Shown here in pieces: positions 1 to 64,000 of a stretch of DNA of 64,000 bases. The notes under the pieces were generated by a model. That model ran no database searches. It saw nothing but the letters and a program-made list of their open reading frames with translations, and was not told the origin of the DNA. The stretch covers positions 100,683 to 164,682 of the forward strand of contig JACPVG010000003.1 of the NCBI GenBank assembly GCA_016191875.1, in the 5' to 3' direction. The translations under genes and the position numbers were made by a program. Position 1 is the first letter of the stretch. Each line of letters starts with the position of its first letter. Origin of the DNA: Chloroflexota bacterium (GTDB taxonomy: Bacteria; Chloroflexota; Anaerolineae; Anaerolineales; UBA11579).

Positions 1-199
1 AGACGTCTTAAAAGAATCGGCCGCCAGTCCCTTTCCATGGGGAGGACGGCGCTGGCAGAATCCCTGTGCTATTGCCAACGCGACAGTTTCACAAGGCAAG
101 GGGTGACGCAAACAGATATTCGGAAACCCGGATTTCTGTAGACTGTGGGATACTTTGCGCCGCAATAGTTCAAGGTTGCGCGTTTCGAGGACCTGAATC

Positions 200-1228
200 G
201 TGATCTCAAAGAAGGAAATCGTCCATTCCGGCCTGATTCCGCCATTGCGCTCCGACAGCGCCGTGCAGGTCTCGGTCGTCATCCCGGTCTACAACGAAGT
301 CCAGTGCCTGCCCACATTGCACAAGGGCCTGCGTGAAGCCCTCAATTCCTACCCGACCACCTGGGAAGTGGTCTACGTGGACGACGGCAGCCGCGACGGC
401 AGCCTCCAGGCGCTTGAGATTCTCGCCGGGCAGGACCCCCAGCACACCCGCGTGGTGGCCCTGCGCCGTAACTTCGGGCAGACCGCCGCCATCTCGGCCG
501 GCATCGATTACGCCTGCGGCGACATCATCGTGCTGATGGACAGCGACCTGCAAAACGACCCGGCCGACATCCCCATGCTGCTCGACAAGATCGCTGAGGG
601 CTACGACCTGGTGAGCGGCTGGCGCAAAGCGCGCCAGGACGCCTTCATCACCCGCACCCTTCCCTCGCGCGCTGCCAACTGGCTGATCTCGCAGGTCACC
701 GGTGTGCACCTGCACGACTACGGCTGCACGCTCAAAGCCTACCGCCGCGAGGTGCTCACCGGCTTCCGGCTCTATGGCGAGATGCACCGCTTCATCCCGG
801 CCTACGCCGGCTATGTCGGGGCGCGCGTCACGGAAGTCGTGGTGCGCCACCACCCGCGCCGTTTCGGCAAGACCAACTACGGCCTCAACCGCACCATCAA
901 GGTCGTGCTGGACCTGTTCACCGTCAAGTTCCTCAGCGGCTACGTCAACAAGCCCATCTACCTGTTTGGCGGCTTCGGCCTGGGGCTGATGAGCATCTCC
1001 GGCGCGGGCTTTCTTTACCTCGCCTACCGCAAGTTCCTGTTCGGGGCGGTAACCACCACGTCGCCTATCTTCCTGCTGAGCATCATGCTGACCGTGCTGG
1101 GGGCGCAGTCCATCTTGCTGGGGTTGATCGCCGAGATCGTCGTGCGCACCTACCACGAATCGCAGGCCAAGCCGATCTACACCGTGCGCTATGTTATCCA
1201 CGGCGAGGAGCCGGGCAGCAAAGCATGA
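200..1228 (+). CDS. Family 2 glycosyltransferase, polyprenyl-phosphate sugar transferase type (GtrB/ArnC/DPM1-like), with C-terminal TM helices
   Basis: 342 aa. GT-A motifs VSVVIPVYNE, VYVDDGSRDGS and DSDLQNDP. Two hydrophobic helices at the C-terminus. GTG start. Stop overlaps the next ATG (ATGA at 1225). Confidence 0.85.
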   Translation: MISKKEIVHSGLIPPLRSDSAVQVSVVIPVYNEVQCLPTLHKGLREALNSYPTTWEVVYVDDGSRDGSLQALEILAGQDPQHTRVVALRRNFGQTAAISAGIDYACGDIIVLMDSDLQNDPADIPMLLDKIAEGYDLVSGWRKARQDAFITRTLPSRAANWLISQVTGVHLHDYGCTLKAYRREVLTGFRLYGEMHRFIPAYAGYVGARVTEVVVRHHPRRFGKTNYGLNRTIKVVLDLFTVKFLSGYVNKPIYLFGGFGLGLMSISGAGFLYLAYRKFLFGAVTTTSPIFLLSIMLTVLGAQSILLGLIAEIVVRTYHESQAKPIYTVRYVIHGEEPGSKA

Positions 1229-2163
1229 AGTCCCCCGCCAAGCGGCTCACCGCCGGGCAGGCGCTGCGCGCCCTCGGCACGCTGATTGCGCTGGGCCTGA
1301 TGGCCTGGCTGCTGGCCCGCCAGTGGAGCGACATCACCCGCGCCCTGAGCGAGATGGACGCCGCCCGCTTCTGGGGCGCGTTCGGGCTGGTGATGGCTTC
1401 GCGGCTGTTCGTTTCCGCCCGCTGGCACATGCTGCTGCGCGGGGCCGCTGCCGGGATTCGCTTCCCGGAGAGCGCCCGTATCACCTTCGCCGGGCTGTTT
1501 GCCGCCAACTTTCTGCCCACCACCATCGGCGGCGACGTAGTGCGGCTGGGCGGGGTGATCGCCCGCGGGCACGGCGCGGCGCTGGCAGCCGCCTCGCTGG
1601 TGATGGACCGCCTGGTGGGCATGGCCGGCATGGCTGTTTTTGCACCCTTCGGCGCGGCCCGCGTGATGGCCGGCGGCCTGCTGGGCGCAGGTCACTCGGC
1701 CGGGCTGGCGCTGTCCCTGCCCGGGAAACTCAAACGCAACGCGGCCTACGCCCTGCGGCGGCTGGGCGACATCGCCCGCACCTGGCTGCGCCGCCCGCAA
1801 TTCCTCCTGGCCTCGCTGTTCTTCACCGCCCTGCACATGGCGGTCTGGTTCGCCGCCATGTGGCTCCTGCTAGACGGCCTGAACGACCGCATGCCCTACT
1901 TCCTCATCGCCAGCCTGTGGAGCCTGGTGTACTTCATCACCCAGATTCCGATTTCGATCAACGGCCTGGGCGTCCAGGAACTGTCGATCGCCTACATCTT
2001 CGCCGCCTTCGGCGGGGTGAGCGACCACAGCGCCCTGGTGATGGGCCTGGTCTTCCGCGTGCTGGTCACGCTCGCCAGTCTGCCGGGCGCGCTGTTCGTC
2101 GGCCAGTTGCTGCCCACGCTCGACCGCGCCAAATCCGTCCTTGAGGGTCTCCGTGAAACTTAA
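1225..2163 (+). CDS. Flippase-like / lysylphosphatidylglycerol-synthase-TM-domain (UPF0104) polytopic membrane protein
   Basis: 312 aa, about 8 hydrophobic segments. The N-terminal pattern (LGTLIALGLMAWLLARQW) is typical of UPF0104. Translationally coupled on both sides. Confidence 0.65.
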   Translation: MKSPAKRLTAGQALRALGTLIALGLMAWLLARQWSDITRALSEMDAARFWGAFGLVMASRLFVSARWHMLLRGAAAGIRFPESARITFAGLFAANFLPTTIGGDVVRLGGVIARGHGAALAAASLVMDRLVGMAGMAVFAPFGAARVMAGGLLGAGHSAGLALSLPGKLKRNAAYALRRLGDIARTWLRRPQFLLASLFFTALHMAVWFAAMWLLLDGLNDRMPYFLIASLWSLVYFITQIPISINGLGVQELSIAYIFAAFGGVSDHSALVMGLVFRVLVTLASLPGALFVGQLLPTLDRAKSVLEGLRET

Positions 2164-2908
2164 ACCCAAGCGCGCCAAATACCTGGACGCCGACCCGGCG
2201 CCGCTGCGCGCCGGCGAATACCAGGAAAAGGGCGACTACCACATTCACCTCAACCCCAACTGGCCGTATCTGCCGGTCTATCTGGCCAAGATGGACCACG
2301 CCCGGAACTTCCTGGCGCGCCACGCCCAGGGGAGAAAAGTCATTGACCTGGGCGCGGGCGAGGGCGTACTGGTGCGGCGCTGCCAGGAGGAACTCGGGCT
2401 GGACATCATCGGCCTGGACATCAACTACCAGTCCGAAGTGGTGGTGCACGGTGATATTCTCGACCTCCAGTACCCGGACGCCAGTTTCGACATCGTCACC
2501 TGCCTGGACGTCATCGAGCACATGCACTTCCACCAGCAGGAAATCGCCCTTGCGCAGATGTTCCGCATCCTCAAGCCCGGCGGCCAGTTGCTGGTCTCGG
2601 TGCCCAACCTGGCGCACTTCGCCTCGCGCTTCACTTTCCTGTTCCTCGGCAAACTGCTGCGCACCTCCACCATCGACCGCCACATCGGCGACCGCCCGGC
2701 CGGGGAATACGTCGCCCTGCTGCGGGCGGCCGGGTTCGAGATCCGCCGCCGCAAGGGGATGTTCCCGACCTTCCCGCTCATTTCAGCCCTCACGTACTTC
2801 ATCCCGTCAAAGGTCGTCGGGCTGCACCGGTTGTACAACGCGTTGGCGGGCGTGCCGGGCTGGTGTTTCCTGAACGTGTTCGAGGCCGTGAAACCGGCCG
2901 CCGAATAG
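2141..2908 (+). CDS. Class I SAM-dependent methyltransferase
   Basis: 255 aa. Motif I VIDLGAGEGVL, then DIVTCLDVIEHM and LKPGGQLLVSVPN. Start is TTG 2141 or GTG 2153 and overlaps the upstream stop. Confidence 0.8.
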   Translation: MRVSVKLKPKRAKYLDADPAPLRAGEYQEKGDYHIHLNPNWPYLPVYLAKMDHARNFLARHAQGRKVIDLGAGEGVLVRRCQEELGLDIIGLDINYQSEVVVHGDILDLQYPDASFDIVTCLDVIEHMHFHQQEIALAQMFRILKPGGQLLVSVPNLAHFASRFTFLFLGKLLRTSTIDRHIGDRPAGEYVALLRAAGFEIRRRKGMFPTFPLISALTYFIPSKVVGLHRLYNALAGVPGWCFLNVFEAVKPAAE

Positions 2909-2916
2909 GAGGCCGT

Positions 2917-4929
2917 ATGCTCCCGTTCCGGCGTGTTGCGGCTGCCCATTTCCTGACCGCTCTGCTGGCCGTCAACCTCGTGCTTGGGGTCCTGGCGTTA
3001 CTCTCCTTCCAGGCCCAGATGACCGCCCTGGACTATTTCAGCGTTTCGGCCAAACTGCGCCTGCTGCGCGTGGCGCTCATCGGCCTGCTGGCGGCCAACG
3101 CCGTCCTGCTGCCGCTCACCTTCACCCGGCTGGGGGTGAGTCTGCTGGCCGGACTGCGCGCCGTGCTGGAGCTTCTTTCTCGCCTCAAGGCTGCCAACCT
3201 CATTGGCTTCGCCGCCCTGCTCGTCGGCTTCCCCTGGCTGGTCTTCAGCGAGTACGGTCTGTACCTGGAGTACCCCATGCCGCGCCTGTGGGTCTTCTGG
3301 CTGTTCGCCCTGGCGGGCGCGGCCCTGCTCAAGGCGTGGCGGCGCGGACTGGAACCGTTGCACGCCCTGCTGGCCTCGGCTGTGCTGCTGGCGCTGGCCC
3401 AGCGCGTTGCCGTCTTCCTGCCGGAGGTTAGCGCCTACCCGCTCTCGCTGGGCTGGTCAGAGGTCAGCCGCTACTACCAGGCCTCGTTGTACTTCAGCGA
3501 GCGCATCTACGGGCTGGACCTGCCGCTTTCGGTCACCCACCCCAGCCGCTACATGCTCCAGGCCCTGCCGTTCATAGTTCCCGACCTGCCGCTCTGGGCG
3601 CACCGCGCCTGGCAGGTATTCCTCTGGTGGTCGCTCACCGGCCTGACCGCCGCCCTGCTGGCGCGCCGCCTGCGCCTTTCCAGCCGGGCGCTGGGGCTGA
3701 TGCTGGCCGCCTGGGCCTTCCTGTTCATGATGCAGGGCGCGGTGTTCTACAACCTGTTGCCCGCCGTCATTATCGTGCTGTGGGGCTTCGACCCGCGCCG
3801 CTACGGCCGCTCGCTGGCAGTGGTGGCGCTGGCCTCGCTCTGGGCGGGCGTCAGCCGCATCAACTGGACGCCCGTTCCCGGTCTGCTGGCCGCCAGCTTG
3901 ATGTACGTGGAGGCACCGACAGGCCAGCGCCGCGGAATCCCCTGGCGCTATTTCTGGCGTTCTTTCTCGTATTTCGCCCTGGGCATGGCCTCCGCCCTGG
4001 CCGCTTATGCGGGATATATCTCGCTATCCGGCAACGCCGACGTGGAGCAGTTCGGCTCGGCCTTCACCTCCGATCTTTTGTGGAATCGCCTGTGGCCCAG
4101 TCCATCGTTCCCGCTCGGCATCCTGCCCGGCATCCTGCTCGTCTCGCTGCCGTTGCTCGTCGCCGCCATCTGGGCCATACGCCGGCAGGGCCGCGCCTGG
4201 CACGCCATCCGCCGGCTGGGGCTGGGCTCCATCCTGCTGGTCCTCTTCGGCGGCGGGCTGGTGGTGAGCGTCAAGATCGGCGGCGGCACCAACCTGCACA
4301 ACCTGGACGCCTTCATGGTCCTGCTCATGACGGGCGCGGCGGCCATCCTGCTGGGCCGCTCGGCCGCTGAACCGGATGCCCAGCCGGCGCGTCTCGCCCT
4401 GCCCGCCGGGCTGCTGGCGGCCATCGTGGCCGTCCCGGTCGCGCTGGGCGCGCTGACGGGCGGCCAGTGGCCCCTCCGCGACCACGCCCGCGCCTGGGAG
4501 ACGGTCGCCGAGATCGACGCCCTGACGCAGATAGCGGCGGCGAACGGCGACGAGGTGCTGCTCATCTCCCAGCGCCAACTGCTCACCTTCGACATGCTCG
4601 CAACCGACGTACGGCTGGTGCCGGAATACGAACAGATCTTCCTGATGGAAATGGCGATTTCCAATAACGAGGCGTACCTGCGCCAGTTCTACACCGACCT
4701 GGCCGAGCAGCGTTTCGCCCTCATCTTCAGCGACCCGCTCTTCCGGCGCATCAAAAGCGAAGAGGTTGATTCGCTGGCCGAGGAGAACAACGCCTGGGTG
4801 CAGCGCATCATCGAACCGGTGCTGTGCGCCTACTACATCGAGAAAACCTACGGCGAGGTCGGCGTGCAAGTCCTCAAACCGCGCGCCCAACTCCGCTGCG
4901 ACGTCTTCCATGCGCATCCTGATCCTTAA
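2917..4929 (+). CDS. Large polytopic membrane protein, GT-C-like (ArnT/PMT/GtrC-type) candidate glycosyltransferase, with a C-terminal soluble domain
   Basis: ATG 2917 is preceded by AGGAGG (2907-2912). About 12-14 hydrophobic helices over roughly 500 aa, then a soluble tail of about 170 aa. Family assignment rests on architecture and context only. Confidence 0.5.
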   Translation: MLPFRRVAAAHFLTALLAVNLVLGVLALLSFQAQMTALDYFSVSAKLRLLRVALIGLLAANAVLLPLTFTRLGVSLLAGLRAVLELLSRLKAANLIGFAALLVGFPWLVFSEYGLYLEYPMPRLWVFWLFALAGAALLKAWRRGLEPLHALLASAVLLALAQRVAVFLPEVSAYPLSLGWSEVSRYYQASLYFSERIYGLDLPLSVTHPSRYMLQALPFIVPDLPLWAHRAWQVFLWWSLTGLTAALLARRLRLSSRALGLMLAAWAFLFMMQGAVFYNLLPAVIIVLWGFDPRRYGRSLAVVALASLWAGVSRINWTPVPGLLAASLMYVEAPTGQRRGIPWRYFWRSFSYFALGMASALAAYAGYISLSGNADVEQFGSAFTSDLLWNRLWPSPSFPLGILPGILLVSLPLLVAAIWAIRRQGRAWHAIRRLGLGSILLVLFGGGLVVSVKIGGGTNLHNLDAFMVLLMTGAAAILLGRSAAEPDAQPARLALPAGLLAAIVAVPVALGALTGGQWPLRDHARAWETVAEIDALTQIAAANGDEVLLISQRQLLTFDMLATDVRLVPEYEQIFLMEMAISNNEAYLRQFYTDLAEQRFALIFSDPLFRRIKSEEVDSLAEENNAWVQRIIEPVLCAYYIEKTYGEVGVQVLKPRAQLRCDVFHAHPDP

Positions 4930-6040
4930 CAGCGAATATCCGCCGGTGGGCGGCGGGGCCGGCACCGCCAGCGCCCATCTGGCGCGCACCCTGGCCGCCC
5001 AGGGCCACCTGGTCACGGTCCTGACCGCCCGCTTCCGCGGCCTGCCCCGCGACCGCAAAGAGGACGGCGTCAACGTGCTGCGCCGCGTCCCGTTCCGCCG
5101 CCGCGCTGACCGCTCCGACGCGCTCGAGCAGGTGGCCTTCATGGCGCTGGCGTGCCTGTACATTGTCCGCCTCGGCTGCCCGGATTTCACCATCGCCTAC
5201 TTCGGCATCCCCAGCGGCCCGGCGGCCTGGCTGATGAAGGCCATTTACAAAGTGCCCTACATCGTCTCCCTGCGCGGCGGCGACGTGCCCGGCTTCCGCC
5301 CGTATGATTTCAAGAATTTTCACCGCATGGGCGCGCCGCTCATCCGCTTCGTATGGCGCCACGCCGCCGCGGTGGTCGCCAACAGCCAGGGCTTGCGCGC
5401 GCTCGCCGTCGCCTTCGAGCCACGCCAGGATGTGGCCGTCATCCCCAATGGTGTCAGCGCGGCTGATTATCCGTCCGTCCAGCGCGACTGGCGCGCCGCC
5501 GAACTGGTCTTCACCGGCCGGGTGGTCTACCAGAAGGGCCTCGACCTGCTCTTCAAGGCGCTGGCGGACCTCAAGCGCCTCGACTGGCGGCTGATGGTCG
5601 TGGGCGACGGGCCGCGCCTCGCCGACCTGCAACGCATGGCGGCCGAATTCGGCTATGCCGAACGCGCCCGCTTCCCCGGCTGGCAGTCGCGCCAGGAAGT
5701 GCGCGAGCACCTCCAGCGCGCCAACCTGTTCGTCTACCCCTCACGGGACGAAGGCATGCCCAACGCCCTGCTCGAGGCCATGGCCGCCGGCCTGCCGGCG
5801 GTGGCCACCCGCATTGCCGGCAACGAGGAACTGGTGCTGGATGGCCAGACCGGCCTGCTGGTGCCGCCGAATGATGTGGCCGCGTTGCAGGCCGCCCTCG
5901 CCGGGCTGATTCCGGATGCCGACCGCCGCCGGGCGATGGGCGCCGCGGCTCTGGCGCGCGTCCAGGCCGAATACACGCTCGAACGCGTCGCCGAAGCCTA
6001 CCTCGACCTGGGGCGCGAAGCGGTTGAGGGGCGCGGCTGA
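4910..6040 (+). CDS. Family 4 (GT-B) glycosyltransferase
   Basis: Internal ATG 4910 gives MRILILNSEYPPVGGGAGTAS. C-terminal EGMPNALLEAMAAGLPAVAT motif (E-x7-E region). Overlaps the upstream gene end. Confidence 0.85.
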   Translation: MRILILNSEYPPVGGGAGTASAHLARTLAAQGHLVTVLTARFRGLPRDRKEDGVNVLRRVPFRRRADRSDALEQVAFMALACLYIVRLGCPDFTIAYFGIPSGPAAWLMKAIYKVPYIVSLRGGDVPGFRPYDFKNFHRMGAPLIRFVWRHAAAVVANSQGLRALAVAFEPRQDVAVIPNGVSAADYPSVQRDWRAAELVFTGRVVYQKGLDLLFKALADLKRLDWRLMVVGDGPRLADLQRMAAEFGYAERARFPGWQSRQEVREHLQRANLFVYPSRDEGMPNALLEAMAAGLPAVATRIAGNEELVLDGQTGLLVPPNDVAALQAALAGLIPDADRRRAMGAAALARVQAEYTLERVAEAYLDLGREAVEGRG

Positions 6041-7935
6041 TGTGCGGCATCTGCGGCCTGGCGACCACCAGTCGCGCGCCGATCAATGAACCCGCCCTGC
6101 GGGCGATGAACGCCTGCATCGCCCATCGCGGCCCCGACGGCGACGGTTTCCACATCCGCCCCGGCGTGGGCCTCGCCATGCGCCGCCTCGCCATCATCGA
6201 TGTGGCCGGCGGCGACCAGCCCATCGCCAACGAAGACGAAACGCTGTGGGTCGTCTACAACGGCGAGTGCTACAACTTCCCCGACATGCACAAGGAACTC
6301 GAAGGCCGCGGCCATGTCTTCCGCACCCGCACCGACACCGAGTGCATCCTGCACCTGTACGAAGACCACGGCGACGACTGCATGACGCGCCTGCGCGGCA
6401 TGTTCGCTTTTGCCCTGTGGGACGAAAAGCGCGGGCGACTGCTGGCGGCGCGCGACCGGCTGGGCAAAAAGCCCTTCTACTACGCCGTGCAGGAGGGCAC
6501 GCTGTACTTCGCCTCCGAACTGCCTGCCTTGCTGGCCGCCCTGCCGCGCCGCCCCGAAGTCGACGTGCAGGCCATCGACGACTACCTCAGCCTGCAATAC
6601 ATCCCCGAACCCTCCACGCCTTACCACGGCGTCTTCAAACTGCCCGCCGCCCACCGCCTGACCTGGCAGGCCGGCGACCTGCGCATCGAGCGCTATTGGG
6701 ACCTCGCCTACGAGCCGAAGCACACCGCCCCCCTGCCGGACCTGATGGCCGAACTGCGCCGGTTGCTGGCCGACGCGGTGCACATGCGCCTGCTCAGCGA
6801 GGTGCCGCTGGGCGCACACCTCAGCGGCGGCATCGATAGCAGCATCATCGTCGCCCTGATGGCCGGGATGATGGGTAAGCCGGTGAAGACCTTTTCAGCC
6901 GGCTTCGAGGAAGAGAAATTCTCCGAACTGCCGCACGCCCGCCGCGTGGCGGAGAAATATTCCACCGACCATCACGAATTCACCCTGACGTTCAATGACA
7001 TCCCGGCCACGCTGGCCGAGGTGACTCGCCATGTCGGCGAACCGTTCGCCGATCCCTCTGCGCTGCCCCTGCTGCGCCTCTCCCAGTTGACCCGCGAACA
7101 CGTAACCGTGGCGCTCAACGGCGACGGCGGCGACGAAGCCTTCGCCGGCTACTGGCGTTACTGGCTCGACCCGTGGGCGGACGCCTATCTGAAACTCCCC
7201 GGCGCTCTCACCCGCCGTATCCTGCCCGCCGCGTTGCGCCGTATACCTGACCGCGCCGACCGGCCTGTGGGCGGCAGCCTCATCAACGGCCTCAAGCGGC
7301 TGGAGGCGCTGGCCCTCACCGACCGGCGCGCCAGCCTGTTGCGCTGGGGGTCGTATTTCTCCCCGACGCAGAAAGCAGAACTGTGGAACGCCGAGGAGCG
7401 GCAGGCGCTGGACATGCGCCGCGCTGAGCGCCTGCAGGCGGATGCATGGCAAAACGCGCCCGCCCACCGCTACCTCGACCGCACCCTCTACGCCGACAAC
7501 GCCACCTACCTGCCCGGCGACCTGCTGGTCAAGGCCGACCGCATGACGATGGCCGCCTCGCTGGAAGGCCGTTCGCCGTTCCTCGACCACGAACTGGCCG
7601 CCTGGGCCGCCCGCCTGCCGCAGAAATATAAGCTGCGCGGTCGCACCGGCAAATGGATTCTGCGCCAGACCTTCAAAGACCTGCTCCCGCCCGAGATTCT
7701 CAAGCGCGGCAAGCAGGGCTTCGGCATCCCCGTGGGGGCCTGGCTGCGCGGCCCGCTGCACGCCTGGGCCAGCCAGCGCCTGCTCGACCCGCACGGCCCG
7801 CTCTCCGGCTGGTTCGACCCTGCTGCCGTCGCCCGCCTGCTCGAAGACCACCAGCGCGGCCGCGCCGACCACGGCAAACGCCTTTACGCGCTGGTGATGC
7901 TGGCCGAGTGGAAGGAGCAATCAGGGAACGGGTAA
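6040..7935 (+). CDS. asnB: Asparagine synthase (glutamine-hydrolysing)
   Basis: 631 aa. N-terminal MCGICG nucleophile. SGGIDSS PP-loop. The ATG shares its A with the upstream TGA (6038-6042). Confidence 0.9.
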   Translation: MCGICGLATTSRAPINEPALRAMNACIAHRGPDGDGFHIRPGVGLAMRRLAIIDVAGGDQPIANEDETLWVVYNGECYNFPDMHKELEGRGHVFRTRTDTECILHLYEDHGDDCMTRLRGMFAFALWDEKRGRLLAARDRLGKKPFYYAVQEGTLYFASELPALLAALPRRPEVDVQAIDDYLSLQYIPEPSTPYHGVFKLPAAHRLTWQAGDLRIERYWDLAYEPKHTAPLPDLMAELRRLLADAVHMRLLSEVPLGAHLSGGIDSSIIVALMAGMMGKPVKTFSAGFEEEKFSELPHARRVAEKYSTDHHEFTLTFNDIPATLAEVTRHVGEPFADPSALPLLRLSQLTREHVTVALNGDGGDEAFAGYWRYWLDPWADAYLKLPGALTRRILPAALRRIPDRADRPVGGSLINGLKRLEALALTDRRASLLRWGSYFSPTQKAELWNAEERQALDMRRAERLQADAWQNAPAHRYLDRTLYADNATYLPGDLLVKADRMTMAASLEGRSPFLDHELAAWAARLPQKYKLRGRTGKWILRQTFKDLLPPEILKRGKQGFGIPVGAWLRGPLHAWASQRLLDPHGPLSGWFDPAAVARLLEDHQRGRADHGKRLYALVMLAEWKEQSGNG

Positions 7936-8033
7936 TCAGGCATTCGGCCTCCTGCATTTCCTTGTCCCCGATACTCGGATTCCCGATTCCTAATACCTAA
8001 TTCCTGAGTACCGATTCATTGCTTTCACGCGCC

Positions 8034-8062
8034 TTGCGCATCGGGGATCGTGCGGGTATAAT
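8034..8062 (+). promoter_or_regulatory. Sigma70-type promoter for tRNA-Val
   Basis: TTGCGC (8034-8039), 17-nt spacer, TATAAT (8057-8062). Lies 20 nt upstream of the tRNA 5' end. Confidence 0.5.
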
Positions 8063-8082
8063 CCCAGCCTTGCAATAGACGC

Positions 8083-8156
8083 GGGCGGGTAGCTCAGTTG
8101 GTTAGAGCATTGCGTTGACATCGCAAAGGTCGTAGGTTCGAGCCCTATCCCGCCCA
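8083..8156 (+). tRNA. tRNA-Val (anticodon GAC)
   Basis: Manual cloverleaf. Acceptor GGGCGGG/CCCGCCC, D-arm GCTCAGTTGGTTAGAGC, anticodon loop TTGACAT, T-arm GTAGGTTCGAGCCCTAT. No encoded CCA. Confidence 0.9.
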
Positions 8157-8161
8157 CTGAT

Positions 8162-8193
8162 AATCAAACCGCTGAAGGCGGTTTGATTGTTTA
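8162..8193 (+). terminator. Intrinsic terminator after tRNA-Val
   Basis: AATCAAACCGC (8162-8172) pairs with GCGGTTTGATT (8178-8188). Loop TGAAG. Followed by GTTTAAG. Confidence 0.55.
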
Positions 8194-8314
8194 AGAGAAC
8201 CTCGCTGGTGCTCGGTTTGCTAGCGCGCAAGGCGCGTTTGACATTCGCTGGCAGGCAGGGTTTATAACATTGGGCGGCGGGTACAATCATCCCCTATTGA
8301 AGGAGGAGACCGCG

Positions 8315-8869
8315 ATGGACAAGACCCTGCAAACACATCTGGATAACCTGTGGACCACCGACCGCGCGGCCCAGAATGCGGCCTATGCCTTCGTGATGCA
8401 GGCCGCCGAGAGGCCGGTGGACTGGGCCTATGCGATCTGGGATGAGGTCGTGGTCAACCTCACCCACGCCGACAACCACAACCGCGCCATCGCCGGACAA
8501 CTGCTCTCCCGCCTCGCCATCAGCGACCCGGACAGGCGCATCCTAAAGGATTTCAAAACTCTGTTGAACGTCACCCGCGATGAACGCTTCGTCACCGCCC
8601 GTCACACCATGCAATCCATCTGGCGCGTGGGGCTGGCCGGGGAGGAACAGCGCGCCCTGTTGCTCAAAGGCCTCAAGACTCGCTACGACGAATGCGCCAA
8701 GGAAAAGAACGGACCGCTCACTCGCTATGACATCCACGTGACAATGCGAAATCTTTACAATGCCGTAGCCGATGAGAAGATTATGGCCAGCGCGCTGGCA
8801 TGGATTGAACTCGAAACCGACCCCAAGAACCGCAGGAAATACGCCGGGGTGTGGAAGAAGAAACGCTAA
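8315..8869 (+). CDS. Hypothetical protein (helical, HEAT-repeat-like by eye)
   Basis: ATG 8315 sits 5 nt after GAAGGAGGAG. 184 aa. No confident motif. Confidence 0.5.
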   Translation: MDKTLQTHLDNLWTTDRAAQNAAYAFVMQAAERPVDWAYAIWDEVVVNLTHADNHNRAIAGQLLSRLAISDPDRRILKDFKTLLNVTRDERFVTARHTMQSIWRVGLAGEEQRALLLKGLKTRYDECAKEKNGPLTRYDIHVTMRNLYNAVADEKIMASALAWIELETDPKNRRKYAGVWKKKR

Positions 8870-8885
8870 CCCCTGTTGTTCCGTA

Positions 8886-9485
8886 TCAGTTGTCCAGTCG
8901 AGTGAAAAGAGTCAACGCTGCCGGAAAAGCCAGCGCCGCCGCCAGGATGAATGCTCCCATTACCATCCACATCTTGCCCGCTCCGGAGGTTCCGGCGAAG
9001 AACGGGATATTGTGACCAGGGCCAATGGCAAACAGGACGGCAGCCGCAGCCAGCGCAACGACTGAGCCTCGATCATGGCTCAGCCACCAGCCGATCAGCC
9101 CGCCCACCAGCGCCGCTGTCAGGAACAGTTCCAGAAAGAACGCCGTGAACGCATCCTGCCCCTTGCCGGGCAGGATGCTCGCGGTGGTCATGTCGATCAG
9201 CGGCTCGCGCAGATAGCCGAGCGCGAAGCCGGGAACCTGGGTGAGCGTGAGCAGCCCCGCCAGCAACAACGACGCCAGCCAGATGTTTTGCGGAAGTGCC
9301 GGCCGCAGAACGTGAAACGCCCAGCCCACCGCCGCACCGCTCACCGCGGCGATGGCCGCGCCCGGCAGCAGGATGAACCAGATCGGTTTGATGGTGAAGT
9401 GGTGAATCGTCAGAAATACCAAAAGCCCGATCTCGCCGGCGGCCACGCCGGCCAGCAATGCAGGAGTGCTGTTCGCAGGCTGCAT
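8886..9485 (-). CDS. Hypothetical integral membrane protein (about 6 TM)
   Basis: Hydrophobic throughout. The second ATG (9485) lies 6 nt after AAGGAGG and is preferred over 9491. Confidence 0.55.
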   Translation of the reverse strand: MQPANSTPALLAGVAAGEIGLLVFLTIHHFTIKPIWFILLPGAAIAAVSGAAVGWAFHVLRPALPQNIWLASLLLAGLLTLTQVPGFALGYLREPLIDMTTASILPGKGQDAFTAFFLELFLTAALVGGLIGWWLSHDRGSVVALAAAAVLFAIGPGHNIPFFAGTSGAGKMWMVMGAFILAAALAFPAALTLFTRLDN

Positions 9486-9523
9486 CCTCATCCTCCTTGA
9501 ATTGGCTGGTTATAATCCCGCCC

Positions 9524-9982
9524 ATGCCCGCTGTCAACATCCGCCGCGCCCGCGCAGGCGAAGCCCCCGCCCTGCAGTCCCTTTTGCACCGCTCCAAGGC
9601 CCACTGGGGCTACAGCGAAGAGGTGATGGGAGTCGTGCGGCGGGTGATGACCGTCAGCGAGCGCGGCATCGCCGAAGACGCTGTGTTTGTGGCCGAGGTC
9701 GGCGGGCGGGTAGCCGGCTTTGCCAGTCTGGAAAACCGCCGCGACCACGCTTGGCTGGAAGACCTGTTCATCGAGCCGGAGTTCATCGGACAGGGGGTTG
9801 GCCGCGCCCTGTGGGGGCATGTCTGCGCTCACGCCCGCCAGCAGGGCTTCACCGTCATGCGCTGGGAATCCGACCCCAACGCGCGCGGCTTCTACGAGCA
9901 TCTCGGCGCGACGGTCATCGGCCCCACGCCGTCGCACATCGTCCCCGGCCTGATGATTCCGCTGATGGAGATTCGGCTGTGA
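9524..9982 (+). CDS. GNAT family N-acetyltransferase
   Basis: Starts MPAVNIRRARAGEAPALQSLL. Motif A QGVGRALWGHVCAHARQQG. TATAAT (9511-9516) lies 7 nt upstream of the ATG and there is no SD. Confidence 0.8.
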   Translation: MPAVNIRRARAGEAPALQSLLHRSKAHWGYSEEVMGVVRRVMTVSERGIAEDAVFVAEVGGRVAGFASLENRRDHAWLEDLFIEPEFIGQGVGRALWGHVCAHARQQGFTVMRWESDPNARGFYEHLGATVIGPTPSHIVPGLMIPLMEIRL

Positions 9983-9997
9983 GGGCGCGGTTTCCGC

Positions 9998-10026
9998 TTG
10001 ACACTCTTCCTGCCCGGTGGAATAAT
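9998..10026 (+). promoter_or_regulatory. Candidate sigma70 promoter
   Basis: TTGACA (9998-10003), 17 nt, AATAAT (10021-10026). Upstream of the small ORF at 10061. Confidence 0.4.
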
Positions 10027-10060
10027 CGAAGATGAGAGGTTTCTGGAAAGGACCAACACA

Positions 10061-10279
10061 ATGCCTGAGAAAAAAGAACAGCCCCGCACATTCGGCCATG
10101 TGCTGCCGGAAGAAACGCGTGCCCATCTGCGCGCCGCCCGCCACGAGATGCGCAAAGGCTTTGAAGCGTTGATGCCGCCGGAATTCGTCCAACATCACCG
10201 CGCCGCGCGCAAAGAAATGCTGCTGGCGGCGCGCGAATTCATCAACCACGCCATCGAGAGCATCGAGAGCGCCGGATAG
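10061..10279 (+). CDS. Small hypothetical protein (72 aa, helical, charged)
   Basis: ATG 10061 follows GGAAAGGA. Codon usage resembles the neighbouring genes. No recognisable motif. Confidence 0.4.
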   Translation: MPEKKEQPRTFGHVLPEETRAHLRAARHEMRKGFEALMPPEFVQHHRAARKEMLLAAREFINHAIESIESAG

Positions 10280-10284
10280 AAAGG

Positions 10285-11958
10285 TCAGTTCCGGTGCGGT
10301 CGGGGGAAGATCAGGACGACCAGGGCGAGCAGCGCGCCGCCCAGCAGGACGGCCGCGAATTCCGTTTCGCGATTCGAATACAACTGAACACCGCTGAATA
10401 ACAGTCCGAGGAAGACCAGCGCCGTCGCCACACGCCGCAAAGCCCGTTCCAGCCGGCCCAGTTGGCGCGCCACCTCCGGCACGTTCACCTCCAGGTCGCC
10501 GCGCTCCGCCTGCGCAAGGACCCGCGCCGCCTGGCCGGGCAGCGCCACGAGCACTTTGGCATAGTCGCCGATCTGCCCCAGCCAGTAGTTGAAATCGCCG
10601 CCGGCCTCGGTTGCCAGCAGCTTCTTGGCATACGGCGCCAGATGGTCCCAGAAATTGAACGTGGGCGCCAGGCCGGTGCACAGGCCGGATAGCGTCGCCA
10701 CCGTTTTGAACAGGAAGATCAGGTCCTTGGGCACCTGGAACGGCATGTCAAACAGCAGTTCGCGGAATTCGACGGCCAGCGTGTGCATCTCCTCAAAGCC
10801 GATCTGGCGCAATTCGTCCATACTCTTGCCCCAGAACACGTTGAAGACCTTGTCCTCGGCCTTCTTCAGCAGTTCAAGGTCTGCGCCCGGCAGCAATACG
10901 TTCAGGGTCTGATAACCCTTCACCAGCCGGTCATGGTCGCGCCTGGCGATGCCGATGGCGATCTCGCGCAGGCCCTCGCGCGCCCCCGGCTGCACGTGAC
11001 CCACCATGCCGAAATCCACCAGCGTCAGCGTCCAGGGGTGCGGGTCGCTCTCAGTGGGCGGCAACGGCTGGATGAACAGGTTGCCGGGGTGCGGGTCGGC
11101 GTGGAAGAAGCCATCCTCGAAGATCTGCTGCATGTAGATGTCAAACACTCGCCCCGCCACCGCCGCGCGGTCAATGCCCGCGGCGTCGATGGCGGCGTAA
11201 TCGTTGATCTTGATCGCAAACACGTCTTCGAGTGTCAGCACTCGCTGGGTGGTGTGGCTCCACAGCACGCGCGGCACGCGTATCTCGGGTCGCTCCCTGA
11301 AATTGGCGGCAAAGGTCTCAGCATTGCGCCCTTCGGCCAGGTAGTCGATTTCTTCGTAAAGCGTGCGCGCCAGTTCGCCCAGCAGCGCCGGCACGTTCAC
11401 TCGGCGGCGGATCGGGCGGTAGCGCATCAGCCAGCGGCTCACCGTGGCCAGCGCCGCCAGGTCGGTCGCCAGGATTCCTTCAATACCCGGGCGCTGGATC
11501 TTGACCACGACATCGAGGGACTTGTTCAGCCCGGCGTCCGGCGCCGCGACCAGCCGCGCCCGGTGCACCTGGCCCAGCGACGCCGCCGCCAGCGGCGCGG
11601 GGTCGAAGTCGGCGTAGCGCACGGCCAGCGGCGCGCCCAGTTCGGCTTCGGCCTGGGCGCGGATGCGCTCGAAGTCTTCGGCGGGCACCTCGTCCTGCAG
11701 GCCGGAAAGCTCGTCGGTGATCTCCGGCGGCAGCACGTCCGCCCGGGCGGAGAGGAACTGCCCCAACTTGATCAGCACCCCGCCCATGCGCACGGCCAGG
11801 TCGTGGTAGGCGCGGGCGATGTTTCGCAGCCGGGCCGGGCGGTTGCGTTTTGCCAGCCGGCCAAACCCCAGCCGCGCCAGCAGCAGTTCCCACCAGGCCA
11901 GCCTCAGGATCACGTTCGCGAAGAAGAGGAGGATACGCCAATAACGCGTGGTTTTCAC
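10285..11958 (-). CDS. ABC1/UbiB-family atypical protein kinase with C-terminal TM helices
   Basis: 557 aa. The stretch LGQFLSARADVLPPEITDELSGLQDEVP, and also HADPHPGNL and DFGMVG, are characteristic of ABC1/AarF. Confidence 0.85.
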   Translation of the reverse strand: MKTTRYWRILLFFANVILRLAWWELLLARLGFGRLAKRNRPARLRNIARAYHDLAVRMGGVLIKLGQFLSARADVLPPEITDELSGLQDEVPAEDFERIRAQAEAELGAPLAVRYADFDPAPLAAASLGQVHRARLVAAPDAGLNKSLDVVVKIQRPGIEGILATDLAALATVSRWLMRYRPIRRRVNVPALLGELARTLYEEIDYLAEGRNAETFAANFRERPEIRVPRVLWSHTTQRVLTLEDVFAIKINDYAAIDAAGIDRAAVAGRVFDIYMQQIFEDGFFHADPHPGNLFIQPLPPTESDPHPWTLTLVDFGMVGHVQPGAREGLREIAIGIARRDHDRLVKGYQTLNVLLPGADLELLKKAEDKVFNVFWGKSMDELRQIGFEEMHTLAVEFRELLFDMPFQVPKDLIFLFKTVATLSGLCTGLAPTFNFWDHLAPYAKKLLATEAGGDFNYWLGQIGDYAKVLVALPGQAARVLAQAERGDLEVNVPEVARQLGRLERALRRVATALVFLGLLFSGVQLYSNRETEFAAVLLGGALLALVVLIFPRPHRN

Positions 11959-11990
11959 GCCCGAATTATAGTCCCGGCGCGGAGTCGCGC

Positions 11991-12019
11991 TTGACTCAGC
12001 CGCCGCCCCTTGCTACAAT
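11991..12019 (+). promoter_or_regulatory. Strong sigma70-type promoter of the phhA leader
   Basis: TTGACT (11991-11996), 17 nt, TACAAT (12014-12019). Confidence 0.55.
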
Positions 12020-12028
12020 CGCCCCACG

Positions 12029-12127
12029 ATGGCAAAGCGCAACCCCCGCAACCTGTATCGCCCCTATTATTATGCCGTGACCCACACGGCCGGTTTCGGT
12101 TTGCCTGACGAAGGAAACACCCCCTAG
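12029..12127 (+). CDS. Candidate leader peptide MAKRNPRNLYRPYYYAVTHTAGFGLPDEGNTP (32 aa)
   Basis: ATG lies 9 nt after the -10 and has no SD, so it would be a leaderless-type start. It has 4 Tyr codons, all TAT. Hairpin GCCGTG (12074-12079) / CACGGC (12085-12090) follows the YYY run. Not shown to be translated. Confidence 0.3.
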   Translation: MAKRNPRNLYRPYYYAVTHTAGFGLPDEGNTP

Positions 12128-12152
12128 CAGCACCCATCCCCTTTGTTGAATT

Positions 12153-12189
12153 GCCACAGGCGCACCCCCGGCCTGTGGCTTTTTATTTT
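12153..12189 (+). terminator. Intrinsic terminator (attenuator) directly upstream of the phhA RBS
   Basis: GCCACAGGC (12153-12161) pairs with GCCTGTGGC (12171-12179), followed by TTTTTATTTT. No plus-strand gene ends upstream of it. Confidence 0.7.
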
Positions 12190-12208
12190 CATGCCCAGGA
12201 GGCAGACG

Positions 12209-12934
12209 ATGGAAGCATCCCCGATCCCCCAGCCACGGCGGCGCAAAGCCGAAACCTTTGCGCCCGAGCTGCACGAGGTGTGGGCCGCGCTCTACGCCCG
12301 CCAGTTGCCCAACGTGCAGCGCTACGCCTGCCGCGCCTACCAGGAAGGGCTCGACGTGCTCGGCTTACCCGCCGACCGCATCCCCACCCTGGCAGAACTG
12401 AACGCCCGCATCACCCCGCCCACCGGCTGGCGCGCCGTGCGCACCACCGTGCGCTACTCGGATGCCGTGCCGTGGTACCACCACTTCGCCCGCCGCCAGT
12501 TCCTCATCACCGACTACATGCGGTCCTGGGAGGAACTGGATTTCACCCCCGAACCGGATATGTTCCACGACATTTTCGGCCACCTGCCGTTCATGGCGCT
12601 GCCGGACTACACTGCTCTGCAGGAAATGTTCGCCCCGGCCTTCCTGCGCGCCGACGATGCCCGGCGCGAAGACATCAAGCGCCTGGCATGGTTCAGCACT
12701 GAGTTCGGTTTGATTCGCGAGGATGGCGAGATCAAGGTCTTCGGCGCCGGGCTGATCTCGTCCTTCGGCGAGATTCACAACGTCGTCAGCGGCGGCGTGC
12801 CATTGCTGCCGTTCACGCTGGAGAACGTCCTCCGGCATGATAAAGCCATCTACTCGTTCAACTCGACCTTGTTCGTGATTGAGTCGCTCGACGCCCTCAA
12901 AGCCGAACTGGCGCGCTACTTCGATGCCGTTTGA
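12209..12934 (+). CDS. phhA: Phenylalanine 4-hydroxylase
   Basis: ATG 12209 follows AGGAGG (12197-12202). Aromatic amino acid hydroxylase motifs PDMFHDIFGHLPFM, STEFGL and GAGLISSFGE. Confidence 0.85.
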   Translation: MEASPIPQPRRRKAETFAPELHEVWAALYARQLPNVQRYACRAYQEGLDVLGLPADRIPTLAELNARITPPTGWRAVRTTVRYSDAVPWYHHFARRQFLITDYMRSWEELDFTPEPDMFHDIFGHLPFMALPDYTALQEMFAPAFLRADDARREDIKRLAWFSTEFGLIREDGEIKVFGAGLISSFGEIHNVVSGGVPLLPFTLENVLRHDKAIYSFNSTLFVIESLDALKAELARYFDAV

Positions 12935-13002
12935 AATGGTCTTCACGAAGTCGCCTGGCGCAATGCTGATTTCACCGTTTTCCGGGACTCCGGTTATCGA
13001 GC

Positions 13003-13032
13003 GTAGGGACAGGTTCATAAACCTGTCCCTAC
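13003..13032. repeat. REP-like perfect hairpin, GTAGGGACAGG family
   Basis: GTAGGGACAGGTT-CATA-AACCTGTCCCTAC. A near-identical copy (one loop nucleotide different) lies at 18943-18972. Confidence 0.8.
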
Positions 13033-13044
13033 TACTACTACTAC
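13030..13044. repeat. (TAC)5 microsatellite abutting the REP hairpin
   Basis: Five tandem TAC units read directly. The half-site at 19285-19297 is also followed by TAC. Confidence 0.8.
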
Positions 13045-13231
13045 GCATGGCCGGCGCAAGAAATCCGCATGTTCATACATTCTTCAAAATTCAGCTACGC
13101 CTATGTGCCTCCGTTGCAAAATCGATTTGCAGGCGCTCGAGACTTGCACCCCTCGCAACGAAGAATGACGCCGCGCATGAGACACATGCTATACTTTTGG
13201 AAATACTCGCCACCCACAAAAGGAGAACCCC

Positions 13232-13444
13232 ATGACGGAGAGCGTGTATAAGGTCATCGAGCTGGTCGGCACCAGCACCGAATCGTGGGAAAAGGCCGCC
13301 GCCGCGGCCGTCGCCACCGCCTCCAAGAGCCTGAAAGACCTGCGCATTGCCGAGGTGGTGCAACTGGATATGCAGATCGAGGACGGCAAGGTCGCCCAAT
13401 ACCGCACCAAACTAAAAGTTTCTTTCAAGTACCACACTGACTGA
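13232..13444 (+). CDS. Dodecin-family flavin-binding protein
   Basis: 70 aa. The whole-length pattern SVYKVIELVGTSTESWEKAA...LRIAEVVQLDMQIEDGKV..YRTKLKVSFKY is typical of dodecin. AAGGAG RBS. Confidence 0.8.
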   Translation: MTESVYKVIELVGTSTESWEKAAAAAVATASKSLKDLRIAEVVQLDMQIEDGKVAQYRTKLKVSFKYHTD

Positions 13445-13481
13445 CACAACCCATAGTTGCGAAGGGGATGTTTTATACGCC

Positions 13482-13510
13482 TTGACAACTTACTAACTAC
13501 TAAGTAAACT
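13482..13510 (+). promoter_or_regulatory. Promoter of the TetR gene, with an operator-like inverted repeat in the spacer
   Basis: TTGACA (13482-13487), 17 nt, TAAACT (13505-13510). The spacer ACTTACTAACTACTAAGT resembles the palindrome at 14115-14132. Confidence 0.5.
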
Positions 13511-13516
13511 AGATCC

Positions 13517-14086
13517 GTGATGAGCGAAACCAATACACGGGCACGCATCATGGATCTGGCCCAGGACCTGCTGCGCGAGAAGGGCTACACCGGCTTTTCC
13601 TACACCCCCATCGCCGGCGCGCTGGGGGTGCGCAACGCCGCCATCCACTACCACTTCCCGACCAAGGAAAACCTCGGCGAGGCGCTGGTCGAACGCGAGC
13701 GCCGCCGCTTCCTCAAGTGGACCGGCCTCAAAGCCATCCGCGACCTGGATGCCTGGGGCAAACTGGACTGGTTTTGCAGCATCTACGAACGCTATTCGCA
13801 GGGCGGTACGCGCGTGTGCTACCTCGGCGCTCTGGAAAGCAGTTTCGACGCCCTCCCGGAGGCCGTCCAGTCCCAGGCGCAGCGGCTCAACCTCGAGATG
13901 CTCGCCTGGCTTGAAGAAGTCCTTGAGGCCGGTCGGCAGGCGGGCGATTTTCGCTACGAAGGCCGCGCCGCCGGCCGGGCGGTCCTGATCATGAGCGCGT
14001 TGCAAGGCGCGGTGCAGATCGCCCGCGTCACCGCCCCCGATAACCTGGAGCAGGCCATCCAGCAGATTCGCGCCAGCCTGCGCTGA
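13517..14086 (+). CDS. TetR/AcrR family transcriptional regulator
   Basis: N-terminal HTH: RARIMDLAQDLLREKGYTGFSYTPIAGALGVRNAAIHYHFPTKENL. Confidence 0.85.
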   Translation: MMSETNTRARIMDLAQDLLREKGYTGFSYTPIAGALGVRNAAIHYHFPTKENLGEALVERERRRFLKWTGLKAIRDLDAWGKLDWFCSIYERYSQGGTRVCYLGALESSFDALPEAVQSQAQRLNLEMLAWLEEVLEAGRQAGDFRYEGRAAGRAVLIMSALQGAVQIARVTAPDNLEQAIQQIRASLR

Positions 14087-14114
14087 ATCTTCCGTCTCTT
14101 TTTTTGGCCGATGA

Positions 14115-14132
14115 ACTTACTGAGTAGTAAGT
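14115..14132. promoter_or_regulatory. Perfect 7-4-7 palindrome, candidate TetR operator
   Basis: ACTTACT-GAGT-AGTAAGT. Ends 2 nt before the AAGGAG RBS of the hydrolase gene. Confidence 0.5.
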
Positions 14133-14146
14133 AAAGGAGAGTGACA

Positions 14147-14938
14147 ATGACCGTTCCAACACACACACTGACCCCGGATGAAGCCCTGGCGTCCTGGTTC
14201 ACCCCGCCCAGGCTGCGGCTGACCGAGCGCAACGCCCAGGCGCTTGCCGAAGCCCGCAATTTCACTGTGCGGTTCGGCGCAGTGGACGTTGCTGTCTCGC
14301 AGTGGGGCCAGGCGGGCCCGCTGGCTCTGCTGGTGCATGGCTGGGGCGGCCACCGCGGCCAGATGACCGGCTTCGTCGCGCCGCTGCTGGCGGCAGGGTA
14401 TCGCGTCGTTGCCTTTGATGCCCCCGCCCACGGCGAGACCCCCGGCGAGCAGACCCACGGCTTCGAGAGCGCCGCGGCGTTGCTGGCCGTCGTCGCCGAG
14501 GTCGGCCGGCCCTACGCCGTCATCGCCCACTCGTTTGGCACGCTGGTGGCAACCATCGCCCTCCAGCAGGGGCTTACAACCGACCGGCTGGTGTTCTTTG
14601 GCGCCCTGCGCAGGCTTTCCGATGCCCTCGAAGCCTTCGTCCAGATGAATGGCCTGACCCCGAAAATCCGCGAGTACATCCTGCGCAGCGTGGAAGCGGA
14701 GTTTGGCACGGAGGTGTGGGACCAGACCGCGCTGGACATCCAGTTGCCCGGCGTCGCCATCCCCGCCCTGCTCATCCACGACCGCGACGACGAGATCACT
14801 CCCTTTATCAGCAGCGTGGCCATCCAGCGCGCCTGGCCCGCCGCCCGCCTGGTCGCCACCCACGGCCTGGGCCACCGCCGCGCCCTGGAGGATGAAGACG
14901 TTCACCGCCAGGTCGTTGAGTTCCTCGCCGCGGCTTGA
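14147..14938 (+). CDS. Alpha/beta hydrolase
   Basis: ALLVHGWGGH (HG oxyanion region). Nucleophile elbow AHSFG. IHDRDD. C-terminal GLGH. ATG 14147 follows the RBS, and GTG 14141 is the alternative start. Confidence 0.8.
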   Translation: MTVPTHTLTPDEALASWFTPPRLRLTERNAQALAEARNFTVRFGAVDVAVSQWGQAGPLALLVHGWGGHRGQMTGFVAPLLAAGYRVVAFDAPAHGETPGEQTHGFESAAALLAVVAEVGRPYAVIAHSFGTLVATIALQQGLTTDRLVFFGALRRLSDALEAFVQMNGLTPKIREYILRSVEAEFGTEVWDQTALDIQLPGVAIPALLIHDRDDEITPFISSVAIQRAWPAARLVATHGLGHRRALEDEDVHRQVVEFLAAA

Positions 14939-14962
14939 CAACCCGCCGTGACGCCGTATAAT
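14935..14962 (+). promoter_or_regulatory. Promoter of the thrS T-box leader
   Basis: TTGACA (14935-14940, overlapping the hydrolase stop), 16 nt, TATAAT (14957-14962). Confidence 0.55.
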
Positions 14963-14968
14963 GGGACG

Positions 14969-15225
14969 CATAGGAACACGCACTGACCGGGATGAGTAAC
15001 CGGCCCCGCCCTCCCAGAGAGAGGCCCGCCACCGACTGCAAGCGGCCTTGAGGCGCAACCGGCGAACACCCCCCGCGAGCGGAACCCCGAACGGCCCTGT
15101 GCCCAGTAAGGCGAACGGCTGGCCCCGTTACAGGCCGCAATGAGATGGTCCTCCCCGGAGGGCTAACTTAGGTGGAACCGTGTGAGTGACGCTCACGCCC
15201 TAAGCGGCGTGAGCGTTTTGTTTTG
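14969..15225 (+). promoter_or_regulatory. T-box riboswitch leader (tRNA-sensing transcription attenuator), presumably Thr-specific
   Basis: T-box AACTTAGGTGGAACCGTG (15165-15182). Antiterminator helices are 15167-72/15199-204 and 15180-86/15192-98, enclosing the bulge TGGAACC. Competing terminator ACGCTCACGCC (15189-99) / GGCGTGAGCGT (15206-16) plus TTTTGTTTT. GATGAG at 14991 and AGAGAGAG at 15016. Confidence 0.85.
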
Positions 15226-15426
15226 TCTGGAGGTTATGATGATTTGTCAGTTGAAAAGGTTACCGAGGTATGGGTCAATGAGACACCAGGGACCGCATCT
15301 GGTGGATCCGTTGACTAGCCGCGCCTCCCAACCGTCCACCAACGAGGGGTTTGCCGCATTGACCCGTTGACCCATCCCTCGTTGACCTTTAACGAATGTC
15401 GAATAACTACTCACGGAGTCTATGGA

Positions 15427-17229
15427 ATGTCCGACCACAAAGAAATCCCCTACGCCGAAACGGAGCTCTACCGCATCCGCCACTCGGCCGCCCACATCAT
15501 GGCCCAGGCCGTGATGGAGCAGTTCGAGCCCGGCGAAGTGAAGATTGCCATCGGCCCGCCCATCGAAGACGGCTTCTACTACGATTTCCAGTTGCCGCGC
15601 CAACTCACGCCGGAAGACTTCCCGGCCATCGAAAAGCGCATGCGCCAGATCATCGCCGCCAAACACAAGTTTGAAAAGCGGGTGGTCTCGGCGGAGGAAG
15701 CCAAAAAGGAGTTCGCCGGCCAGCCGTTCAAACTGGACCTCATCGAAGGGCTGGAGAAGGGCGGCTTCGACGAATACGGCGAGCCGCTGAAGGAAAAGCC
15801 GGAGATCTCGTTCTACACGCATGATGTCTTCACAGACCTGTGCCGCGGTCCGCATGTCGAGAACACGGGCCAGATCAACCCCTCGGCGGTCAAACTGATG
15901 AGCATCGCCGGGGCCTACTGGCGCGGCGACGAGAAGAAGCCGCAACTGACGCGCATCTATGGCACGGCCTTCAAGACGGCCCCGGAACTCGAAGAGCACC
16001 TGTGGCGCATCGAGGAAGCCAAAAAGCGCGACCACCGCAAACTGGGCAAGGACCTCGGCCTGTTCTACTTCTCGGATGACATCGGCCCCGGCATCCCGCT
16101 GTTCACGCCCAAGGGCGAGATGCTGCGCCACCTGATGGAGGACTACGTGCGCGAAACGCAGACGCGCTACGGTTACGAGCACGTCTGGACGGGGCATCTG
16201 GTGAAGGAAGACCTGTACAAGAAGTCCGGCCACTACGACAACTACGCCGATGTGATGTTCCCGCCAATGGTGGATGAGAATGTCGCCTTCCGCCTCAAGC
16301 CGATGAACTGCCCCAGCCACATGACGCTCTACAAGGAAATGGGACGGCATTCCTACCGCGAACTGCCGCTGCGCTTCTCGGAATTTGCCACGCTCTACCG
16401 CTATGAGAAGTCCGGCGAGGTCTCGGGCCTGACACGCGTGCGCGCCCTCACGCAGGATGACTGCCACACGTTCTGCACACCGGAGCAGATCCAGGAAGAG
16501 TTTTCGCTCTCCCTGCAACTGATTCGCGAAGTGCTGGAACGCTACCGCTTCTCGGACTACAAGGTGCGCCTCTCGCTGCGCGGCGAAGGCGGCAAGTACG
16601 TGGACGACCCCGAAAAGTGGGACCTGGCCGAAGCCGCCCTGCGCGCCGCCCTGGATGCCAACCAGGTTGAGTACTTCGAGGCCGCCGGGGAGGCCGCCTT
16701 CTACGGCCCCAAGGCCGACTTCATCGCCCGAGACGTGCTCGGCCGCGAATGGCAGTTAAGCACGATTCAGGTGGACTTCATCCAACCGGCGCGACTGGCG
16801 CTGGCATACATCGGCGAGGACAACCAGGAACACACGCCGGTGGTGCTGCACCGTGCCGTCACGGGCACAACGGAGCGTTTCCTCGGCGTCATCATCGAGC
16901 ACTTCGCCGGGGCCTTCCCCGTCTGGCTGGCTCCCGAGCAGGCCGTCGTCATCCCCATCGCCGACCGCCACAACGAGTACGCCGGGCAGGTGGCCGCCAG
17001 ACTGCGCGCCGAGGGCCTGCGCGTCCGCGTGGATGCCAGCAGCGACCGCATGAACGCCAAGATCCGCGATGCCCAGAAACAGAAGGTACCCTACATGCTG
17101 GTGGTGGGCGATGCCGAGATGGAAGCCGGCCAGGTCGCCCTGCGCCTGCGGAATGGCGACAACCCCGGCGCGATGAGCCTGGACGACTTCCTCGCCATCG
17201 CCCGCAAGGACATCGAAGAAGGCAACTGA
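15427..17229 (+). CDS. thrS: Threonine--tRNA ligase (no N-terminal TGS domain)
   Basis: Starts MSDHKEIPY. RIRHSAAHIMAQA (editing-domain HxxxH). Class II motifs. The C-terminal anticodon-binding region contains KVPYMLVVGD. The in-frame extension upstream is only 20 codons. Confidence 0.9.
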   Translation: MSDHKEIPYAETELYRIRHSAAHIMAQAVMEQFEPGEVKIAIGPPIEDGFYYDFQLPRQLTPEDFPAIEKRMRQIIAAKHKFEKRVVSAEEAKKEFAGQPFKLDLIEGLEKGGFDEYGEPLKEKPEISFYTHDVFTDLCRGPHVENTGQINPSAVKLMSIAGAYWRGDEKKPQLTRIYGTAFKTAPELEEHLWRIEEAKKRDHRKLGKDLGLFYFSDDIGPGIPLFTPKGEMLRHLMEDYVRETQTRYGYEHVWTGHLVKEDLYKKSGHYDNYADVMFPPMVDENVAFRLKPMNCPSHMTLYKEMGRHSYRELPLRFSEFATLYRYEKSGEVSGLTRVRALTQDDCHTFCTPEQIQEEFSLSLQLIREVLERYRFSDYKVRLSLRGEGGKYVDDPEKWDLAEAALRAALDANQVEYFEAAGEAAFYGPKADFIARDVLGREWQLSTIQVDFIQPARLALAYIGEDNQEHTPVVLHRAVTGTTERFLGVIIEHFAGAFPVWLAPEQAVVIPIADRHNEYAGQVAARLRAEGLRVRVDASSDRMNAKIRDAQKQKVPYMLVVGDAEMEAGQVALRLRNGDNPGAMSLDDFLAIARKDIEEGN

Positions 17230-17238
17230 CAAAACCAT

Positions 17239-17308
17239 CTGGAGGTCTCGAAGTCTTGAGGTCTGGAGATCGCCCGACCTTCCGGCTTCTCGACTTCGGG
17301 ACTTCCAG
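17239..17308 (+). other. Long imperfect hairpin in the thrS-adh spacer
   Basis: CTGGAGGTCTCGAAGTC (17239-55) pairs with GACTTCGGGACTTCCAG (17292-308): 17 bp if two G-U pairs are allowed. No U-tract follows. Confidence 0.5.
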
Positions 17309-17324
17309 ACATCAGGACGGTCTT

Positions 17325-18569
17325 ATGAAAGCCATCCAGTTCAACCTCACCATCCCGCGCTATGCCCTCGGCCTGGCGCTCAGCAAACTGTACTATCCGG
17401 TCTTGTGGAGCGGGTTGTCGTGCACGTCAATGAAGGATATGCCGGAGCCCGAACTGCCCGGCCCGGGATGGGTGAAGATTCGCACCCGGCTGGCGGGCAT
17501 CTGCGGCACGGACACCAGCACCATCGGCCTCAAGACCAGCCCGTATTTCTCGCCGTTCTCTGAGTCGCCGTTCACCATGGGGCACGAAAACGTCGGTGAC
17601 ATCGTTGAGGTCGGCGCGGCGGCCGGCGAGTGGGCGGTCGGCCAGCGGGTGGTCGTCAACCCCTTCCTGTGGTGCGCCACGCGCGGCTACGCCGAAGCCG
17701 ACTGGTGCGAACCCTGCCAGCGCGGCGAGAACAACCTGTGTCAGCATTACGCGGAAGGCGGCCTGCGCCCTGCCATCTTCATGGGCAGCAGCCGCGACAC
17801 CGGCGGGTCGTGGTCGGCGTTCTACTGCGCTCACAAGGCTAATGTCTACGCCGTGCCGGAAAACGTCAGCGACGAGAACGCCCTGATGGTCGAGCCGTTC
17901 GCCTGCGGCCTGCACGCCGCGCTGATGGACTTTCCCGCCGATGATGAAACCATCCTGATTCTGGGCGCGGGCACCATCGGGCTGGTGCAACTGGCGGCGC
18001 TGCGGGCGCTGGGCAGCCGGGCGCGGATATGGGTATCCGCCCGATACGACTTTCAGGCCGAGGCGGCCCGGAAACTGGGCGCCGACGAGGTGCTGCTGGG
18101 CGGCGATCTGTATACCGAGGTAGCCCAACGCACAGGGGCGAAACTGTACAAACCGCTCATCGGCAAGCGGGTGGTGGTCGGCGGCGTGGACCGGACGTAT
18201 GAGTGCGTGGGGGGCGACGCGGCGCTGGACGATGCCATGCGCCTGACGCGCGCCGGCGGCACCGTGATGGTGGTCGGTATGCCGGGGCTGGTCAGGGGTC
18301 TGGACTGGACGGCGATCTTCTCGCAGGAACTCAAGGTACGCGCCGCCATCGGCTACAACCACGCCGAGATGTTAAATGGCAAAGCGCACAGAGCCTTCCA
18401 GTTGACGCTCGACCTGATGGCCGCCGAGAAAGTGGACCTCGGCGGACTGGTGGGCCGCCGCTACCGGCTGGAGGAATACAAGCGCGCCCTCAAAGAGCAG
18501 GGGGATAAGAAGAATCATCCAATTGTGAAGGCGGTGTTTGAATTCCCGAATAATCACAATATCATGTAA
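17325..18569 (+). CDS. Zinc-dependent alcohol dehydrogenase family (MDR) oxidoreductase
   Basis: ATG 17325 follows AGGA. GICGTDTS and GHENVGDIVEVG zinc motifs. Rossmann ILGAGTIGL. The first 192 codons of the 606-aa ORF are thrS overlap. Confidence 0.85.
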   Translation: MKAIQFNLTIPRYALGLALSKLYYPVLWSGLSCTSMKDMPEPELPGPGWVKIRTRLAGICGTDTSTIGLKTSPYFSPFSESPFTMGHENVGDIVEVGAAAGEWAVGQRVVVNPFLWCATRGYAEADWCEPCQRGENNLCQHYAEGGLRPAIFMGSSRDTGGSWSAFYCAHKANVYAVPENVSDENALMVEPFACGLHAALMDFPADDETILILGAGTIGLVQLAALRALGSRARIWVSARYDFQAEAARKLGADEVLLGGDLYTEVAQRTGAKLYKPLIGKRVVVGGVDRTYECVGGDAALDDAMRLTRAGGTVMVVGMPGLVRGLDWTAIFSQELKVRAAIGYNHAEMLNGKAHRAFQLTLDLMAAEKVDLGGLVGRRYRLEEYKRALKEQGDKKNHPIVKAVFEFPNNHNIM

Positions 18570-18607
18570 TAACATAATTTATGCAAAATATTGTGCAAAA
18601 TAGATCT

Positions 18608-18649
18608 GTACGGACAGGGGGTATGCCTGGCATCCTAACCCTGTCCCAC
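18608..18649. repeat. Degenerate REP-like hairpin upstream of the RAYT gene
   Basis: GTACGGACAGGG ... CCCTGTCCCAC. 8-bp stem GGACAGGG/CCCTGTCC, 19-nt loop. Confidence 0.5.
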
Positions 18650-18665
18650 CCCAAACAATGGCCGT

Positions 18666-19202
18666 ATGTCCCGTACCCGTAAGACCTCGCCACGCCTGAA
18701 AGGCTACGACTATACCCACCCCGGGTATTATTTTGTCACGCTGGTCACACAGGATCGGGTCAACCGCTTTGGTGAAATACGTGCCGGTGTGATGCGTCTG
18801 AACCCGGCCGGCGAAATCGCCAACAGGATGTGGTTGGAATTGCCTCAACATTACCCAAACGTGGTTGTGGATGAATTCGTCGTCATGCCAAACCATTTGC
18901 ATGGAATCTTCGCTTTGAGCGTTGAGGAATTGCAGGACACCCGTAGGGACAGGTTTATAAACCTGTCCCTACCGGATCAGTCACGGCACGGCCTATCAGA
19001 AATTATCCGCGGGTTCAAGACCTGGTCGGCAAGGCGCATCAATGAAGCAATGGGACAAACCGGCGCGCCGCTCTGGCAGCGCTCGTTCTATGACCGCATC
19101 CTGCGGGATGAAGACGAACTGGGCAACGCGCGGGCTTACATTCGCGCCAACCCCGCCAACTGGGGCAAGGATAAAGACAACCCCGAACACCAAATAGACT
19201 AG
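18666..19202 (+). CDS. REP-associated tyrosine transposase-like protein (IS200-type Y1 HUH transposase, COG1943-like)
   Basis: 178 aa. HUH motif MPNHLHGIF. Catalytic Tyr context LWQRSFYDRIL. N-terminal GYYFVTLVT. Confidence 0.75.
   Translation: MSRTRKTSPRLKGYDYTHPGYYFVTLVTQDRVNRFGEIRAGVMRLNPAGEIANRMWLELPQHYPNVVVDEFVVMPNHLHGIFALSVEELQDTRRDRFINLSLPDQSRHGLSEIIRGFKTWSARRINEAMGQTGAPLWQRSFYDRILRDEDELGNARAYIRANPANWGKDKDNPEHQID
18943..18972. repeat. REP-like 30-nt perfect palindrome located in-frame inside the RAYT gene
   Basis: GTAGGGACAGGTTTATAAACCTGTCCCTAC, encoding (R)RDRFINLSL(P), between the HUH motif and the GFK segment. Confidence 0.85.
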
Positions 19203-19264
19203 AATCACATTGCCGGACTCGACGCGGCTCGATGGAATGCCGTAGGAATTGCGTAGGAACCAGT

Positions 19265-19297
19265 TTAAGGATGCGAAGCATCCCAACCTGTCCCTAC
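19265..19297. repeat. Hairpin TTAAGGATGCGAAGCATCCC plus REP half-site AACCTGTCCCTAC
   Basis: The 20-mer at 19265-19284 recurs as its reverse complement at 45908-45927. The half-site at 19285-19297 matches the right arm of the REP. Confidence 0.7.
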
Positions 19298-19324
19298 TAC
19301 CGGTTCAGCCGCGGCACGACTTAC

Positions 19325-20206
19325 TCACACCCCCGCCTTGCGCTTTGCCAGAGCGATGTAATTGCCCACCGGCACCAGCCCCACCCCCGCCCACTGGATG
19401 ACGTTCAGGGTCAACCCTTCATATACGATCGACAACAGCAGCGCGATGACCGGGAACAGCACCGTGATGTACGCTGCCCGGTCTGCGCCCATGCGCCCTA
19501 ACAGCGTCAGGTAGGTGCCGAAAGCGACGACCGAACCGAAGAGCGAAAGATACAGCAGCGACCCGATGTAACCCGGCGTGGGGTCAAGCGTCAGTTCCGC
19601 GCCGCGCAGCAGGGCGATAACCAGCATCAGCCCGCCGCCATAGATCATCCCCCAGGCGTTGGTCTGCACGATGGGCAGGCCGTTGCGCTGGTTGCGCGCC
19701 GAGAGGATATTGCCCAGCGAGGCCGAGGCCGCGCTCAACGTCGCCATCATCAGCCCCAGCGCCTCGCCGCTGCCGAGGTCGAAATCGACCAGTTCCGGCC
19801 AATAGATGAAGCCCAGCCCGGCGATGCCGATGACGCCCCCCACCACCACCGCCGGGCGGATGGGGTTCTTCAGGAACAGCGCGCCGAACAATATGTTGAA
19901 GATGATGATGCTCGAAAAGATGACCGCCACCAGCCCGCTGGTCACGTAGCCAGTCGCCAGGTACACCAGCAGGTAATTCAGCGAAAACAGGAACAATCCC
20001 TGCAGGGCCATCGCCCCGTGCGCCCGCAGGTCAAACCGCAGCGGCAGCCGCCGGACGGCGCTGAACACGAACAACAGCAGGCTGGCGAGAAGGAACCGGT
20101 AGGCGATCGAGAGTTCCGGCGCGACCACCCCCAACTGGAATCGGATGGCTAGCCATGTCGAACCCCAGATCAGCACGGTTACGAGATACAGGATGCTGTT
20201 TTCCAT
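19325..20206 (-). CDS. EamA/DMT-family transporter
   Basis: 293 aa, 10 TM, two EamA halves (VLIWGSTWLAIRF...). Confidence 0.85.
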   Translation of the reverse strand: MENSILYLVTVLIWGSTWLAIRFQLGVVAPELSIAYRFLLASLLLFVFSAVRRLPLRFDLRAHGAMALQGLFLFSLNYLLVYLATGYVTSGLVAVIFSSIIIFNILFGALFLKNPIRPAVVVGGVIGIAGLGFIYWPELVDFDLGSGEALGLMMATLSAASASLGNILSARNQRNGLPIVQTNAWGMIYGGGLMLVIALLRGAELTLDPTPGYIGSLLYLSLFGSVVAFGTYLTLLGRMGADRAAYITVLFPVIALLLSIVYEGLTLNVIQWAGVGLVPVGNYIALAKRKAGV

Positions 20207-20343
20207 CAGGCGCTCCGCGAGTAGAAGTAGAATTCCACAGACGCCGGTCAGCCCCGGCGCGCCGTGATGTTAGCACATACGGTCTAATGGTGCAAGAAAT
20301 CGAAACCCCGGGCAATGTCCCCCTTCGCGTGGGTTTTGCATCA

Positions 20344-20396
20344 GAGTCGAGGCTTTAGCCGAGTGTTTGGCGAGCTCTCCGCTAAAGCGTCGACTC
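20344..20396. other. Long hairpin in a 370-bp unassigned intergenic region
   Basis: GAGTCGAGGCTTTAGC (20344-59) pairs with GCTAAAGCGTCGACTC (20381-96), 15 of 16 bp. The left arm is related to 54190-54209. Confidence 0.5.
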
Positions 20397-20577
20397 CCAC
20401 CCCACCAGACCTGGACACTCCCAAACCCCGCCGGGGTTGGAACGATCGCGCTCCCGAGGGCGCGTCTGTGTTCTATTGACGCTTGAATGGCAGGTTATGA
20501 TTTGAGCCAAATCCTGATCAAGTTGGGCGACCATGCGTTCGCTCACTCTTGGAATCGAGACTTTGGCCGAGACCAAT

Positions 20578-21201
20578 ATGACTCAACTCACCTTCCATGA
20601 AGTCACCCCCGACCGCTGGGTGGATTTCGAAAGACTGTTCGAAAGCCCCGGCGCGCCCAAGTACTGCTGGTGCATGGTCTGGCGTACCACCCCCGAAGAG
20701 CGCCGCCAGCGCGATCCCGCCAGCCGCAAAGCGGCCATGCAGAAGCGGATTCAGAGCGGCGTGCCGGTCGGCATCCTCGGCTATCTGGGGGACGAACCGG
20801 CGGCCTGGTGCTCCATCGCCCCGCGCGAAACGTATCGCTCGCTGGGCGGCCCGCCGGAGGGCGAGAACGTCTGGTCGCTGGCGTGCTTCTATGTGCCGCG
20901 CCGCCTGCGCCGCCAGGGGTTGATGCGCCAGTTGCTGGCCGCGGCGGTGGACCACGCCCGCCAGAACGGGGCGGCCATTCTGGAAGCCTACCCGGTCGAG
21001 GCGGATGCGCCCAGTTACCGCTTTATGGGTTTCGTGCCAGTCTTCGAGGAAGCCGGTTTCGAGGAAGTCGGCCGGGCGGGCTACCGCCGCCATGTGATGC
21101 GGCTGCGCATACGCCCTGGCCGTTCCGGCCAGGCGCTTATCGGCGACTCATGCGCGCATGGTAGAATCGTTGGTTGGAGAACCAACCCGCAAGCGGTGTG
21201 A
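20578..21201 (+). CDS. GNAT family N-acetyltransferase
   Basis: Starts [39 protein letters not shown] (motif A). Alternative start at 20533. Confidence 0.7.
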
Positions 21202-21215
21202 AGCAGGAGGCTGTT

Positions 21216-22115
21216 ATGGCCAAGAATGGCAAAAAGGAAGTTGCATCGTTCAAGGTGAAGGCCGGCCTTGCCCAGATGCTCAAAGGCGGCGTCATCATGG
21301 ACGTGGTGACGGCGGAACATGCCAGGATCGCCGAAGAGGCCGGCGCGGTGGCGGTGATGGCGCTTGAGCGCGTCCCGGCCGATATCCGCGCCCACGGCGG
21401 CGTGGCCCGCATGAGCGACCCCGGCCTGATCGAGCAGATCATGGCGGCCGTCAGCATCCCGGTGATGGCCAAGGTGCGCATCGGCCACTTTGTCGAGGCC
21501 CAGATTCTCGAAGCACTCGGCGTGGACTACGTCGACGAATCCGAAGTGCTCACCCCGGCCGACGAGGCCCACCATATCAACAAGCACGATTTCAAGATCC
21601 CCTTCGTGTGCGGCTGCCGCAACCTGGGCGAAGCCCTGCGGCGCATCGGCGAGGGCGCGGCCATGATTCGCACCAAGGGCGAGGCCGGCACCGGCGATGT
21701 GGTCGAAGCCGTCCGCCATGCCCGCAGTGTGCTGGGTGAGATTCGCCGCCTGGAGAACATGCGCGACGAAGAACTGATGGCCTACGCCAAAGACATCCAG
21801 GCACCCTACGAACTGGTCAAGGAAACCAAGGAACTCGGCCGCCTGCCTGTGGTTAACTTCGCCGCCGGCGGCCTGGCCACCCCGGCCGATGCCGCCCTGA
21901 TGATGCAGTTGGGCGTGGATGGCGTCTTCGTGGGTTCCGGCATCTTCAAGTCCGGCGACCCGGCCAAACGCGCCGCCGCCATCGTCAAGGCCACTACCCA
22001 CTACAACAACCCGGAGATCCTGGCCGAAGTCAGCCGCAACCTTGGCGAACCGATGGTCGGCCGCCAGATTTCCGACATGCCCGAAGAGCAGAAGATCGCC
22101 GGGCGGGGCTGGTAG
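21216..22115 (+). CDS. pdxS: Pyridoxal 5'-phosphate synthase, lyase subunit
   Basis: AGGAGG lies 5 nt upstream. [26 protein letters not shown] and GEAGTG are highly characteristic. Confidence 0.92.
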
Positions 22116-22127
22116 CGAAAAGCCGAA

Positions 22128-22207
22128 AATCGTTATTCGAACTACGTGAACTGTTACCCGCCAGCCGTTGCCCGACCAGGCGGCCCCACGGCCCTCGAAT
22201 AACGATT
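22128..22207. repeat. 13-bp perfect inverted repeat spanning the pdxS-pdxT spacer
   Basis: AATCGTTATTCGA (22128-40) pairs with TCGAATAACGATT (22195-207), 54 nt apart. Confidence 0.6.
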
Positions 22208-22239
22208 CTCGAACATCGAATACCAAATATCGATTCCCC

Positions 22240-22824
22240 ATGAAGATCGGCGTTCTCGCCCTGCAGGGCGACTTTGCGGAACACCTGGCCGTGCTGCGGC
22301 GGCTGGGGGTTGAGGCCGTGGAAGTGCGCCTGCCCGGCGAACTGGACGGCCTGGACGGGCTCATCATCCCCGGCGGCGAATCGACCACCATCGGCAAGCT
22401 GGCGATGGCCTATGGCCTTATGGAACCCCTGCGGGCTTTCGGCAAAGAGAAACCCGTTTGGGGCACTTGCGCCGGGGCCATCTTCCTCTCCAAAGACGCC
22501 CGCCGCGACCAGCCCTTGCTGGGCCTGATGGACATCACCGTGCAGCGCAACGCCTTCGGGCGGCAGGTGGATTCATTCGAGGTCGGGCTGGATATCCCCG
22601 CCCTGGCACGAGTGAGCAAGAAAAACCCGCCCTTCTACGCCGTGTTCATCCGCGCGCCCCTGATTGAGTCCGTGGATGCGCCCGGGGCCGAGACCCTGGC
22701 AAAACTCGACGATGGCGCGATTGTGGCCGCCCAGCAGGGCCGGCTGCTGGCGACCTCCTTCCACCCCGAATTGAACGACGACGACCGTTTCCACCAGTAT
22801 TTCCTCACATTGGTGGATGGCTAG
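22240..22824 (+). CDS. pdxT: Pyridoxal 5'-phosphate synthase, glutaminase subunit
   Basis: Starts MKIGVLALQGDF. GTCAG nucleophile region. SFHPE. Confidence 0.9.
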   Translation: MKIGVLALQGDFAEHLAVLRRLGVEAVEVRLPGELDGLDGLIIPGGESTTIGKLAMAYGLMEPLRAFGKEKPVWGTCAGAIFLSKDARRDQPLLGLMDITVQRNAFGRQVDSFEVGLDIPALARVSKKNPPFYAVFIRAPLIESVDAPGAETLAKLDDGAIVAAQQGRLLATSFHPELNDDDRFHQYFLTLVDG

Positions 22825-22850
22825 CGAAAAAGCCGCCCAGGAAACCAGCG

Positions 22851-22880
22851 ACCCCGCCTCCCCCGGCGGGGTTGTGTGTT
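22851..22880 (+). terminator. Candidate terminator after pdxT
   Basis: ACCCCGCC (22851-58) pairs with GGCGGGGT (22865-72), followed by TGTGTGTT. Confidence 0.4.
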
Positions 22881-22956
22881 ATAAGGGGAAGGCCATCAGG
22901 GTATTCCGTAACAGCCAATCCTGGTGACTGAGCAACGGATGCCTGAGTCCAAACCC

Positions 22957-23904
22957 ATGATTCGCCCCTTCGAACTGCGCGACCTCCCCACCCTCAACCG
23001 CCACCGGCGGCAGGGTCTGTTCCTGGATAGCATCCCGATGCTCACCCGCGGCCGCAGCCTGGTGCCGGTGGGCGCGGCGCTCTCGCCGCTGGCGCAGGCC
23101 ACTGGCGTCTTCACCTCGGTCTACCGGGACGAAACCTCGCCGGACGGCGAAGTCATCCTCGGCCAGGCGGCGCATTCCTCCGGCTCGCCGGTGGCGCGGC
23201 TCACCTTCATCGCCCCGGATGCGGCCATCGCATCCCTGGCCCTGGTGCCGCTGCTGGAGCATCTCATCCGCCAGTTGGGCGAGCGCGGCGCGCAGAGCCT
23301 GGTGGCCGAAGTGGACGAAAAATCCCACACCTTTGAGGCCCTGCGCCGCGCGGCCTTCAGCATTTATTCCCGCCAGCGCATCTGGCGGGTGAGCAAGCCG
23401 CCGGTTCCCCTCGGCGAGGCGGCCTGGCAGCCGGCCCAGCCGGTGGACGATTTCGACGTCCAGCGCCTGTACAACCTGCTCGTGCCCGGCCTGGTGCAGC
23501 AGGTGGAGCCGAAACACAGCGGCCGCCACGGCTGGATTCTGCGCGAGCAGGGCGAACTGCGGGCGTTTGCCGATGTGCAACTCGGGCCACGCGGCGTGTG
23601 GGTCCAGCCGCTCATCCACCCCGAGATGGAAGACGTGGATAGCCGCCTGGCGCAGTTGCTGGCGCGGCTGCGGCCGCGCCCCGCCCGCCCGGTCTACCTC
23701 TGCCTGCGCTCTTACAGCGCCTGGCTGGCCAGCGCCGTGGAAGAGTTGGGAGCCCAGCCCGGCCCGCCCCAGGCGGTGATGGTGCGGCGGCTGGCGGCCG
23801 AAATAAAGAAGCCCGCCCTCGCCCGGCTGCCGGCCATCAACGGCGGCACGGAAGCCATCCACCAGACCCGCCCGGCCGAACGCGGCCAGCCGGATGGCCG
23901 GTAA
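22957..23904 (+). CDS. Hypothetical protein with an N-terminal GNAT-like fold
   Basis: MIRPFELRDLP start and LLEHLIRQLGERGAQSLVAEVDEKSHTFEALRRAAF resemble GNAT motif A. Alternative starts at 22924 and 22939. Confidence 0.5.
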   Translation: MIRPFELRDLPTLNRHRRQGLFLDSIPMLTRGRSLVPVGAALSPLAQATGVFTSVYRDETSPDGEVILGQAAHSSGSPVARLTFIAPDAAIASLALVPLLEHLIRQLGERGAQSLVAEVDEKSHTFEALRRAAFSIYSRQRIWRVSKPPVPLGEAAWQPAQPVDDFDVQRLYNLLVPGLVQQVEPKHSGRHGWILREQGELRAFADVQLGPRGVWVQPLIHPEMEDVDSRLAQLLARLRPRPARPVYLCLRSYSAWLASAVEELGAQPGPPQAVMVRRLAAEIKKPALARLPAINGGTEAIHQTRPAERGQPDGR

Positions 23905-24110
23905 GCGTTTCATTAACCTGGCTGGTTTTCCCTGACGCGCCGGGCCGGAAAGCACTATAATAGGGGCAAGTTGCCATTCTCGTTCGCGCCCGATCCCCAA
24001 ATAACCACCGCAATTCCAATCACGGGCTGGTTGCCCAGCGCCTGCGTCCCGGCCGCGCGTCCCGGACGGCGGCGACGGGCGTGGGAGGGCCAGGGAGCCT
24101 GAAGAACCGT

Positions 24111-25748
24111 ATGACCGGACGACAGATCACCGACGATCTTGACGCCTTGCTCAACGTCCTGCCGCCAGAGATCTCTGCGGCGGTGCGCAAAGCCAACAAC
24201 ACCACCGACCTGCTGGAGATCATCCTGGACCTCGGGCGGGTCCCCACCGCGCGCCTGGTGCACGGCGAGACCGTGTTGAACGAGGTGGAGATCACCCGCG
24301 AGCAGATCGATTACGTGGTGCGCGGCGTAGGCGAGTTCGACGCCGACAACCGCGCCGGCATGGAGCGCACCCTGCACCGCATTTCGGCTATCCGCAACCG
24401 GCGCGGCGACATCGTCGGCCTCACCTGCCGGGTGGGCCGCGCCGTATACGGCACCATCGACATCCTGCAAGACCTGATCGACGAAGGCCGCAGCATCCTG
24501 CTGCTGGGCCGGCCGGGCGTGGGCAAGACCACCCTGCTGCGCGAGGCCGCCCGCATCCTGGCCGAGAAGAAACGCGTGGTCATCGTGGACACCTCCAACG
24601 AGATCGGCGGCGACGGCGACGTGCCCCATCCGGCGGTCGGCCGGGCGCGGCGCATGCAGGTGGCCATGCCGCCCCTGCAACACGAGGTGATGATCGAGGC
24701 CGTGGAGAACCACAACCCGGAAGTGATCGTCATCGACGAGATCGGCCGCGAACTGGAAGCCGCCGCGGCCCGCACCATCGCCGAGCGCGGCGTGCAGTTG
24801 ATCGGCACGGCGCACGGCAACTCGCTGGAGAACCTGCTGATCAACCCCACGCTCTCCGACCTGGTGGGCGGCATCGAGTCGGTCACGCTTTCCGACGAGG
24901 AAGCCCGGCGGCGCGGCACCCAGAAGACCGTGCTGGAGCGCCGCTCGCCGCCCACCTTCGACGTGCTGGTGGAGATCCAGACCCGCGATACGCTGGCGGT
25001 GCACACCGACGTGGCCAGCGCGGTGGACTCGCTGCTGCGCGGTTACCCCCTGCCGGCCGAAGTGCGGGCGCGCCGCGACGACGGCACGATCGACATTAAG
25101 AAAGCGCCTGCGCCGCGCGCCAACCGCGCCGCGCGCCAGTCTTCGCTGGGCAACCAGGGCCCGCTGCGCAGCCGCCCCCAGCCCGTTGAGACCGCCCAGC
25201 CGGATACCGGCAACGGCGGCCAGCCAGCATATGGCAACTCCGAGCGGGCGGGCGCGCCCGCCCGCCACACCAAGCTGCAACCCCTGCGGGTCTACCCGTT
25301 CGGGGTGGCCCGCAACCGGCTGGAAAACGCCGCCAAGCATCTGGGCGTGCCGGTGTTCGTGGCCCGCGACGTGAGCGAAGCCGACGTGCTGGTGACCCTG
25401 CGCTCGCATTACCGCAAACGCCAGCGGGTGGTGGTGGATGCCGAACACCGCGGCATGCCGGTCTACGTGCTGCGCGCCAACACCGTCAACCAGATGGAAC
25501 GTTTCCTGGGCGGCCTGTTCGACGTGGGCACATGGGGCAGCGGCGCGGCGGGCGAGGATGAAGACGAGATCCTCCAGCAGACCCAGCAGGCCATCAACGC
25601 CGTGCTGAACGGTGAGCGCTGGGTGGAACTGCCCCCGGCTTCGTCGTACGTGCGCCGCATCCAGCATGAACTGGCTCAGCAGGCCCAACTGGTCTCGCAC
25701 TCTTACGGCAAAGAACCAAATAGAAGGGTGCGGATTTTCCGGGAGTGA
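24111..25748 (+). CDS. R3H-domain AAA ATPase (SpoIIIAA/Ycf45-like)
   Basis: Walker A LLLGRPGVGKTT. VVIVDTSNEIGGDGDVPH. Walker B VIVIDEIG. C-terminal R3H region ELPPASSYVRRIQHELAQQAQLVSHSYGKEPNRRVRIF. Confidence 0.8.
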   Translation: MTGRQITDDLDALLNVLPPEISAAVRKANNTTDLLEIILDLGRVPTARLVHGETVLNEVEITREQIDYVVRGVGEFDADNRAGMERTLHRISAIRNRRGDIVGLTCRVGRAVYGTIDILQDLIDEGRSILLLGRPGVGKTTLLREAARILAEKKRVVIVDTSNEIGGDGDVPHPAVGRARRMQVAMPPLQHEVMIEAVENHNPEVIVIDEIGRELEAAAARTIAERGVQLIGTAHGNSLENLLINPTLSDLVGGIESVTLSDEEARRRGTQKTVLERRSPPTFDVLVEIQTRDTLAVHTDVASAVDSLLRGYPLPAEVRARRDDGTIDIKKAPAPRANRAARQSSLGNQGPLRSRPQPVETAQPDTGNGGQPAYGNSERAGAPARHTKLQPLRVYPFGVARNRLENAAKHLGVPVFVARDVSEADVLVTLRSHYRKRQRVVVDAEHRGMPVYVLRANTVNQMERFLGGLFDVGTWGSGAAGEDEDEILQQTQQAINAVLNGERWVELPPASSYVRRIQHELAQQAQLVSHSYGKEPNRRVRIFRE

Positions 25749-25760
25749 AGCTGGAAAACG

Positions 25761-25795
25761 AAAGGGCGGCTGGTGTACCAGCCGCCCTTTTTATT
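25761..25795. terminator. Bidirectional intrinsic terminator between convergent genes
   Basis: AAAGGGCGGCTGG-TGTA-CCAGCCGCCCTTT, with an A-run before and a T-run after. Confidence 0.65.
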
Positions 25796-25815
25796 GGAGA
25801 AGAATATCTGAGGTA

Positions 25816-26115
25816 TCAATTCATCTGTTTAATCTTATCCAGCAACGCGGCTTCCTTGCGGGCGGCGTGATAGAGGTCCCAGCGAGTTTGGAGATTGAGC
25901 CAGAAATCGGCCGTTGTACCAAAATATTTGGCGAGGCGCAGGGCGGTGGAAGGCGTGACCCCGCGCTTGCCGTTGACCAGTTCGTTGATGCGCTGATAGG
26001 AAACTCGAATACCCTCAGCTAGGGTGCGCTGAGTGAGTTCCAGCGGAATTAGAAATTCTTCCAGCAGCATTTCGCCGGGGTGGGTAGGTGGGCGGTGAGT
26101 GGGGATATTGGTCAT
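25816..26115 (-). CDS. higA: HigA-family antitoxin (XRE HTH)
   Basis: 99 aa. HPGEMLLEEFL...TQRTLAEGIRVSYQRINELVNGKRGVTPSTALRLAKYFGTTADFWLNLQ. Confidence 0.85.
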   Translation of the reverse strand: MTNIPTHRPPTHPGEMLLEEFLIPLELTQRTLAEGIRVSYQRINELVNGKRGVTPSTALRLAKYFGTTADFWLNLQTRWDLYHAARKEAALLDKIKQMN

Positions 26116-26127
26116 GGTATGTACTCC

Positions 26128-26421
26128 TTAATGGTAGTCTAAAATTTCTACCTGGTCAGGCCCGCTGGCAGTCCATACAAAGCAGATACGGTACTGATCA
26201 TTGATACGGATGCTGTGTTGATCTGCGCGACTTCCTGAAAGTTTCTCCAGCCGATTGCCGGGCGGTACGCGCAGGTCATTTAGTTCTGCGGCGGCCTCCA
26301 ACTGATCCAGTTTGCGAAAGGCGACCGCCCAGAGCGCGCTGGGGAGGGTCTGTCGGGCCGCCCGGCTGTTACGGCCATTGTAAATATCCTCGGTTTCCGC
26401 ATTCGCAAAAGACCGGATCAT
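26128..26421 (-). CDS. higB: HigB toxin (RelE/ParE superfamily, plasmid maintenance system killer type)
   Basis: 97 aa. MIRSF...AE.DIY.G......LP......A.RKL..L.AA..L.DL..PPGNRLEKL.G.R..QHSIRINDQYRICF.W. Confidence 0.85.
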   Translation of the reverse strand: MIRSFANAETEDIYNGRNSRAARQTLPSALWAVAFRKLDQLEAAAELNDLRVPPGNRLEKLSGSRADQHSIRINDQYRICFVWTASGPDQVEILDYH

Positions 26422-26427
26422 AAAACC

Positions 26428-26456
26428 ATGATAGCACGGAACCCGTGTTATTTCAA
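26428..26456 (-). promoter_or_regulatory. higBA promoter with operator palindrome; leaderless geometry
   Basis: Minus strand: TTGAAA (26456-51), 17 nt, TATCAT (26433-28), then 6 nt to ATG 26421. The spacer contains CACGG-AAC-CCGTG (26435-47). Confidence 0.45.
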
Positions 26457-26525
26457 GCGGAAGGAAATGAAGTGCACACCAGGAAGTTTGTTACAGATTC
26501 ACATGCCACGCGGTACACTTCCCCC

Positions 26526-27149
26526 ATGTTCATCACTCTCGAAGGCCCGGATGGCAGCGGTAAGACCAGCCAGATGCAACCGCTGGCCGAAGCCATCCGC
26601 GCCGCCGGTTACGACCTCGTCGTCACCCGCGAACCCGGCGGCACCCCCATCGGCGACGAAGTGCGCCAGGTGATCATGGACCTTAACCACAAGGGCCAGA
26701 TGCACCCCACCACCGAGATCCTGCTCTTCCAGGCGTCGCGCGCCCAACTCGTCAATGAGGTCATCCGCCCGGCGCTGGCGGCCGGGGTGGTGGTGCTGTG
26801 CGACCGCTACGCCGATTCGACCCTTGCCTACCAGGGCTACGGCCACCAGACCGATCTGGCAACGCTGCGCCGCATTGTGGAGTTCGCCACCGGCGGCCTG
26901 ACGCCCGACCTCACCCTGCTGCTGGATATCGACGTCGAGGCCGGTCTGCGCCGCCGCGCCGAGGACGGCGGGCAGTGGAACCGCATGGACGCCTACCAGC
27001 TGGAATTCCACCGCCGGGTGCGGGCCGGCTACCACGAACTGGCCGCCCAGGAACCGGCCCGCTGGGTGACCGTGGACGCCGACCGCGACCCGGCCGCCAT
27101 CCAGGCCGACTTGCAGCGCATCGTGCTGGAAAGACTGCAAGGCAGATAA
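26526..27149 (+). CDS. tmk: Thymidylate kinase
   Basis: Starts MFITLEGPDGSGKTSQ (P-loop). DRYADST. TACACT (26514-19) lies 6 nt upstream and there is no SD. Confidence 0.9.
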   Translation: MFITLEGPDGSGKTSQMQPLAEAIRAAGYDLVVTREPGGTPIGDEVRQVIMDLNHKGQMHPTTEILLFQASRAQLVNEVIRPALAAGVVVLCDRYADSTLAYQGYGHQTDLATLRRIVEFATGGLTPDLTLLLDIDVEAGLRRRAEDGGQWNRMDAYQLEFHRRVRAGYHELAAQEPARWVTVDADRDPAAIQADLQRIVLERLQGR

Positions 27150-27272
27150 TCAGTAGTTCGTAATTGGTCCGTTGAAGAAAACCGGCATTCTGACCTCACG
27201 ACCACGAGACTTCAAGACTTCAGCACTTCAGCACATCCGTAAGACCCCCTCTCCCAAAGACATCTAGTTCTC

Positions 27273-28358
27273 ATGTCCGTCACCGGCCTGCACCACATCA
27301 CCATCGGCTGCAACGACGCCCAGCGCACGATTGACTTCTACTGCAACGTCCTCGGCCTGCGCTTCACCAAGAAGACCGTCAACTTCGACGACCCCGGCGC
27401 CTACCACCTCTACTTTGGCGACCTCACCGGCCGCCCCGGCACGGCCATCACCTTCTTCGAGTGGCCCACCGCCCGGCCGGGCGTGCGCGGCATTGGCGGC
27501 ACGCACCACCTGGCCCTGCGCGTGGCCGACTACGATGGCCTGCTGAAATGGAAACGCCGCCTGACCGACCTCGGCCTCCAGGTCGAAGGCCCGCTCGACC
27601 GGCACTACTTCACCAGCATCTACTTCAACGACCCGGACGGGTTGATTCTGGAGATCGCCACCGACGGCCCCGGTTTCACCCGCGATGAACCCGCCGGGTC
27701 GCTCGGTACGGAACACCGCCCGCCGCCCGCCGAGATGGTGGTGAACAATCGCGACGAGGAACGCATCGCCGCGCTGACCTGGCCGGACCCTGTCCCCACC
27801 ATCACCGCCGATATGGCGCTTTTGCAGGGCATGCACCACGTCACCGCCATCGGCTCGGACATCCACGCCACCGACGCCTTCTACACCGGCCTGCTCGGCC
27901 TGCGGCGCATCAAGATGACCGACAACTTCGACGACCCCGACTCGGCGCACTGGTATTGGGGCGTGGGGGAGGGCGAGCCCGGTACGCTCATCACCTACTT
28001 TGAACGCAACCCGGCCACCGAGCCGCGCGCCCGCCACGGCGCCGGCCAGACCCACCACGTGGCCTTCAGCGTGCCGGATGAAGAAACCCAACTGGCATTC
28101 CGCGAAAAACTTGTCCGCGCCGGGCTGAACGTCTCGCCTGTCATGGACCGCATCTATTTCAAGAGCATCTATACCAGTGACCCGGACGGGCACATCATCG
28201 AACTGGCGACCGCCGGGCCGGGCTTTCTGGTGGATGAGACGGTGGAAGAACTGGGGCGGAACCTGCGCCTGCCGCCCTGGTACGAGCAACACCGCGCCGA
28301 GATCGAGGGCATTTTGCGGCCGGTGACCGTGCCAGAGTGGAAGCCGCCACCTGGTTAA
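27273..28358 (+). CDS. VOC-family ring-cleaving dioxygenase (glyoxalase/bleomycin resistance fold, duplicated)
   Basis: 361 aa. Repeated GLHHIT / GMHHVTA ... HHLA / HHVAF modules. DPDGLILEIAT and DPDGHIIELAT. Confidence 0.8.
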   Translation: MSVTGLHHITIGCNDAQRTIDFYCNVLGLRFTKKTVNFDDPGAYHLYFGDLTGRPGTAITFFEWPTARPGVRGIGGTHHLALRVADYDGLLKWKRRLTDLGLQVEGPLDRHYFTSIYFNDPDGLILEIATDGPGFTRDEPAGSLGTEHRPPPAEMVVNNRDEERIAALTWPDPVPTITADMALLQGMHHVTAIGSDIHATDAFYTGLLGLRRIKMTDNFDDPDSAHWYWGVGEGEPGTLITYFERNPATEPRARHGAGQTHHVAFSVPDEETQLAFREKLVRAGLNVSPVMDRIYFKSIYTSDPDGHIIELATAGPGFLVDETVEELGRNLRLPPWYEQHRAEIEGILRPVTVPEWKPPPG

Positions 28359-28450
28359 ATCCTCTCTGGGGCAAATCTGCACCACCGCCAACGGCGACGG
28401 CGCCTTCGCGCTGGGCGGCAGTTAACAAGTAATTGGAGCGAGATTCTCTG

Positions 28451-28485
28451 GTAGGGGCGCAGCATGCTGCGCCCCTGCTTTTTTC
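28451..28485 (+). terminator. REP-like hairpin (GTAGGGGCG family) acting as a terminator
   Basis: GTAGGGGCGCAGCATGCTGCGCCCCTGC followed by TTTTTTC. An identical 28-mer lies at 39924-39951. Confidence 0.6.
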
Positions 28486-29547
28486 TTAAAGGTTGAATCG
28501 CACGTGCAAAATATCCCCATCCTGCACAATGTAATCCTTGCCTTCGAGGCGCAACTTCCCCGCGTTGCGCGCCTCCGCCATGCCGCCCAGCGCGCTCAGA
28601 TCGGTGTAGGCCGCCACTTCGGCGCGGATGAAGCCCTTCTGCAGGTCGGTGTGGATGACGCCCGCCGCCTCTGGCGCGGCCGCCCCGGCCCGCACCGTCC
28701 AGGCGCGCACCTCGTCTTCCCCAACCGTGAAGAACGAGAGCAGGCCCATCAGGTCATACGACTCGCGGATCATGCGGTTCAGGCTCGGCTCGCTGATGCC
28801 GTATTCCTGCATGAACACCGCCGCGTCCTCGGGCGGCAGTTGGGCGATATCCATCTCCAGTTTTCCCTGTAAGGCCAGCGCCCGCGCGTGCAGCGTGGCA
28901 CCGGATACATCCGGCGCCGCCTGGCCCTCGCCCAGGTTCAGCACCACCAGCATCGGCTTGAGCGTGAGGAATTGGAAACCCGCCAGCGCCTTGCGCTCCT
29001 CGGCGGTCAGGTCGAGCGCCCGCAGCGGTTTGTCGTCGGATAGGCAGGCGTGCAGCCGCTCGAACAAAACCTGCTCGCGCTCGATCTCGGCCTTGTCGCG
29101 CCCGCCCTTGCCGCGCTCTTCCTTCAGCTTCTGGATCTTCGTCTCGATGGCGATCAGGTCCACCAGCAGCAGTTCGCCGTCCATCCCCTGGATGTCGCGG
29201 GCGGCGTCCACGCTGCCGCTGCGGTGCGCCACATTGTCGTCAGCAAAGCCGCGCACAACATGGATGAAGCCGTCCATCTGGCCCAGTTCGTTGCGCAGCG
29301 GCCCGGCGATGTCGCCCTGGCCGCCACCTTCCAGCCCGGCGATGTCGGCGTAGGTCACTTTGGCGTAGGTGGTCTTCTTCGGGTTGTACATCTTCGAGAG
29401 CACAGCCACGCGCGGGTCGGGCACATCCACCACGGCGGTGTGCACTTCCATCTTGCCGCTCATCGTGGTCGGCACGTTGCCGCGGGTGAGCGCATTGAAG
29501 ATGGTGGTCTTGCCGGATTGCGGGAGTCCGATGATTCCGAGTTTCAT
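28486..29547 (-). CDS. ychF: Redox-regulated ATPase YchF (Obg-family)
   Basis: MKLGIIGLPQSGKTTIFNALT. C-terminal TGS-like GFIRAEV...GKDYIVQDGDILHVRFN. Confidence 0.9.
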   Translation of the reverse strand: MKLGIIGLPQSGKTTIFNALTRGNVPTTMSGKMEVHTAVVDVPDPRVAVLSKMYNPKKTTYAKVTYADIAGLEGGGQGDIAGPLRNELGQMDGFIHVVRGFADDNVAHRSGSVDAARDIQGMDGELLLVDLIAIETKIQKLKEERGKGGRDKAEIEREQVLFERLHACLSDDKPLRALDLTAEERKALAGFQFLTLKPMLVVLNLGEGQAAPDVSGATLHARALALQGKLEMDIAQLPPEDAAVFMQEYGISEPSLNRMIRESYDLMGLLSFFTVGEDEVRAWTVRAGAAAPEAAGVIHTDLQKGFIRAEVAAYTDLSALGGMAEARNAGKLRLEGKDYIVQDGDILHVRFNL

Positions 29548-29598
29548 GAGTCCTCTGTTTAATTTTTATCGAATGGGTGAGATACCCTTAAGATTTGA

Positions 29599-29811
29599 TG
29601 TCATTCTGAACGACTGAGCGAAGCGAAGGAGTGAAGAATCTCGCGACACGCAAGTTGTTTGCAGGCATGTTTGTGCGGATTCAGTCCGCCTGAACGCGTC
29701 AGAGTGCCCGCCCATCAAGATGACGAGACCACAGCAGGTTTTCGCGACATTCTTCGGTCGGGTTGAAGGCAGTCTTTTCGCCAGGACCTCTTACCCTCCC
29801 TCAGAATGACA
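29599..29811. repeat. Nested inverted-repeat element (MITE-like or structured RNA) in the ychF/MFS spacer
   Basis: Outer pair TGTCATTCTGA (29599-609) / TCAGAATGACA (29801-811). Inner pair 29633-46 / 29742-55 (13 of 14 bp). Central hairpin GCGGA-TTCAG-TCCGC. Confidence 0.45.
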
Positions 29812-29872
29812 ATACGGGCGGGGAGAGTGGTTCGAGCATCTCTTTGCATGCGATTCATACCATCCATGTTGT

Positions 29873-31126
29873 TTAGTCGCCCACGGCGAACTGTGGGGTG
29901 CGCTGGCCGCGCCGCCAGAGCAGAACGGCGGTCAGCGGGATGAGCGTGAACAGCGCGCCGAGCAGGTTGAGGAACGCGAAGCCCCACGCCGCAAAGGCCA
30001 GCCCGCTCAGGTACGAGGCCGCCGCCGCCGCAAGCCCCAGGAACACGTCGTTGAAGCCCTGGGCGCGGGCGCGCTCGGCGGGCGTAAGCTGGTCGGCCAG
30101 CAGGGCCGAACCGCCCACGAAGCAGAAGTTCCAGCCCAGGCCGAGCAGGAACAGCGCCACGGAGAGCAGCGGCGTGCCGGTGGAAACCGGCGCCAGCCCG
30201 AAGGACGCCAGCAGGATGAGGCAGCCCATCAGGATGACCGGGAACCGCCCCCAGCGGTCGGACAGGCGGCCGGAAAGCACCGAAAAGGCGAACATGCCCA
30301 ATGTGTGGGCCGAGAACACCAGCGAGATGGCGCTCAGTTCATGGTCGTTGTGGCGCATGTACAGCGACGTGATGCCCATCACGCCGATCATTACCATCTG
30401 CGAGAGCGACATGGCCAGGATGGCAGTTACCACAGCCGGTTGGCGCAGCAGTTCGGGCAGCGGGCGGGCCGCGCCCTGCGGCTGTTCCGCCTTCGGCAGA
30501 GCCGCGGCCAGTTGCATCGCCACCGTGAGCGGCTCCGGGCGCAGGCCCAGCCACACCACGGCCATCCCCAGCAGGTAGAGCGCCACGCCGGCCGCGAACG
30601 GCCCGGCCAGTTCCGGCAGGCCGGCGGCCAGCGCCCAGCCACTGGAGGGGTCCACCAGCAGCGGCCCGGCCACCGCGCCCACCGTGCCGCCCAGCACCAC
30701 GTAGGAGATGGCCCGGCCGCGCTGCTCCGGCGGGCTGACCTCGGCAGCGATGAAGCGGCTCAACTGCGAGGCGGCGCGCGCCGCCCCCAACCCCACCATC
30801 GCCGCCAGCAGCAGGCCGAAGTTGTGCGCTTGCACCGCCGCCAGCGCCACCCAGGCGCCCAGCACGCCGAACGCCAGGCCAAGCGTCAGGCCCCGGCGGC
30901 GGCCGGCCCGGTCCCACAGCAGGCCGAGCAGATAGGCGGCCGGGGCCGAAGCCAGGTTGTTGATGGCGTTGGGGATACCCGCCAGCGCCTCGCTGCCGCC
31001 CAGGTCGGCGGCGACAATGGTGAGCACGGTGGCGATGGCGATCAGCCCGGCCGAGGTCAGCGACTGGGAGGCGAACAGCGTGACGGCGATGCGAATCTGT
31101 ATCTTGCGCAGGTTGTAGTTTTCCAT
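29873..31126 (-). CDS. MFS transporter
   Basis: 12 TM. GLLWDRAGRRRG (motif A-like). ATG 31126 preferred, TTG 31153 possible. Confidence 0.85.
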   Translation of the reverse strand: MENYNLRKIQIRIAVTLFASQSLTSAGLIAIATVLTIVAADLGGSEALAGIPNAINNLASAPAAYLLGLLWDRAGRRRGLTLGLAFGVLGAWVALAAVQAHNFGLLLAAMVGLGAARAASQLSRFIAAEVSPPEQRGRAISYVVLGGTVGAVAGPLLVDPSSGWALAAGLPELAGPFAAGVALYLLGMAVVWLGLRPEPLTVAMQLAAALPKAEQPQGAARPLPELLRQPAVVTAILAMSLSQMVMIGVMGITSLYMRHNDHELSAISLVFSAHTLGMFAFSVLSGRLSDRWGRFPVILMGCLILLASFGLAPVSTGTPLLSVALFLLGLGWNFCFVGGSALLADQLTPAERARAQGFNDVFLGLAAAAASYLSGLAFAAWGFAFLNLLGALFTLIPLTAVLLWRRGQRTPQFAVGD

Positions 31127-31141
31127 GGTTCCTTGACGCCC

Positions 31142-31170
31142 TTGAAGGGCCAAAACATCCGGATTATACT
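31142..31170 (+). promoter_or_regulatory. Promoter of tRNA-Leu
   Basis: TTGAAG (31142-47), 17 nt, TATACT (31165-70). Lies 13 nt before the tRNA. Confidence 0.5.
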
Positions 31171-31183
31171 TGCCCAGCCATCG

Positions 31184-31269
31184 GCCGGAGTGGCGGAATT
31201 GGCAGACGCGCGCGACTCAAAATCGCGAGTCCTATGGACGTGTGGGTTCGATTCCCACCTCCGGCACCA
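31184..31269 (+). tRNA. tRNA-Leu (anticodon CAA), CCA encoded
   Basis: Acceptor GCCGGAG/CTCCGGC. Anticodon loop CTCAAAA. Long variable arm. T-arm GTGGGTTCGATTCCCAC. ACCA end. Confidence 0.9.
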
Positions 31270-31274
31270 CCACC

Positions 31275-31303
31275 GCTACGGTCACTGCTCAGGTGACCGT
31301 AGC
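31275..31303 (+). terminator. Hairpin after tRNA-Leu (weak U-tract)
   Basis: GCTACGGTCAC-TGCTCAG-GTGACCGTAGC. Confidence 0.4.
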
Positions 31304-31318
31304 GCTTATCCACTCCCG

Positions 31319-31993
31319 ATGAAGACTGAACGACCTGCCCGATTGGCGCTCTTGGGTGCGTTAGCAGTATTGGCTGTGGTGGTCTATATCTTCGACGTCG
31401 GCGGGCTGCGGGTGACGCTCAGCAACCGCTGGTACGAAGCCGCCCACCCGGATGTGATCGGTGGCCGCTGCTTGTGCTGCGAGGGGACGCTCGAATTCCC
31501 GCCCGATGAAGAATTGGGCCCTGTCGGTACACTCTTCGACTACTCGCAGGAAGACAGCCAGCGAATCGCGATCAGCGGAGTGGTCTACGCGCCAGGCGGC
31601 CTCAGCCCTGCTCCGGGGGTCATCCTGTATATCTTCCACGCTGACCGCACCGGCCGCTTTCCACAGTCCGGGAGCATCAGCGGCTGCGCGCAGGTACATG
31701 GCGCGCTGCGCGGCTGGCTGATGACGGACGAAAACGGCGAATACACCTTCCTCACCGCCCGCCCCGGCTCGGAGGGCGGCATGTATGCCCACATCCACCT
31801 GTATGTTAAGGAACCTGACAAGAACGCCTATGCCCTGGCGGAATACACCTTTGCGGACGACCCGCTGGCCTCCGGGGAAGAGGACATTCCCAGGGGCGGG
31901 TCGGGCGTGCTGGCCAACGGAGTCCTCGAGGATGGGGTGTTGCATTATCAGCGCGACATTATCCTCGGACTGAACATCCCAAACTATCCCTAA
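31319..31993 (+). CDS. Intradiol ring-cleavage dioxygenase-like protein with an N-terminal TM/signal anchor
   Basis: ATG 31319. ISGVVYAPGG..APGVILYIFHADRTGRF and YAHIHLYV resemble the protocatechuate dioxygenase fold. The rest of the 562-aa ORF is an artefact. Confidence 0.6.
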   Translation: MKTERPARLALLGALAVLAVVVYIFDVGGLRVTLSNRWYEAAHPDVIGGRCLCCEGTLEFPPDEELGPVGTLFDYSQEDSQRIAISGVVYAPGGLSPAPGVILYIFHADRTGRFPQSGSISGCAQVHGALRGWLMTDENGEYTFLTARPGSEGGMYAHIHLYVKEPDKNAYALAEYTFADDPLASGEEDIPRGGSGVLANGVLEDGVLHYQRDIILGLNIPNYP

Positions 31994-32012
31994 GGTCGGC
32001 CAGCCGCCCCCC

Positions 32013-32846
32013 TCACGGCAGCGCCCAGTAGGCCAGGTCGTCGTAATAGACCGTGAACTCCGGGCTTTCGGCCGCCGCCACCAGCAGGCCGAACTTGCCG
32101 CCGGTGGGGAACGTGGCGTCGCTGTAGGTGCCCAGGTGCACGCCGTTGGCGTACACGCCGATGTTGGTCCCATCCACCTTCACCCCCACGCGGTTGAGCG
32201 CGCCGGGGCCTACGGCGATGGCCGGGTGGGGGTTCCAGTTAAGAATCGTGATGAAGGCCGCGCCATCCCAGGCCTGCAGGCGGTACTTGCCGTCGCACGA
32301 GAAGGCCAGCAGGTAGCCCCGGTTGGGGTCCGGGGCGCGGAAGAACAGGCCGTAGTGGTCCTGGCCGGCGCATTGCGGGCCGGTGCGGGCGTAGACCTCC
32401 AGGTAGAAGTCGTAGAGCGTGGGGCCGGCGGTGGTCCAATCCGGGTAGCCCAGCGGCTGGGTCATGGTCATCACGAACTGGCCGCCCTCGGCCTGGGCGC
32501 TGGAGCGGTCGGTGCGGTAGGTGTACCAGGTCGAACCGTCGGCGAAGGGGTCGCTCCAGTCCGGGTCGCCCAGCGTCAGGCGCGGGTCGGCCGGGTCCTG
32601 GGTGGGTGTGGGAGTGGGCGTTGCTGGCGCAACGCTTGGAGTTGGCGATGCCAACTCCACCGTAGGAGTGAGGGTGTGTGTGGGCAGCGCGGCGGTCTGG
32701 GTGGCGGCGTTGGCCGCCAGGGTGGATTGAACGATCCGGGCGGCGAGCGTCTCGGCCGCGCCCGGTTGCTCCCCGGATGCGCCGAAACCAGAGCAGGCGG
32801 AGAGAAGCCCGGCGGCCAGCAGGGTGAGGACCAGGGCGCGGCACAT
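32013..32846 (-). CDS. Hypothetical lipoprotein with a Pro/Thr linker and a beta-rich (ConA/LamG-like?) C-terminal domain
   Basis: Signal peptide with lipobox LLSAC. PTPTPT linker. The domain call is by eye only. Confidence 0.55.
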   Translation of the reverse strand: MCRALVLTLLAAGLLSACSGFGASGEQPGAAETLAARIVQSTLAANAATQTAALPTHTLTPTVELASPTPSVAPATPTPTPTQDPADPRLTLGDPDWSDPFADGSTWYTYRTDRSSAQAEGGQFVMTMTQPLGYPDWTTAGPTLYDFYLEVYARTGPQCAGQDHYGLFFRAPDPNRGYLLAFSCDGKYRLQAWDGAAFITILNWNPHPAIAVGPGALNRVGVKVDGTNIGVYANGVHLGTYSDATFPTGGKFGLLVAAAESPEFTVYYDDLAYWALP

Positions 32847-32849
32847 CGG

Positions 32850-33827
32850 TCAGACGGCCTGCGGCGCGCCCTGGAGGATGTCGTCAAGCAGGGCGGTGAA
32901 GTCTTCCGGGCGGACGGCGGTGAGCAGGCGCGTGCGCAGTTCGTTGCTCAGCAGATAGGGACTGATGTATTGCTTGGCGTGCTTGCGAAACAGCACCAGG
33001 CCGTGCTCCGGGCCATAGAAGGCCAGCATGGCGGCCAGGTGTTCGAGCATGACGCGGCGCACCTCTTCGCCGGGCACCTCGGCGCGCTCCAGCCCGGCGA
33101 AGATCCACGGGTTGCCGATCGCGGCCCGGCCGACCATCACGCCGTCGCAACCGGTGTGTTCGCGCAGGCGGCCGATATCGTCCGGGGTGCGCACGTCGCC
33201 GTTGCCGATAACGGGGATGCGCACGGCGGCTTTGACCTCGGCGATGGCGTCCCAATCAGCGCGGCCCCCGTAGGCCTGGGCTTTGGTGCGGCCGTGCACG
33301 GCCACCAGCGCCGCGCCGTTATCTTCCAGGATGCGGGCGACTTCGACGTGGTTGCGGCTGGCGTCGTCCCACCCCAGGCGGATCTTGCCGGTGACGGGGA
33401 GTTCCAGCCGGGCGGTGAGGGTCTTGAAGATGGCGGCGATGCGGGCGGGCGTTTGCAGCAGGCCGGCCCCCGCCCCGCGGGCGGTGATGTTGCGCGCCGA
33501 GCAGCCCATGTTGACGTCGAGGATATCGGGGCCGAGGTCGCGCAGGCGCAGGGCGGCTTCCAACATGCGGGCCGGGTCGTCGTCGAAGATCTGGAAGACG
33601 ACGGGCCGTTCCGATGGTTCGTAGGTGAGCCTGCGACCAACATCATGGCGGTCGGTGAGCACATCGATGCAGGAGACGAACTCGGTGTAGGACATGGCCG
33701 AGCCGAGGCGGCGGCACAGGCCGCGGAACGGCAGGTCGGAGAAGCCGTCCATGGGCGAGAGCAGGGCGCGGCCGGTTACCGGCACGCTGCCGATGTGAAA
33801 CGATGGCGTGTTCGTGGCGCTCAGCAT
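32850..33827 (-). CDS. dus: tRNA-dihydrouridine synthase
   Basis: Starts MLSATNTPSF. SPMDGFSDLPFR, DVNMGC, VTGKIRLGW, VHGRT and NGDV. Start chosen at the internal ATG. Confidence 0.85.
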   Translation of the reverse strand: MLSATNTPSFHIGSVPVTGRALLSPMDGFSDLPFRGLCRRLGSAMSYTEFVSCIDVLTDRHDVGRRLTYEPSERPVVFQIFDDDPARMLEAALRLRDLGPDILDVNMGCSARNITARGAGAGLLQTPARIAAIFKTLTARLELPVTGKIRLGWDDASRNHVEVARILEDNGAALVAVHGRTKAQAYGGRADWDAIAEVKAAVRIPVIGNGDVRTPDDIGRLREHTGCDGVMVGRAAIGNPWIFAGLERAEVPGEEVRRVMLEHLAAMLAFYGPEHGLVLFRKHAKQYISPYLLSNELRTRLLTAVRPEDFTALLDDILQGAPQAV

Positions 33828-34059
33828 GGCGGCGGAATCATAACATAAGGGAGGGGTGTCCCAAGTGTTGAGGGGTGGAGTGGGAAAGCTGTTCATCCCA
33901 AACAGATACGGATAGACAAAAGGCGGCTCACGCGAAGCCGCCAAGGCTCAAATGAATACTATCGCTGACTAGGTGAATGGCTCTAGAGCAAAGCCAAGCA
34001 GCGATCCTAAATCAACAATCAGGAATTACCTCTCTCCTTTGCTCCCCGCTGCCTGCTCC

Positions 34060-35535
34060 CTACTCCTTGAACCCCGCCTGGGCCAGGTTCGCGGCCAGGG
34101 TCTCCAGCGCGCTGGGCACATCCTGGCGGAAATCGACGAAGTGGATGTTGGTGAGGTTGGGCGGCAGGTCGACGGTCTTGTACATCACCGGGAAGACCGG
34201 TTTGCCGGATCCCTGGGCGGCGGCCACTTCCTGCATCACGTAGCGCGAGGCCATCGAGCGCGGGCTGAGCACCACCAGCAGCGCGTCGGTCTGGCTCAGG
34301 CCAACCTTCATTTCCTCGGTCCAGTCCTCGCCGGCGATGATCTCCTTCTGGTCGATCCAGATGTGGATGCCCTTGTCCATCAGGCCGCGCGCCAGCGGCA
34401 CGGCGAAACGCTCGTCGCGGTGCGAGTAGGACATGAAGATGAAACGCTGGCCGTGGCGCGGCGGGCTGGCGGCCAGGGCGGCCATCAGGGCGCGCTTCTG
34501 CTCACGGAAGCGCAGTTGCCGCACGGTGAGCGCGACGCTGGAACCGCCCGTCACCAGCCCCAGCGCCAGCAAGGGAATCCAATAGCGGCTCACCAGGTAA
34601 CGGCCGGTGATGGCGGCATCCACCGCCACCTCGATGTCGCTCTCGTAGGTCTTGCTGCGCGTCTCGGTCTCCCCGCCCACGTCCAGCACCGCCGAGATGG
34701 TCAGGGTCAGTTGGTGCCGGCCGGGTCGCAGGGCGGTCACCTCCCACGCCCATTCCGTGACCTCGCCGGCCGCCACCACCTGGCGCGGGTTGGCCCGCAG
34801 CGGCCGGATGCGGAACGCCTCGGCCGGGCCGGTCAGTTCGGCTTCCATGAACAGCGAAGTGGAGATGGTGACGGCCTCCAGGTCTTCCACCGGCGCGCCC
34901 AGTTCGACCGCCAGGGTGGCGTCTGCCTCGGGGGCGGTCTGGCCCAGCAGCGGGACGAGGCCCACGGTCAGCAGGGTGGTCTCGCCCACCGCCAAGCGTT
35001 CGGGCGGGTCGTAGGCCAGCCGGCCGCTGGTCAGTTGTTCGTCTATTTCGCGCAGGCGGGTCTCCAGCAGCGCGGCGGCGTCCGGCGTAGGGGCGGCTTC
35101 CTCCCCGCCGCCGCCCGTCACTGGAATCAGGTCCATGGGCACCGCGGTGGGGGTCTCAAAACCGCCCGGCCCGCCGGTGTGCGGCAGGGCGGTGGTGGTT
35201 GGCGCGCCGGGCGAGGCGAGGATGGGGCCGATGGGGGTGACGCCGGGACCGGCGGCCGTGGGGGAGGACAGGACGAAGAAGGCGGAGGTGGCCGTGGGCG
35301 GGTCGGTGGGCAGCGACTGGGGCGGGGGCAGCGTGGGGCTGGCGGGCGGGGGCGACGCCTTCCGGGTGGGGGTGGGCTCCGGGCGGGTCGGGGTCGCCCC
35401 TGCCGCGGCGAAGGTGACGGGCGGCGGCGTGTTGGTGCGGCGGGCGGCGGGCTCCTTCGTGGGATTGGCCCGCGCGCCGCAGCTCGCCAGCAGGGGCAGA
35501 GCCAGGCATATCAGCCAGATTGGTCTTCTCCTCAT
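34060..35535 (-). CDS. Membrane-anchored TIR-domain protein (lipoprotein signal, Pro/Thr-rich linker, extracytoplasmic domain, single TM, cytoplasmic TIR)
   Basis: 491 aa. LLASC lipobox. TM YWIPLLALGLVTGGSSVALTV. C-terminal FIFMSYSHRDERFA...GIHIWIDQKEIIAGEDW...ALLVVLSPRSMASRYVMQEVAAA fits the TIR_2 pattern. Confidence 0.75.
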   Translation of the reverse strand: MRRRPIWLICLALPLLASCGARANPTKEPAARRTNTPPPVTFAAAGATPTRPEPTPTRKASPPPASPTLPPPQSLPTDPPTATSAFFVLSSPTAAGPGVTPIGPILASPGAPTTTALPHTGGPGGFETPTAVPMDLIPVTGGGGEEAAPTPDAAALLETRLREIDEQLTSGRLAYDPPERLAVGETTLLTVGLVPLLGQTAPEADATLAVELGAPVEDLEAVTISTSLFMEAELTGPAEAFRIRPLRANPRQVVAAGEVTEWAWEVTALRPGRHQLTLTISAVLDVGGETETRSKTYESDIEVAVDAAITGRYLVSRYWIPLLALGLVTGGSSVALTVRQLRFREQKRALMAALAASPPRHGQRFIFMSYSHRDERFAVPLARGLMDKGIHIWIDQKEIIAGEDWTEEMKVGLSQTDALLVVLSPRSMASRYVMQEVAAAQGSGKPVFPVMYKTVDLPPNLTNIHFVDFRQDVPSALETLAANLAQAGFKE

Positions 35536-35557
35536 GCCCTCATTGTATCCCCGTCCG

Positions 35558-35594
35558 CCCCAAAAAGAAAACGCCCCCGGCGAAGGCGGGCCGG
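35558..35594 (-). terminator. Candidate dnaA terminator
   Basis: Minus strand: short GC hairpin (CCGGC/GCCGG, or the bulged CCCGCC...GGGGG), then TTTTCTTTTT. Confidence 0.35.
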
Positions 35595-35621
35595 AGGCGG
35601 AGAAAGCGGGAGACAGGTGCG

Positions 35622-36989
35622 TTACCAGGAGGGCTGGGTCTGGGCGGCCACTTTGCCGTAGATCAGGTCGCGCACGTCCACCACCTGGCGGCGGAAGCGG
35701 TCGTCCTGTTCCAGCATGTCGGCCACCTTGTCGCAGCCGTACATCACGGTGGTGTGGTCGCGCCCGCCCAGCACCTCGCCGATCTGCGGCAGGCTGATCT
35801 GGGCTTCCTCGCGCAGCAGGTACATCGCCACCTGGCGCGGCAGGGCGATCTGGCGGGCCCGGTTGCGCTCGCGCAGTTCCGTCACGCTCACGCCGAACAC
35901 CTGCGCCACGGCTTCCACCACGCGCTCCGGGTCGAGTTCCCGGCGCTGGGGCAGCATGTCCGCCAGGGCGGTCTCCACCAGCGGGATGGAAAGCGGCATG
36001 CCGCGCAGTTCGGCGTAGGCCAGGATGCGGTTGAGCGCGCCTTCCAGTTCACGGATATTGGACTGCATGCGCTGGGCGATGGTCTCGAGGATCTCGGGCG
36101 GCACGGAGCGGCCGCTGCGCTCGCATTTGCCGCGCAGGATCGCCTGGCGGGTCTCCAGGTCGGGCGGCTGGATGTCGGCCGTCAGGCCCCATTCGAAACG
36201 CGAGCGCAGGCGTTCTTCCAGCGTGTTCATCGCCTTGGGCGGCCGGTCGGACGAGATGACGATCTGCTTGTTCTGGCCGTGCAGGGTGTTGAAGGTGTGG
36301 AAGAACTCTTCCTGGGTCGATTCCTTGCCGGCGATGAACTGGATATCGTCGATGAGCAGCACGTCGATGCGGCGGTACTTCTCGCGGAAAGCCTGGGTCT
36401 TGTGGCTGCGGATGGCGTTGATGAGGTCGTTGGTGAACTCCTCGGAGGAGACGTACAGCACCTGCAGGCCCTTGCCGATGGAGGCGTTGCCGATGGCGTG
36501 CAGCAGGTGGGTCTTGCCCAGGCCCACGCCGCCATACAGGAACAGCGGGTTGTAGGCGCGCGCCGGGCTTTCGGCCACGGCCAGCGAAGCCGCGTGCGCC
36601 AGGCGGTTGCTGGCGCCCACCACGAAATTCTCAAAGGTGTAGCGCGGGTTGAGCGTGTTGCTGGTGATCGCCAGCGGCAGGCCGTCGTCTTCCGGGTCGG
36701 CGAGCGGTTCGGCGGCCGGCGGCAGGGCGGCGCTGTGGCCGTTCTCCTGAGCGACTGCGAAGGCCACATCCACCGTCTGGTTGAGGATGCCGGTGAGATG
36801 GCGGGCGACGGTGCTGGCGAGGCGGCTTTCCAGCCAGTCGCGGGCGTAGGCGTTCTTCACGCCCACCTGATAGACGCCGCCTTCGAAGGTCAGGAAATGG
36901 GTCTCCCGCACCCAGGTATCGAAGGTGGCTTTCGCCATCTCCATTTGGAGTTGGCCGAGAACGGCCTGCCAGGCTTGCTTGGGGTCCAT
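35622..36989 (-). CDS. dnaA: Chromosomal replication initiator protein DnaA
   Basis: Starts MDPKQAWQAVLGQL after GAGGAGGAG. Walker A GGVGLGKTHLL. LLIDDIQF. C-terminal DNA-binding LPQIGEVLGGRDHTTVMY. Confidence 0.92.
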   Translation of the reverse strand: MDPKQAWQAVLGQLQMEMAKATFDTWVRETHFLTFEGGVYQVGVKNAYARDWLESRLASTVARHLTGILNQTVDVAFAVAQENGHSAALPPAAEPLADPEDDGLPLAITSNTLNPRYTFENFVVGASNRLAHAASLAVAESPARAYNPLFLYGGVGLGKTHLLHAIGNASIGKGLQVLYVSSEEFTNDLINAIRSHKTQAFREKYRRIDVLLIDDIQFIAGKESTQEEFFHTFNTLHGQNKQIVISSDRPPKAMNTLEERLRSRFEWGLTADIQPPDLETRQAILRGKCERSGRSVPPEILETIAQRMQSNIRELEGALNRILAYAELRGMPLSIPLVETALADMLPQRRELDPERVVEAVAQVFGVSVTELRERNRARQIALPRQVAMYLLREEAQISLPQIGEVLGGRDHTTVMYGCDKVADMLEQDDRFRRQVVDVRDLIYGKVAAQTQPSW

Positions 36990-37583
36990 AACGCGCTCCT
37001 CCTCAAGAAATCGCGCCGTGCAACGGGAAATTGCAGCATCAAGTAAACCGGACGCGCGCCTCACGCGTTGGCGAGTAAAAGGTGGATGCCGAATTGTGGT
37101 CTTCTGGCGGATAATTCGGGAAGGGCTCCCGAATGACCAGCGCTGCACGGAAAATTGCTTGGGATGGCATTGTAGCAGATGGAGAGTGAAACAGCAATAC
37201 GCCAACCCTACGCCAGCCTAAAAAAATCGTAATCTTTAAGATTGGGAAATGTTAAAGAATTTTCCGCGCGTCCCGCTTGGGCGCTTCACGCCAAATCCCC
37301 CCCGGTCGCCTTCCAGCGGTAGGGGGTTAGAGTTATCCACAGGCTATATATGGGGGGTGAGTCCACCAGTAGGCCGCCAAGTACCATTTGTGGGGGGCTT
37401 ATCTTAAAGAAACGCGCCGCACGCCCGCCGCCATTAATATCCGTCTCATCCTGCAAATGATTCGCTTCCCGGCCTGTTTGCACTTCCGCTTCCCCGCGCC
37501 GAGGCTTGAAATGCATGCGCACCCGGCGCGGCGCGGCCGCCCGCGACGGTATAATCAGGGCATCCCTCGCCCCTGGAGCCTGC
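36990..37583. other. Candidate oriC / dnaA control region (594-bp divergent spacer)
   Basis: One perfect DnaA box. Degenerate boxes at 37081, 37094, 37359 and 37387. AT-rich block at 37219-37264. Confidence 0.35.
37333..37341 (+). promoter_or_regulatory. Perfect consensus DnaA box TTATCCACA
   Basis: Read directly. Lies 344 nt upstream of the dnaA start. Confidence 0.6.
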
Positions 37584-38486
37584 ATGCCCGACCCAACGCC
37601 CGCCGCGCCCAACGCCATCCAACGCTGGCAGCTCGCCATCCGGCCGCGCACCCTGCCCGCCGCCGCCGCGCCGGTGCTGGTGGGCGCGGCGCTGGCCTAT
37701 TCCCAGGGCGGCTTCCGGCCGCTGGCGGCGCTGGCCGCCCTGTTGGGCGCGCTGCTCATCCAGATCGGCACCAACCTGGTGAACGACGTCGCCGATTTCG
37801 CCCGCGGCACGGACAACGAAACCCGCCTCGGCCCGACGCGCGTGACCCAGGCCGGGCTGCTCACGCCGCGCCAGGTGTGGGCCGGGGCAGCAACAGCCTT
37901 CGGGCTGGCGGCGCTGGCGGGCGTGTACCTCATCCGCGTGGGCGGCTGGCCGCTGCTGGTCATCGGTCTGCTGTCCATCCTGGCGGGTGTGGCCTATACC
38001 GCCGGGCCGTTCCCGCTGGCCTACAACGGCCTGGGCGACGTATTCGTGTTCATCTTCTTCGGGCTGGTGGCGGTGGGCGGCACAACCTACGTTTCCGGCG
38101 GGTCGCTGGGCCCCGCGGTCTGGCTGGCAGGGGCAGCCGTGGGCGCGCTGGTGGTCAACATCCTGGCCGTCAACAACATCCGCGACATCGCGAGCGACCG
38201 GGCCGCCGGGCGCACCAACCTCGCGGTGCGTTTCGGCCGCCGCGCCGCCGAGTGGGAATACGCCGCCATGCTGGCGCTGGCCTTCGCCGCGCCCCTGGTG
38301 ATGGCGGCGGCCGGGCAGACCGGCCCATGGGTGCTGGCCTGCTTCCTCGCCCTGCCCCAGGCGCTCGGCCTGCACCAGACGCTGCGCGGCGGCCTGGCCG
38401 GGCCGGGCCTCAACGCCGTGCTGGGGCAGACCGCCCAGCTCGCCCTGCGCTACAGCCTGCTGCTGGCGCTCGGAATCACTCTTTGA
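37584..38486 (+). CDS. menA: 1,4-dihydroxy-2-naphthoate polyprenyltransferase (UbiA superfamily)
   Basis: ATG 37584 follows GGAG. NDVADFARGTDNETRLGPTRV (MenA-type Asp-rich motif). NNIRDIASD. 8-9 TM. Confidence 0.8.
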   Translation: MPDPTPAAPNAIQRWQLAIRPRTLPAAAAPVLVGAALAYSQGGFRPLAALAALLGALLIQIGTNLVNDVADFARGTDNETRLGPTRVTQAGLLTPRQVWAGAATAFGLAALAGVYLIRVGGWPLLVIGLLSILAGVAYTAGPFPLAYNGLGDVFVFIFFGLVAVGGTTYVSGGSLGPAVWLAGAAVGALVVNILAVNNIRDIASDRAAGRTNLAVRFGRRAAEWEYAAMLALAFAAPLVMAAAGQTGPWVLACFLALPQALGLHQTLRGGLAGPGLNAVLGQTAQLALRYSLLLALGITL

Positions 38487-38542
38487 CCTCATTCCCGTTG
38501 TCCCCCCTTGCCGCCTTCCTCTCCTTCCTCCGGACGTGACGA

Positions 38543-39823
38543 ATGCCTGACCTCACCATCTCTCTGCTGCCCGAACTGCGCGCCACGCGCCTGCCCGACC
38601 TGCCGCTGCCCGATGACCTGCAGGCCCCGGCCTACGGCGGCCATTCGATTCTGAACCTGCCCGGCACGGTGGCGCGGGCGCTGGGCGCCGGCGCGTTTGG
38701 CGCCGCGCCGCTGGCCGTGCCCGGCCTAGACGACCTGGCCGGCGGGGCGAAGCGCGTCATCCTGCTGCTGATGGACTCGCTGGCCCTGCACCGCTTCCAG
38801 GCCTGGCTGCCGGATAACCCTTTCTGGGCGCGCCTCCTGCAGGACGGCCTGTTGGCTCCACTGACCTCCATATCGCCCAGCACCACCAGCGCGGCGCTCA
38901 CCGCCCTGTGGAGCGGCGCGCCCGCCGCCCGGCACGGCGTGACCGGTTACGAGATGTGGCTGCGCGAATACACGCTGGTCGCCAATATGATCTCGCATTA
39001 CCCGATCGCCTACCAGAAAGGCGGCGGCGACCTGACCCACGCCGGGTTCGAGCCGCTCGAATTCCTGAGCCTGCCGACCCTGGACGGCCACCTGGCCGGG
39101 CACGGCATCCCGACCTACGTGTTCCAGCACTTTGCCATCATCCATTCCAACCTGTCGCGTATGCTCTCGCGCCAGGCCGAACGCCGCGCCATCGCCTCGG
39201 CCGCCGACCTGTGCATCAGCCTGCGCGACCTGCTGGAAAGCCAGCCCGGCGCGCCGCTGTACGCCTGGGTCTACTGGAGCGAGGTCGACCACCTCTCGCA
39301 CCGCCACGGCCCGGACGATGCCCGCCCGCGCGCCGAGTTCGCCCACTTCACCCACGCCTTTGAACGCTTCTTCTTCAACGACCTCAGCCCGGCGGCGCGC
39401 AAGGATACGCTCTTCCTGCTGGCGGCCGACCATGGCGGCATCACCGTCCCCAACGGCGACCCGCACTACATGCTGAGCAGCCACCCCAACCTGGCGCGCC
39501 GGGTGCTGGTGTGGGCGGGCGAGAACCGCCTGCCGTTCCTGTACGTGCGTCCGGGCCAGCTGGAGGCGGTGCGCGAGTACATCGAGAAGACCTGGCGCAA
39601 CCAGTTCGTGGTGCTGGAATCGGCCAATGCGCTGCACGCCGGGCTGTTCGGCCCGCCGCCGTTCCACGAGGAGATCCTCAACCGCATCGGCGACCTGGTG
39701 CTGCTGCCCCGCAACGACGCGTTCCTGTGGTGGCACAACCGCGAAGACTGGCTGGTGGGGCGGCACGGCGGCCTGCACCCTGAGGAGATGCTGGTGCCGC
39801 TGCTGGCGGCGCGGCTGGGGTGA
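38543..39823 (+). CDS. Alkaline-phosphatase-superfamily protein (nucleotide pyrophosphatase/phosphodiesterase-like)
   Basis: RVILLLMDSLALHRF. SPSTTSAALTALWSG (nucleophile Thr/Ser region). WSEVDHLSHRHG. LLAADHGG. Confidence 0.75.
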   Translation: MPDLTISLLPELRATRLPDLPLPDDLQAPAYGGHSILNLPGTVARALGAGAFGAAPLAVPGLDDLAGGAKRVILLLMDSLALHRFQAWLPDNPFWARLLQDGLLAPLTSISPSTTSAALTALWSGAPAARHGVTGYEMWLREYTLVANMISHYPIAYQKGGGDLTHAGFEPLEFLSLPTLDGHLAGHGIPTYVFQHFAIIHSNLSRMLSRQAERRAIASAADLCISLRDLLESQPGAPLYAWVYWSEVDHLSHRHGPDDARPRAEFAHFTHAFERFFFNDLSPAARKDTLFLLAADHGGITVPNGDPHYMLSSHPNLARRVLVWAGENRLPFLYVRPGQLEAVREYIEKTWRNQFVVLESANALHAGLFGPPPFHEEILNRIGDLVLLPRNDAFLWWHNREDWLVGRHGGLHPEEMLVPLLAARLG

Positions 39824-39923
39824 TATCAAAAGCCTTCAAACCACAGATAACACAGATATCCACGGATGGAGATGGACCTGCCATTCGGGATTCTGCCGGG
39901 GCCTTGCAATCCGTAGTAACCGG

Positions 39924-39951
39924 GTAGGGGCGCAGCATGCTGCGCCCCTGC
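39924..39951. repeat. REP-like hairpin, GTAGGGGCG family
   Basis: GTAGGGGCGCAGCATGCTGCGCCCCTGC, identical to 28451-28478. Confidence 0.8.
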
Positions 39952-40020
39952 TTCAGTGTCTGGAAGGTTCGCTCCCGAAGGCTCTCTTTGCGCACTCTGC
40001 GCTATTTGGGTGAGACTGAT

Positions 40021-41322
40021 TCACCCCGCCCTGCGCGGCCGCGCCCAGACCGCCAGCGCCAGCCCGGCCGCCACGCGCATAGCCGCCCCGGCCAGCACCG
40101 CCCCGCGCAGCCCCAGGAACTGGCCGATGAACGGCCCCAGGAACGAACCGCCCAGAATGCCCAGGTTGAGGAACAGGTTGTGCAGCGCCATGTAGGCCGG
40201 GCGGTCTTCGTCCGGCGTGCGGTCCATCAGGGCGCTCACCATCTGGCCGTTGGCGACGCCCCACACCAGCCCGCCCAATAACGAAGCCACGATGACCATG
40301 CCCGGCCCGTAGGCCAGGCCCATGAACAGCGGATAGGCGCAGTACAGCACGCCGCTCACAGCGAGGATGCGGTGGGCATTGGCGCGCTGGTTGAGCCAGC
40401 CCAGGGCCATCGAACTCGCCATCATCGCCACGTGGAAGATGGCGTAGCCCAGGCTGATAACGCCATCGGTGAGGTCGAGCGTCTCCACGAAATACACCGG
40501 GAAGATGGGCACCGAGATGTACTGGAAGGTGTAGAAGATGAGGAACGAGAAGATGAACGGCCCGAAGGACGTCCTGAGCAGGTCCAGCCGCAGCAGGGTC
40601 TGGCCGCTCTGGCGTAGCAGGTAGCGCAGGCCGGTGGGCGAGCGCACCGCGTCGCCGATCATCAGCCAGCCCTGGCGGGCGAAGTCGCGGAAGGGCCGCC
40701 CCAGCCGCTGGGTGACCTCCCCGGCCGGGCGCAGCCGCCACAGATGGTAGGTGCTGAACGTCGCGCCCAGCGTCCCGATGCCGAAGACGACCTGGTAGTT
40801 GGCCGGGAAGGGCAGCGTATCCAGCAGCCAGCCGCAGCCGAGCGTGCCGAGCGTGATGCTCAGGCTGAGCAGGGCGTTGCGCCGCCCGACAACGTGCGGC
40901 CGCCAGTGGGCGGCCACCAGATCGGCGAACATGGCGTTGAACGAAATGGAAATGACTGTGCCGGGCAGCGAGAAGACCAGCATCAGGCCGAGGGCGGCCC
41001 ACACCTGGCCGGGCGCGCCCAGCAGCCACGGCAGCGGGACGAGCAGCAGAAAGCCCAGGCGGTGGACCAGGGCGGTAAGCCGGGTGAGGCGCACCATATC
41101 CTGGCCGCGCATGAAGCGCCCGGCCAGCATGGAGAGGATAATGCTGACGACCGCCGGCCCGGCGGTGAGCAGGCCGACCTCGAACGGGTTGGCGTGCAGG
41201 CGCGCCAGAAACACCGGCAGGAAGGCCAGCGTGCTGCCTGACAGCACGCCCCAGTAGAAGATATCCCAATAGAGATGGTGAAAGTTGTGTTTTTGGAGAG
41301 GGGTTAGGGTCGATGTCTGCAT
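40021..41322 (-). CDS. MFS transporter
   Basis: 433 aa, 12 TM. LSMLAGRFMRGQD motif-A-like loop. Confidence 0.8.
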   Translation of the reverse strand: MQTSTLTPLQKHNFHHLYWDIFYWGVLSGSTLAFLPVFLARLHANPFEVGLLTAGPAVVSIILSMLAGRFMRGQDMVRLTRLTALVHRLGFLLLVPLPWLLGAPGQVWAALGLMLVFSLPGTVISISFNAMFADLVAAHWRPHVVGRRNALLSLSITLGTLGCGWLLDTLPFPANYQVVFGIGTLGATFSTYHLWRLRPAGEVTQRLGRPFRDFARQGWLMIGDAVRSPTGLRYLLRQSGQTLLRLDLLRTSFGPFIFSFLIFYTFQYISVPIFPVYFVETLDLTDGVISLGYAIFHVAMMASSMALGWLNQRANAHRILAVSGVLYCAYPLFMGLAYGPGMVIVASLLGGLVWGVANGQMVSALMDRTPDEDRPAYMALHNLFLNLGILGGSFLGPFIGQFLGLRGAVLAGAAMRVAAGLALAVWARPRRAG

Positions 41323-41444
41323 GGCGATTTCGACCCTGTTTGTAATCGGTTACGCCGGTGCGGTCAAGGAAACGGGGAATTTATGGGAGGCAGAATCGTT
41401 GAGGGGAATGCCCGGCAAGAGATTGGTCTTTCAAGGGCCTGTTC

Positions 41445-43703
41445 TTACATTCCTGCCTGGCTCGTGGCGCTCAGCTCATTGGCCTCGCGAACAAGCGGCA
41501 GGAATCGCTCTACAACCTGTGGGTCAAAGTGCTTTCCCGCCTGCCCTTCGATGTGGGCCAGCGCGTCTGCGCGGGACAGCGCCTGGCGGTAGGGGCGGTC
41601 ACTGGTCAGCGCGTCCCACACATCGACGACGGAAAAGATGCGTGCGCTGAACGGGATCTGCTCGCCTTCTAAGCCGAACGGGTAGCCGGAGCCGTCCCAT
41701 TTCTCATGGTGGGCATAGGGGATTTCCAACGCGGGACGCAGGTAGCGGATGGAGTTGAGCATCTCAAAGGCGAAAACGGGATGCCTGCGCATGATGACCC
41801 ACTCCTCGTCGGTGAGCGGCCCTTCCTTCAGGAGAATGTCGTCGGGAATGCCCATCTTGCCGATGTCATGCAGCAGCGCCCCGCGGCGGATGTGCACAAG
41901 GGCTCCCCCTTCCAGGCCCATGGCGCGCGCCAGTTTCAGAGTCAGTTCCGTAACGCGCCGGGTATGGCCTTCTGTTTCCCGGTCGCGCAGGTCCAGGGCG
42001 TGAGACCAGCCCTCGATGGTTGAGTCGTAGGCTTCGAACAGTTCGGCATGGCTTCTCAGGAGGTCGTCGAACAGGCTGGAATTCTCGATGGCGATGGCGG
42101 TCTGGCCGCTCAACGCCTCCAGGAAATCGAGCCATTCCCGTTCCGGGTCCAGCAACGTGCGATGGAAGACCTCCAGCACTCCGCGCACCTCATCGGCCAC
42201 GATGAGCGGCGCAGCGAAGTAACTGACGAATCCTTCCTTCTGCAGGGCGGGCGCCTGGATGAGGGATTTCGGATCATTCACCAGGTCAGGCACATGCAGG
42301 ATGCGGCGCTCCTGGGCGGCGCGCCCGGCCATGCCTTCGCCCAACTTCAGGCCGGTGAATTTGAGCGTCTGCGTGGAAAAACCGCGGCCGGCGGCGAACT
42401 CGAATCGCTGGCTGGCTCGGTTAAAGATGAGAATCGCCGCGGCATCCACATCCAGCCGGTTGGTGATCTGTTCAAGGGCCACAGCCAGCATATCGGCCAG
42501 GTCGTGGTTGGCGGTGATGGCGATGTCGATGGCGCGCAGGGCTTGCAGGTTTTCCAGTCGCCGGCGGGCGTCTTTGTACAGGCGGGTGTTGATGAGCGCC
42601 AGGGCGGCCTGGTCGGCGATGCCGCGCAGTAGGAGCAGTTCATCCCCGCTGAATTCGCGGCGTTCGGCCAGCGAGATGGCATTGACGTAGCCGATGATTT
42701 CATCGTTGTAGCAGATGGTCGCCACCGCGATCGAGCGGCAGTTCAGGTCGCGGTAGACCTGCATGTCGATCGAACCCACTGTGGCGGGGATATCGGCTGC
42801 GGCGAACACATCGCCCAGTTGCCCGATGGCGGACTTGTACACGTCGAGCGGGTAGCGTGGGAAGAGCTGCAAGGCCGCTGCGGGCAGGCCGACCCCGGCC
42901 ACGGTGACCATCCGTTCCATGCCCGGCTCGTAGAGCGCCAGGGTGGATGCGGGCGTATCCAGGGCCTGGGTGATCTCTTCGCAGATGACCTCGAAGAGCG
43001 TCTCCAGGTCCATCTGGGCGTTCAGGCGTTCGGCCACCCGCAGCAGGGCATGGGCGCGCGCCGCTTCGCGCTGGCTTTCGGCTTCCTTCCGAATCAGTTC
43101 GGCCTGGCGGTCCTGCTCCAGCCGGTCGCGGTGGATGGTGATGACGAACAGCAGGATGGACGTCCCCAGCAGGAATGTGACCGGGCCAACCAGGACGTAG
43201 TCCAGGGCGACATCCGGGGCCAGCCATGGGAGCGCCAGCAGGGCGGCCAGGTCCAGCAGGACAAGGACGGCCAGTTGCGAAAGCGTGAGATACAGGCTGC
43301 CCAGCCAGAGCGGCAGGATGAGGAAGTCCATCAGGCCGCCCAGGATGCCGCGCGGTTCTGCCAGGCCGGCGGCGAACACCGCCGCCGACATCAGGACGAT
43401 GGATGCCATGGCTGTGGGGCGGGTGTGGCGCGTGCGGCTGAGGCGGTAAAGCAGCCCGAGGACGACCACCATCACCAGCGTGACACGCCAGCCCTGGTAG
43501 TTCTCCCAGTCCGCAAACGACAACGTCACCAGTTCGGCCGCGACGGCGACGACGATGGTGCCGAGCAGAAAGCCCGTCAGCAGGGCGGCCTGGCGGCGCT
43601 GGTCGGGCTGTTGGATTTCAGGGGAGGGCGCGACGAACCGGTCCCAGAGCCGCCGCTGGAACGACTTAACCGATTTGTTGGCAGGACCGCTGGGGGAGTT
43701 CAT
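41445..43703 (-). CDS. Membrane sensor with two GAF domains and a C-terminal HD-GYP domain (c-di-GMP phosphodiesterase type)
   Basis: 752 aa. About 6 N-terminal TM. HTRRVTEL, LLHDIGKMGIPDDILLK, HHEKWDGSGYP. Confidence 0.85.
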   Translation of the reverse strand: MNSPSGPANKSVKSFQRRLWDRFVAPSPEIQQPDQRRQAALLTGFLLGTIVVAVAAELVTLSFADWENYQGWRVTLVMVVVLGLLYRLSRTRHTRPTAMASIVLMSAAVFAAGLAEPRGILGGLMDFLILPLWLGSLYLTLSQLAVLVLLDLAALLALPWLAPDVALDYVLVGPVTFLLGTSILLFVITIHRDRLEQDRQAELIRKEAESQREAARAHALLRVAERLNAQMDLETLFEVICEEITQALDTPASTLALYEPGMERMVTVAGVGLPAAALQLFPRYPLDVYKSAIGQLGDVFAAADIPATVGSIDMQVYRDLNCRSIAVATICYNDEIIGYVNAISLAERREFSGDELLLLRGIADQAALALINTRLYKDARRRLENLQALRAIDIAITANHDLADMLAVALEQITNRLDVDAAAILIFNRASQRFEFAAGRGFSTQTLKFTGLKLGEGMAGRAAQERRILHVPDLVNDPKSLIQAPALQKEGFVSYFAAPLIVADEVRGVLEVFHRTLLDPEREWLDFLEALSGQTAIAIENSSLFDDLLRSHAELFEAYDSTIEGWSHALDLRDRETEGHTRRVTELTLKLARAMGLEGGALVHIRRGALLHDIGKMGIPDDILLKEGPLTDEEWVIMRRHPVFAFEMLNSIRYLRPALEIPYAHHEKWDGSGYPFGLEGEQIPFSARIFSVVDVWDALTSDRPYRQALSRADALAHIEGQAGKHFDPQVVERFLPLVREANELSATSQAGM

Positions 43704-43814
43704 GGGCCGGGCGTGCCGGGCGCGACTTTGACATAGAGGATGGCGATACTCCCATTATAGCGGGAAGTGAACGTCAAGAGCGCGTGCACACGGACGAAGC
43801 GTGTTGACAATACA

Positions 43815-43843
43815 GTAGGGGCGGGTTTGAAACCCGCCCCTAC
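43815..43843. repeat. REP-like hairpin, GTAGGGGCG family (variant head)
   Basis: GTAGGGGCGGGTTT-G-AAACCCGCCCCTAC. Overlaps the stop codon of the 43840-44394 gene. Confidence 0.8.
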
Positions 43844-44394
43844 ATTTCGGTATTGAACACCCACCCCGGCGGAATGTGCTTTCGAAACACGCCACGAAAC
43901 GCATTTGAATACGGTTGAATTGGCGTTCCTGAGACCTCGAAGATTGCCTTCACCAATTCATCAAGGTGTTCAACATTGAGATGGTAAGTTGGCGAATCGG
44001 ATGGGAATGCATCTGACAAGATGGGGCCGTTCCCTCCTAGAGAAATATTGACGCGAAATTCTTGACCTGATTCGATTGACGTGGCTACATATCTGATGTT
44101 TTCAAATTCATTCAGACTGAATACAGTAAATTGATGGTGACCGGGAGAGTAGTCGTACTCCTGACAAAACCTATTCCATAGCATGGACAAATCATGGTTT
44201 ACCTTCTTAAGTTCCTTGAGTTTCATCTTGGTTGCTAGTGCCCCCTTTAGCAATCTCTCGATCGAATGGTGATAAAGGGTTGCACAAACTGGCGAAAGGA
44301 ATTCATGTGCCGCTTGTGTTGCCACCACATAATACTGCGTACCTTCTATGAAAAAGAAATCTTGAATCCTCTCTTCCTTGCTGGGTTCACTCAT
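43840..44394 (-). CDS. Low-GC orphan gene, HEPN-like N-terminal helical domain (tentative)
   Basis: 184 aa. YHHSIERLLKGALA ... NHDLSMLW resembles the HEPN helices. Hand counts of four 60-nt lines gave 38-53% GC, against 58-73% in the flanking radA lines. Confidence 0.55.
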   Translation of the reverse strand: MSEPSKEERIQDFFFIEGTQYYVVATQAAHEFLSPVCATLYHHSIERLLKGALATKMKLKELKKVNHDLSMLWNRFCQEYDYSPGHHQFTVFSLNEFENIRYVATSIESGQEFRVNISLGGNGPILSDAFPSDSPTYHLNVEHLDELVKAIFEVSGTPIQPYSNAFRGVFRKHIPPGWVFNTEM

Positions 44395-44425
44395 TTCGAC
44401 CTTCCTTGATCGCCATTAGCGAAGA

Positions 44426-45817
44426 CTACTTCCCCTCCACCATCCCCGCTTCCAACGCCGCCCGCAGCGTCCGCACCTCCACCACCTCTATGCCGTCCGG
44501 CCACGCCTCGCCCTTGCGGATGCGCTTGGGCACGATGGCGCGCTTGAAGCCCAGTTTGGCGGCTTCGCGCAGGCGCGCCGGCATCTGGCTCACCTGGCGC
44601 AGTTCGCCGCTCAACCCCACCTCGCCGATCAGCGCCGTATCCGCCTTCACCGGCTGGTCCTGCATCGAGGAGGCGATGGCGGCGGCCACGGCCAGGTCGG
44701 CGGCCGGTTCGCCGATCTTCAGCCCGCCGACCACGTTGACGAACACATCCTGTTCGCCCAGGCGCAGGCCCATCCGGCGGGTAAGCACGGCGGTGGTGAG
44801 CAGCAGCCGGTTGAAATCCACGCCGTTGGCGGTGCGGCGGGCGTTCCCGAACTGGGTCGGGCTGGTCAGGCCCTGCACTTCCACCAGCAGCGGGCGGGTG
44901 CCTTCCATCGTCACGGCGATGGCCGAGCCGGGGGCGTTCACCATGCGCTCGGCCAGGAACGCCTCGGAGGGGTTGCTCACTTCCACCATGCCCTTTTCCA
45001 TCATCTCGAACACGCCCACCTCGCTGGTCGGCCCAAAGCGGTTCTTCACCGAGCGCAGCAGGCGGTAGGCCCCAAAACGGTCGCCTTCCAGGTACAGCAC
45101 CGTGTCCACGATGTGCTCCAGCACGCGCGGCCCGGCGATGGCGCCTTCCTTGGTGACGTGGCCGATGAGGAAAGCCGAAACGCCCTGGCCCTTGGCGAGT
45201 TCGCGCAGGCGCGAGGCGCATTCGCGCACCTGGGTCACCGAACCGGCGCTGGATTCGACCGCAGCGGTGTAGGTAGTCTGAATCGAGTCGACGATGAGCA
45301 GAGCCGGCGTGGTGGCCTGCACATGCTCCAGGATGGCCTCCAGGTTGGTCTCGGTGACGAGGTACAGCCCTTCGGGCAGGTCTTTGGCGTCTTGCCCTTG
45401 CAGGCGCATCAGCCGCAGAGCGCGCATCTTGATCTGGTGCTCAGATTCTTCGCCGCTCACGTACAGCACGGTATAGGCCCGCGCCATCTCCATCGCCATT
45501 TGCAGCAGCAACGTGGACTTGCCGATGCCGGGGTCGCCGCCGATGAGCACGATGGAACCCTGGACCACGCCGCCGCCCAGCACGCGGGCGAACTCGCCGA
45601 TGGAGACCGGCAGGCGGTCTTCGACCTCGCCTTCGATCTCGGCCAGTTTGCGCGGCGCGCTGCGCGCGCCCAGGCCGCGGGCCGCCTTGCCCGCCGCCGG
45701 GGCCACGATCTCCTCGACGTAGGTGTTGTACTCGCCGCAGGCGGTGCAGCGGCCCATGTCGCGCGGCGAGGTCTTGCCGCAGTTCTGGCAGACGTAGATG
45801 GTGCGGGCTTTAGCCAT
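44426..45817 (-). CDS. radA: DNA repair protein RadA/Sms
   Basis: Zn-finger CQNCGKTSPRDMGRCTACG. Walker A GGDPGIGKSTLL. KNRFG. Lon-like C-terminal domain. Confidence 0.92.
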   Translation of the reverse strand: MAKARTIYVCQNCGKTSPRDMGRCTACGEYNTYVEEIVAPAAGKAARGLGARSAPRKLAEIEGEVEDRLPVSIGEFARVLGGGVVQGSIVLIGGDPGIGKSTLLLQMAMEMARAYTVLYVSGEESEHQIKMRALRLMRLQGQDAKDLPEGLYLVTETNLEAILEHVQATTPALLIVDSIQTTYTAAVESSAGSVTQVRECASRLRELAKGQGVSAFLIGHVTKEGAIAGPRVLEHIVDTVLYLEGDRFGAYRLLRSVKNRFGPTSEVGVFEMMEKGMVEVSNPSEAFLAERMVNAPGSAIAVTMEGTRPLLVEVQGLTSPTQFGNARRTANGVDFNRLLLTTAVLTRRMGLRLGEQDVFVNVVGGLKIGEPAADLAVAAAIASSMQDQPVKADTALIGEVGLSGELRQVSQMPARLREAAKLGFKRAIVPKRIRKGEAWPDGIEVVEVRTLRAALEAGMVEGK

Positions 45818-45854
45818 GTCCGGCCTCCCGAAAATTACTGCTCATTTGTTCGAG

Positions 45855-45863
45855 ATTATACCA
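45855..45863 (-). promoter_or_regulatory. Extended -10 promoter (TGGTATAAT) for radA
   Basis: Reverse complement of ATTATACCA. Lies about 38 nt upstream of the radA ATG, followed by the GGGAGG RBS. No good -35. Confidence 0.45.
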
Positions 45864-45879
45864 GTTTGAACAAGACCAT

Positions 45880-45940
45880 GTGTCCGAAACAAAGCCTCCC
45901 GCGGGCCGGGATGCTTCGCATCCTTAACCCGCGGGAGGCT
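45880..45940 (-). terminator. clpC terminator: composite hairpin plus U-tract
   Basis: 13-bp outer stem AGCCTCCCGCGGG (45893-905) / CCCGCGGGAGGCT (45928-940) encloses GGATGC-TTC-GCATCC. The minus strand continues TTTGTTTCGG. Confidence 0.6.
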
Positions 45941-45976
45941 GGATTTGCAATCTCTTGTGATAGTTCGCTTCCTGCC

Positions 45977-48448
<2,472 letters not shown>

Positions 48449-48689
48449 GGGTCAAAACTCACTTTCAGGTCTGGTACGGCCTGCATGACCGTCCAGCCGT
48501 AGCACGGTGATGAGGTTAAATGCACACAGACGCTTGCGGGGACAACTTCTGTGCCAATTATACAGGGGCTTGATTTGCGGATTGTCAGATTCGCGTAAGA
48601 AAAGTGTAGGCGGGAAGGGAAAGGGTGCTGAAGTGCCGGGGTGTTGAGGTTCTAAAGTCGGGAAGTCACTCAAAGCGACCGGGTTACTC

Positions 48690-50177
48690 TCACGGCCCGC
48701 GCGTCGGCGTAGCCGTCACCGGGTTGGCGTTGTACTGCGGAATCCAGCCCACCCGGCCCTCGGCATCCTGCACCTCGATCCACACCCAGCCATCGACAAT
48801 CTCATAGCCGTACAGCACCGTCACCAGGCTGCCCGCCGGCAGAAAACCGATGCGCGCCTGGTCCAGCCCGGGCCGCGCTCGCAGGAAAATGCCCTCGCCC
48901 GCCACGCGCCAGATGACCGCCAACCCCGGCGTGGGCGTCTCGGTCGGTGTGCTGGTGGGGGTGACTGTGGCAGTCGGCGTGCAGCTGGCGGTGGCGGTGA
49001 AGGTGGCGCTCGGCCGCGGCGTATCGGTCACCGCCGGGCTGGGGCCGAGGGTGGGGGTGGAGGTCCGCGTCGGCGGGATGCGCGGGTCCAGCCGGGCGGC
49101 CAGAATCTGGTTCACCCGCAGGCGCACGGGCCGCTGCAAGCGGGCGGCAATGCTCTCCTGCAAGGCGACGATGTCGGCGTAGCGCAGGTTCTGAGGCGTG
49201 AGGATGGCGACATCCACATCCAGCGCGCTACCGCTGTCCTGCCAGTCGATGTCCGTCACCTCGCCGCCCAGCGCCGCCACCTCCTCCTGCACCACCTGGC
49301 TGATCGCTCGATTCTGGTTGGCTTCCACAACAAACCGGTACGACTGGTAACCCAGCGGCAGGAGAAGCAGGCCGGTCAACCCCAGCGAGACGAGCAGACT
49401 GCGCGGCAGGCCGCCTTCGGCGCTGCGCCCCGGCGGGTTGAACCCCATGACGAAAAACAACAGGATGGCCGAGGCGGCGATGGTAACGGCGTTGGTGATG
49501 AACAGCAGGAGGGCGCCCCCGGCCACATCCCAGCGGCCCAGCGCCAGACCGATACCCACCGTGCACAGCGGCGGCATGAGCGCCGTGGCAATCGCCACGC
49601 CGGGCAAAGCGGCCGAGAGCTGCGGCTGGATGAGCGCAAAGGTGGCCGCCAGGCCGCCCGCCAGCGCCACCCCCAGGTCAAACGGCGTGGGGCGGGTGCG
49701 CGAGAGCACCTCCACCGGCAGGTCTTGCAGGCTGATGAACGGCAACAGGGCGTTGGTCCAGGTGATGAGCACCGAGATGAGCACGGCCAGAGCTGCACCG
49801 CGCGCCAGCGCGGTGGCGGCGTCGCGCAGCAGCTTGGTGTCGCCCTTGATGCTGGCCAACCCCAGCCCCAAAATTGGAGACATGAGCGGCGCGACCAGCA
49901 TGGCCCCGATGATGGTGGCCGCCGAGTTGATCAGCAGGCCGAAGGTGGCGATCATGCACGAGAGCACCACCAAAACGAAGAAATCGAAGTCCGGCGCCGA
50001 AGACTCGCGCAGTTTCAGAATCACCTCCGCCTGGCGTTCGATGCCCACGGGCGGCAGGACGCGGCGGATGAGATGCTTCAGGTAGACGCGCAGGCGGTTG
50101 AGGAAATAGAGCAGCAACGGCCCGAGTCGGTTGGGGGGCGGTGGGGGCGGCGCGCTGGAGGGCGGCAGGTTCTGCAT
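48690..50177 (-). CDS. DUF389 (TIGR00341-like) membrane protein with Pro/Thr linker and C-terminal SH3b-like domain
   Basis: 495 aa. Multi-TM core. The tail GIFLRARPG...GSLVTVLYGYEIVDGWVWIEVQDAEGRVGWIP resembles bacterial SH3. Confidence 0.65.
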   Translation of the reverse strand: MQNLPPSSAPPPPPPNRLGPLLLYFLNRLRVYLKHLIRRVLPPVGIERQAEVILKLRESSAPDFDFFVLVVLSCMIATFGLLINSAATIIGAMLVAPLMSPILGLGLASIKGDTKLLRDAATALARGAALAVLISVLITWTNALLPFISLQDLPVEVLSRTRPTPFDLGVALAGGLAATFALIQPQLSAALPGVAIATALMPPLCTVGIGLALGRWDVAGGALLLFITNAVTIAASAILLFFVMGFNPPGRSAEGGLPRSLLVSLGLTGLLLLPLGYQSYRFVVEANQNRAISQVVQEEVAALGGEVTDIDWQDSGSALDVDVAILTPQNLRYADIVALQESIAARLQRPVRLRVNQILAARLDPRIPPTRTSTPTLGPSPAVTDTPRPSATFTATASCTPTATVTPTSTPTETPTPGLAVIWRVAGEGIFLRARPGLDQARIGFLPAGSLVTVLYGYEIVDGWVWIEVQDAEGRVGWIPQYNANPVTATPTRGP

Positions 50178-50204
50178 GGCGACCCAATTGTACCGAACGC
50201 GGCA

Positions 50205-50240
50205 CGGAAAAGAGAAATCCGATTTCTCAAAGAAATCGGA
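50205..50240 (-). terminator. Intrinsic terminator after the DUF1801 gene
   Basis: TCCGATTTC (50218-26) pairs with GAAATCGGA (50232-40). On the minus strand it is followed by TTTCTCTTTTCC. Confidence 0.6.
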
Positions 50241-50301
50241 GGCCTTACACTCGTAGACCTAAAACCCGTTCAGCGGCGTGGCAAGGGCTGGCGGCATCCC
50301 C

Positions 50302-50787
50302 TCAGCTCACCGCCTTCTTCACCAGCGCGGCGATCTTCGCCTCGTCGGCGGCGGTCAACTCCTTCAGCGCGAAGGAGGTCGGCCACATGGCGCCTGCATC
50401 AATGTGTGCCGCGTCGCTGAAGCCGAACGTCGCGTACCGCGCGTTGAATTTATGCGCGCTCTGGAAGAAGCAGACAACCTTGCCATCTGCGTTGGCATAC
50501 GCGGGCATTCCATACCAGGTTTTCGGCGCGAGATTTGGCGCGCTGGCAGTAACGATGGCATGCAGCCGCTTGGCAATGATACGGTCTTTCTCCGGCATCT
50601 CGGCGATCTTGGCGAGCAAATCGGCTTCCCCGTCGGCCTTGTTCGCGGCCGCCTTCAGCTCTCTGGCGCGCTCCTTCATCGCCGCCTTTTCCTCGGCGGT
50701 AAATCCGCTGGATTTCTTGCTGGCCGCGCTGGCGCTCTTGGCGGGCTTCTTGGCGGCTTTCTGGTTGGCGCTCTTACCTTTGTTCAT
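50302..50787 (-). CDS. YdhG/DUF1801-like protein with a Lys/Ala-rich N-terminal tail
   Basis: ATG 50787 lies 6 nt after [37 protein letters not shown] is typical of DUF1801. Confidence 0.6.
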
Positions 50788-50900
50788 GGGAGTCTCCTTT
50801 AAACTGGCAGGCATTGGCCAATGTTCATGCCCATTATACAGGGCGGTAGGTGGCAGATTATGGGATTAGCGGGAAAGGTGGTGGAGTCACATCTTAGATA

Positions 50901-50952
50901 CAGACACCCGATTTCGTAAGACTCCGTCAGGTGGCTCGAAATCGGGTGTCTG
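50901..50952. other. 16-bp perfect hairpin downstream of gdh
   Basis: CAGACACCCGATTTCG (50901-16) pairs with CGAAATCGGGTGTCTG (50937-52), 20-nt loop. No clear U-tract on the minus strand. Confidence 0.5.
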
Positions 50953-51034
50953 CTTGTTGCCCGTTTCAGATGGGAATGCCGCTTTCTAGGATTGTTTCCC
51001 TGTTTCCTGATCGCTACTCACGACTCCCGGCCTT

Positions 51035-52321
51035 TTACAACCAGCCGCGCATCTCCATCGCCTCGACTACCTTGCCAATCGAGACCATGTAGGCCGCATC
51101 GCGCATGTACACCTTCTCGCGCTCGCTCATTTCCAGCACGTTGGCGAAGGCACGCGTCATCTTGGTGTCCAGCCGGTCCAGCACCTCGTCCTTCTGCCAG
51201 TAGAAGTTCATGTCGTTCTGTACGCTCTCGAAGTACGAGACCGTCACGCCGCCGGCATTGCACAGGAAATCCGGGATGACGAAGATGTTGTTCTTTTCGA
51301 ACACCGCATCGGCTTCCGGCGTGGTGGGGCCGTTGGCGCCTTCGGCCACAATTTTCACCCGGTCGCTGATTTTCTTTACGCTGTCGCCGGTGATCTGCGC
51401 TTCCAACGCCGACGGGATGAGCACGTCCACATCCTTGCTGATCCAGGCTTCGCCATCCTCAACAACATAGCCATGCGGCACGGCCTTCTTTTTGTCGATG
51501 CTGCCGTACTGGTCGGTGATGCTCATCAGGAAGTCGGCATCCACCCCATCCGAGTGTGAGATGGTGAACGGCGCGCGCTCCTCGCGGTCCCAGCACGACA
51601 CGCACACCACCTTGCCGCCCAGAATCTCCTTGAAGCCCTTGGCGGCGTATTGGGCCACGTTGCCGAAACCCTGCACCGCTGCCGTGGCCTGGGTCGGGTC
51701 AATCTTCAGGTGCTTCATCGCCTCGCGCACGGTGTAGATCACGCCATAGCCGGTGGCCTCGGTGCGGCCCAGCGAGCCGCCGCTGCCCACCGGCTTGCCG
51801 GTGATGACGCCGGGCGTGTATTCGCCCACCAGTTTGGAGTATTCATCCATCATCCAGCCCATCATCTGGCTGTTGGTGCCCACATCCGGGGCGGGCACAT
51901 CCATGCGCGGGCCGATGTTGCGGTAGATCTGCCCGATCCAGCCGCGCGTCAGTTTTTCTTTCTCGCCCAGCGAGAGGGTGGAGGAATCGACCGCCACGCC
52001 GCCCTTGCCGCCGCCAAGCGGGATGTCGGCCACGGCGCATTTCCAGGTCATCCACATCGCCAGGGCGCGCACGGTATCCATCGTTTCAGAGGGATGGAAG
52101 CGGATGCCGCCCTTGCAGGGGCCGCGGGCGTCGTTGTGCTGGATGCGGTAGCCGAAGAACACCCGGATGTTGCCGTCGTCCATCTTGACCGGGATCTGGA
52201 ACTTGAATTCGCGCGTCGGCCAGCGCAGCATCTCGCGCACCTGCGGATCGAGGTTGAGCATTTCAGCGACCTCATCGAACTGGCGCTGCGCCATTTCAAA
52301 AGCATTGGTGGTAGTGGACAT
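51035..52321 (-). CDS. gdhA: Glutamate dehydrogenase (Glu/Leu/Phe/Val dehydrogenase family)
   Basis: Starts MSTTTNAFEMAQRQ after AGGAAA. KGGIRFHP. PLGGGKGG (catalytic Lys region). VQGFGNVA Rossmann. Confidence 0.9.
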   Translation of the reverse strand: MSTTTNAFEMAQRQFDEVAEMLNLDPQVREMLRWPTREFKFQIPVKMDDGNIRVFFGYRIQHNDARGPCKGGIRFHPSETMDTVRALAMWMTWKCAVADIPLGGGKGGVAVDSSTLSLGEKEKLTRGWIGQIYRNIGPRMDVPAPDVGTNSQMMGWMMDEYSKLVGEYTPGVITGKPVGSGGSLGRTEATGYGVIYTVREAMKHLKIDPTQATAAVQGFGNVAQYAAKGFKEILGGKVVCVSCWDREERAPFTISHSDGVDADFLMSITDQYGSIDKKKAVPHGYVVEDGEAWISKDVDVLIPSALEAQITGDSVKKISDRVKIVAEGANGPTTPEADAVFEKNNIFVIPDFLCNAGGVTVSYFESVQNDMNFYWQKDEVLDRLDTKMTRAFANVLEMSEREKVYMRDAAYMVSIGKVVEAMEMRGWL

Positions 52322-52595
52322 ACGTGGTTTCCTGTTCCTTAAAATGTGTGCGGACATCCCGGTTGGGATGCCCGCCATTGAATTAAAGGACGCCAGCCTC
52401 CCGCTGGGGAAGCGGCTGCCGGTCTTGTGGGTTTTGCCAGGCCATAGCGTCTGCCATCCTCAACCTGAGTCTACCCCTTTCGGAGAGGCCGTCAAGGCAG
52501 GCGGCCGGTTTCGGGGCGAATGCCCCACCCAAAAGGGGACTTGTGTCATCCAGATTATAGCAGGCGAGGAAACACGCCCGGCAGAGCCGCCGGGG

Positions 52596-54047
<1,452 letters not shown>

Positions 54048-54241
54048 AGACCACTATTCTAACGGATGCAGGCTGGCGGCGCGGAGAAAGGCAAAAACCA
54101 TCTCACGCAAAGTGAGTGATGAAGATAGCCACGCCAGGAGCGCAACGAAAAGCGCCGCGCAGGCCGGCCGGATTTGAGAATGACAGACGGAGTCGAGACT
54201 TTAGTCGAGAGGTTGCCGCCTCGGTTCCACCAACAGACCGC

Positions 54242-55429
54242 CTATTCCCCCAGCAACGCCGGATACACCTCAATCAGAGCGATCTCCGGCCACAGTTTGC
54301 GGAACTCGCCCAGCAGCGCCTTGAGCGGTTTGCGCAGGGCGCCGGCGCGCTCCAGCTCGGCGGCGGCATCCACAAAACCCGAAACGTAGGTGAAGACCTT
54401 GTTGCGGTAGGAGACCAGGCGCTCGTCGTGCACGCCCACCGTTTCGCGGGCGCGCTCTTCGCCTTCTTCGATGACGAGTTTGAGGTAGTTGCGCCACAGA
54501 CCCTCGATGCGGCTGAGCGACCAGTGGGCGCAGGCTTCCACCAGGGCATTCTGGAACACGTCGTCCTCCCAGGCGGCCGGGATGGCCTTGCCCAGTTCGG
54601 TGCGGTAGTTGGCTTCCAGGCGGGCCACCAGGCGCGGCGGCACCCGCCGGCTGCGGAAGGAGGGTGGGAACCCCAGCCGGGCCGGGACGACATCCAGCAG
54701 AGCGCACTCGTACGAAGCGAACTCAAAATCCATCAGGCGCACGTTGGGATCCATCCACAGGAAGTTGTGGACGCCGGCATCGCAGTGAACCAGGGCGCGC
54801 AGAGGGTGCGCGCCGTGCAGCCAGGCTTCCATTTCAGCGGCCGCCTGGATGAAATCGCCCGTAAGCGGCAATCCGAGCGCCACAAAGCAGGCCTCGATGC
54901 TTTCCCAACGCGAGCGCAGGTCCAGGCTGCTATCGCTCTCGGCGGCCAACGCCCCCAGCCGGGTCTGGAGGGCGGCAAAAGCTTCCTCGCGCCCGGCGGT
55001 GGCGGCATGCAGCCGCCCCAGGCAGGTGCCGAGTTCCAGCAGGGCTTCTTCAGCGATGGACGAAGCCGGGTCGAACAGCAGGTCCTGTACGGTCGGGCGG
55101 TTGCCCAGATCTTCCATGATCATCAGGTTGGTGGCCGGGTCGCCCAGCAGCAGGGTGGGCGCCAGTTGCAGGCCAAGGCCGCTGAGGAATTCCAGGGCCG
55201 CCCACTCATTGCGGAAGCGCCGCTTGGCCCACGGATCGTCGTCCTGCTGGTTGAACTGTTTGAGGATGACGCTTTCCGGCAGCATGCCGGGACCTTCCAC
55301 ACGGCAGCGCAGCATGCTGTGCTGGCTGTCCAGCGTGCCGTTGGGGTGCAGGGTGATATCGGCTTCCAGCGCGTCGGAGAGGCGCATCTGGGCCAGGTTG
55401 AGCAGTTTGTTGCCGGCAGCGGAAGGCAT
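54242..55429 (-). CDS. Aminoglycoside-phosphotransferase-fold (APH/ChoK family) kinase
   Basis: LVHCDAGVHNFLW (HxDxxxxN catalytic loop). RLMDFEFAS (DFE). Confidence 0.7.
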   Translation of the reverse strand: MPSAAGNKLLNLAQMRLSDALEADITLHPNGTLDSQHSMLRCRVEGPGMLPESVILKQFNQQDDDPWAKRRFRNEWAALEFLSGLGLQLAPTLLLGDPATNLMIMEDLGNRPTVQDLLFDPASSIAEEALLELGTCLGRLHAATAGREEAFAALQTRLGALAAESDSSLDLRSRWESIEACFVALGLPLTGDFIQAAAEMEAWLHGAHPLRALVHCDAGVHNFLWMDPNVRLMDFEFASYECALLDVVPARLGFPPSFRSRRVPPRLVARLEANYRTELGKAIPAAWEDDVFQNALVEACAHWSLSRIEGLWRNYLKLVIEEGEERARETVGVHDERLVSYRNKVFTYVSGFVDAAAELERAGALRKPLKALLGEFRKLWPEIALIEVYPALLGE

Positions 55430-55455
55430 GCAGGTTTTGGCGCGGCCGAGCGCCT

Positions 55456-56220
55456 TCAGGCGTCCTGTCGCAGACGGCGCAGGAAGGCCGGGGAGTTGAG
55501 CCCGCGCTCAAGAAGATAGGTGATGTAGTGCTGCATGAGGACCTCCATTTCGCGCTTGACCCCCTCCGGGATGCTGGCGCGCTGGGCTTCCCTGAAACTG
55601 CTGCGCTGCAAGTGACGCATGTATTTTAACGCCTTCACGCTCACCGGTGTCGCGCCCGCCAGGCCGCGCCCGGCCTCCGGCGCGACCGCCCCGCCCAGCG
55701 CGGCCGAAAAGTACTGGTCTTCAGGTTGAATTTCCACGCCGCTCTTCACGCAGCGCTGGAGTTCCGGCCGGAAACCCAGCGTGTCGAGCAGCCGCATTTC
55801 GTAATAACGGATGACCAGGTCGGGGTCATCGCCGCCCTCCAGCCGGCTCAACGTCTGCGCCAGAAGCCGGTAAAGGCGGGCATTGCCCTCCTCCTCGAAG
55901 GTGAACTTGTCCAGCAGTTCGGCGGCGTAGGCCGCCTGGCCCAGCCGGGTGAGGTCCCGGCGCAGGCCGGGGTAGGTCTCCTGGGCCTCGGCCTGCTGGA
56001 GGACATACCAGGCGCTCCCGACCGCCAGCAGCAGGCTGGCGCGGGTGAACGGTTCCACGTGCCCGGCCTTGCGGCTGTTCAACTTGCGGGCGCCCTTGGC
56101 CACGGCGCGCAGTTTGCCGCGCTCGCGGGTGTAGAGCGTCAGCAGGCGGTCGGCCTCACCCTGCTCGCTGTGCTTGAGGACGATGGCCTCGACCCGGAAC
56201 GAGCGCAATGCGCGCGGCAT
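55456..56220 (-). CDS. recO: DNA repair protein RecO
   Basis: Internal ATG 56220 gives MPRALRSFRVEAIVLKHSEQGEADRLLTLYTRERGKLRAVAKGARK. The N-terminal 90 codons of the ORF look like non-coding extension. Confidence 0.85.
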   Translation of the reverse strand: MPRALRSFRVEAIVLKHSEQGEADRLLTLYTRERGKLRAVAKGARKLNSRKAGHVEPFTRASLLLAVGSAWYVLQQAEAQETYPGLRRDLTRLGQAAYAAELLDKFTFEEEGNARLYRLLAQTLSRLEGGDDPDLVIRYYEMRLLDTLGFRPELQRCVKSGVEIQPEDQYFSAALGGAVAPEAGRGLAGATPVSVKALKYMRHLQRSSFREAQRASIPEGVKREMEVLMQHYITYLLERGLNSPAFLRRLRQDA

Positions 56221-56353
56221 GCGGGGATTATAGCAGTCAGTCGGTAGTGGACAGCAGCGAGTAGGCAGTGGAGGCAGGTGCAGCCGATGACTGCTGTCTA
56301 CTGCCCACGACCTGCTATAGAGTATCATCTGTAAATGAGGAGAGCCTGAAAGC

Positions 56354-57199
56354 ATGAGCAACGCCAGGAAAATCGCGCTGGTGATCGGCTGGGGGAGTGT
56401 GAAGTGCGCCGCCGCCCTGGGCGTGCTGCGCGTCCTGCACCGGGCGGGCATCCAGATCGACCTGCTGGTGGGCGGCGGCGGCGGGAGCATCTACGCCGGG
56501 CTGGCCGCCCTGGGGCATACGGCGGATGAGATCGTCGAGATGAATGCCCGCCTGTGGACGCGCGAAGTGACCGAGCAGCCCAACCGCCTGGCTCCGCTGC
56601 AACTGCTCTTCCCGCGCCAGTTCAAGGCCCGCGAGTTCTTCTACCTGCGCGGCGACCGGCTGGTCAACCAACGCCTGCAGGCCGCCTTCGGCGAGCGCAC
56701 CTTTGCCGACTGCACGATTCCCCTCTTCATCACCGCCACCGATTACCTGACCGGCGAACAGGTCACGCTCACCGACGGGCCGCTGTGGGAGGCCGTGCGG
56801 GCCAGCATCGCCCTGCCGCTGGTGTTCGCGCCGGTGCGGCGCGGCGGCCGCCTGCTGGCGGATGGCTATCTCTCCGACCCGCTGCCCGTGGGCGTGGCGA
56901 TGCGCGAAGGCGCACAGATCATCCTGGCGCTGGGCTTTGAGAGCACGCCCATCCTGCCGCTGGACACGTTCGGAAAGTTTGTGTTCCATATCCAGAGCGT
57001 GATGACCGACAACCTGCTGAAAGCCTCATATTCCTTCCACAATATGGCGCATCATGCCGAAGTGCTACCCATCTTTCCAGACTTCGAACGACCCATTCAC
57101 CAGTTCGACACCCAGGCCGTGCCGCACATCATTGAGGTCGGTGAACGCGCCGGTGAGAAAATCCTGCCCGCCCTGCAGCGTCTGCTGGAGGGCGGATGA
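56354..57199 (+). CDS. Patatin-like phospholipase family protein (atypical nucleophile region)
   Basis: IALVIGWGSVKCAAALGV. VGGGGGSIYAG sits in place of GxSxG. ADGYLSDPLP (DG). Paralogue of the next gene. Confidence 0.75.
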   Translation: MSNARKIALVIGWGSVKCAAALGVLRVLHRAGIQIDLLVGGGGGSIYAGLAALGHTADEIVEMNARLWTREVTEQPNRLAPLQLLFPRQFKAREFFYLRGDRLVNQRLQAAFGERTFADCTIPLFITATDYLTGEQVTLTDGPLWEAVRASIALPLVFAPVRRGGRLLADGYLSDPLPVGVAMREGAQIILALGFESTPILPLDTFGKFVFHIQSVMTDNLLKASYSFHNMAHHAEVLPIFPDFERPIHQFDTQAVPHIIEVGERAGEKILPALQRLLEGG

Positions 57200-58044
57200 G
57201 CGCGCCCGCTAAACAGCGCGTGGCCCTGGTCATTGGCGCCGGCGGCCTCAAGTGCGCCGCGGCGCTGGGCACCTGGCGGCGGCTGGTGGAGGCGGGCATC
57301 GCCATCGACCTGGTGGTGGGCTGTTCCGGCGGGGCCATCTTCGGCGCGCTGGCGGCGCTGGGCTTTGAGCCCGAGCAGGCCGCCAAGACGGCCATGAAAC
57401 TGTGGCTCGGCGACGTCACCAAGCGGGTCAACTATGCCGCCCTCGGCCGGGCCTCCCTGCCCGGTCTGCTGAAATTCAACGAACGCTTTGGCATCTTCAA
57501 GGACACCCGGCTGCGCATCGGCTTCGAGGCCGCCTACGGCAAGTTCACGATGTTCGAGCAGACCCGTATCCCGTTCCATGTGGTCACCACCGACCTGCAT
57601 ACCGGAAAGCCGGTGGTGCTCAACCGCGGGCGGGTGGCCGAGGCGGTGCGCGCCAGCGCTAGCGTGCCGGTGGTGTTCGAGCCGGTGCTGCTGAACGGGC
57701 GAATGCTGATGGATGGCGCCATCTCCAACCCGCTGCCGGTGGACGTGGCGGTGCGCGAAGGCGCCGACCTGATCATCGCCGTGGCTTTCGAGACGCCCCG
57801 CCAGCCGGACGTGCGCACAGCCGGGGCCTACGCCCTGCAGATGTTCGCCAACATCACCAACCAGCTGCTGGCCTACCAGTTTGCCGCTGCCAACCTGATG
57901 CACCACGCCGAGATCGTCACCATCGCGCCGCACTTCGAGCAGAATATCTCCTTCAACGATGTCGCCAGGATTCCGTTCATCATCGAACAGGGCGCGCTGG
58001 CCGCCGAGCCACACCTGGACTATTTGAAGCGGCTGCTGGGGTAA
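57196..58044 (+). CDS. Patatin-like phospholipase family protein
   Basis: VALVIGAGGLKCAAALG. GCSGG (GxSxG). MDGAISNPLP (DGA). ATGA overlap with the upstream paralogue. Confidence 0.85.
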   Translation: MSAPAKQRVALVIGAGGLKCAAALGTWRRLVEAGIAIDLVVGCSGGAIFGALAALGFEPEQAAKTAMKLWLGDVTKRVNYAALGRASLPGLLKFNERFGIFKDTRLRIGFEAAYGKFTMFEQTRIPFHVVTTDLHTGKPVVLNRGRVAEAVRASASVPVVFEPVLLNGRMLMDGAISNPLPVDVAVREGADLIIAVAFETPRQPDVRTAGAYALQMFANITNQLLAYQFAAANLMHHAEIVTIAPHFEQNISFNDVARIPFIIEQGALAAEPHLDYLKRLLG

Positions 58045-58061
58045 TATTGGAGTTGTGGCGC

Positions 58062-58226
58062 GTGAGTGTACAAGGAGAGTTGGCAGTGAACAACGAAGAC
58101 CCGCGTCGTGGTTGGGCTGAAGCCTTCGCACAAATGGCCGCCAGTGGAGAAGATATTCTTATCGAGACTGAAGCTCTCGACCATGAGTGGGATTTGGAGG
58201 ACTGGGAGTCCACGCCACTCGCGTAA
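58062..58226 (+). pseudogene. Remnant of a MazE/PemI (SpoVT-AbrB) antitoxin: C-terminal half only
   Basis: Reading frame gives ...NNEDPRRGWAEAFAQMAASGEDILIETEALDHEWDLEDWES. This resembles the acidic W-rich MazE C-terminus. The N-terminal beta-barrel domain and an intact toxin gene are both absent. Confidence 0.3.
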
Positions 58227-58384
58227 CCGCGCTCACCACGCTGACGGCGATGTTCGCGGAGTAAGGAAGTCGAACGACATAAGTCCACTGGAATCGGGTG
58301 TCCAAAGGCGGTTGAACTATGGACAGGGGGAAGGCCATTCCTTAGAACCTGTTTAAGAAGTCTTTGAAAGGGTAAGCAACACGG

Positions 58385-58412
58385 GTAGGGGCGACCTGCA
58401 GGTCGCCCCTGC
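58385..58412. repeat. REP-like hairpin, GTAGGGGCG family (variant head)
   Basis: GTAGGGGCGACCTGCAGGTCGCCCCTGC. Confidence 0.8.
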
Positions 58413-58485
58413 GCATCGATTTGCTGTATCAATCGTTCCTGGGAATTCCGTTTTGAGCAAGCAGCAACCCTTTTTAAACAGCTTC

Positions 58486-59637
58486 TTAGGGCCCGGTTCC
58501 CGGCCCTACCCCCGGCGGCAGGCCGCAGCCTTCCAGCGTCACGATGTTGCAGCCCTCGATGACACAGCCCTCGCCGGTGATGAAGTTGCAGTTCTCCAGC
58601 AGCGCGCACTCCGGGTAGACCGACGAATCGCAGAACGCCCCCAGCAGGCAGCCCTCGCCCGTCACCAGGTTGCAGCCCCAGGGCAGCGTGCAGCCTTCCC
58701 CCGTATCCGGGTCACAGCCGGGCGGCAGGTCGCAGCCCTGGCCGGTGATGGGGTTGCAGCCGGAGGGCAGCGTGCAGCCCAGGCCGGTGGCCGGGTCGCA
58801 GTCCGGCGGCAGGTCGCAGCCCGCGCCGGTCAGCGGGTCGCAATCCAGCGGCAGTTCACAGCCTTCGCCGGTGGCCGGGTCGCAGCCTTCCGGTAGGTCG
58901 TCCGGGTCCAGCAGCCCCTGGTCAACCGCCAGGTTCACCGCCCCCGGCACGTTGGCGATCCAGGCGTTCAACTGATAGGGTTCCATGCGCTCGGGCGGGG
59001 TGGGCGGCGCGCCGGCGTCCAGGATCTCGGCGCGCTGGCCGCCGCTGAACTGCACGCTGCCCAGGCTGTTGGCGACGCTGCACACGCCCTCCAGGCAGGT
59101 GGCGAACAACTGCCCCAGCGCGTTCAGGCGCACGCCCAGCCAGGTGCCGCGCACCGAGGCCGTCCCGGAAATGGTATCCACCTTGAATGTGCCGCCGCCC
59201 AGCGCCCCTTCCAGGATGACGAACAGTTCGCCCTTCAGCAGTTCGAGCAGCGTCTGCGGCTCGGCCGTGGTCCCTGAAAGGTCATGCAGGATGAACAACG
59301 TGTTGGGGGCCAGGCGCGCCAGCGTGCCTTCGCTGAAGGCCACAGCCGCCCGGCTCTCCGCGCCGGTGTTCACCCGGTTGCCGTTTTCCAGCGCCTGGTC
59401 GACCTGGGCCGCCAGCCATTCTTCCTGCTCGAACGGCTGCCAGAACACCTCATTCTCGAGTTCGCTCAGCCAGGCCTGGCGCGGGCCGGCGGGCGTTTCG
59501 GCAGCGGCCAGGGCGGCCGCGCTGGCAGGCACAGCCGTCGGCGCGTCCCCGCTGGGCGTGGTGAGGGTGAGGTTGCAGGCGACCGCCAGCAGGGCAGCGG
59601 CGCTCAGGATGGTAAGAAACGGAGAACGGATATTCAT
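58486..59637 (-). CDS. Secreted FecR-domain protein with a C-terminal Cys-rich tandem-repeat region
   Basis: Signal peptide (LLAVAC). FecR-like segment RAAVAFSEGTLARLAPNTLF. Nine 14-residue CxPxTGxGCxLPxx repeats. Confidence 0.7.
   Translation of the reverse strand: MNIRSPFLTILSAAALLAVACNLTLTTPSGDAPTAVPASAAALAAAETPAGPRQAWLSELENEVFWQPFEQEEWLAAQVDQALENGNRVNTGAESRAAVAFSEGTLARLAPNTLFILHDLSGTTAEPQTLLELLKGELFVILEGALGGGTFKVDTISGTASVRGTWLGVRLNALGQLFATCLEGVCSVANSLGSVQFSGGQRAEILDAGAPPTPPERMEPYQLNAWIANVPGAVNLAVDQGLLDPDDLPEGCDPATGEGCELPLDCDPLTGAGCDLPPDCDPATGLGCTLPSGCNPITGQGCDLPPGCDPDTGEGCTLPWGCNLVTGEGCLLGAFCDSSVYPECALLENCNFITGEGCVIEGCNIVTLEGCGLPPGVGPGTGP
58510..58884 (-). repeat. Nine tandem 42-bp coding repeats (CxPxTGxGCxLPxx)
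   Basis: Residues 252-376: CDPATGEGCELPLD, CDPLTGAGCDLPPD, CDPATGLGCTLPSG, CNPITGQGCDLPPG, CDPDTGEGCTLPWG, CNLVTGEGCLLGAF, CDSSVYPECALLEN, CNFITGEGCVIEG, CNIVTLEGCGLPPG. Confidence 0.85.
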
Positions 59638-59734
59638 CGGGTGCTCCCAACGCCATGGTTACTGGTCCAAGCATACCCCAAACGCGGGAACGCGCGGCAT
59701 CCCGGCGGGGTTGCAGATGAACGGAAAGGCTGAA

Positions 59735-60505
59735 TCACCCGGCTGAAGCCTCGACCCCGGAAGCGTGAAGCGGTTTCTGCCACACCACGTACAGGCCCAA
59801 ATCCCCCGTCGCGCCGTCATCCAGGAAGGTTTCGAGCGCGTCAAACCCCGCCTCTCCGGCCAGCCCGGCCAGTTCGCCGGCGCTGAAATGGTGGACGTAA
59901 CGCAGGCCGGGTTCGTCCTCGGCGCGCCAGTCGAGCAGGGTGTCGCCTTCGTCCACTTCGGATTCATTCAGCCCGGCCGCTGCCCAGGGCTGGACCCGCC
60001 CGGCCAGTTTGGGGCTGTTGCGGAACTGCCAGACCGAGAGGGAGAACTGCCCGCCATCGGCCAATGCGGCGTGGACCTGATTCAGGAATGTCCGCCGCAG
60101 GTCGCGGCCGGGCAGGTGGTGAAGGGTGGCGAAGCAGACGGCAAATTGGTAATTGGCAACCGGTAATTGGGAACGCCATCCCCCGGTGAGGTCGGTTTCC
60201 ACAAAAGTGAAATTGCCTGCCAGGCCGCGCGCCCGCGCCGCCGCCAGCAGGGCGGCGCTGGCGTCCAGCCCCAGGTAGTCGCCGGCAAAGCCCTGTTCCG
60301 CCAGAAACGCCGCCGCTGTGCCGTTGCCGCAGCCCAGATCCAGGACGCGCGCCCCAGCCGGCACGCGCCCCAGCAGCCGCGCCGCGCCGGGGTTGGCGCG
60401 CCCGCGCGTGGCCGAGAACGACGCCGCCCGGCTCTGGTAGAATTGACGGTTAAGTTCGAGCAGGTGAGCGACAACTGTCGAATCCACATGCCGATTGTAA
60501 GACAA
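59735..60505 (-). CDS. Class I SAM-dependent methyltransferase with Trm9/ALKBH8-MT-like motifs
   Basis: FSATR, LDLGCGNG, TLHHLPGRDLRR, SVWQF, DTLLDW and RYVHHFSAGEL. Start is TTG 60505 or GTG 60487. Confidence 0.75.
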   Translation of the reverse strand: MSYNRHVDSTVVAHLLELNRQFYQSRAASFSATRGRANPGAARLLGRVPAGARVLDLGCGNGTAAAFLAEQGFAGDYLGLDASAALLAAARARGLAGNFTFVETDLTGGWRSQLPVANYQFAVCFATLHHLPGRDLRRTFLNQVHAALADGGQFSLSVWQFRNSPKLAGRVQPWAAAGLNESEVDEGDTLLDWRAEDEPGLRYVHHFSAGELAGLAGEAGFDALETFLDDGATGDLGLYVVWQKPLHASGVEASAG

Positions 60506-60592
60506 AAGGCCAACGCGTGATGCGGCATCGAGTTACCAAGGGTTTCCTCATTCCTCGTCGCCCCGGCAACTTGTCGGCCTGTTCAGAAAACA

Positions 60593-62257
60593 ATGACTGA
60601 GAAACTGGAGCACGCCCAAACCCCCGCCTGGCGGGCGGCCAAACGCCACTCGCCGGAACGCCTGGCCGCCGCGCGCCTGGCGCTGGAAGCCGTGCAGGCC
60701 GGCATGGACGTGTTCGACGCCATCCAGAAGCACCCCATCCCGGCCGAGTTCGGCGGCGGCTACCTGGGCAAGCACCACCTGGTGGCCGCCTACCGGCAGT
60801 TGGTCGAAGCCGATGCCATCGAGGAAGACCCGGCCCTGCTGGCGCGCATCCGCATGAAACCTATGCGCACCCAGAGCGGCGTGACGGTTGTCACCGTGCT
60901 CACCAAGCCCTACCCCTGCCCCGGCAAGTGCGTGTTCTGCCCCACCGACTACCGCATGCCCAAATCCTACCTGCCGGACGAACCCGGCGCGATGCGCGCC
61001 CTGCATTACGAGTTCGACCCCTACGCCCAGGCCGCCGGGCGCATCGCCCAACTGGAAGCCGTCGGTCACCCGACCGACAAGGTCGAACTGCTCATCCTGG
61101 GCGGCACCTGGAGCAGTTACCGCAAGGACTACCAGGAGTGGTTCGTCAAAGAACTGTTCGCGGCGCTCAACAGCCTGCCGTCCACGCCGGAAGGCGAAGC
61201 CGGCCCCTATTCCCTCGAAGAGCTGCAGGCGCTGAACGAAACCGCCGCCCATCGCAACGTCGGGTTGGTCATTGAAACCCGCCCCGACCACGTGAACCCC
61301 GAAGAACTGGGCTGGCTGCGCCGTTTGGGCGTCACCAAAGTGCAGATGGGCGCGCAGAGCCTCGACGACCGCATCCTCGACCTCAACCAGCGCGGCCACT
61401 CCGTGGCCGAGACGCACACCGCCAGCGCCCTGCTGCGCGCCGCCGGCTTCAAGATCGTGCTGCACTGGATGCCCAACCTGCTGGGCGCCACGCCGGAGAG
61501 CGACCGGGAGGACTTCACGAAATTGTGGGCTGGCCTGTGCCCGGACGAGATCAAGATCTACCCCTGCCAGCTGCTGGAAAACGCAGACCTGTACCAGAAC
61601 TGGCAGCGCGGCGAGTACCGGCCCTATACCACAGACGAACTGGTCAGCCTGCTGGCCGACATCAAGCCCGGCATCCCGCGCTACTGTCGCGTCAACCGGG
61701 TCATCCGCGACATCCCCAGCACCAACGTGGTGGCGGGCAACCGGGTCACCAGCCTGCGCCTGGACGCCCAGCGCGAACTCCAGCGGCGCGGCCTGCGCTG
61801 CCAGTGCGTGCGCTGCCGCGAGGTGCGCGGGGCGGCGGTTGACCCAGAGGCCCTGATCTTCCACAACCTGACCTACCCGGCCGGCTGCGCCGAAGAGCGC
61901 TTCCTCTCGTTCGACACGCCCGATGACCGGCTGGCGGGTTTCCTGCGCCTCTCCCTGCCCGCGCCGGACGCGCCCGCCACCGGCCTGCCCGACCTGGACG
62001 GCGCGGCCATTATCCGCGAGGTGCATGTGTACGGCCAGTCGCTGGAGGTGGGCGAGGAACAGGCCGGCGCGGCCCAGCACATCGGCCTGGGCACACGTCT
62101 GCTGGAGGAGGCCGAGCGCATCGCCTGCGAGCAGGGTTACGCCCGCCTGGCGGTCATCGCCGCGGTCGGCACGCGCCGCTACTACGCCGGCCGCGGCTTT
62201 GAGATGGGGGCGCGGTATATGGTCAAAGATCTGGTCACCGAGGCAACAGGTCAATGA
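60593..62257 (+). CDS. elp3: Elp3-family radical SAM / GNAT enzyme (tRNA U34 carboxymethylation type)
   Basis: 554 aa. CPGKCVFCP (CX3CX2C). LILGGTWS, ETRPDHV, VQMGAQSLDD, HWMPNL. C-terminal GNAT with REVHVYG...QHIGLGTRLLEEAE. Confidence 0.88.
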   Translation: MTEKLEHAQTPAWRAAKRHSPERLAAARLALEAVQAGMDVFDAIQKHPIPAEFGGGYLGKHHLVAAYRQLVEADAIEEDPALLARIRMKPMRTQSGVTVVTVLTKPYPCPGKCVFCPTDYRMPKSYLPDEPGAMRALHYEFDPYAQAAGRIAQLEAVGHPTDKVELLILGGTWSSYRKDYQEWFVKELFAALNSLPSTPEGEAGPYSLEELQALNETAAHRNVGLVIETRPDHVNPEELGWLRRLGVTKVQMGAQSLDDRILDLNQRGHSVAETHTASALLRAAGFKIVLHWMPNLLGATPESDREDFTKLWAGLCPDEIKIYPCQLLENADLYQNWQRGEYRPYTTDELVSLLADIKPGIPRYCRVNRVIRDIPSTNVVAGNRVTSLRLDAQRELQRRGLRCQCVRCREVRGAAVDPEALIFHNLTYPAGCAEERFLSFDTPDDRLAGFLRLSLPAPDAPATGLPDLDGAAIIREVHVYGQSLEVGEEQAGAAQHIGLGTRLLEEAERIACEQGYARLAVIAAVGTRRYYAGRGFEMGARYMVKDLVTEATGQ

Positions 62258-62323
62258 GTGATGCGGAAGGCTTAGTTCCTCGTTGACGCATACCTCGTTG
62301 ACCTTCAGAACCCAAGGGCCACA

Positions 62324-63124
62324 ATGACCTCCACCAATCCCGTCATCACCCTCACTACCGACTTCGGGCTGCGGGATGGTTTCGTCGGCGTGATGAAGGG
62401 CGTCATCTACGGCATCTGCCCCCATGCCCACATCGTCGACATCAGCCACGACGTCGGGCCGCAGGACGTGCGCGAAGGCGCCTACGTGCTGGCGCGCCAG
62501 GCATTCTACTTCCCGGAGAACACCGTGCACATCGCCGTGGTGGACCCCGGCGTGGGCACCGCCCGCCGCCCGCTGGCGGCCAGGGTCGGCCAGCATTTCT
62601 ATGTCGCCCCGGATAATGGCGTCTTGACCCCGGTCTACGAAAAGGCCGGGCAGGAAGGCTGGCCGCTGCACGTGGTGCAGCTCAACAAGCCGGAATACTG
62701 GCTGAAGAACATTTCGTACATCTTCCATGGCCGCGACATCTTCTCGCCGGTAGGGGCGCACCTGGCGTGCGGCGTGCCGCTGGAAGAGGTCGGCGACCCG
62801 ATCGACGACCCGGCCTACCTGCGGCTGCCCCGCCCGGAGTTTGAGGGCGGCATCTGGCAGGGCGAGGTGACGCACATCGACCACTTCGGCAACATCGCCA
62901 GCAACATCCACCGCGAGCACGTCGGCGCCGGGCAGGTGCAGGCAGCCCGCGTGGGCGGCCAACGCGTGGCGGACTGGGTCAACGCCTTCGGCGACCGGCC
63001 GCCGGGCACGCTGGTGTGCCTGTACAGCAGCATCGATTTTGTCATCGTGTCGGAGGTCAATGGCGACGCCGCGGCGCGCCTGGGCGTAAAGGTGGGGGAC
63101 GCGTTTGAGGTGGAAATAGCTTGA
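62324..63124 (+). CDS. SAM hydroxide adenosyltransferase / SAM hydrolase family (DUF62)
   Basis: VITLTTDFGLRDGFVGVMKGVI, VVDPGVGT, APDNGVLT, FHGRDIFSPV, IDHFGN. Confidence 0.85.
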   Translation: MTSTNPVITLTTDFGLRDGFVGVMKGVIYGICPHAHIVDISHDVGPQDVREGAYVLARQAFYFPENTVHIAVVDPGVGTARRPLAARVGQHFYVAPDNGVLTPVYEKAGQEGWPLHVVQLNKPEYWLKNISYIFHGRDIFSPVGAHLACGVPLEEVGDPIDDPAYLRLPRPEFEGGIWQGEVTHIDHFGNIASNIHREHVGAGQVQAARVGGQRVADWVNAFGDRPPGTLVCLYSSIDFVIVSEVNGDAAARLGVKVGDAFEVEIA

Positions 63125-63915
63125 ACCCCTCCGGCGTCATCACCCTCACCACGGATTTCGGCGGCGGGGGCGGGGTGCTGCGCGGCGTCATCTGGGGCAT
63201 CGCGCCCCACGCCCAGGTGGCCGACCTGACCCACGCCATCGAACCGCAGAACATCCGCATGGCCGCCTGGTACCTCACCCGCCAGGTGTTCTTCTTCCCG
63301 GAAGGCAGCGTGCATGTGGCGGTGGTGGACCCCGGCGTGGGCACGCCGCGCCGCCCGCTGGCCGTGCAGGCCGGGCCGCAATACTTCGTCGGGCCGGACA
63401 ACGGCCTGTTCACGCCCTTCTACGAAATGGCCGAGGAGCGCGGCTGGCCGCTCAAGGTCGTCCACACGGATAACCCCGACTACTGGTTGTCGAAAGTCAG
63501 CGATGTATTCCACGGCCGCGATATCTTTGCGCCGGTGGCCGCGCATCTGGCACGCGGCGTGCCCATTGAAGACCTTGGGACGCCGGTGACCGCTGCGGTG
63601 CGCGTGCCCTTCCCGCGCCCGCAGCGCAATGGGGATGAGTTGCACGGCGAAGTCATCCTCCTCTACCGCCATCTCGGCAACATCATCACCAACATCGACC
63701 GCCCGCACCTGAACGGCATCGACCCGGCCGGCGTGACGGTGCAATTCGGCGGGACGGCGATAAATGGCCTGGCGCGCACCTTCGGCGAACGCCAGCCGGG
63801 CGAACTCATCGCCCTGTTCGGCAGCAACGACGAATTGATGATCTCGGTGGTCAATGGCAGCGCCATCGAGATGCTCAAGCCAGAAATAGGGGACCCGGTC
63901 CTCGTCCGGTTCTGA
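63121..63915 (+). CDS. Second, divergent DUF62 (SAM hydrolase family) paralogue
   Basis: TTG start overlapping the upstream stop (TTGA). VITLTTDFGGGGGVLRGVI, VVDPGVGT, GPDNGLFT, FHGRDIFAPV. YRHLGN sits in place of IDHFGN. Confidence 0.8.
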   Translation: MNPSGVITLTTDFGGGGGVLRGVIWGIAPHAQVADLTHAIEPQNIRMAAWYLTRQVFFFPEGSVHVAVVDPGVGTPRRPLAVQAGPQYFVGPDNGLFTPFYEMAEERGWPLKVVHTDNPDYWLSKVSDVFHGRDIFAPVAAHLARGVPIEDLGTPVTAAVRVPFPRPQRNGDELHGEVILLYRHLGNIITNIDRPHLNGIDPAGVTVQFGGTAINGLARTFGERQPGELIALFGSNDELMISVVNGSAIEMLKPEIGDPVLVRF

Positions 63916-64000
63916 CCGGTTCTTGATCCGCCTCAAGCGCCGGATTCCCCTGGAGATGCCCACATGAAACGCCTCTGGATGTTACGCTGGATGATTTTTG

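Follow-up and report, generated by a model that had tools for sequence, protein, structure and literature searches.

Organization of the phhA leader

The window, meaning the whole 64,000-nucleotide stretch of Chloroflexota DNA analysed here, contains on its plus strand a gene for an aromatic amino acid hydroxylase, phhA, directly preceded by a promoter, a short ORF with Tyr codons and an intrinsic terminator. The features of the locus, including the predicted pairing regions discussed below, are the following:

11991..12019, + strand, sigma-70-type promoter: TTGACT (11991-11996), 17-nt spacer, TACAAT (12014-12019)
12029..12127, + strand, leader mini-ORF of 32 codons plus TAG, without a Shine-Dalgarno sequence; translation predicted
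12030..12049, + strand, region 1, 5' strand of the predicted anti-antiterminator, from the MFE fold; pairs with region 2
12056..12073, + strand, putative regulatory Tyr codons Y10 (12056-58) and Y13-Y15 (12065-73), all TAT
12074..12090, + strand, local hairpin GCCGTG (12074-79) / CACGGC (12085-90), in the MFE fold
12087..12114, + strand, region 2, partner of region 1 or region 3 and 5' strand of the antiterminator, from predicted folding and duplex tests
12125..12127, + strand, leader stop codon, inside the predicted antiterminator loop, 19 nt before 12147 (extended base of the terminator hairpin) and 25 nt before 12153 (start of its core 5' arm)
12140..12170, + strand, region 3, 3' strand of the predicted antiterminator: terminator 5' flank, 5' arm (12153-61) and loop (12162-70)
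12153..12189, + strand, intrinsic terminator: 9-bp G+C-rich stem, 9-nt loop, T-tract
12197..12934, + strand, phhA, aromatic amino acid hydroxylase: AGGAGG at 12197-12202, ATG at 12209, CDS 12209-12934, 241 aa

The promoter, which a first-pass annotation of this DNA had described as near-consensus (TTGACT-17-TACAAT, followed 9 nt later by an ATG), is present as stated. It scores 10/12 plus TG in a promoter scan that returned four promoter-like sites in the 7 kb scanned, against 1.0 +/- 0.9 in shuffles; the TG at 12011-12012 makes it an extended -10 promoter (TGcTACAAT). Its position predicts a transcription start at about 12026-12027. The mini-ORF, with the peptide MAKRNPRNLYRPYYYAVTHTAGFGLPDEGNTP, has no Shine-Dalgarno sequence and its ATG at 12029 lies only 9 nt after the -10 hexamer, and it is therefore probably leaderless. 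The closest peptide among the relatives is that of L124, MAKHNLSQYVVYYYAETTPAALPCLR. Tyr accounts for 4 of the 32 codons, including a YYY run, and the annotated codon usage was confirmed: all four are TAT, whereas phhA has nine TAC and no TAT codons. A crude set of ORFs in the window (n = 45) has 66 TAT and 236 TAC.

The 170-nt leader folds more stably than its shuffles (z = -2.9). The small hairpin described earlier directly after the YYY run (12074-79 / 12085-90) is part of the MFE fold, and by eye a GC-rich hairpin directly after the Tyr run is common to many lineages, although L124 and L126, the closest relatives, show no clear counterpart of 12074..12090. The 5' strand of this hairpin would be covered by a ribosome that stalls at the Tyr codons; that it acts as a pause signal is speculative. 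The putative likeness of 12082-90 to the left arm of the terminator, pointed out in the first-pass annotation, has a parallel, judged by eye, in other lineages such as L004, where the nucleotides following the Tyr codons are also similar to that arm.

The terminator is formed by GCCACAGGC (12153-61), a 9-nt loop (12162-70), GCCTGTGGC (12171-79) and the T-tract TTTTTATTTT (12180-89), with an energy of -20.5 kcal/mol; it was passed over by a simple terminator scan because its 9-nt loop exceeds the 8-nt loop limit of that scan. The 9-bp stem at 12153-79 had been correctly placed in the first-pass annotation, and the distance from the T-tract to the AGGAGG of phhA, given there as 8 nt, is 7 nt. 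As the gap is this short, there is no room for a separate promoter in front of phhA, as had been claimed, and a simple scan found no other plus-strand promoter-like site near the gene.

At gathering thresholds, no Rfam family was found in the leader region or at 19 related loci; the Trp, His, Leu, Thr and Phe leader families likewise gave no gathering-level match in the leader region. The best sub-threshold match to the leader is RsaE (19.8 bits; gathering score 79).

The product of phhA matches Pfam Biopterin_H (E = 1.7e-35) and is identical to P0001, annotated as 'amino acid hydroxylase [Chloroflexi bacterium]'. Its best NCBIfam models are phenylalanine 4-monooxygenase equivalogs (NF008877 / TIGR01267), although it scores below the cut-offs (213 vs 247 bits, 179 vs 265 bits). 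The substrate is inferred to be Phe, which would be converted to Tyr. A GTP cyclohydrolase I gene neighbours phhA in relatives, and this neighbour, together with the Tyr-linked regulation proposed below, fits a phenylalanine 4-monooxygenase function. In other phyla, phhA sits behind hppD, in a catabolic setting. A (TAC)5 run located after phhA in the window has no counterpart in relatives and was treated as unrelated.

Conservation of the leader in Anaerolineae

The order of promoter, Tyr mini-ORF, terminator and phhA is kept at about 27 non-identical loci from about 20 lineages of Anaerolineae (Chloroflexota). An nhmmer search of the leader against related loci gave no match, as the leaders are too diverged outside the terminator, and the family was then recognized by reading the regions upstream of phhA. 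By eye, in the upstream sequences compared, at least 12 lineages show a TTGAC -35 element and a TGn extended -10 at the matching position ahead of the mini-ORF. The start codon follows the -10 hexamer by 7-12 nt in at least nine lineages; elsewhere the mini-ORF comes with a Shine-Dalgarno sequence or after a longer 5' UTR. The geometry is conserved across lineages: 36-57 nt separate the last Tyr codon from the stop codon, 19-37 nt the stop codon from the terminator, and 20-88 nt the terminator from phhA. The terminator stem is nearly invariant (GCCACRGG / CCYGTGGC), with 91% of cells paired in a column count over 20 leaders.

Comparing the phhA spacer among related genomes, as the first-pass annotation had suggested, gave both conserved Tyr codons and compensatory changes, the latter described with the pairing tests. 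Every leader has two to five Tyr codons (just two in L028, L045 and L065), and the only variation at these codons is TAT versus TAC. Across lineages the peptides have nothing but the Tyr codons in common, apart from sub-lineage motifs such as ANGKKKRLVLICVE(I/S)xD after the Tyr run in L123, L129 and L131. In the group with SYYSYGY, all substitutions within the Tyr block are synonymous third-position changes, and in the C-terminal part the nucleotides are conserved but are read in two different frames; together, these patterns indicate that the mini-ORF is constrained at the level of codons in the Tyr block and at the level of RNA in the C-terminal part. The free mixture of TAT and TAC in relatives does not agree with the earlier idea that a rare TAT codon acts as the trigger, and since one tRNA-Tyr normally decodes both codons alike, this idea was rejected.

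The enrichment was controlled by residue and by position. Of the 34 loci where a terminator precedes phhA, 24 have at least three Tyr within seven codons, and the next residues after Tyr are R (13 loci) and L (10 loci). Runs of at least three TAY codons in 580 kb of related loci fall 123-162 nt upstream of phhA in 13 of 17 cases. In the window, TAYTAYTAY occurs at two places against 0.06 expected from shuffles, and the phhA leader has the sole mini-ORF, on either strand of the 64 kb, with at least three of one rare residue in five codons followed by a strong terminator.

Predicted alternative pairing in the leader RNA

Two mutually exclusive pairings of region 2 are predicted upstream of the terminator. 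In the first of these, region 2 pairs with region 1, and the loop between them contains the Tyr codons; the window duplex (12030-49 : 12087-12106) has -20.3 kcal/mol and is first in its row of the cognate versus non-cognate comparison, which over 18 lineages gave z = -3.75 (p = 1.7e-4). In the other, region 2 (12091-93, 12098-12100 and 12102-14) would pair with region 3 (12140-46, 12157-62, 12164-66 and 12168-70). The cognate versus non-cognate test for this 2:3 helix gave p = 0.0008 in 12 lineages, the corresponding loop-complementarity test gave z = -5.76 (p <= 5e-6) in 20 lineages, and an antiterminator shuffle test gave a Stouffer z of -5.3. Compensatory pairs are found between L005 (GAGUCCC:GGGACUC) and L004 (GUGUCCC:GGGACAC), and between L124 (CUUUGC:GCAAAG) and L123 (CUGGUGU:ACACCAG). 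Because the pairing register shifts between sub-families, column-based antiterminator covariation was unusable in both MAFFT alignments (A1 and A2); the 1:2 and 2:3 tests are for this reason alignment-free comparisons of cognate and non-cognate duplexes, and columns were counted for the terminator stem only.

Folding with a ribosome masked, also suggested in the first-pass annotation, was carried out on 20 leaders. With the ribosome placed on the Tyr codons, and with the RNA ending ahead of the terminator 3' arm, all 20 leaders pair the 5' arm upstream, enclosing the stop codon; with the ribosome placed on the stop codon, the 5' arm is left unpaired. The alternative structures sought are thus found, but the equilibrium fold of the window leader under the Tyr-codon mask keeps the terminator and does not flip to the antiterminated state. 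As equilibrium folding still favours the terminator, the switch in the window would have to be a kinetic one, like that of the E. coli trp leader, where equilibrium also favours the terminator.

The first-pass annotation had reported no convincing antiterminator. The 2:3 helix now provides one, modest in the window and not significant there by itself: at -14 to -18 kcal/mol it does not exceed its shuffles (z = -0.9, p about 0.17), and in the cognate test its rank is 4th to 6th among 20. A pairing of 12085-93 with the terminator 3' arm (12167-76), picked out by eye, was dropped, the 2:3 helix being predicted in every lineage.

Replacement by a Tyr T-box

In place of the mini-ORF, a T-box leader precedes phhA in L002/L136 and in L134, with 51 and 48 bits and E-values down to 2.8e-10; the T-box(Tyr)-phhA arrangement comprises two diverged sequences. 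The T-boxes of Chloroflexota score under the gathering cut-off and are visible by E-value thresholds only. In the specifier register of the phhA T-boxes (L002/L136 and L134), the sole conserved codon is UAC, for Tyr, and as a check of this register the window's own thrS T-box (58 bits) reads ACC. The phhA genes with a T-box nest within the clade of phhA genes with a mini-ORF leader, and in L002 and L134 a GTP cyclohydrolase I gene comes next. At the window leader itself, the T-box model (RF00230) had no match between 11900 and 12300, even at E <= 10. The replacement points to the charging of tRNA-Tyr as the signal to which the mini-ORF leaders would respond.

Proposed mechanism

It is proposed here that the leader is a classical ribosome-mediated (leader-peptide) transcription attenuator, specific for Tyr, that controls phhA, a reading to which a probability of about 0.8 is assigned from comparative sequence data. 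The earlier suggestion that phhA is expressed by read-through, with translation of the mini-ORF sensing Tyr-tRNA, is supported by the recurring layout, the Tyr enrichment, the pairing tests and the Tyr T-box.

Under this model, transcription would start from the promoter at 11991-12019 and place the 32-codon ORF very near the transcript's 5' end. With ample Tyr-tRNA, the ribosome would pass the Tyr codons at 12056-73 and reach the stop codon at 12125, where it would occupy the antiterminator loop and part of region 2, leaving region 3 free; the terminator (12153-79 plus the T-tract) could then form, and the transcript would end before phhA. If the mini-ORF is not translated, region 1 (12030-49) and region 2 (12087-12106) would pair and the terminator would again form. 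When charged tRNA-Tyr is scarce, the ribosome would stall at the Tyr codons and block the 1:2 pairing, so that region 2 would be left free to pair with region 3 (12140-70) once this is transcribed; the 2:3 pairing would exclude the terminator, RNA polymerase would read through into phhA, and PhhA would then convert Phe to Tyr. Counting against the model, the near-invariance of the terminator stem across lineages is accounted for only in part.

A phhA gene controlled by Tyr-tRNA would be used for making Tyr and not for degrading Phe, which implies that PhhA in the leader-bearing Anaerolineae clade serves Tyr synthesis. The regulatory logic thus offers a function, Tyr synthesis in uncultured Anaerolineae, for a poorly annotated protein. 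The wider proposal is that these leaders form an undescribed family of leaderless-start Tyr leader-peptide attenuators across the Anaerolineae clade, evolutionarily exchanged with a Tyr T-box, with phhA as a biosynthetic enzyme induced by Tyr starvation and possibly the main Tyr route; as a whole, it is judged to have slightly better than even odds. In sister lineages, one gene would then be tied to one signal, tRNA-Tyr charging, through RNA mechanisms of two unrelated kinds, a clear case of regulatory replacement. The apparent leaderless start also raises the question of how a 70S-initiated ribosome would be coupled to RNA polymerase in an attenuator.

Alternative explanations

The unit could instead be an independent small gene, its product a small protein or small RNA, and phhA would be expressed from another signal or by unregulated leak-through. 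It does have its own promoter and a strong terminator, the mini-ORF is annotated by gene callers in some contigs, and the weak RsaE-like match, which involves a C-rich stretch and the terminator, could suggest a small RNA. However, its 19.8 bits are far under the gathering score of 79, and an independent gene would not be expected to lie always directly before phhA in about 20 lineages, nor does the 7-nt gap, with no other plus-strand promoter-like site nearby, leave space for the separate promoter that phhA would need. The peptide, moreover, is not conserved beyond the Tyr codons, bar the sub-lineage motifs, and its C-terminus shifts frame in one group, all of which makes a separate small gene improbable. 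About equally improbable is a translation-free switch, riboswitch-like or protein-bound, in which the terminator would be governed by the RNA, or by a protein on the conserved GCCACRGG hairpin, in response to Tyr, Phe or a pterin. The near-invariant terminator stem would suit such an element, as would the alternative structures and the better folding of the leader relative to shuffles; nevertheless, no Rfam family matches, nhmmer cannot match the leaders beyond the terminator, and there is no conserved aptamer-like core. A riboswitch would also leave unexplained the conserved start codon close to the promoter, the in-frame Tyr codons with synonymous changes only and the constant placement of the stop codon inside the antiterminator.

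A sensor of the TnaC type, in which the nascent peptide in the ribosome tunnel would sense free Tyr or Phe and arrest the ribosome, could draw on the motif conserved after the Tyr run in L123, L129 and L131, but this stretch overlaps RNA region 2, and at the peptide level conservation across lineages is limited to the Tyr codons. The T-box replacement points to tRNA-Tyr charging and not to the free amino acid. This sensor is judged a shade less probable still. As for promoter-like site, Tyr-rich ORF and hairpin having come together by chance, the YYY run taken alone would allow it, with one run in 128 kb of two-strand sequence and about 0.5 expected from base composition, although the shuffle estimate is 0.06. 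The arrangement is nonetheless kept in about 20 lineages, and the residue, position and duplex controls all agree, so that for practical purposes the comparative data refute chance co-occurrence. The Tyr-specific attenuator is thus the reading preferred here.

Comparison with known systems

In the literature searched, no paper connects phhA with a leader peptide or defines one for Tyr. The mechanism itself is well known, but an earlier account of a Tyr version, or of phhA as its target, was not found. The nearest case for the gene is the phenylalanine 4-hydroxylase of the Bacillus cereus group, which is regulated by a T-box (Wels et al. 2008, PMC2494555). It shares with the proposed attenuator the gene, the tRNA-charging signal, transcription antitermination and the enzyme as a Tyr route (PMC2494555), whereas the window leader has no T-box features and has a mini-ORF, predicted to be translated, instead. 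For the amino acid, the E. coli aroF-tyrA operon appears as 'Attenuator sensing tyr-tRNA' in a table entry of PMC2659441 that cites physiological work (Camakaris et al. 1980). In that proposal, the supply of Tyr-tRNA would likewise control a Tyr pathway gene by attenuation; the gene and the organism are different ones, and the entry defines no leader peptide with Tyr codons (PMC2659441).

As in tnaCAB, a gene of aromatic amino acid metabolism has a short leader ORF in front of it, and termination would depend on where the ribosome is. TnaC uses a conserved peptide to sense the free amino acid tryptophan, and the termination that it affects is Rho-dependent. The phhA leader, unlike TnaC, has a peptide that is not conserved across lineages, a run of putative regulatory codons and an intrinsic terminator.

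The closest likeness is to the classical attenuators of amino acid biosynthetic operons in E. coli (trpL, pheL, hisL, leuL, thrL and ilvL). There, too, codons for the product of the pathway are frequent in a short ORF, the structural gene follows an intrinsic terminator, and where the ribosome sits determines which of the mutually exclusive 1:2, 2:3 and 3:4 helices is formed. In the E. coli trp leader, as in the phhA leader, the terminator is stronger than the antiterminator. In contrast to the classical systems, the Tyr codons of the phhA leader lie in the 1:2 loop and not within region 1, its stop codon lies within the predicted antiterminator loop, no Rfam leader family matches it, and its ORF is apparently leaderless, with the ATG 7-12 nt past the -10 hexamer. 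It also differs in that it would sense Tyr, that its target is a single Phe hydroxylase gene and not a de novo biosynthetic operon, and that it comes from Chloroflexota; if the proposal is true, Tyr joins the amino acids sensed by leader-peptide attenuation, and Chloroflexota joins the phyla that use it.

Elements of the phhA leader

The phhA gene of the window (12209-12934, + strand) encodes a Biopterin_H protein (Pfam, E=1.7e-35) from a Chloroflexota MAG (P0001, identical protein), with its nearest relatives in the Anaerolineae at no more than 75% identity. The best NCBIfam models for PhhA are phenylalanine 4-monooxygenase equivalogs, below whose cut-offs it scores, and its substrate is probably phenylalanine, converted to tyrosine. 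The first-pass annotation had placed a possible tyrosine-sensing attenuator in front of this gene, and each of its elements is present in the window sequence.

Elements of the phhA leader in the window
11991-12019, + strand: promoter, with -35 TTGACT (11991-96), 17-nt spacer, TG (12011-12) and -10 TACAAT (12014-19)
12029-12127, + strand: mini-ORF MAKRNPRNLYRPYYYAVTHTAGFGLPDEGNTP, as translated from the window sequence, with ATG at 12029 and stop codon at 12125-27
12074-79 / 12085-90, + strand: local hairpin directly 3' of the YYY codons
12153-79 plus tract, + strand: intrinsic terminator (-20.5 kcal/mol), stem GCCACAGGC / GCCTGTGGC with a 9-nt loop, then TTTTTATTTT
12197-12202, + strand: phhA Shine-Dalgarno sequence AGGAGG, 7 nt past the terminator tract, with the phhA ATG at 12209

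The promoter, with its extended -10, scored 10/12 in a promoter scan, and the mini-ORF ATG lies 9 nt 3' of the -10 hexamer without a Shine-Dalgarno sequence. The 170-nt leader also folds better than shuffled controls (z=-2.9). All four Tyr codons of the mini-ORF are TAT and those of phhA are all TAC (nine); among 45 crudely called window ORFs, 66 Tyr codons are TAT and 236 are TAC.

No other mini-ORF on either strand of the window combines at least three of one rare residue in five codons with a strong terminator after it. The motif TAYTAYTAY occurs at two sites in the window vs 0.06 expected. The other site is a (TAC)5 repeat (13030-44), which follows a TAA in its frame, has no start codon and has no similar counterpart in relatives; a perfect 13-bp hairpin without a T-tract, GTAGGGACAGGTT-CATA-AACCTGTCCCTAC, runs into it (13003-13044, about 70 nt past the phhA stop). 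Elsewhere in the window, a tandem repeat of 42/84-nt units (58648-58887; 5.6 or 2.9 copies, 71-75% matches) lies inside a long minus-strand ORF (58485-59637) and is probably a repetitive protein domain.

Conservation among related phhA loci

Related phhA loci (L numbers) were drawn from genomes, metagenomes and an exact-protein look-up. An nhmmer search of these loci with the leader found no similarity, and the leader family was seen by reading the phhA upstream regions. The same layout of TTGAC/extended -10 promoter, mini-ORF, terminator and phhA ribosome binding site is found in about 27 non-identical loci belonging to about 20 lineages. Tyr codons are essentially the only thing common to the mini-ORFs across lineages, in runs such as YYDGYYY, YYVYGY, YYYY, YVYYANY, YYAYY, SYYSYGY, SYYYASH, YPYYIY, YGYAY, YSYYY, YYQVYY and SYYYYAY, with three leaders having just two Tyr; the peptide nearest to that of the window is MAKHNLSQYVVYYYAETTPAALPCLR of L124. 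The geometry is constant, with 36-57 nt from the last Tyr codon to the stop, 19-37 nt from the stop to the terminator and 20-88 nt from the terminator to phhA. In at least nine lineages the ATG lies 7-12 nt past the -10 hexamer, so that a near-leaderless start appears to be conserved, with the transcription start placed from the promoter sequence.

The only variation at the Tyr codons is between TAT and TAC, and the proposal that rare TAT codons are the trigger was not borne out, as relatives swing between the two. In the SYYSYGY group, all substitutions in the Tyr block are synonymous, and the conserved nucleotides that encode the C-terminal part are translated in two different frames; selection therefore acts on the identity of the codons in the Tyr run and, downstream of it, on the RNA sequence. 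The terminator stem GCCACRGG / CCYGUGGC (columns 141-167 of the leader alignment, window 12153-12179) is nearly invariant, paired in 91% of cells with a few compensatory A-U/G-C exchanges, though identity among the PhhA proteins is only about 60-70% and the loops and the segment between Tyr codons and stop vary freely. This conservation is partly, perhaps not wholly, due to a double use of the 5' arm.

The comparative evidence is decisive against chance. Among 101 non-identical loci, 34 carry a strong terminator no more than 150 nt from phhA; when frames ending 10-45 nt before it were counted, 24 of the 34 had at least three Tyr in seven codons, followed by R (13), L (10) and P (9). Similarly, 13 of the 17 runs of at least three TAY codons in 580 kb of loci lie 123-162 nt 5' of phhA.

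The phhA-TetR-hydrolase synteny of the window is shared by L123 and L126; the window has a dodecin-family gene (13232-13444, Pfam E=7e-27) between phhA and the TetR-hydrolase pair, and none was called there in these two loci. A tRNA-Val(GAC) gene lies directly 5' of the Tyr leader in L039 (2675-2751), L124 (953-1029, with no promoter visible between it and the mini-ORF) and L129 (511-587). The tRNA-Val(GAC) gene of the window (8083-8157) is 3.9 kb 5' of the leader, with GNAT, membrane-protein and ABC1-kinase ORFs between.

Alternative pairings of the leader RNA

No antiterminator had been found by eye in the first reading, and folding the leaders one by one with the ribosome footprint masked supplied it. 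Under a mask on the Tyr codons, and with the RNA truncated ahead of the 3' arm, 20 of 20 leaders pair the terminator 5' arm and loop (region 3, with the 5' flank) with an upstream partner that lies past the Tyr codons and short of the stop (region 2), in a helix enclosing the leader stop codon; when the mask is on the stop codon instead, nothing pairs with the 5' arm. Since the loop of a terminator can normally vary freely, its complementarity is a good test. When the upstream segment of each lineage was paired in turn with the loop plus 3 nt of arm of each lineage, cognate pairs beat permuted ones in 12 lineages (p=0.0008) and in 20 lineages (z=-5.76, 0/200,000 permutations), and shuffling the upstream segment gave a combined z of -5.3. 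Compensatory pairs include GAGUCCC:GGGACUC (L005) vs GUGUCCC:GGGACAC (L004), CUUUGC:GCAAAG (L124), CUGGUGU:ACACCAG (L123), GCGUGUAU:GUAUACGC (L125) and CUUCGCGUUC:GAACGCGAAG (L043). Additionally, the 5' part of the ORF before the Tyr codons (region 1) pairs with region 2 as an anti-antiterminator, again cognate-specifically (z=-3.75, p=1.7e-4, 18 lineages); the window duplex 12030-49 / 12087-12106 (-20.3 kcal/mol) is first in its row of this comparison and lies within the MFE fold.

Blocks of the window antiterminator helix (regions 2 and 3)
12091-93 / 12168-70
12098-12100 / 12164-66
12102-07 / 12157-62
12108-14 / 12140-46

The window antiterminator is the weakest link of the case. Its helix (-14 to -18 kcal/mol) taken alone is not better than shuffled controls (z=-0.9), and equilibrium folding with the Tyr mask still favors the terminator; the window switch therefore has to operate kinetically, and the case for it is homology of architecture.

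T-box leaders and the PhhA tree

L002 (identical to L136), whose PhhA is the closest to that of the window in the genome set, and the diverged L134 have no mini-ORF, and their phhA genes carry T-box leaders with 51.1 and 48.3 bits, both below the Rfam gathering score of 93 (E values of 2.8e-10 in a 601-nt scan, and 5.4e-09 and 2.9e-08 in a joint scan). When their specifier loops, GAA-C-UAC-C and GAA-G-UAC-C, are read in all registers, UAC (Tyr) alone is a conserved codon, and its register is validated by the T-box of the window thrS, with ACC (Thr) at that position. That thrS T-box (14974-15205, 58.2 bits, E=3.7e-12, terminator 15188-15217) is also below the gathering score and would therefore be missed by standard Rfam annotation; a perfect consensus promoter (TTGACA, 16-nt spacer, TATAAT, 14935-62) precedes it. 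In L002 (2567-2982), L134 (408-900) and L136 (485-900) the order is Tyr T-box, phhA and a gene for GTP cyclohydrolase I, an enzyme of pterin cofactor synthesis, and L002 has two successive terminator-like hairpins 5' of phhA.

In a neighbor-joining tree (without support values), the leader-bearing PhhAs group in a single clade, inside which the T-box PhhAs are nested. The Tyr leader and the T-box would be independent sensors of the same signal. The large sister clade (L009-L023, L029, L034, L063-L102) has no leader; right before its phhA Shine-Dalgarno sequence lies a TTGAC-N17-GTGATAATAT-type promoter, and a divergent gene resembling short-chain dehydrogenases might encode a pteridine reductase. 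In the more distant loci L035, L113, L114 and L117 (MAGs labeled Acidimicrobiia or Gammaproteobacteria), phhA is directly behind an hppD-like gene, a catabolic context without a Tyr leader, the call being based on a C-terminus resembling 4-hydroxyphenylpyruvate dioxygenase.

Proposed mechanism and alternatives

Classical ribosome-mediated attenuation keyed to tRNA-Tyr fits everything observed, and the earlier interpretation is upheld in this form, minus its rare-codon detail. When tyrosine is replete, the ribosome would run on to the stop codon, which lies within the potential antiterminator; the terminator would form and phhA would be off. Without translation, regions 1 and 2 would pair, with the same outcome. 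Under tyrosine limitation, a ribosome stalled at 12056-73 would let regions 2 and 3 pair, allowing read-through into phhA, whose product would then turn phenylalanine into tyrosine. Induction by tyrosine shortage makes sense only if the role of PhhA is biosynthetic.

An independent small gene, separate from phhA, is unlikely given the lack of space for a promoter of phhA itself, the invariable linkage of the unit to phhA and the absence of peptide conservation. A riboswitch or protein-bound RNA acting independently of translation would leave the start codon, the in-frame Tyr codons and the stop-codon position unexplained, and an Rfam scan of the leader region matched no family. A TnaC-like nascent-peptide sensor may apply in sub-lineages with conserved peptides, such as ANGKKKRLVLICVE, but this reading lacks support in the family as a whole and the T-box replacement does not fit it.

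Comparison with known systems

The tRNA-Tyr-keyed leader works like trpL, pheL and hisL, and the family as a whole shows all sequence-level features of this class, the antiterminator of the window alone giving z=-0.9 vs shuffles. It is not a T-box and has no match among the Rfam families. In the Bacillus cereus group, phenylalanine 4-hydroxylase is known to be under T-box control (PMC2494555), and a Tyr-tRNA-sensing attenuator has been proposed for E. coli aroF-tyrA, as cited in PMC2659441 with no defined Tyr leader peptide. A literature search of incomplete coverage, and hence no proof that the system is new, turned up neither a Tyr-codon leader peptide nor any leader peptide in front of phhA. 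The mechanism is textbook; new and testable are the amino acid, the target gene, the phylum and the leaderless start, as well as the way leader peptide and T-box have replaced each other.

Follow-up and report, generated by a model that had tools for sequence, protein, structure and literature searches.

A gene at positions 34060..35535 on the minus strand of the analysed window, a stretch of 64,000 nucleotides, encodes a protein of 491 amino acids in which a folded extracytoplasmic domain is joined by a single transmembrane (TM) helix to a cytoplasmic TIR domain with a Glu at the catalytic position. It is tentatively proposed here, just short of being regarded as probable, that the predicted product is a TIR NADase tethered to the membrane, with the ecto-domain and the TM helix controlling its clustering. 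The protein is probably part of the conflict and cell-death repertoire found in multicellular bacteria. No description of the ecto-domain/TM/TIR architecture in bacteria was found in the limited library of literature searched, in line with the initial annotation, which had not recognised a described system. The open reading frame, 491 codons plus stop, is the whole coding sequence of a real gene, and its codon-position GC is of the real-gene type (GC3 0.91). The host bacterium is an uncultured member of the filamentous Anaerolineae (Chloroflexi).

Domain organization of the TIR protein

The order of parts listed in the initial annotation, namely a lipoprotein signal with a lipobox, a Pro/Thr-rich linker, a beta-rich domain, one TM helix, and a C-terminal TIR domain with a Glu at the catalytic position, was borne out throughout. 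Coordinates of the protein segments given below refer to the minus strand. Residues 1–19 (35479..35535) form a lipoprotein-type signal peptide, MRRRPIWLICLALPLLASC, composed of a basic n-region, a hydrophobic core, and an L-A-S-C19 lipobox that fits [LVI][ASTVI][GAS]C. The lipobox Cys (residue 19, or 24 in the orthologue P0007) and the Gly that follows it are kept in all seven orthologue clusters, and the N-terminus is probably lipid-anchored at Cys19. Residues 20–150 (35086..35478) are a low-complexity linker in which Pro, Thr, Ala, and Gly account for 66% of positions. The linker is predicted with a pLDDT below 50 and is probably disordered; among orthologues its identity is 34–51%, and in P0003 and P0007 it is considerably shorter.

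The extracytoplasmic domain (residues 151–318; 34582..35085) consists of an N-terminal helix and an Ig-like beta-sandwich with a helical insert. The full-length AF2 model was poor (pLDDT 59); the domain-only model is a beta-sandwich with a pLDDT of 92.5 and a pTM of 0.81. Profile searches gave no Pfam, NCBIfam, or PDB sequence match for this domain, and the sole Pfam match at E<=10 among eight members of its family was a faint one to BatD in one member (E=0.21). Foldseek searches against PDB and BFVD returned only generic similarity to Ig-like, MG-domain, TRAP-beta, or SbsC structures. TRAP-beta resembles the present protein in that its sandwich lies directly ahead of a TM helix, as in the Foldseek matches, but the TM-scores to TRAP-beta and BatD/DUF11-like structures are only 0.3–0.45, with no significant sequence match, and the similarity is one of generic fold. 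The ecto-domain could not be named after a known family, the faint BatD match and the generic fold matches being all that the searches gave. Between orthologues, the ecto-domain is 66–82% identical, the TIR domain 71–87%, and a phosphodiesterase encoded nearby 70–87%. The ecto-domain is not hypervariable, which speaks against an arms race with phage proteins.

A single TM helix, YWIPLLALGLVTGGSSVALTV, was assigned to residues 319–340 (34516..34581) on the basis of hydropathy and invariant residues. The sole strong hydrophobic segment spans residues 320–338 and is followed by RQLRFREQKR; the helix opens with an invariant Y-W-x-P-L-L and has a patch of small residues. The positive residues that come after the helix place the C-terminus inside, and signal peptide and positive-inside rule together suggest a topology with the sandwich outside and the TIR domain in the cytoplasm. 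Residues 341–365 (34441..34515) form a conserved basic juxtamembrane helix (RQLRFREQKRALMAALAA..PP; predicted helix 334–356) with invariant F343, R344, K347, R348, L350, A352, L354, and P359, and a related juxtamembrane motif is carried by second-tier homologues.

The cytoplasmic TIR domain (residues 366–491; 34063..34440) is matched by Pfam TIR_2 (PF13676) with E=3.5e-25. The match covers residues 366–478 and profile positions 1–119 of 122 and scores 89.3 bits (cut-off 28). The domain was also matched at domain level by TIR models of PADLOC and NCBIfam, and PDB sequence matches were obtained to BtTir and AbTir. In Foldseek superpositions of the TIR model (local pLDDT ~70) on the solved structures of BtTir, PdTIR, BtpA, AbTir, and Hydra TRR-2, the target TM-score was 0.57–0.68. 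AbTir, BtTir, PdTIR, and TcpB/BtpA are thus the best matches in both sequence and fold and have the aromatic-x-x-x-Glu pattern in common with the present protein, whereas identity to them is only 21–24% and the solved chains are TIR fragments of 125–184 residues. Full-length AbTir, BtTir, PdTIR, and TcpB are soluble proteins in which a coiled coil or another region occupies the N-terminal part, and none is known to have a signal peptide, an ecto-domain, or a TM helix arranged in this way.

Within the aromatic-x-x-x-Glu pattern (YVMQE), Glu436 (codon 34228..34230) occupies the catalytic-Glu position and is aligned with the Glu of the AbTir/BtTir 'YEL' motif and with residue 86 of the Roq1 chain. 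The register was given concordantly by MAFFT and by the Roq1 alignment; the HMMER pairwise alignment to AbTir is shifted by 3. The aligned Glu of AbTir (E208) and that of Roq1 (E86) are the catalytic residues. Glu436 is invariant in all 18 sandwich-TM-TIR proteins, some of them only about 40% identical, and each of the 18 also keeps the aromatic residue four positions ahead of it. The BB-loop region reads WIDQKEIIAGEDW, in which RDxxPG is absent.

A family of ecto-domain modules

At E<=1e-3, the ecto-domain family comprises 1479 representative clusters (50% identity). The searches show the ecto-domain and the predicted TM helix to be a widespread module for which neither Pfam nor NCBIfam has a model. 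Of 162 family members, 128 have a hydrophobic or signal segment N-terminal to the ecto-domain, 125 have a hydrophobic helix after it, and 101 have both; these segments indicate that the ecto-domain is extracytoplasmic.

The C-terminal side of the module, which faces the cytoplasm, is variable. A TIR_2 domain is fused there in 13 of 149 members, a CHAT domain in P0017, P0138, and P0149, an EAD7 domain in P0018, a Death-like bDLD1 domain in P0031, and a Ser/Thr kinase in P0057 and P0159, while other members have an N-terminal PP2C or DUF4062 domain on the cytoplasmic side. Exchangeable CHAT, bDLD1, EAD7, and kinase outputs are the pattern expected of a transmembrane input module. An outside-in sensor with a TIR output, as suggested in the initial annotation, gains support from these fusions and is still a matter of inference. 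Next to the second-tier homologue P0010, a CHAT protease and a HEAT-repeat protein of 1141 aa are encoded. The flanks of two short family members, P0130 and P0157, were uninformative.

EAD, bDLD, CHAT, and TIR domains form the effector/adaptor set of conflict systems of multicellular bacteria, according to two studies by Kaur et al. in 2020 and 2021 (PMC7159879, PMC8195603). The ecto-domain family resembles these systems in its fusions to TIR_2, CHAT, EAD7, and bDLD1, and the host of the present gene is one of the filamentous Anaerolineae. However, the described conflict systems consist of several genes (vWA-MoxR, GTPase, STAND NTPase) and are for the most part cytoplasmic, whereas the TIR gene stands alone, and no mention of this ecto-domain/TM architecture was found in the passages searched of the two papers.

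Composition of the family also bears on a rather unlikely reading, in which the protein is a structural or scaffold component of the envelope, the sandwich serving a housekeeping purpose (wall or S-layer attachment, septal junctions) and the TIR domain acting in oligomerisation or as an adaptor, with no NAD+ chemistry. As many as 113 of 162 members have almost no cytoplasmic tail, which argues that the ecto-domain has an envelope role of its own for which sensing is not required. Most members are sandwich and TM helix only, and some bear wall-binding or adhesin-type domains (LysM, OmpA, PASTA, fn3, Big_7, Calx-beta). The conserved syntenic position of the TIR gene among housekeeping genes, the ordinary purifying selection, and the lack of a partner gene also favour a scaffold. 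Against such a role, all 18 TIR-bearing members retain the Glu at the catalytic position along with its aromatic residue, the alternative fusion partners CHAT, bDLD1, and EAD7 are effector/adaptor domains of conflict systems, and the next relatives lack the gene, which is therefore not part of a core envelope machinery. The TIR domains of non-enzymatic animal receptors are not known to carry this Glu.

Another reading, which is unlikely, regards the protein as a tethered pro-toxin, in which the anchor merely blocks self-assembly of the TIR domain until proteolytic release or a cytoplasmic trigger, and the ecto-domain senses nothing. It draws on Dictyostelium TirC, a TIR NADase of bacterial origin that forms filaments and whose self-assembly is restrained by a membrane tether; TirC without its TM helix forms filaments and unleashes cell death (PMC13142454). 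In both proteins a TIR domain is held at the membrane by one TM helix, whereas TirC is eukaryotic and has only an N-terminal helix, no ecto-domain, and the opposite orientation. CHAT (caspase-like) proteases occur within the ecto-domain family and adjoin one homologue, and the conserved juxtamembrane segment could serve as a cleavage or regulatory site. However, no linked protease gene is present in the window or in five orthologous loci, and a conserved, folded ecto-domain of 170 residues and a lipid anchor would be needless for a simple tether.

Genomic context and the relation to dnaA

The upstream neighbour is dnaA (35622..36989, minus strand; Pfam DnaA_N, Bac_DnaA, and Bac_DnaA_C), whose product is 455 aa counted from Met73 of a long ORF and compares with orthologues of 454–462 aa. 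The dnaA stop codon (35622) is separated from the TIR gene on the same strand by 86 nt, as the initial annotation had it. Within this spacer, an intrinsic terminator of dnaA was detected by terminator scan at 35562..35599 on the minus strand, a 10-bp GC-rich hairpin (35599..35572) followed by TTTTCTTTTT. A hairpin and T-run lie at the equivalent place between dnaA and the TIR gene in six of six orthologous loci, with differing stem sequences. The terminator call is based on this form and conservation and not on the folding energy of the 86-nt spacer, which is ordinary for its composition (z = -0.68).

A TACAAT sequence resembling a -10 box (35542..35547, minus strand) lies 6 nt upstream of the ATG, where the initial annotation had placed it. 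In six loci, (T/G)A(C)AAT is kept 6–7 nt upstream of the ATG, the rest of the spacer is not conserved, and no conserved Shine-Dalgarno was found in the spacer. The box may act as the gene's own promoter, and because it is conserved so close to the start codon, the TIR-gene mRNA is probably leaderless. On the 3′ side, terminator scan located a terminator-like hairpin and T-run (33922..33942, minus strand) 118 nt past the stop codon, from which the gene is judged to be monocistronic; beyond it, at 33864..33837, lies a site resembling a promoter for dus, the gene downstream. The TIR gene is thereby shown, as far as sequence signals tell, to be a separate transcription unit behind the dnaA terminator with its own conserved -10 box before the ATG.

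The adjacency to dnaA, to which the initial annotation had given weight by remarking that dnaN usually takes this position, could mean that the gene is coupled to dnaA/oriC, for example in that initiation of replication would respond to the state of the envelope or to the level of NAD+. In six genomes the gene does follow dnaA directly, in the same orientation, and a perfect DnaA box and the GC-skew minimum are nearby. However, the conserved terminator and the predicted own promoter separate both genes, and adjacency is confined to genomes whose DnaA is 85–92% identical (a narrow Anaerolineae clade), so that shared ancestry explains it. Moreover, the most divergent orthologue, P0007, is not adjacent to dnaA, and unrelated genes fill the slot in relatives; where DnaA identity is 75–76%, other genes follow dnaA, and both the TIR gene and dnaN are missing there. 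Coupling of this kind is highly improbable, and the adjacency looks like an accident of ancestry. Functional coupling to dnaA/dnaN was rejected on these grounds, and the weight given to dnaA and dnaN in the initial annotation is not sustained. Comparison of the loci shows the TIR gene to be vertically inherited, by all sequence indications, in a narrow Anaerolineae clade, and its presence only at a DnaA identity of at least 85%, together with its absence from that slot in the 75–76% relatives, is the pattern of an accessory gene.

The neighbours in the window are dnaA, dus, and genes for a lipoprotein, a dioxygenase-like protein, an MFS protein, UbiA, and a phosphodiesterase, and their Pfam matches are housekeeping only. 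PADLOC, run on ten flanking proteins, found no defence system, and the gene does not lie in a defence island; together with Pfam, PADLOC upheld the claim that no partner gene is adjacent. No ThsA, SIR2, SLOG, Macro, or STING-like neighbour was found near the gene in the window, nor any ThsA, SIR2, SLOG, or Macro gene in orthologous loci, and a core NTPase, vWA-MoxR, GTPase, or cognate EAD partner was found neither near the gene nor in orthologous loci. No association with mobile elements was found: tblastn against plasmids and phages gave only TIR-domain-level matches with no ecto-domain, and the best plasmid match, in Bernardetia, is a triple-TIR-TM protein that has no sandwich.

These absences weigh on a Thoeris-like scheme, in which the TIR domain would produce a messenger of the cyclic ADPR type, and the effector that receives it would be encoded at another place in the genome. 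Models of ThsB do match the TIR domain weakly: Pfam ThsB_TIR at 21.3 bits (cut-off 21.2), PADLOC ThsB1 at domain level with 1.2e-7, and NCBIfam Thoeris type III ThcB4 at 27 bits (cut-off 220). However, the scores reach the cut-offs at best and fall far short of those of the equivalogs, no ThsA, SIR2, SLOG, or Macro partner is nearby or in orthologous loci, and the present protein is membrane-bound, whereas the known ThsB proteins are soluble. Such a scheme is improbable.

Proposed mechanism and its implications

In the mechanism tentatively favoured, that of a membrane-tethered TIR NADase, the signal peptide would export the N-terminus, and Cys19 would probably be lipid-anchored. The linker and the Ig-like sandwich would sit outside the cytoplasmic membrane, joined by the TM and juxtamembrane helices to the cytoplasmic TIR domain, a putative NAD+-cleaving enzyme. 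The activity of TIR NADases needs self-association. The TIR domain may be inactive while tethered as dispersed membrane monomers, much as a membrane tether restrains TirC (PMC13142454), and an envelope event, for which phage contact, wall damage, and contact with a neighbouring cell of the filament are candidate triggers, would cause the ecto-domain and TM helix to drive clustering and so switch it on. The TIR domain would then deplete NAD+ or generate a nucleotide signal, and the cell concerned would stop growing or die. Points against this mechanism are the housekeeping neighbourhood outside any defence island, the ecto-domain that is not hypervariable, and the majority of family members with almost no cytoplasmic tail.

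Members of the IL-1R family and TLRs likewise have a signal peptide, an extracellular domain, one TM helix, and a C-terminal cytoplasmic TIR domain. The extracellular part of IL-1R is made of Ig-like sandwiches (PMC7075850), and the "Toll-like-receptor style" of the initial annotation holds for the order of parts, whereas the Ig-like sandwich makes IL-1R the nearer animal analogue than the LRR-bearing TLRs. The ecto-domain has no detectable kinship, in sequence or in specific fold, to the Ig domains of IL-1R or the LRRs of TLRs, and no LRR or Ig Pfam match was found in the TIR protein or in ecto-domain members. In further difference from the animal receptors, the bacterial protein is probably lipid-anchored at its N-terminus, and its TIR domain keeps the catalytic-type Glu and is without the animal Box 2 (RDxxPG) and Box 3 (FW) (PMC7075850). 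The likeness is one of analogy, not of membership.

A TIR enzyme joined by one TM helix to a folded ecto-domain would be a candidate surface sensor built on the logic of IL-1/Toll receptors. The bacterial TIR proteins matched here (Thoeris ThsB, SPARTA TIR-APAZ, CRISPR-associated Cat1, and AbTir) are known from systems that sense infection intracellularly. Should the protein turn out to be only a scaffold, it would still be a conserved TIR gene outside any island, which bears on the use of TIR domains outside defence. Beyond this gene, a large domain family (~1500 clusters at 50% identity) with neither a Pfam nor an NCBIfam model has been identified, and its CHAT, Death-like, EAD, and kinase fusions turn one odd gene into a family-level hypothesis. 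It is conceivable, though at present doubtful, that the sandwich and TM module constitutes a bacterial class of type-I receptors that couples envelope events to exchangeable death or immunity outputs (TIR, CHAT, Death-like/EAD, and kinase). If so, these receptors would correspond in function, among prokaryotes, to IL-1R/TLR and to death receptors, and the TIR gene described here would be their TIR-output member.

Layout of the protein and its TIR domain

The TIR gene (34060..35535, minus strand) encodes a protein of 491 aa, and its GC1/2/3 of 0.69/0.54/0.91, in a window of 65% GC, is the pattern of a genuine gene. The protein begins with MRRRPIWLICLALPLLASC and continues with a linker (residues 20-150) in which Pro, Thr, Ala and Gly make up 66% of the residues; its sole strong hydrophobic segment (residues 320-338) is directly followed by RQLRFREQKR. 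Across the orthologue alignment, the Cys-Gly of the lipobox, the core of the ecto-domain, the start of the transmembrane (TM) helix (Y-W-x-P-L-L) and the basic juxtamembrane helix are invariant, as is almost the entire TIR domain, while the Pro/Thr linker varies and is mostly absent from two clusters. The ORF, lipobox, Pro/Thr-rich linker and single TM helix of the initial annotation were thereby borne out. The signal peptide or lipobox and the positive-inside rule, together with the hydrophobic segments that bracket the sandwich across the family, predict a topology with the beta-sandwich outside and the TIR domain inside. Two genes downstream, a 277-aa protein (32013-32846, minus strand) likewise combines a lipobox (LLSAC) with a linker rich in Pro, Thr and Ala, ahead of a weakly matching 3-keto-disaccharide-hydrolase/ConA-like domain (under the Pfam cut-off); a lipobox plus Pro/Thr linker seems to be a common design of the exported proteins of this organism.

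The protein is a bona fide TIR_2 protein, as had been proposed. Pfam TIR_2 matches residues 366-478 (E=3.5e-25, 89 bits vs a cut-off of 28), with weaker matches to TIR and ThsB_TIR, and PADLOC and NCBIfam returned domain-level TIR matches alone, far under every equivalog cut-off. The top sequence matches of the TIR domain among solved structures were BtTir (7uxr), AbTir (7uwg, 8g83), Roq1 and Cat1. In the full-length model, the TIR portion could be superposed on BtTir, PdTIR, BtpA, AbTir, SPARTA TIR-APAZ and Hydra TRR-2, with target TM-scores of 0.57-0.68.

By alignment, E436, the Glu of the YVMQE motif, is the putative catalytic position, in agreement with the initial annotation. It faces residue 86 of the Roq1 chain in the HMMER alignment and the Glu of 'W-T-N-Y-E-L' and 'W-C-L-E-E-L' in a MAFFT alignment of 18 sandwich-TM-TIR proteins with AbTir, BtTir and Roq1 fragments, where this Glu is invariant in all 18; the multiple alignment also settled a three-residue register shift in the HMMER pairwise alignment to AbTir. 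The aligned Glu residues are the catalytic ones of those proteins (E208 in AbTir, E86 in Roq1).

The layout is that of IL-1R/TLR-type receptors. The protein had been termed Toll-like-receptor-style, which holds for the layout, although IL-1R-like is the nearer description, given the Ig-like sandwich of the ecto-domain. It belongs to neither family, because it has no LRR, no IL-1R Ig homology, and neither the Box 2 (RDxxPG) nor the Box 3 (FW) of animal TIR domains (PMC7075850) in its TIR domain.

Inheritance and transcription next to dnaA

A word-indexed search retrieved an identical protein ('MAG: toll/interleukin-1 receptor domain-containing protein [Chloroflexi bacterium]') and six more orthologue clusters with 47-78% identity. 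In the window, dnaA (35622-36989, minus strand; Pfam DnaA_N, Bac_DnaA and Bac_DnaA_C) immediately precedes the TIR gene on the same strand, with its stop at 35622 and the annotated spacer of 86 nt. This adjacency is kept in five of the six other clusters, where UbiA, phosphodiesterase and MFS genes are conserved upstream; the most divergent orthologue (P0007) has a methyltransferase and a DinB-like gene there instead. Downstream neighbours vary, with dus in the window and an acyltransferase plus GAF, a WD40 protein or a GAF-histidine kinase elsewhere. Carriers among GTDB species representatives are all Anaerolineae or Anaerolineales MAGs. In the syntenic genomes, identity to the window is 86-92% for DnaA, 78-82% for UbiA, 70-87% for the phosphodiesterase, 71-87% for the TIR domain, 66-82% for the ecto-domain and 34-51% for the linker, which argues for an ordinary evolutionary rate and vertical inheritance of the TIR gene.

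A DnaA search separates these genomes (at least 85% identity) from the next relatives (at most 78%) by a gap. In three of these relatives (loci L015, L017 and L019), dnaA is followed by other genes (small convergent ones, one for DNA-alkylation repair, or one for an unrelated lipoprotein), no homologue of the TIR protein was found within 6 kb of dnaA, and dnaN does not follow dnaA; nor does it in the window, where no dnaN was detected among the ORFs scanned with Pfam. The TIR gene is therefore an accessory gene specific to one clade, at a site whose content varies, and the idea that it sits in the usual place of dnaN stands for the dnaA adjacency but not for a displaced dnaN. For a gene that accompanies dnaA in one clade and is missing from that slot in the next relatives, a replication-linked role is considered highly improbable.

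The spacer contains a hairpin (35599..35572; 10 bp with 9 GC) followed by TTTTCTTTTT, between the dnaA stop and the TIR gene ATG. A GC-rich hairpin and T-run occur at the equivalent spot in all six orthologous spacers, with differing stem sequences (CGCCTCCGGC, GCGTCCCCGGC, GCCCCAACT and others). After the hairpin, TACAAT is conserved 6-7 nt before the ATG (6 nt in the window, as annotated; GAAT-type in one of the six loci), and the bases between box and ATG are unconserved in these spacers, without a conserved Shine-Dalgarno. It appears that dnaA transcription ends at this hairpin and that a separate promoter serves the TIR gene, giving a leaderless or near-leaderless mRNA. This argument relies on conservation of hairpin and box and not on scan statistics, as terminator-like sites in the region are not above shuffles and the folding energy of the spacer is ordinary. 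With a second terminator-like hairpin 3′ of the gene (33942..33922) and a promoter-like site for dus next, the TIR gene is predicted to be monocistronic.

The long dus ORF (32850-33944, minus strand, TTG start at 33944) overlaps this second hairpin, and the promoter-like site lies at 33864-33837; dus probably starts further inside this ORF, near Met40 (about 33827). TACAAT or TAGAAT boxes also end 8-9 nt before the ATG of a DUF389/SH3 gene (48690-50177, minus strand) and gatB (52596-54047, minus strand), and mRNAs with little or no 5′ leader may be frequent in this genome. The sole perfect DnaA box of the window (TTATCCACA, 37333-37341, plus strand) lies in the dnaA-ubiA intergenic region (37206-37505), and the cumulative GC skew is lowest at about 30-32 kb; this vicinity is the probable site of the replication origin.

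The ecto-domain family

The ecto-domain is covered by no Pfam, NCBIfam or PDB sequence model, with only a faint BatD/DUF11-like match (E=0.21) in one family member. An exhaustive HMMER search with residues 150-345 yielded 1479 representative clusters at E<=1e-3, 67 of them at E<=1e-10. The AlphaFold2 model, built on an alignment of 150 homologues, is confident (pLDDT 92.5, pTM 0.81); in it, an N-terminal helix leads into a beta-sandwich carrying a helical insert, and the TM helix follows. Foldseek found generic Ig-like sandwiches alone (TM-scores of ~0.3-0.45), including S-layer SbsC domains, macroglobulin domains of C3 and alpha2-macroglobulin, PmoB and TRAP-beta, the last of which likewise has a TM helix after its sandwich.

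A hydrophobic or signal segment precedes the domain in 128 of 162 family members, a hydrophobic helix immediately follows it in 125, and 101 have both. The tail past that helix is shorter than 40 residues in 113/162 and at least 100 residues in 30/162. By Pfam, long tails carry TIR_2 (13/149), CHAT, EAD7, bDLD1 or a Ser/Thr kinase, and two proteins whose sandwich is bracketed by two TM helices have cytoplasmic PP2C, or DUF4062 plus TIR. Outer-side additions in other members are LysM, OmpA, PASTA, fn3, Big_7, Calx-beta or vWA. The ecto-domain thus appears to be an extracytoplasmic module close to the membrane, whose cytoplasmic partners can be exchanged. In the kinase members P0057 and P0159 (signal/TM, beta-sandwich, TM helix, C-terminal Ser/Thr kinase), the order is that of eukaryotic receptor kinases, with an N-terminal ecto-domain and a C-terminal kinase; bacterial PASTA-type kinases have the opposite order. 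No description of the TIR protein architecture or of the ecto-domain was found in the literature searched, whose limited coverage makes this absence of evidence alone; within it, the view that this is not a described system holds.

Neighbourhood and possible function

The TIR gene is flanked by dnaA, dus, the lipoprotein with a weak DUF1080/ConA-like match, a dioxygenase-like protein, two MFS transporters, UbiA, phosphodiesterase, a GAF-HD protein, RadA/Sms, ClpC-like, YchF, thymidylate kinase and others. PADLOC found nothing in ten neighbours, consistent with the annotated lack of an adjacent partner; GC content is not atypical, and the window holds no second sandwich or TIR copy. The Thoeris system was rejected because ThsA is absent, and a Thoeris-like role, in which the protein would make a signal for a distant partner, is rated improbable despite the weak ThsB_TIR match.

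In plasmid and phage records, tblastn found TIR-level similarity alone, the top plasmid match being a Bernardetia triple-TIR-TM protein without the sandwich. In this 835-aa protein (plasmid NZ_CP147018.1, L023:4972-7479), three TIR domains in tandem precede one TM helix and a long coiled coil. Its gene is flanked by IS4, ISL3 and IS1182 transposases, and it represents another type of membrane-bound multi-TIR protein. The second-tier homologue P0010, of the same sandwich-TM-TIR architecture, has downstream genes for a HEAT-repeat protein (1141 aa) and a CHAT protease (397 aa) (L021:2380-8630); this single example looks like a conflict-system setting, unlike the housekeeping context in the window. 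A 336-aa ORF upstream of P0010 is by appearance a doubtful gene call. Elsewhere in the window are tandem patatin-like phospholipase genes (56354-57199 and 57196-58044, plus strand; 4-nt overlap) and a 688-aa ORF (2863-4929, plus strand) with good codon-position GC and no Pfam match at E<=1e-5, whose glycosyltransferase, methyltransferase and asparagine-synthase neighbours resemble a surface-polysaccharide cluster.

TIR NADases require self-association, and Anaerolineae are filamentous. It was reported that an amoeba TIR NADase of bacterial origin is restrained by a TM tether (PMC13142454), and that CHAT, bDLD1 and EAD7 fall within the effector/adaptor repertoire of conflict and cell-death systems in multicellular bacteria (PMC7159879, PMC8195603). 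On these grounds, the TIR domain may act as an NADase that the ecto-domain and TM helix would regulate by clustering, a tentative reading given slightly less than even weight. Against it, the context is housekeeping and not a defence island, the ecto-domain diversifies no faster than neighbouring genes, and most family members lack a cytoplasmic domain. A non-enzymatic envelope scaffold would suit those short-tailed members but not the invariant Glu, and is considered unlikely. A TM tether could also hold a pro-toxin that is activated by release instead of outside sensing, which, with the ecto-domain core invariant among orthologues, seems less likely still. Beyond the clustering-regulated NADase, the ecto-domain family might, as a doubtful but conceivable wider proposal, constitute a group of bacterial type-I receptors in which death or immunity outputs can be swapped.

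Follow-up and report, generated by a model that had tools for sequence, protein, structure and literature searches.

In a Chloroflexota bacterium, the gene for Elp3, which starts a tRNA wobble-uridine modification of the eukaryotic and archaeal type, lies back-to-back with a gene for a relative of Trm9, the enzyme that finishes it. This arrangement raises the question of whether bacteria, too, operate the pathway from Elp3 to Trm9, in which cm5U is converted to mcm5U. We consider it reasonably probable (about 0.62) that the divergent two-gene module is a bacterial member of this known pathway. The window, that is, the whole stretch of DNA analysed, spans 64,000 nt, and the features of the locus are listed in Table 1. 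All four ORFs proposed in a preliminary description of this DNA were present with the coordinates and strands it had given, as was the gap between the two divergent genes. The gene caller places the start of the methyltransferase at 60487, six codons further in, which yields a protein of 250 aa and a gap of 105 bp. The promoters of both genes presumably lie in 60506–60592; no match to the sigma-70 consensus was found in that region.

Table 1. Features of the Elp3–methyltransferase locus (positions in the window)
Feature	Position	Strand	Description
Methyltransferase	59735-60505	-	256 aa, TTG start; Trm9-like class I SAM-dependent methyltransferase, divergent Anaerolineae subfamily (predicted)
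Divergent intergenic region	60506-60592		87 bp, between methyltransferase and Elp3
Elp3	60593-62257	+	554 aa, stand-alone; radical SAM and KAT/GNAT domains; predicted tRNA U34 carboxymethyl synthase
DUF62a	62324-63124	+	266 aa, SAM hydroxide adenosyltransferase family, probable (R)-SAM hydrolase
DUF62b	63121-63915	+	264 aa, DUF62 paralogue b

By its sequence, ORF 60593–62257 is a bona fide Elp3. It scored 479.4 bits with NCBIfam TIGR01211 (cutoff 350) over profile positions 40–522 of 522, contains the Pfam domains Radical_SAM and Radical_SAM_C, and matched, over its full length, Elp3 proteins of solved structure from bacteria, archaea and eukaryotes, which bears out the earlier call. The best PDB match was the Dehalococcoides Elp3 (DmcElp3, 5l7j; E=1.5e-112), to which it is 42% identical over 466 aa, with MinElp3 at E=2.5e-109 and yeast and human Elp3 at about 1e-80. 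The motifs CPGKCVFCP, ETRPDHV, VQMGAQS and HWMPNL, on which that call had been based, were all found in the translation, together with the CPGKCVFC cluster motif and the acetyl-CoA motif QHIGLG. Relative to DmcElp3, the protein carries an N-terminal extension of about 90 aa.

The neighbouring methyltransferase had been described as Trm9-like rather than generic because of the motifs FSATR, LDLGCGNG, TLHHLPGRDLRR, SVWQF, DTLLDW and RYVHHFSAGEL, all of which were found in its translation. Searches against Pfam and NCBIfam returned generic methyltransferase models only, all far below their equivalog cutoffs. In a single-sequence PDB search, the best matches were uncharacterised methyltransferases and Trm9 came at rank 49 (E=0.027), while a Foldseek search placed Trm9 6th and thus did not single it out; the AF2 model of the protein has a pLDDT of 93. 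Such results, along with the origin of the evidence in a single phylum, would fit a generic small-molecule or protein methyltransferase that is functionally unrelated to Elp3 and whose pairing with it is a frozen accident in Chloroflexota. However, NCBIfam gave no match (0 hits) to the genuine Trm9 of Yarrowia either, so its silence on the window methyltransferase is uninformative, and the low ranks of Trm9 in the single-sequence and Foldseek searches arise because generic class I similarity dominates them. A profile of the methyltransferase family aligned over nearly its full length with Trm9 (5cm2_Z, E=3.9e-12), which ranked 5th in the PDB and was the sole near-full-length match among the top ones. 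Using hhalign, the family was aligned with 16 fungal Trm9 sequences over 186 columns (99.4%, E=1.2e-21), including the N-terminal Y-x6-FSxTR helix, which lies outside the Rossmann core. A fungal Trm9 HMM scored the window methyltransferase at 46.2 bits (E=5.7e-13), and 81 of its 82 hits in 1.08 Mb (the window and the loci) were Elp3-adjacent methyltransferases. The same motif-by-motif alignment with Trm9 was obtained by HMMER, MAFFT and hhalign and is, at the sequence level, far beyond chance.

The likeness extends to the active site of Trm9 and is not confined to the SAM pocket, which argues against a generic enzyme. Alanine mutants of eight ScTrm9 residues abolish or strongly reduce activity (PMC4678810), and six of these eight are kept in the window methyltransferase, the exceptions being Y243 and N271. 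According to MAFFT, ScTrm9 Y18, R29, D72 and H115 correspond to window Y23, R34, D81 and H129, and H116, W145, W168 and R241 to H130, W159, W193 and R202, while V204 and V240 replace Y243 and N271. The six essential residues, as well as the equivalents of H115 and Y18, are the same in all 20 family members. The near full-length profile alignment and the retention of these residues support a Trm9-like over a generic methyltransferase.

The two replacements nevertheless bear on what the enzyme makes. Across the window subfamily, the Y243 column holds V or A, and the N271 column, whose alignment is uncertain owing to a hairpin insertion, holds Q, S, G or V, most commonly Gln. Given that both residues are replaced, the substrate pocket may differ from that of Trm9. 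The methyltransferase could therefore act on Elp3-modified tRNA without being an mcm5U synthase, taking another xcm5 intermediate, such as a thiolated or amidated form, or giving another methylated product. This would suit the replacement of two essential residues in all 20 family members, whereas the Dehalococcoidia type keeps eight of eight; it would also suit the residues that are invariant in this family but absent from Trm9 (N19, F22, S157, Q160, S164, D188, D192, D230 and G231), and the ~15 residues inserted behind the W159 strand. Synteny with Elp3, described below, is equally strong under either product. On the other hand, the carboxylate-positioning R34 and H130 are retained, as are the two essential tryptophans, and ScTrm9 Y243A and N271A keep ~10% and ~4% of activity (PMC4678810), so that replacement need not change the chemistry. 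Moreover, Gln bears the same amide group, and a canonical Trm9-like protein fills the same genomic slot in Dehalococcoidia. We consider a different substrate or product unlikely, and mcm5U formation remains the preferred reading.

Gene order is the strongest evidence for a link between Elp3 and the methyltransferase. Conserved synteny had been named beforehand as a test, and divergent pairing was found in two classes of Chloroflexota; neither an absence of synteny nor a grouping with small-molecule methyltransferases, which together were to count against the proposal, was observed. In Anaerolineae, the methyltransferase is located upstream of Elp3 in 75 of 80 loci (75 of 77 assessable, since contig ends truncate three of the five exceptions), and its orientation is divergent in all 75. 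It was absent from three loci with ample flank (L019, L061 and L083). Any other neighbour of Elp3 occurs in 27 of these loci at most, and neither recO nor the patatin-like genes nor the FecR gene has a conserved place beside it. In Dehalococcoidia, a second Trm9-like type that has eight of the eight essential residues occupies the slot at five of six genome loci, D. mccartyi CP019867 among them, and the crystallised DmcElp3 has this gene 43 bp upstream, in divergent orientation. Among metagenome loci retrieved through the Dehalococcoidia-type methyltransferase, Elp3 is divergently upstream in 51 of 63 assessable ones.

A frozen accident is difficult to reconcile with a pair that outlasts the turnover of every other flanking gene and is kept although, between the two classes, Elp3 is only 42% and the methyltransferases about 26% identical. 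Likewise, 26 loci have a cysH insertion between the two genes but no further separation of them. A generic methyltransferase with no functional tie to Elp3 is already disfavoured and appears very unlikely. With a single phylum as the source of all examples, common descent instead of selection could account for part of the synteny. Since almost all related genomes examined carry the pair, the DmcElp3 neighbour included, bacteria probably run the Elp3–Trm9 pathway.

The two genes directly after Elp3 were confirmed as tandem DUF62 paralogues in their domains, order and 4-base overlap (TTGA, in which the TTG start of DUF62b overlaps the TGA stop of DUF62a). Both contain the Pfam domains SAM_HAT_N and SAM_HAT_C, and they are 48% identical. 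DUF62a scored 187.9 bits with PF01887 and 60.9 bits with PF20257, and 181 and 165 bits with the NCBIfam (R)-SAM hydrolase models, whose equivalog cutoffs are 350 and 470. The preliminary description had joined them to the divergent pair in a four-gene SAM module, with DUF62 tuning the SAM supply or removing a by-product of Elp3 or the methyltransferase. DUF62a does begin on the same strand 66 bp past the Elp3 stop, with no convincing terminator between them, and SAM is bound by all four proteins; DUF62 also follows Elp3 in six Anaerolineae loci (L002–L007) that have different flanks otherwise. Yet it is missing after Elp3 in the other 74 of 80, including the closest relative, L001 (85% Elp3 identity), as well as in all six Dehalococcoidia genome loci and all 80 metagenome loci. 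The seven positive loci, counting the window, are the closest relatives by Elp3 identity, and shared ancestry explains them; beyond the window, a tandem second copy occurs in L005 and L007 only. In addition, neither the by-products of Elp3 (5'-deoxyadenosine, methionine and CoA) nor that of the methyltransferase (SAH) are substrates for DUF62 enzymes, and the inactive (R)-epimer of SAM, which DUF62 enzymes hydrolyse (bioRxiv 10.1101/2025.08.29.672840), is a by-product of neither Elp3 nor a methyltransferase. With patchy synteny and a housekeeping (R)-SAM hydrolase family, the four-gene module is unsupported and seems decidedly improbable; the DUF62 pair are most likely bystanders, housekeeping hydrolases of the (R)-sulfonium SAM epimer. 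A terminator-like hairpin is found at 63906–63919; sites of this kind do not exceed shuffle expectation in number.

For the Elp3–methyltransferase pair, the following sequence of events can be proposed. The [4Fe-4S]/SAM domain of Elp3 would generate a 5'-deoxyadenosyl radical, as is established for the family, and this radical would activate the acetyl group of KAT-bound acetyl-CoA, giving cm5U at tRNA U34. As homology and gene linkage suggest, the Trm9-like methyltransferase would then methylate the carboxylate of cm5U with SAM as the donor, forming mcm5U, or mcm5s2U if U34 carries a thiolation as well. If the residues serve as in yeast Trm9, R34 and H130 would position the carboxylate, H129 would read uracil O4 and W159 would stack on the base, with the nucleotide held by W193 and R202. 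The short shared intergenic region may allow co-regulation of both genes. The DUF62 genes, which follow Elp3 in a small lineage only, would stand outside the obligatory pathway. A review states explicitly that there are no nucleoside data for Elp3-carrying bacteria.

The interpretation first put forward is thus partly supported as a whole, and its novelty was overstated. We found no description of a bacterial Elp3–Trm9 pair in the searchable literature, and that part of the claim stands, but clustering of Elp3 and Trm9 genes is known in Sulfolobus solfataricus (Grosjean 2008, as cited in PMC6144793 and PMC5372719), and the JGI pipeline already gives many homologues of the window methyltransferase the name TRM9. 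A 2017 review reported that bacterial homologues of Trm112-partner methyltransferases could not be detected, and the accessible parts of the literature on bacterial Elp3, which present it as rare or confined to Dehalococcoides, do not mention a methyltransferase neighbour.

Among known systems, the eukaryotic Trm9/ALKBH8 methyltransferase, which converts cm5U to mcm5U with Trm112 (5CM2; Letoquart et al. 2015, PMC4678810), shares with the window methyltransferase the class I fold, the order of the motifs between the N-terminal Y-x6-FSxTR helix and the RY-x-H strand, and the equivalents of R29, D72, H115, H116, W145, W168 and R241. It acts downstream of Elp3, the order also proposed here. The window protein differs in being only about 23% identical, in having V or A for Y243 and a non-conserved N271, and in its longer terminal hairpin and some 15 extra residues following the W145 strand. 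Its gene is paired with Elp3, whereas eukaryotic Elp3 acts as part of the six-subunit Elongator. Trm112 is required by Trm9 in eukaryotes and archaea; a simple pattern search found no Trm112-like ORF in the window or in any locus.

In Firmicutes, MnmL (YtqA) and MnmM (YtqB) are a radical SAM enzyme and a class I methyltransferase encoded by neighbouring genes (bioRxiv 10.1101/2023.12.21.572861), and they resemble the window pair in that a methyltransferase is matched with an Elongator-like radical SAM enzyme and the U34 C5 side chain is the target of both. Their pathway, however, is a different one that lies downstream of MnmEG and converts cmnm5s2U to mnm5s2U, a KAT domain is missing from MnmL (window Elp3 scored 58.8 bits with the MnmL model, cutoff 180), and MnmM methylates an amine rather than the carboxylate proposed here. 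The window DUF62 proteins, for their part, are two-domain SAM_HAT proteins that match the NCBIfam models over their full length, like the (R)-SAM hydrolases PH0463 and those of Thermus, Sulfolobus and Haloferax, but score at about half the equivalog cutoffs and form a tandem of paralogues.

In archaea, Trm9 of H. volcanii acts with Elp3 (HVO_2888 and HVO_1032, with Trm112; PMC6144793, PMC5372719). As in the window, Elp3 is stand-alone, with no further Elongator subunits, the Trm9-type methyltransferase is a separate protein and, in one or more lineages, the genes cluster; the match of window Elp3 to archaeal MinElp3 (370 bits) is nearly as good as that to DmcElp3 (380 bits). The host here is a bacterium, and archaeal Trm9, compared by its description, is reported in Sulfolobales and Halobacteriales only and is Trm112-dependent. 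DmcElp3 (5L7J; Glatt 2016, Lin 2019) is, like window Elp3, a stand-alone enzyme from the same phylum with a divergent Trm9-like neighbour. It is shorter (459 aa), as it lacks the N-terminal extension, and its methyltransferase neighbour is of the more canonical Trm9-like type.

Four open reading frames lie in the window (GC ~65%), which stems from a metagenome-assembled genome of the Anaerolineales (Chloroflexota), exactly where the preliminary description had placed them, and each motif that it quoted was found in the translations. The methyltransferase of the window is 100% identical to an NCBI entry under the label 'Chloroflexi bacterium'. The gene of the Trm9-like methyltransferase (MTase) and that of Elp3 are divergent and 87 bp apart, or 105 bp with the start chosen by the gene caller, which lies six codons further in. 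Elp3 is separated by 66 bp from DUF62a, the first of the two downstream DUF62 paralogues, which overlaps DUF62b in the tetranucleotide TTGA. A promoter and terminator scan of the divergent MTase-Elp3 region returned nothing above shuffle expectation. Next to the MTase, the FecR-domain protein carries about eight Cys-rich repeats at its C-terminus, each of about 12 residues and of the form C-D/N-P-x-T-G-x-G-C-x-L-P. The patatin-like genes, conserved only in L001, the locus closest of all to the window, lie less than 8 kb from the DUF62 pair and, like it, are tandem paralogues in which start and stop overlap.

Coordinates of the genes and regions discussed, in the window and in the comparison loci (L001-L080, Anaerolineae Elp3 loci; L081-L088, further Elp3 loci, mostly Dehalococcoidia)
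Feature	Location	Strand	Remarks
Trm9-like methyltransferase (MTase)	window 59735-60505	-	
Elp3	window 60593-62257	+	554 aa
Elp3 N-terminal extension	window 60593-60860		Elp3 residues 1-90
DUF62a	window 62324-63124	+	
DUF62b	window 63121-63915	+	
FecR-domain protein	window 58486-59637	-	383 aa; adjoins MTase; kept only in L001 and L002
Two tandem paralogous ORFs	window 56354-57199, 57196-58044	+	~281 aa; patatin-like phospholipases by eye; 4-bp overlap
Second class I methyltransferase-like ORF	window 2042-2905	+	fungal Trm9 HMM 24.3 bits
cysH	L013:5079-5828	+	directly upstream of Elp3; NF002537, 256 bits vs cutoff 154
cysH counterparts	L024:5163-5912, L026:5227-5970		
queH	L081:3140-3688, L082:2767-3327, L085:1484-2047, L086:1134-1694		
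GNAT gene, Dehalococcoidia example	L081:3765-4406		
metK and ahcY	L087:4071-5527		

The identity of the window Elp3 was established with profiles and solved structures. It reached 479.4 bits on the NCBIfam model TIGR01211 (cutoff 350), with residues 71-547 matched to positions 40-522 of the 522-position profile, and the Pfam domains PF04055 (Radical_SAM, 48.8 bits) and PF16199 (Radical_SAM_C, 67.7 bits) were detected. It aligns end to end with solved structures, including those of the crystallised Dehalococcoides mccartyi Elp3 (DmcElp3, 5l7j; E=1.5e-112) and of Methanocaldococcus infernus (E ~1e-109), and with yeast, mouse or human Elp3 structures at E ~1e-80. The cluster motif CPGKCVFC is matched to CPGKCIYC in DmcElp3, to which the window protein is 42% identical, and the alignment to 5l7j spans the zinc-site cysteines and the entire KAT domain, including the acetyl-CoA motif (QHIGLG vs QHRGLG); the Pfam GNAT match, taken alone, is weak (17.3 bits) and below its cutoff. 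An assignment to MnmL/YtqA (TIGR01212), another radical SAM family, was rejected, with 58.8 bits against a cutoff of 180 and a match only across the shared radical SAM C-terminal region. Members of the Elp3 family make cm5U34 from acetyl-CoA via a SAM-derived radical (PMC6367351, PMC7663514, PMC13315578); its formation has been demonstrated in vitro for the archaeal MinElp3, and direct evidence is lacking for any bacterium according to the cited review.

The window protein is ~90 residues longer than DmcElp3 at the N-terminus, and this extension is conserved in the Anaerolineae Elp3 and missing from DmcElp3. Since a review blames the short N-terminus for the weak tRNA binding and activity of DmcElp3 (PMC7663514), the longer Anaerolineae proteins may be better biochemical models, and to judge from their length they are possibly a more active bacterial model.

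The window Elp3 was scanned against 185,579 species genomes, and relatives were present in at least 566 of 600 candidate stretches. The best 80 loci all came from Anaerolineae, all from metagenome-assembled genomes, with Elp3 proteins 64-85% identical to that of the window. In 75 of these 80 loci, tblastn placed the MTase gene on the other strand, upstream of Elp3. Considering that three of the five exceptions (L006, L018 and L065) are cut by a contig end at most 1,051 bp upstream of Elp3, the pairing holds in 75 of the 77 assessable loci; the two that truly lack the MTase upstream of Elp3 are L019 and L061. These two loci and the Dehalococcoidia locus L083 have several kilobases of upstream sequence, with no Trm9-like gene anywhere in the locus. 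No other real neighbour was present in more than 27 of the 80 loci in an unbiased clustering of open reading frames; antisense shadow ORFs of the GC-rich DNA blurred this clustering and merged with the MTase cluster, and it served for the neighbour maximum only. The flanking genes of the window (recO, the two patatin-like genes and the FecR-domain gene) each recur in a handful of the 80 loci or fewer. This conserved divergent adjacency is, in our view, the decisive evidence for a predicted functional coupling of the MTase to Elp3.

In 24 of the 75 loci, cysH, encoding phosphoadenylyl-sulfate reductase, lies between the two genes on the Elp3 strand, with the MTase still the next gene; it is also found at the contig edge upstream of Elp3 in L018 and L065. 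Counterparts occur in 26 of the 80 Anaerolineae loci and none in the window. This cysH may be co-transcribed with Elp3, and its presence may point to a sulfur or thiolation link or be incidental.

The preliminary description had proposed a four-gene module in which the two DUF62 genes joined the pair. DUF62a and DUF62b have both domains of the family, SAM_HAT_N (PF01887, 187.9 and 161.5 bits) and SAM_HAT_C (PF20257, 60.9 and 52.1 bits), and fell short of the equivalog cutoffs for (R)-SAM hydrolases, with 180.8 and 175.7 bits vs 350 for NF058624 and 164.6 and 136.4 vs 470 for NF053629. By these scores they are family members and not equivalogs of the characterised (R)-SAM hydrolases, enzymes that hydrolyse the inactive (R)-sulfonium epimer of SAM in a salvage role (2025 preprint, bioRxiv 10.1101/2025.08.29.672840). 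Among the 80 Anaerolineae loci, only L002-L007 have DUF62 directly downstream of Elp3, L005 and L007 in two copies. All six are among the closest relatives, and L001 is without DUF62. Neither the Dehalococcoidia genome loci nor the 80 metagenome loci described below had one beside Elp3. This distribution leads us to regard DUF62 as a lineage-specific neighbour, which may be co-transcribed in the window, and not as a module component. The proposal thus stands for the Elp3/Trm9-like pair, which has conserved synteny and Trm9 residues in its favour, and is abandoned for the four-gene module, given the patchy occurrence of DUF62.

Pfam and NCBIfam scans of the MTase returned generic class I families only, with the NCBIfam matches far under the equivalog cutoffs. 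Given that a genuine Trm9 from Yarrowia (P0391) has no NCBIfam match whatsoever, this result is not evidence against a Trm9 identity. In a PDB search with the single sequence, Trm9 (chain 5cm2_Z) ranked 49th (E=0.027); with a family profile (alignment A1, 42 members) it ranked fifth (E=3.9e-12), and among the top matches it alone was covered near full length (profile 25-222 vs chain 2-181 of 205), the chains scoring above it covering the Rossmann core only. Every motif pair between MTase and Trm9 in the preliminary description was recovered in the HMMER alignment, and hhalign of A1 against 16 fungal Trm9 sequences matched 186 columns from the N-terminal helix onwards, at 99.4% probability (E=1.2e-21). 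The AF2 model has a Rossmann-type fold (pLDDT 93), for which 5cm2_Z gave the best target-normalised TM-score among the top Foldseek matches in the PDB (0.83) but ranked only sixth of ~1,300 significant class I methyltransferases, so the fold by itself does not discriminate. CmoM, another candidate identity, was set aside, as the best 25 NCBIfam matches listed include no CmoM-type model and the 60 PDB matches listed contain no chain of CmoM.

The fungal Trm9 HMM was also run on every open reading frame of 100 aa or more in the window and the 88 loci (1.08 Mb). It gave 82 matches, and 81 of them are Elp3-adjacent methyltransferases, with 57-68 bits for the Dehalococcoidia type, 27-56 for the Anaerolineae type and 46.2 for the window MTase. 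The only other match is the second methyltransferase-like ORF of the window, which scored below every Elp3-adjacent one. In a search of 1.84 billion representative proteins, the family comprised 1,445 clusters at E<=1e-30; the top 150 matches all exceeded 210 bits and fell within the MTase family, so that no outgroup was reached. Many homologues of ~50% identity are labelled 'tRNA (uracil-5-)-methyltransferase TRM9' by the JGI pipeline.

Some family members have additional domains. In P0245 (547 aa), P0249 (421 aa) and P0252 (419 aa), a DUF559 domain (Vsr-like endonuclease; PF04480, 108-115 bits) interrupts the methyltransferase fold in frame, after motif I and before the HH motif, and resembles a mobile or intein-like element that has entered a tRNA-modification gene. 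P0259 (429 aa) is fused at its C-terminus to a GNAT domain (Acetyltransf_9 and Acetyltransf_1).

Mutational data on yeast Trm9 (ScTrm9) allow the active site to be compared residue by residue (Letoquart et al. 2015, PMC4678810). Alanine mutants of D72, H116, W145 and W168 are inactive, those of R29, R241, Y243 and N271 keep ~1-10% of activity (Y243A ~10%, N271A ~4%) and H115A keeps ~25%, and H24, K31, R122, E148, Q149 and D270 are dispensable (PMC4678810). In the same work, R29 and H116 position the carboxylate, N271 was proposed to read O2 and N3 of U34, and Y243 is strictly conserved in Trm9 (PMC4678810). Residues were mapped on a joint MAFFT alignment of 20 window-family members, 5 Dehalococcoidia neighbours and 16 fungal Trm9 sequences, with P0391 as the reference because it fits the Yarrowia numbering of that study at all 11 positions checked.

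The MTase has SAM-binding motif I (LDLGCGNG), and all 20 family members have the equivalent of ScTrm9 D72 (D81 in the MTase); Y23 (Y18), R34 (R29), H129 and H130 (H115 and H116), W159 (W145), W193 (W168) and R202 (R241) are likewise invariant, and HMMER and hhalign pair the two tryptophans and R202 in the same way. Of the positions that yeast Trm9 can do without, several are not kept in this family. At the Y243 column the family has V (15 of 20) or A (5 of 20) in the MAFFT alignment, with V204 in the window, and tyrosine is found there in 5/5 Dehalococcoidia neighbours and 16/16 fungal Trm9 sequences. The N271 column, whose assignment is uncertain because a hairpin insertion peculiar to the family interrupts the region and the hhalign alignment ends before it, has V240 in the window, Q (12), S (5), G (2) or V (1) across the family and N in 5/5 Dehalococcoidia neighbours. 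The window family thus retains six of the eight essential Trm9 residues. Since Y243 is not conserved, we withhold the label of strict orthologue; its sequence places the window MTase in a putative divergent Trm9-like subfamily, not yet to be called a strict Trm9 orthologue.

The Dehalococcoidia Elp3 proteins and their contigs were retrieved with the DmcElp3 sequence. A class I methyltransferase of 224 aa is encoded divergently in D. mccartyi CP019867, 43 bp upstream of the crystallised DmcElp3, and the same divergent gene is present in L082, L085, L086 and L088, giving five of six Dehalococcoidia genome loci; L083 has no Trm9-like gene, and L087 was left out of the count, its upstream flank being too short. 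This type is ~26% identical to the window MTase and has more canonical Trm9 motifs (LVPW, RYYHLF and RNICLL), with 8/8 essential residues and Y18 replaced by F. Its profile found Trm9 at PDB rank 2 (E=2.2e-17) and aligned with fungal Trm9 at 99.7% in hhalign (E=1e-26); the window type, the Dehalococcoidia type and fungal Trm9 are roughly equidistant. A metagenome search with the Dehalococcoidia-type methyltransferase yielded 80 loci, 63 of them with at least 400 bp upstream, and Elp3 was divergently upstream in 51 of these 63 (81%).

In Dehalococcoidia, the gene queH, encoding epoxyqueuosine reductase, which also serves a position-34 tRNA modification, is located 2-3 kb from the pair in a conserved ruvB-queH-GNAT block; in these loci a free-standing GNAT gene lies two to three genes from the methyltransferase. 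In L087, whose contig is labelled Bacteroidota and is possibly mis-binned, metK (SAM synthetase) and ahcY (SAH hydrolase) are found less than 4 kb downstream of Elp3.

Eukaryotic and archaeal Trm9 have an obligate activator partner, Trm112. Pattern searches detected no Trm112-like zinc-knuckle ORF in the window or the 88 loci, and no fusion to Trm112 or Elp3 was found among the long MTase family members scanned. A pattern search of the window likewise found no MnmE or MnmG signatures, a result that says little for a stretch of only 64 kb.

In eukaryotes, the succession of Elp3 and Trm9 is a textbook pathway. From homology and gene linkage, the Elp3 and Trm9-like pair is probably a bacterial member of it. 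The neighbouring Trm9-like enzyme would methyl-esterify cm5U to mcm5U, with the conserved Arg/His pair positioning the carboxylate and the conserved tryptophans holding U34, and the divergent arrangement would allow co-regulation of the two genes. In its full form the proposal is more tentative, and we give it a probability of about one in three: Chloroflexota, both Anaerolineae and Dehalococcoidia, would make mcm5U or mcm5s2U at U34 with a stand-alone Elp3 and a Trm112-independent Trm9 homologue, a complete pathway of the eukaryotic and archaeal type in bacteria, one that would have arrived as a pair of genes and may have taken the place of MnmE/MnmG. In Anaerolineae, the methyltransferase would then be a re-tooled Trm9 with a changed pocket (Y243 replaced by V/A and no N271) and perhaps a modified specificity.

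Among archaea, H. volcanii is documented to contain mcm5U and has HVO_1032 as its Trm9, and the Elp3 and Trm9 genes cluster in Sulfolobus (PMC6144793, PMC5372719). For bacteria, the cited papers describe DmcElp3 as 'a rare example' or place Elp3 in Dehalococcoides alone, and reviews state that xcm5U lacks direct evidence and that homologues of Trm112-partner methyltransferases could not be detected in bacteria. In the searched literature on Elp3 or Trm9 in Chloroflexota, Anaerolineae and Dehalococcoides included, or on their gene neighbourhood, we found no description of a bacterial Elp3-Trm9 pair. Bacterial Elp3 serves as a structural model for Elongator chemistry, and our data indicate that Elp3 is widespread in Chloroflexota and almost always accompanied by a Trm9-like methyltransferase, including beside the crystallised DmcElp3. 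Whether bacteria make mcm5U-type wobble modifications, and what bacterial Elp3 makes, thereby becomes a two-protein experiment, and for mechanistic comparison the family would offer a Trm9 naturally free of, or unlinked to, Trm112. Among bacterial systems, MnmL/MnmM (bioRxiv 10.1101/2023.12.21.572861) comes closest in its logic. Compared with these systems, the Chloroflexota pair would be no new kind of system but a known pathway carried into another domain of life, and automated annotation has already half-named it.
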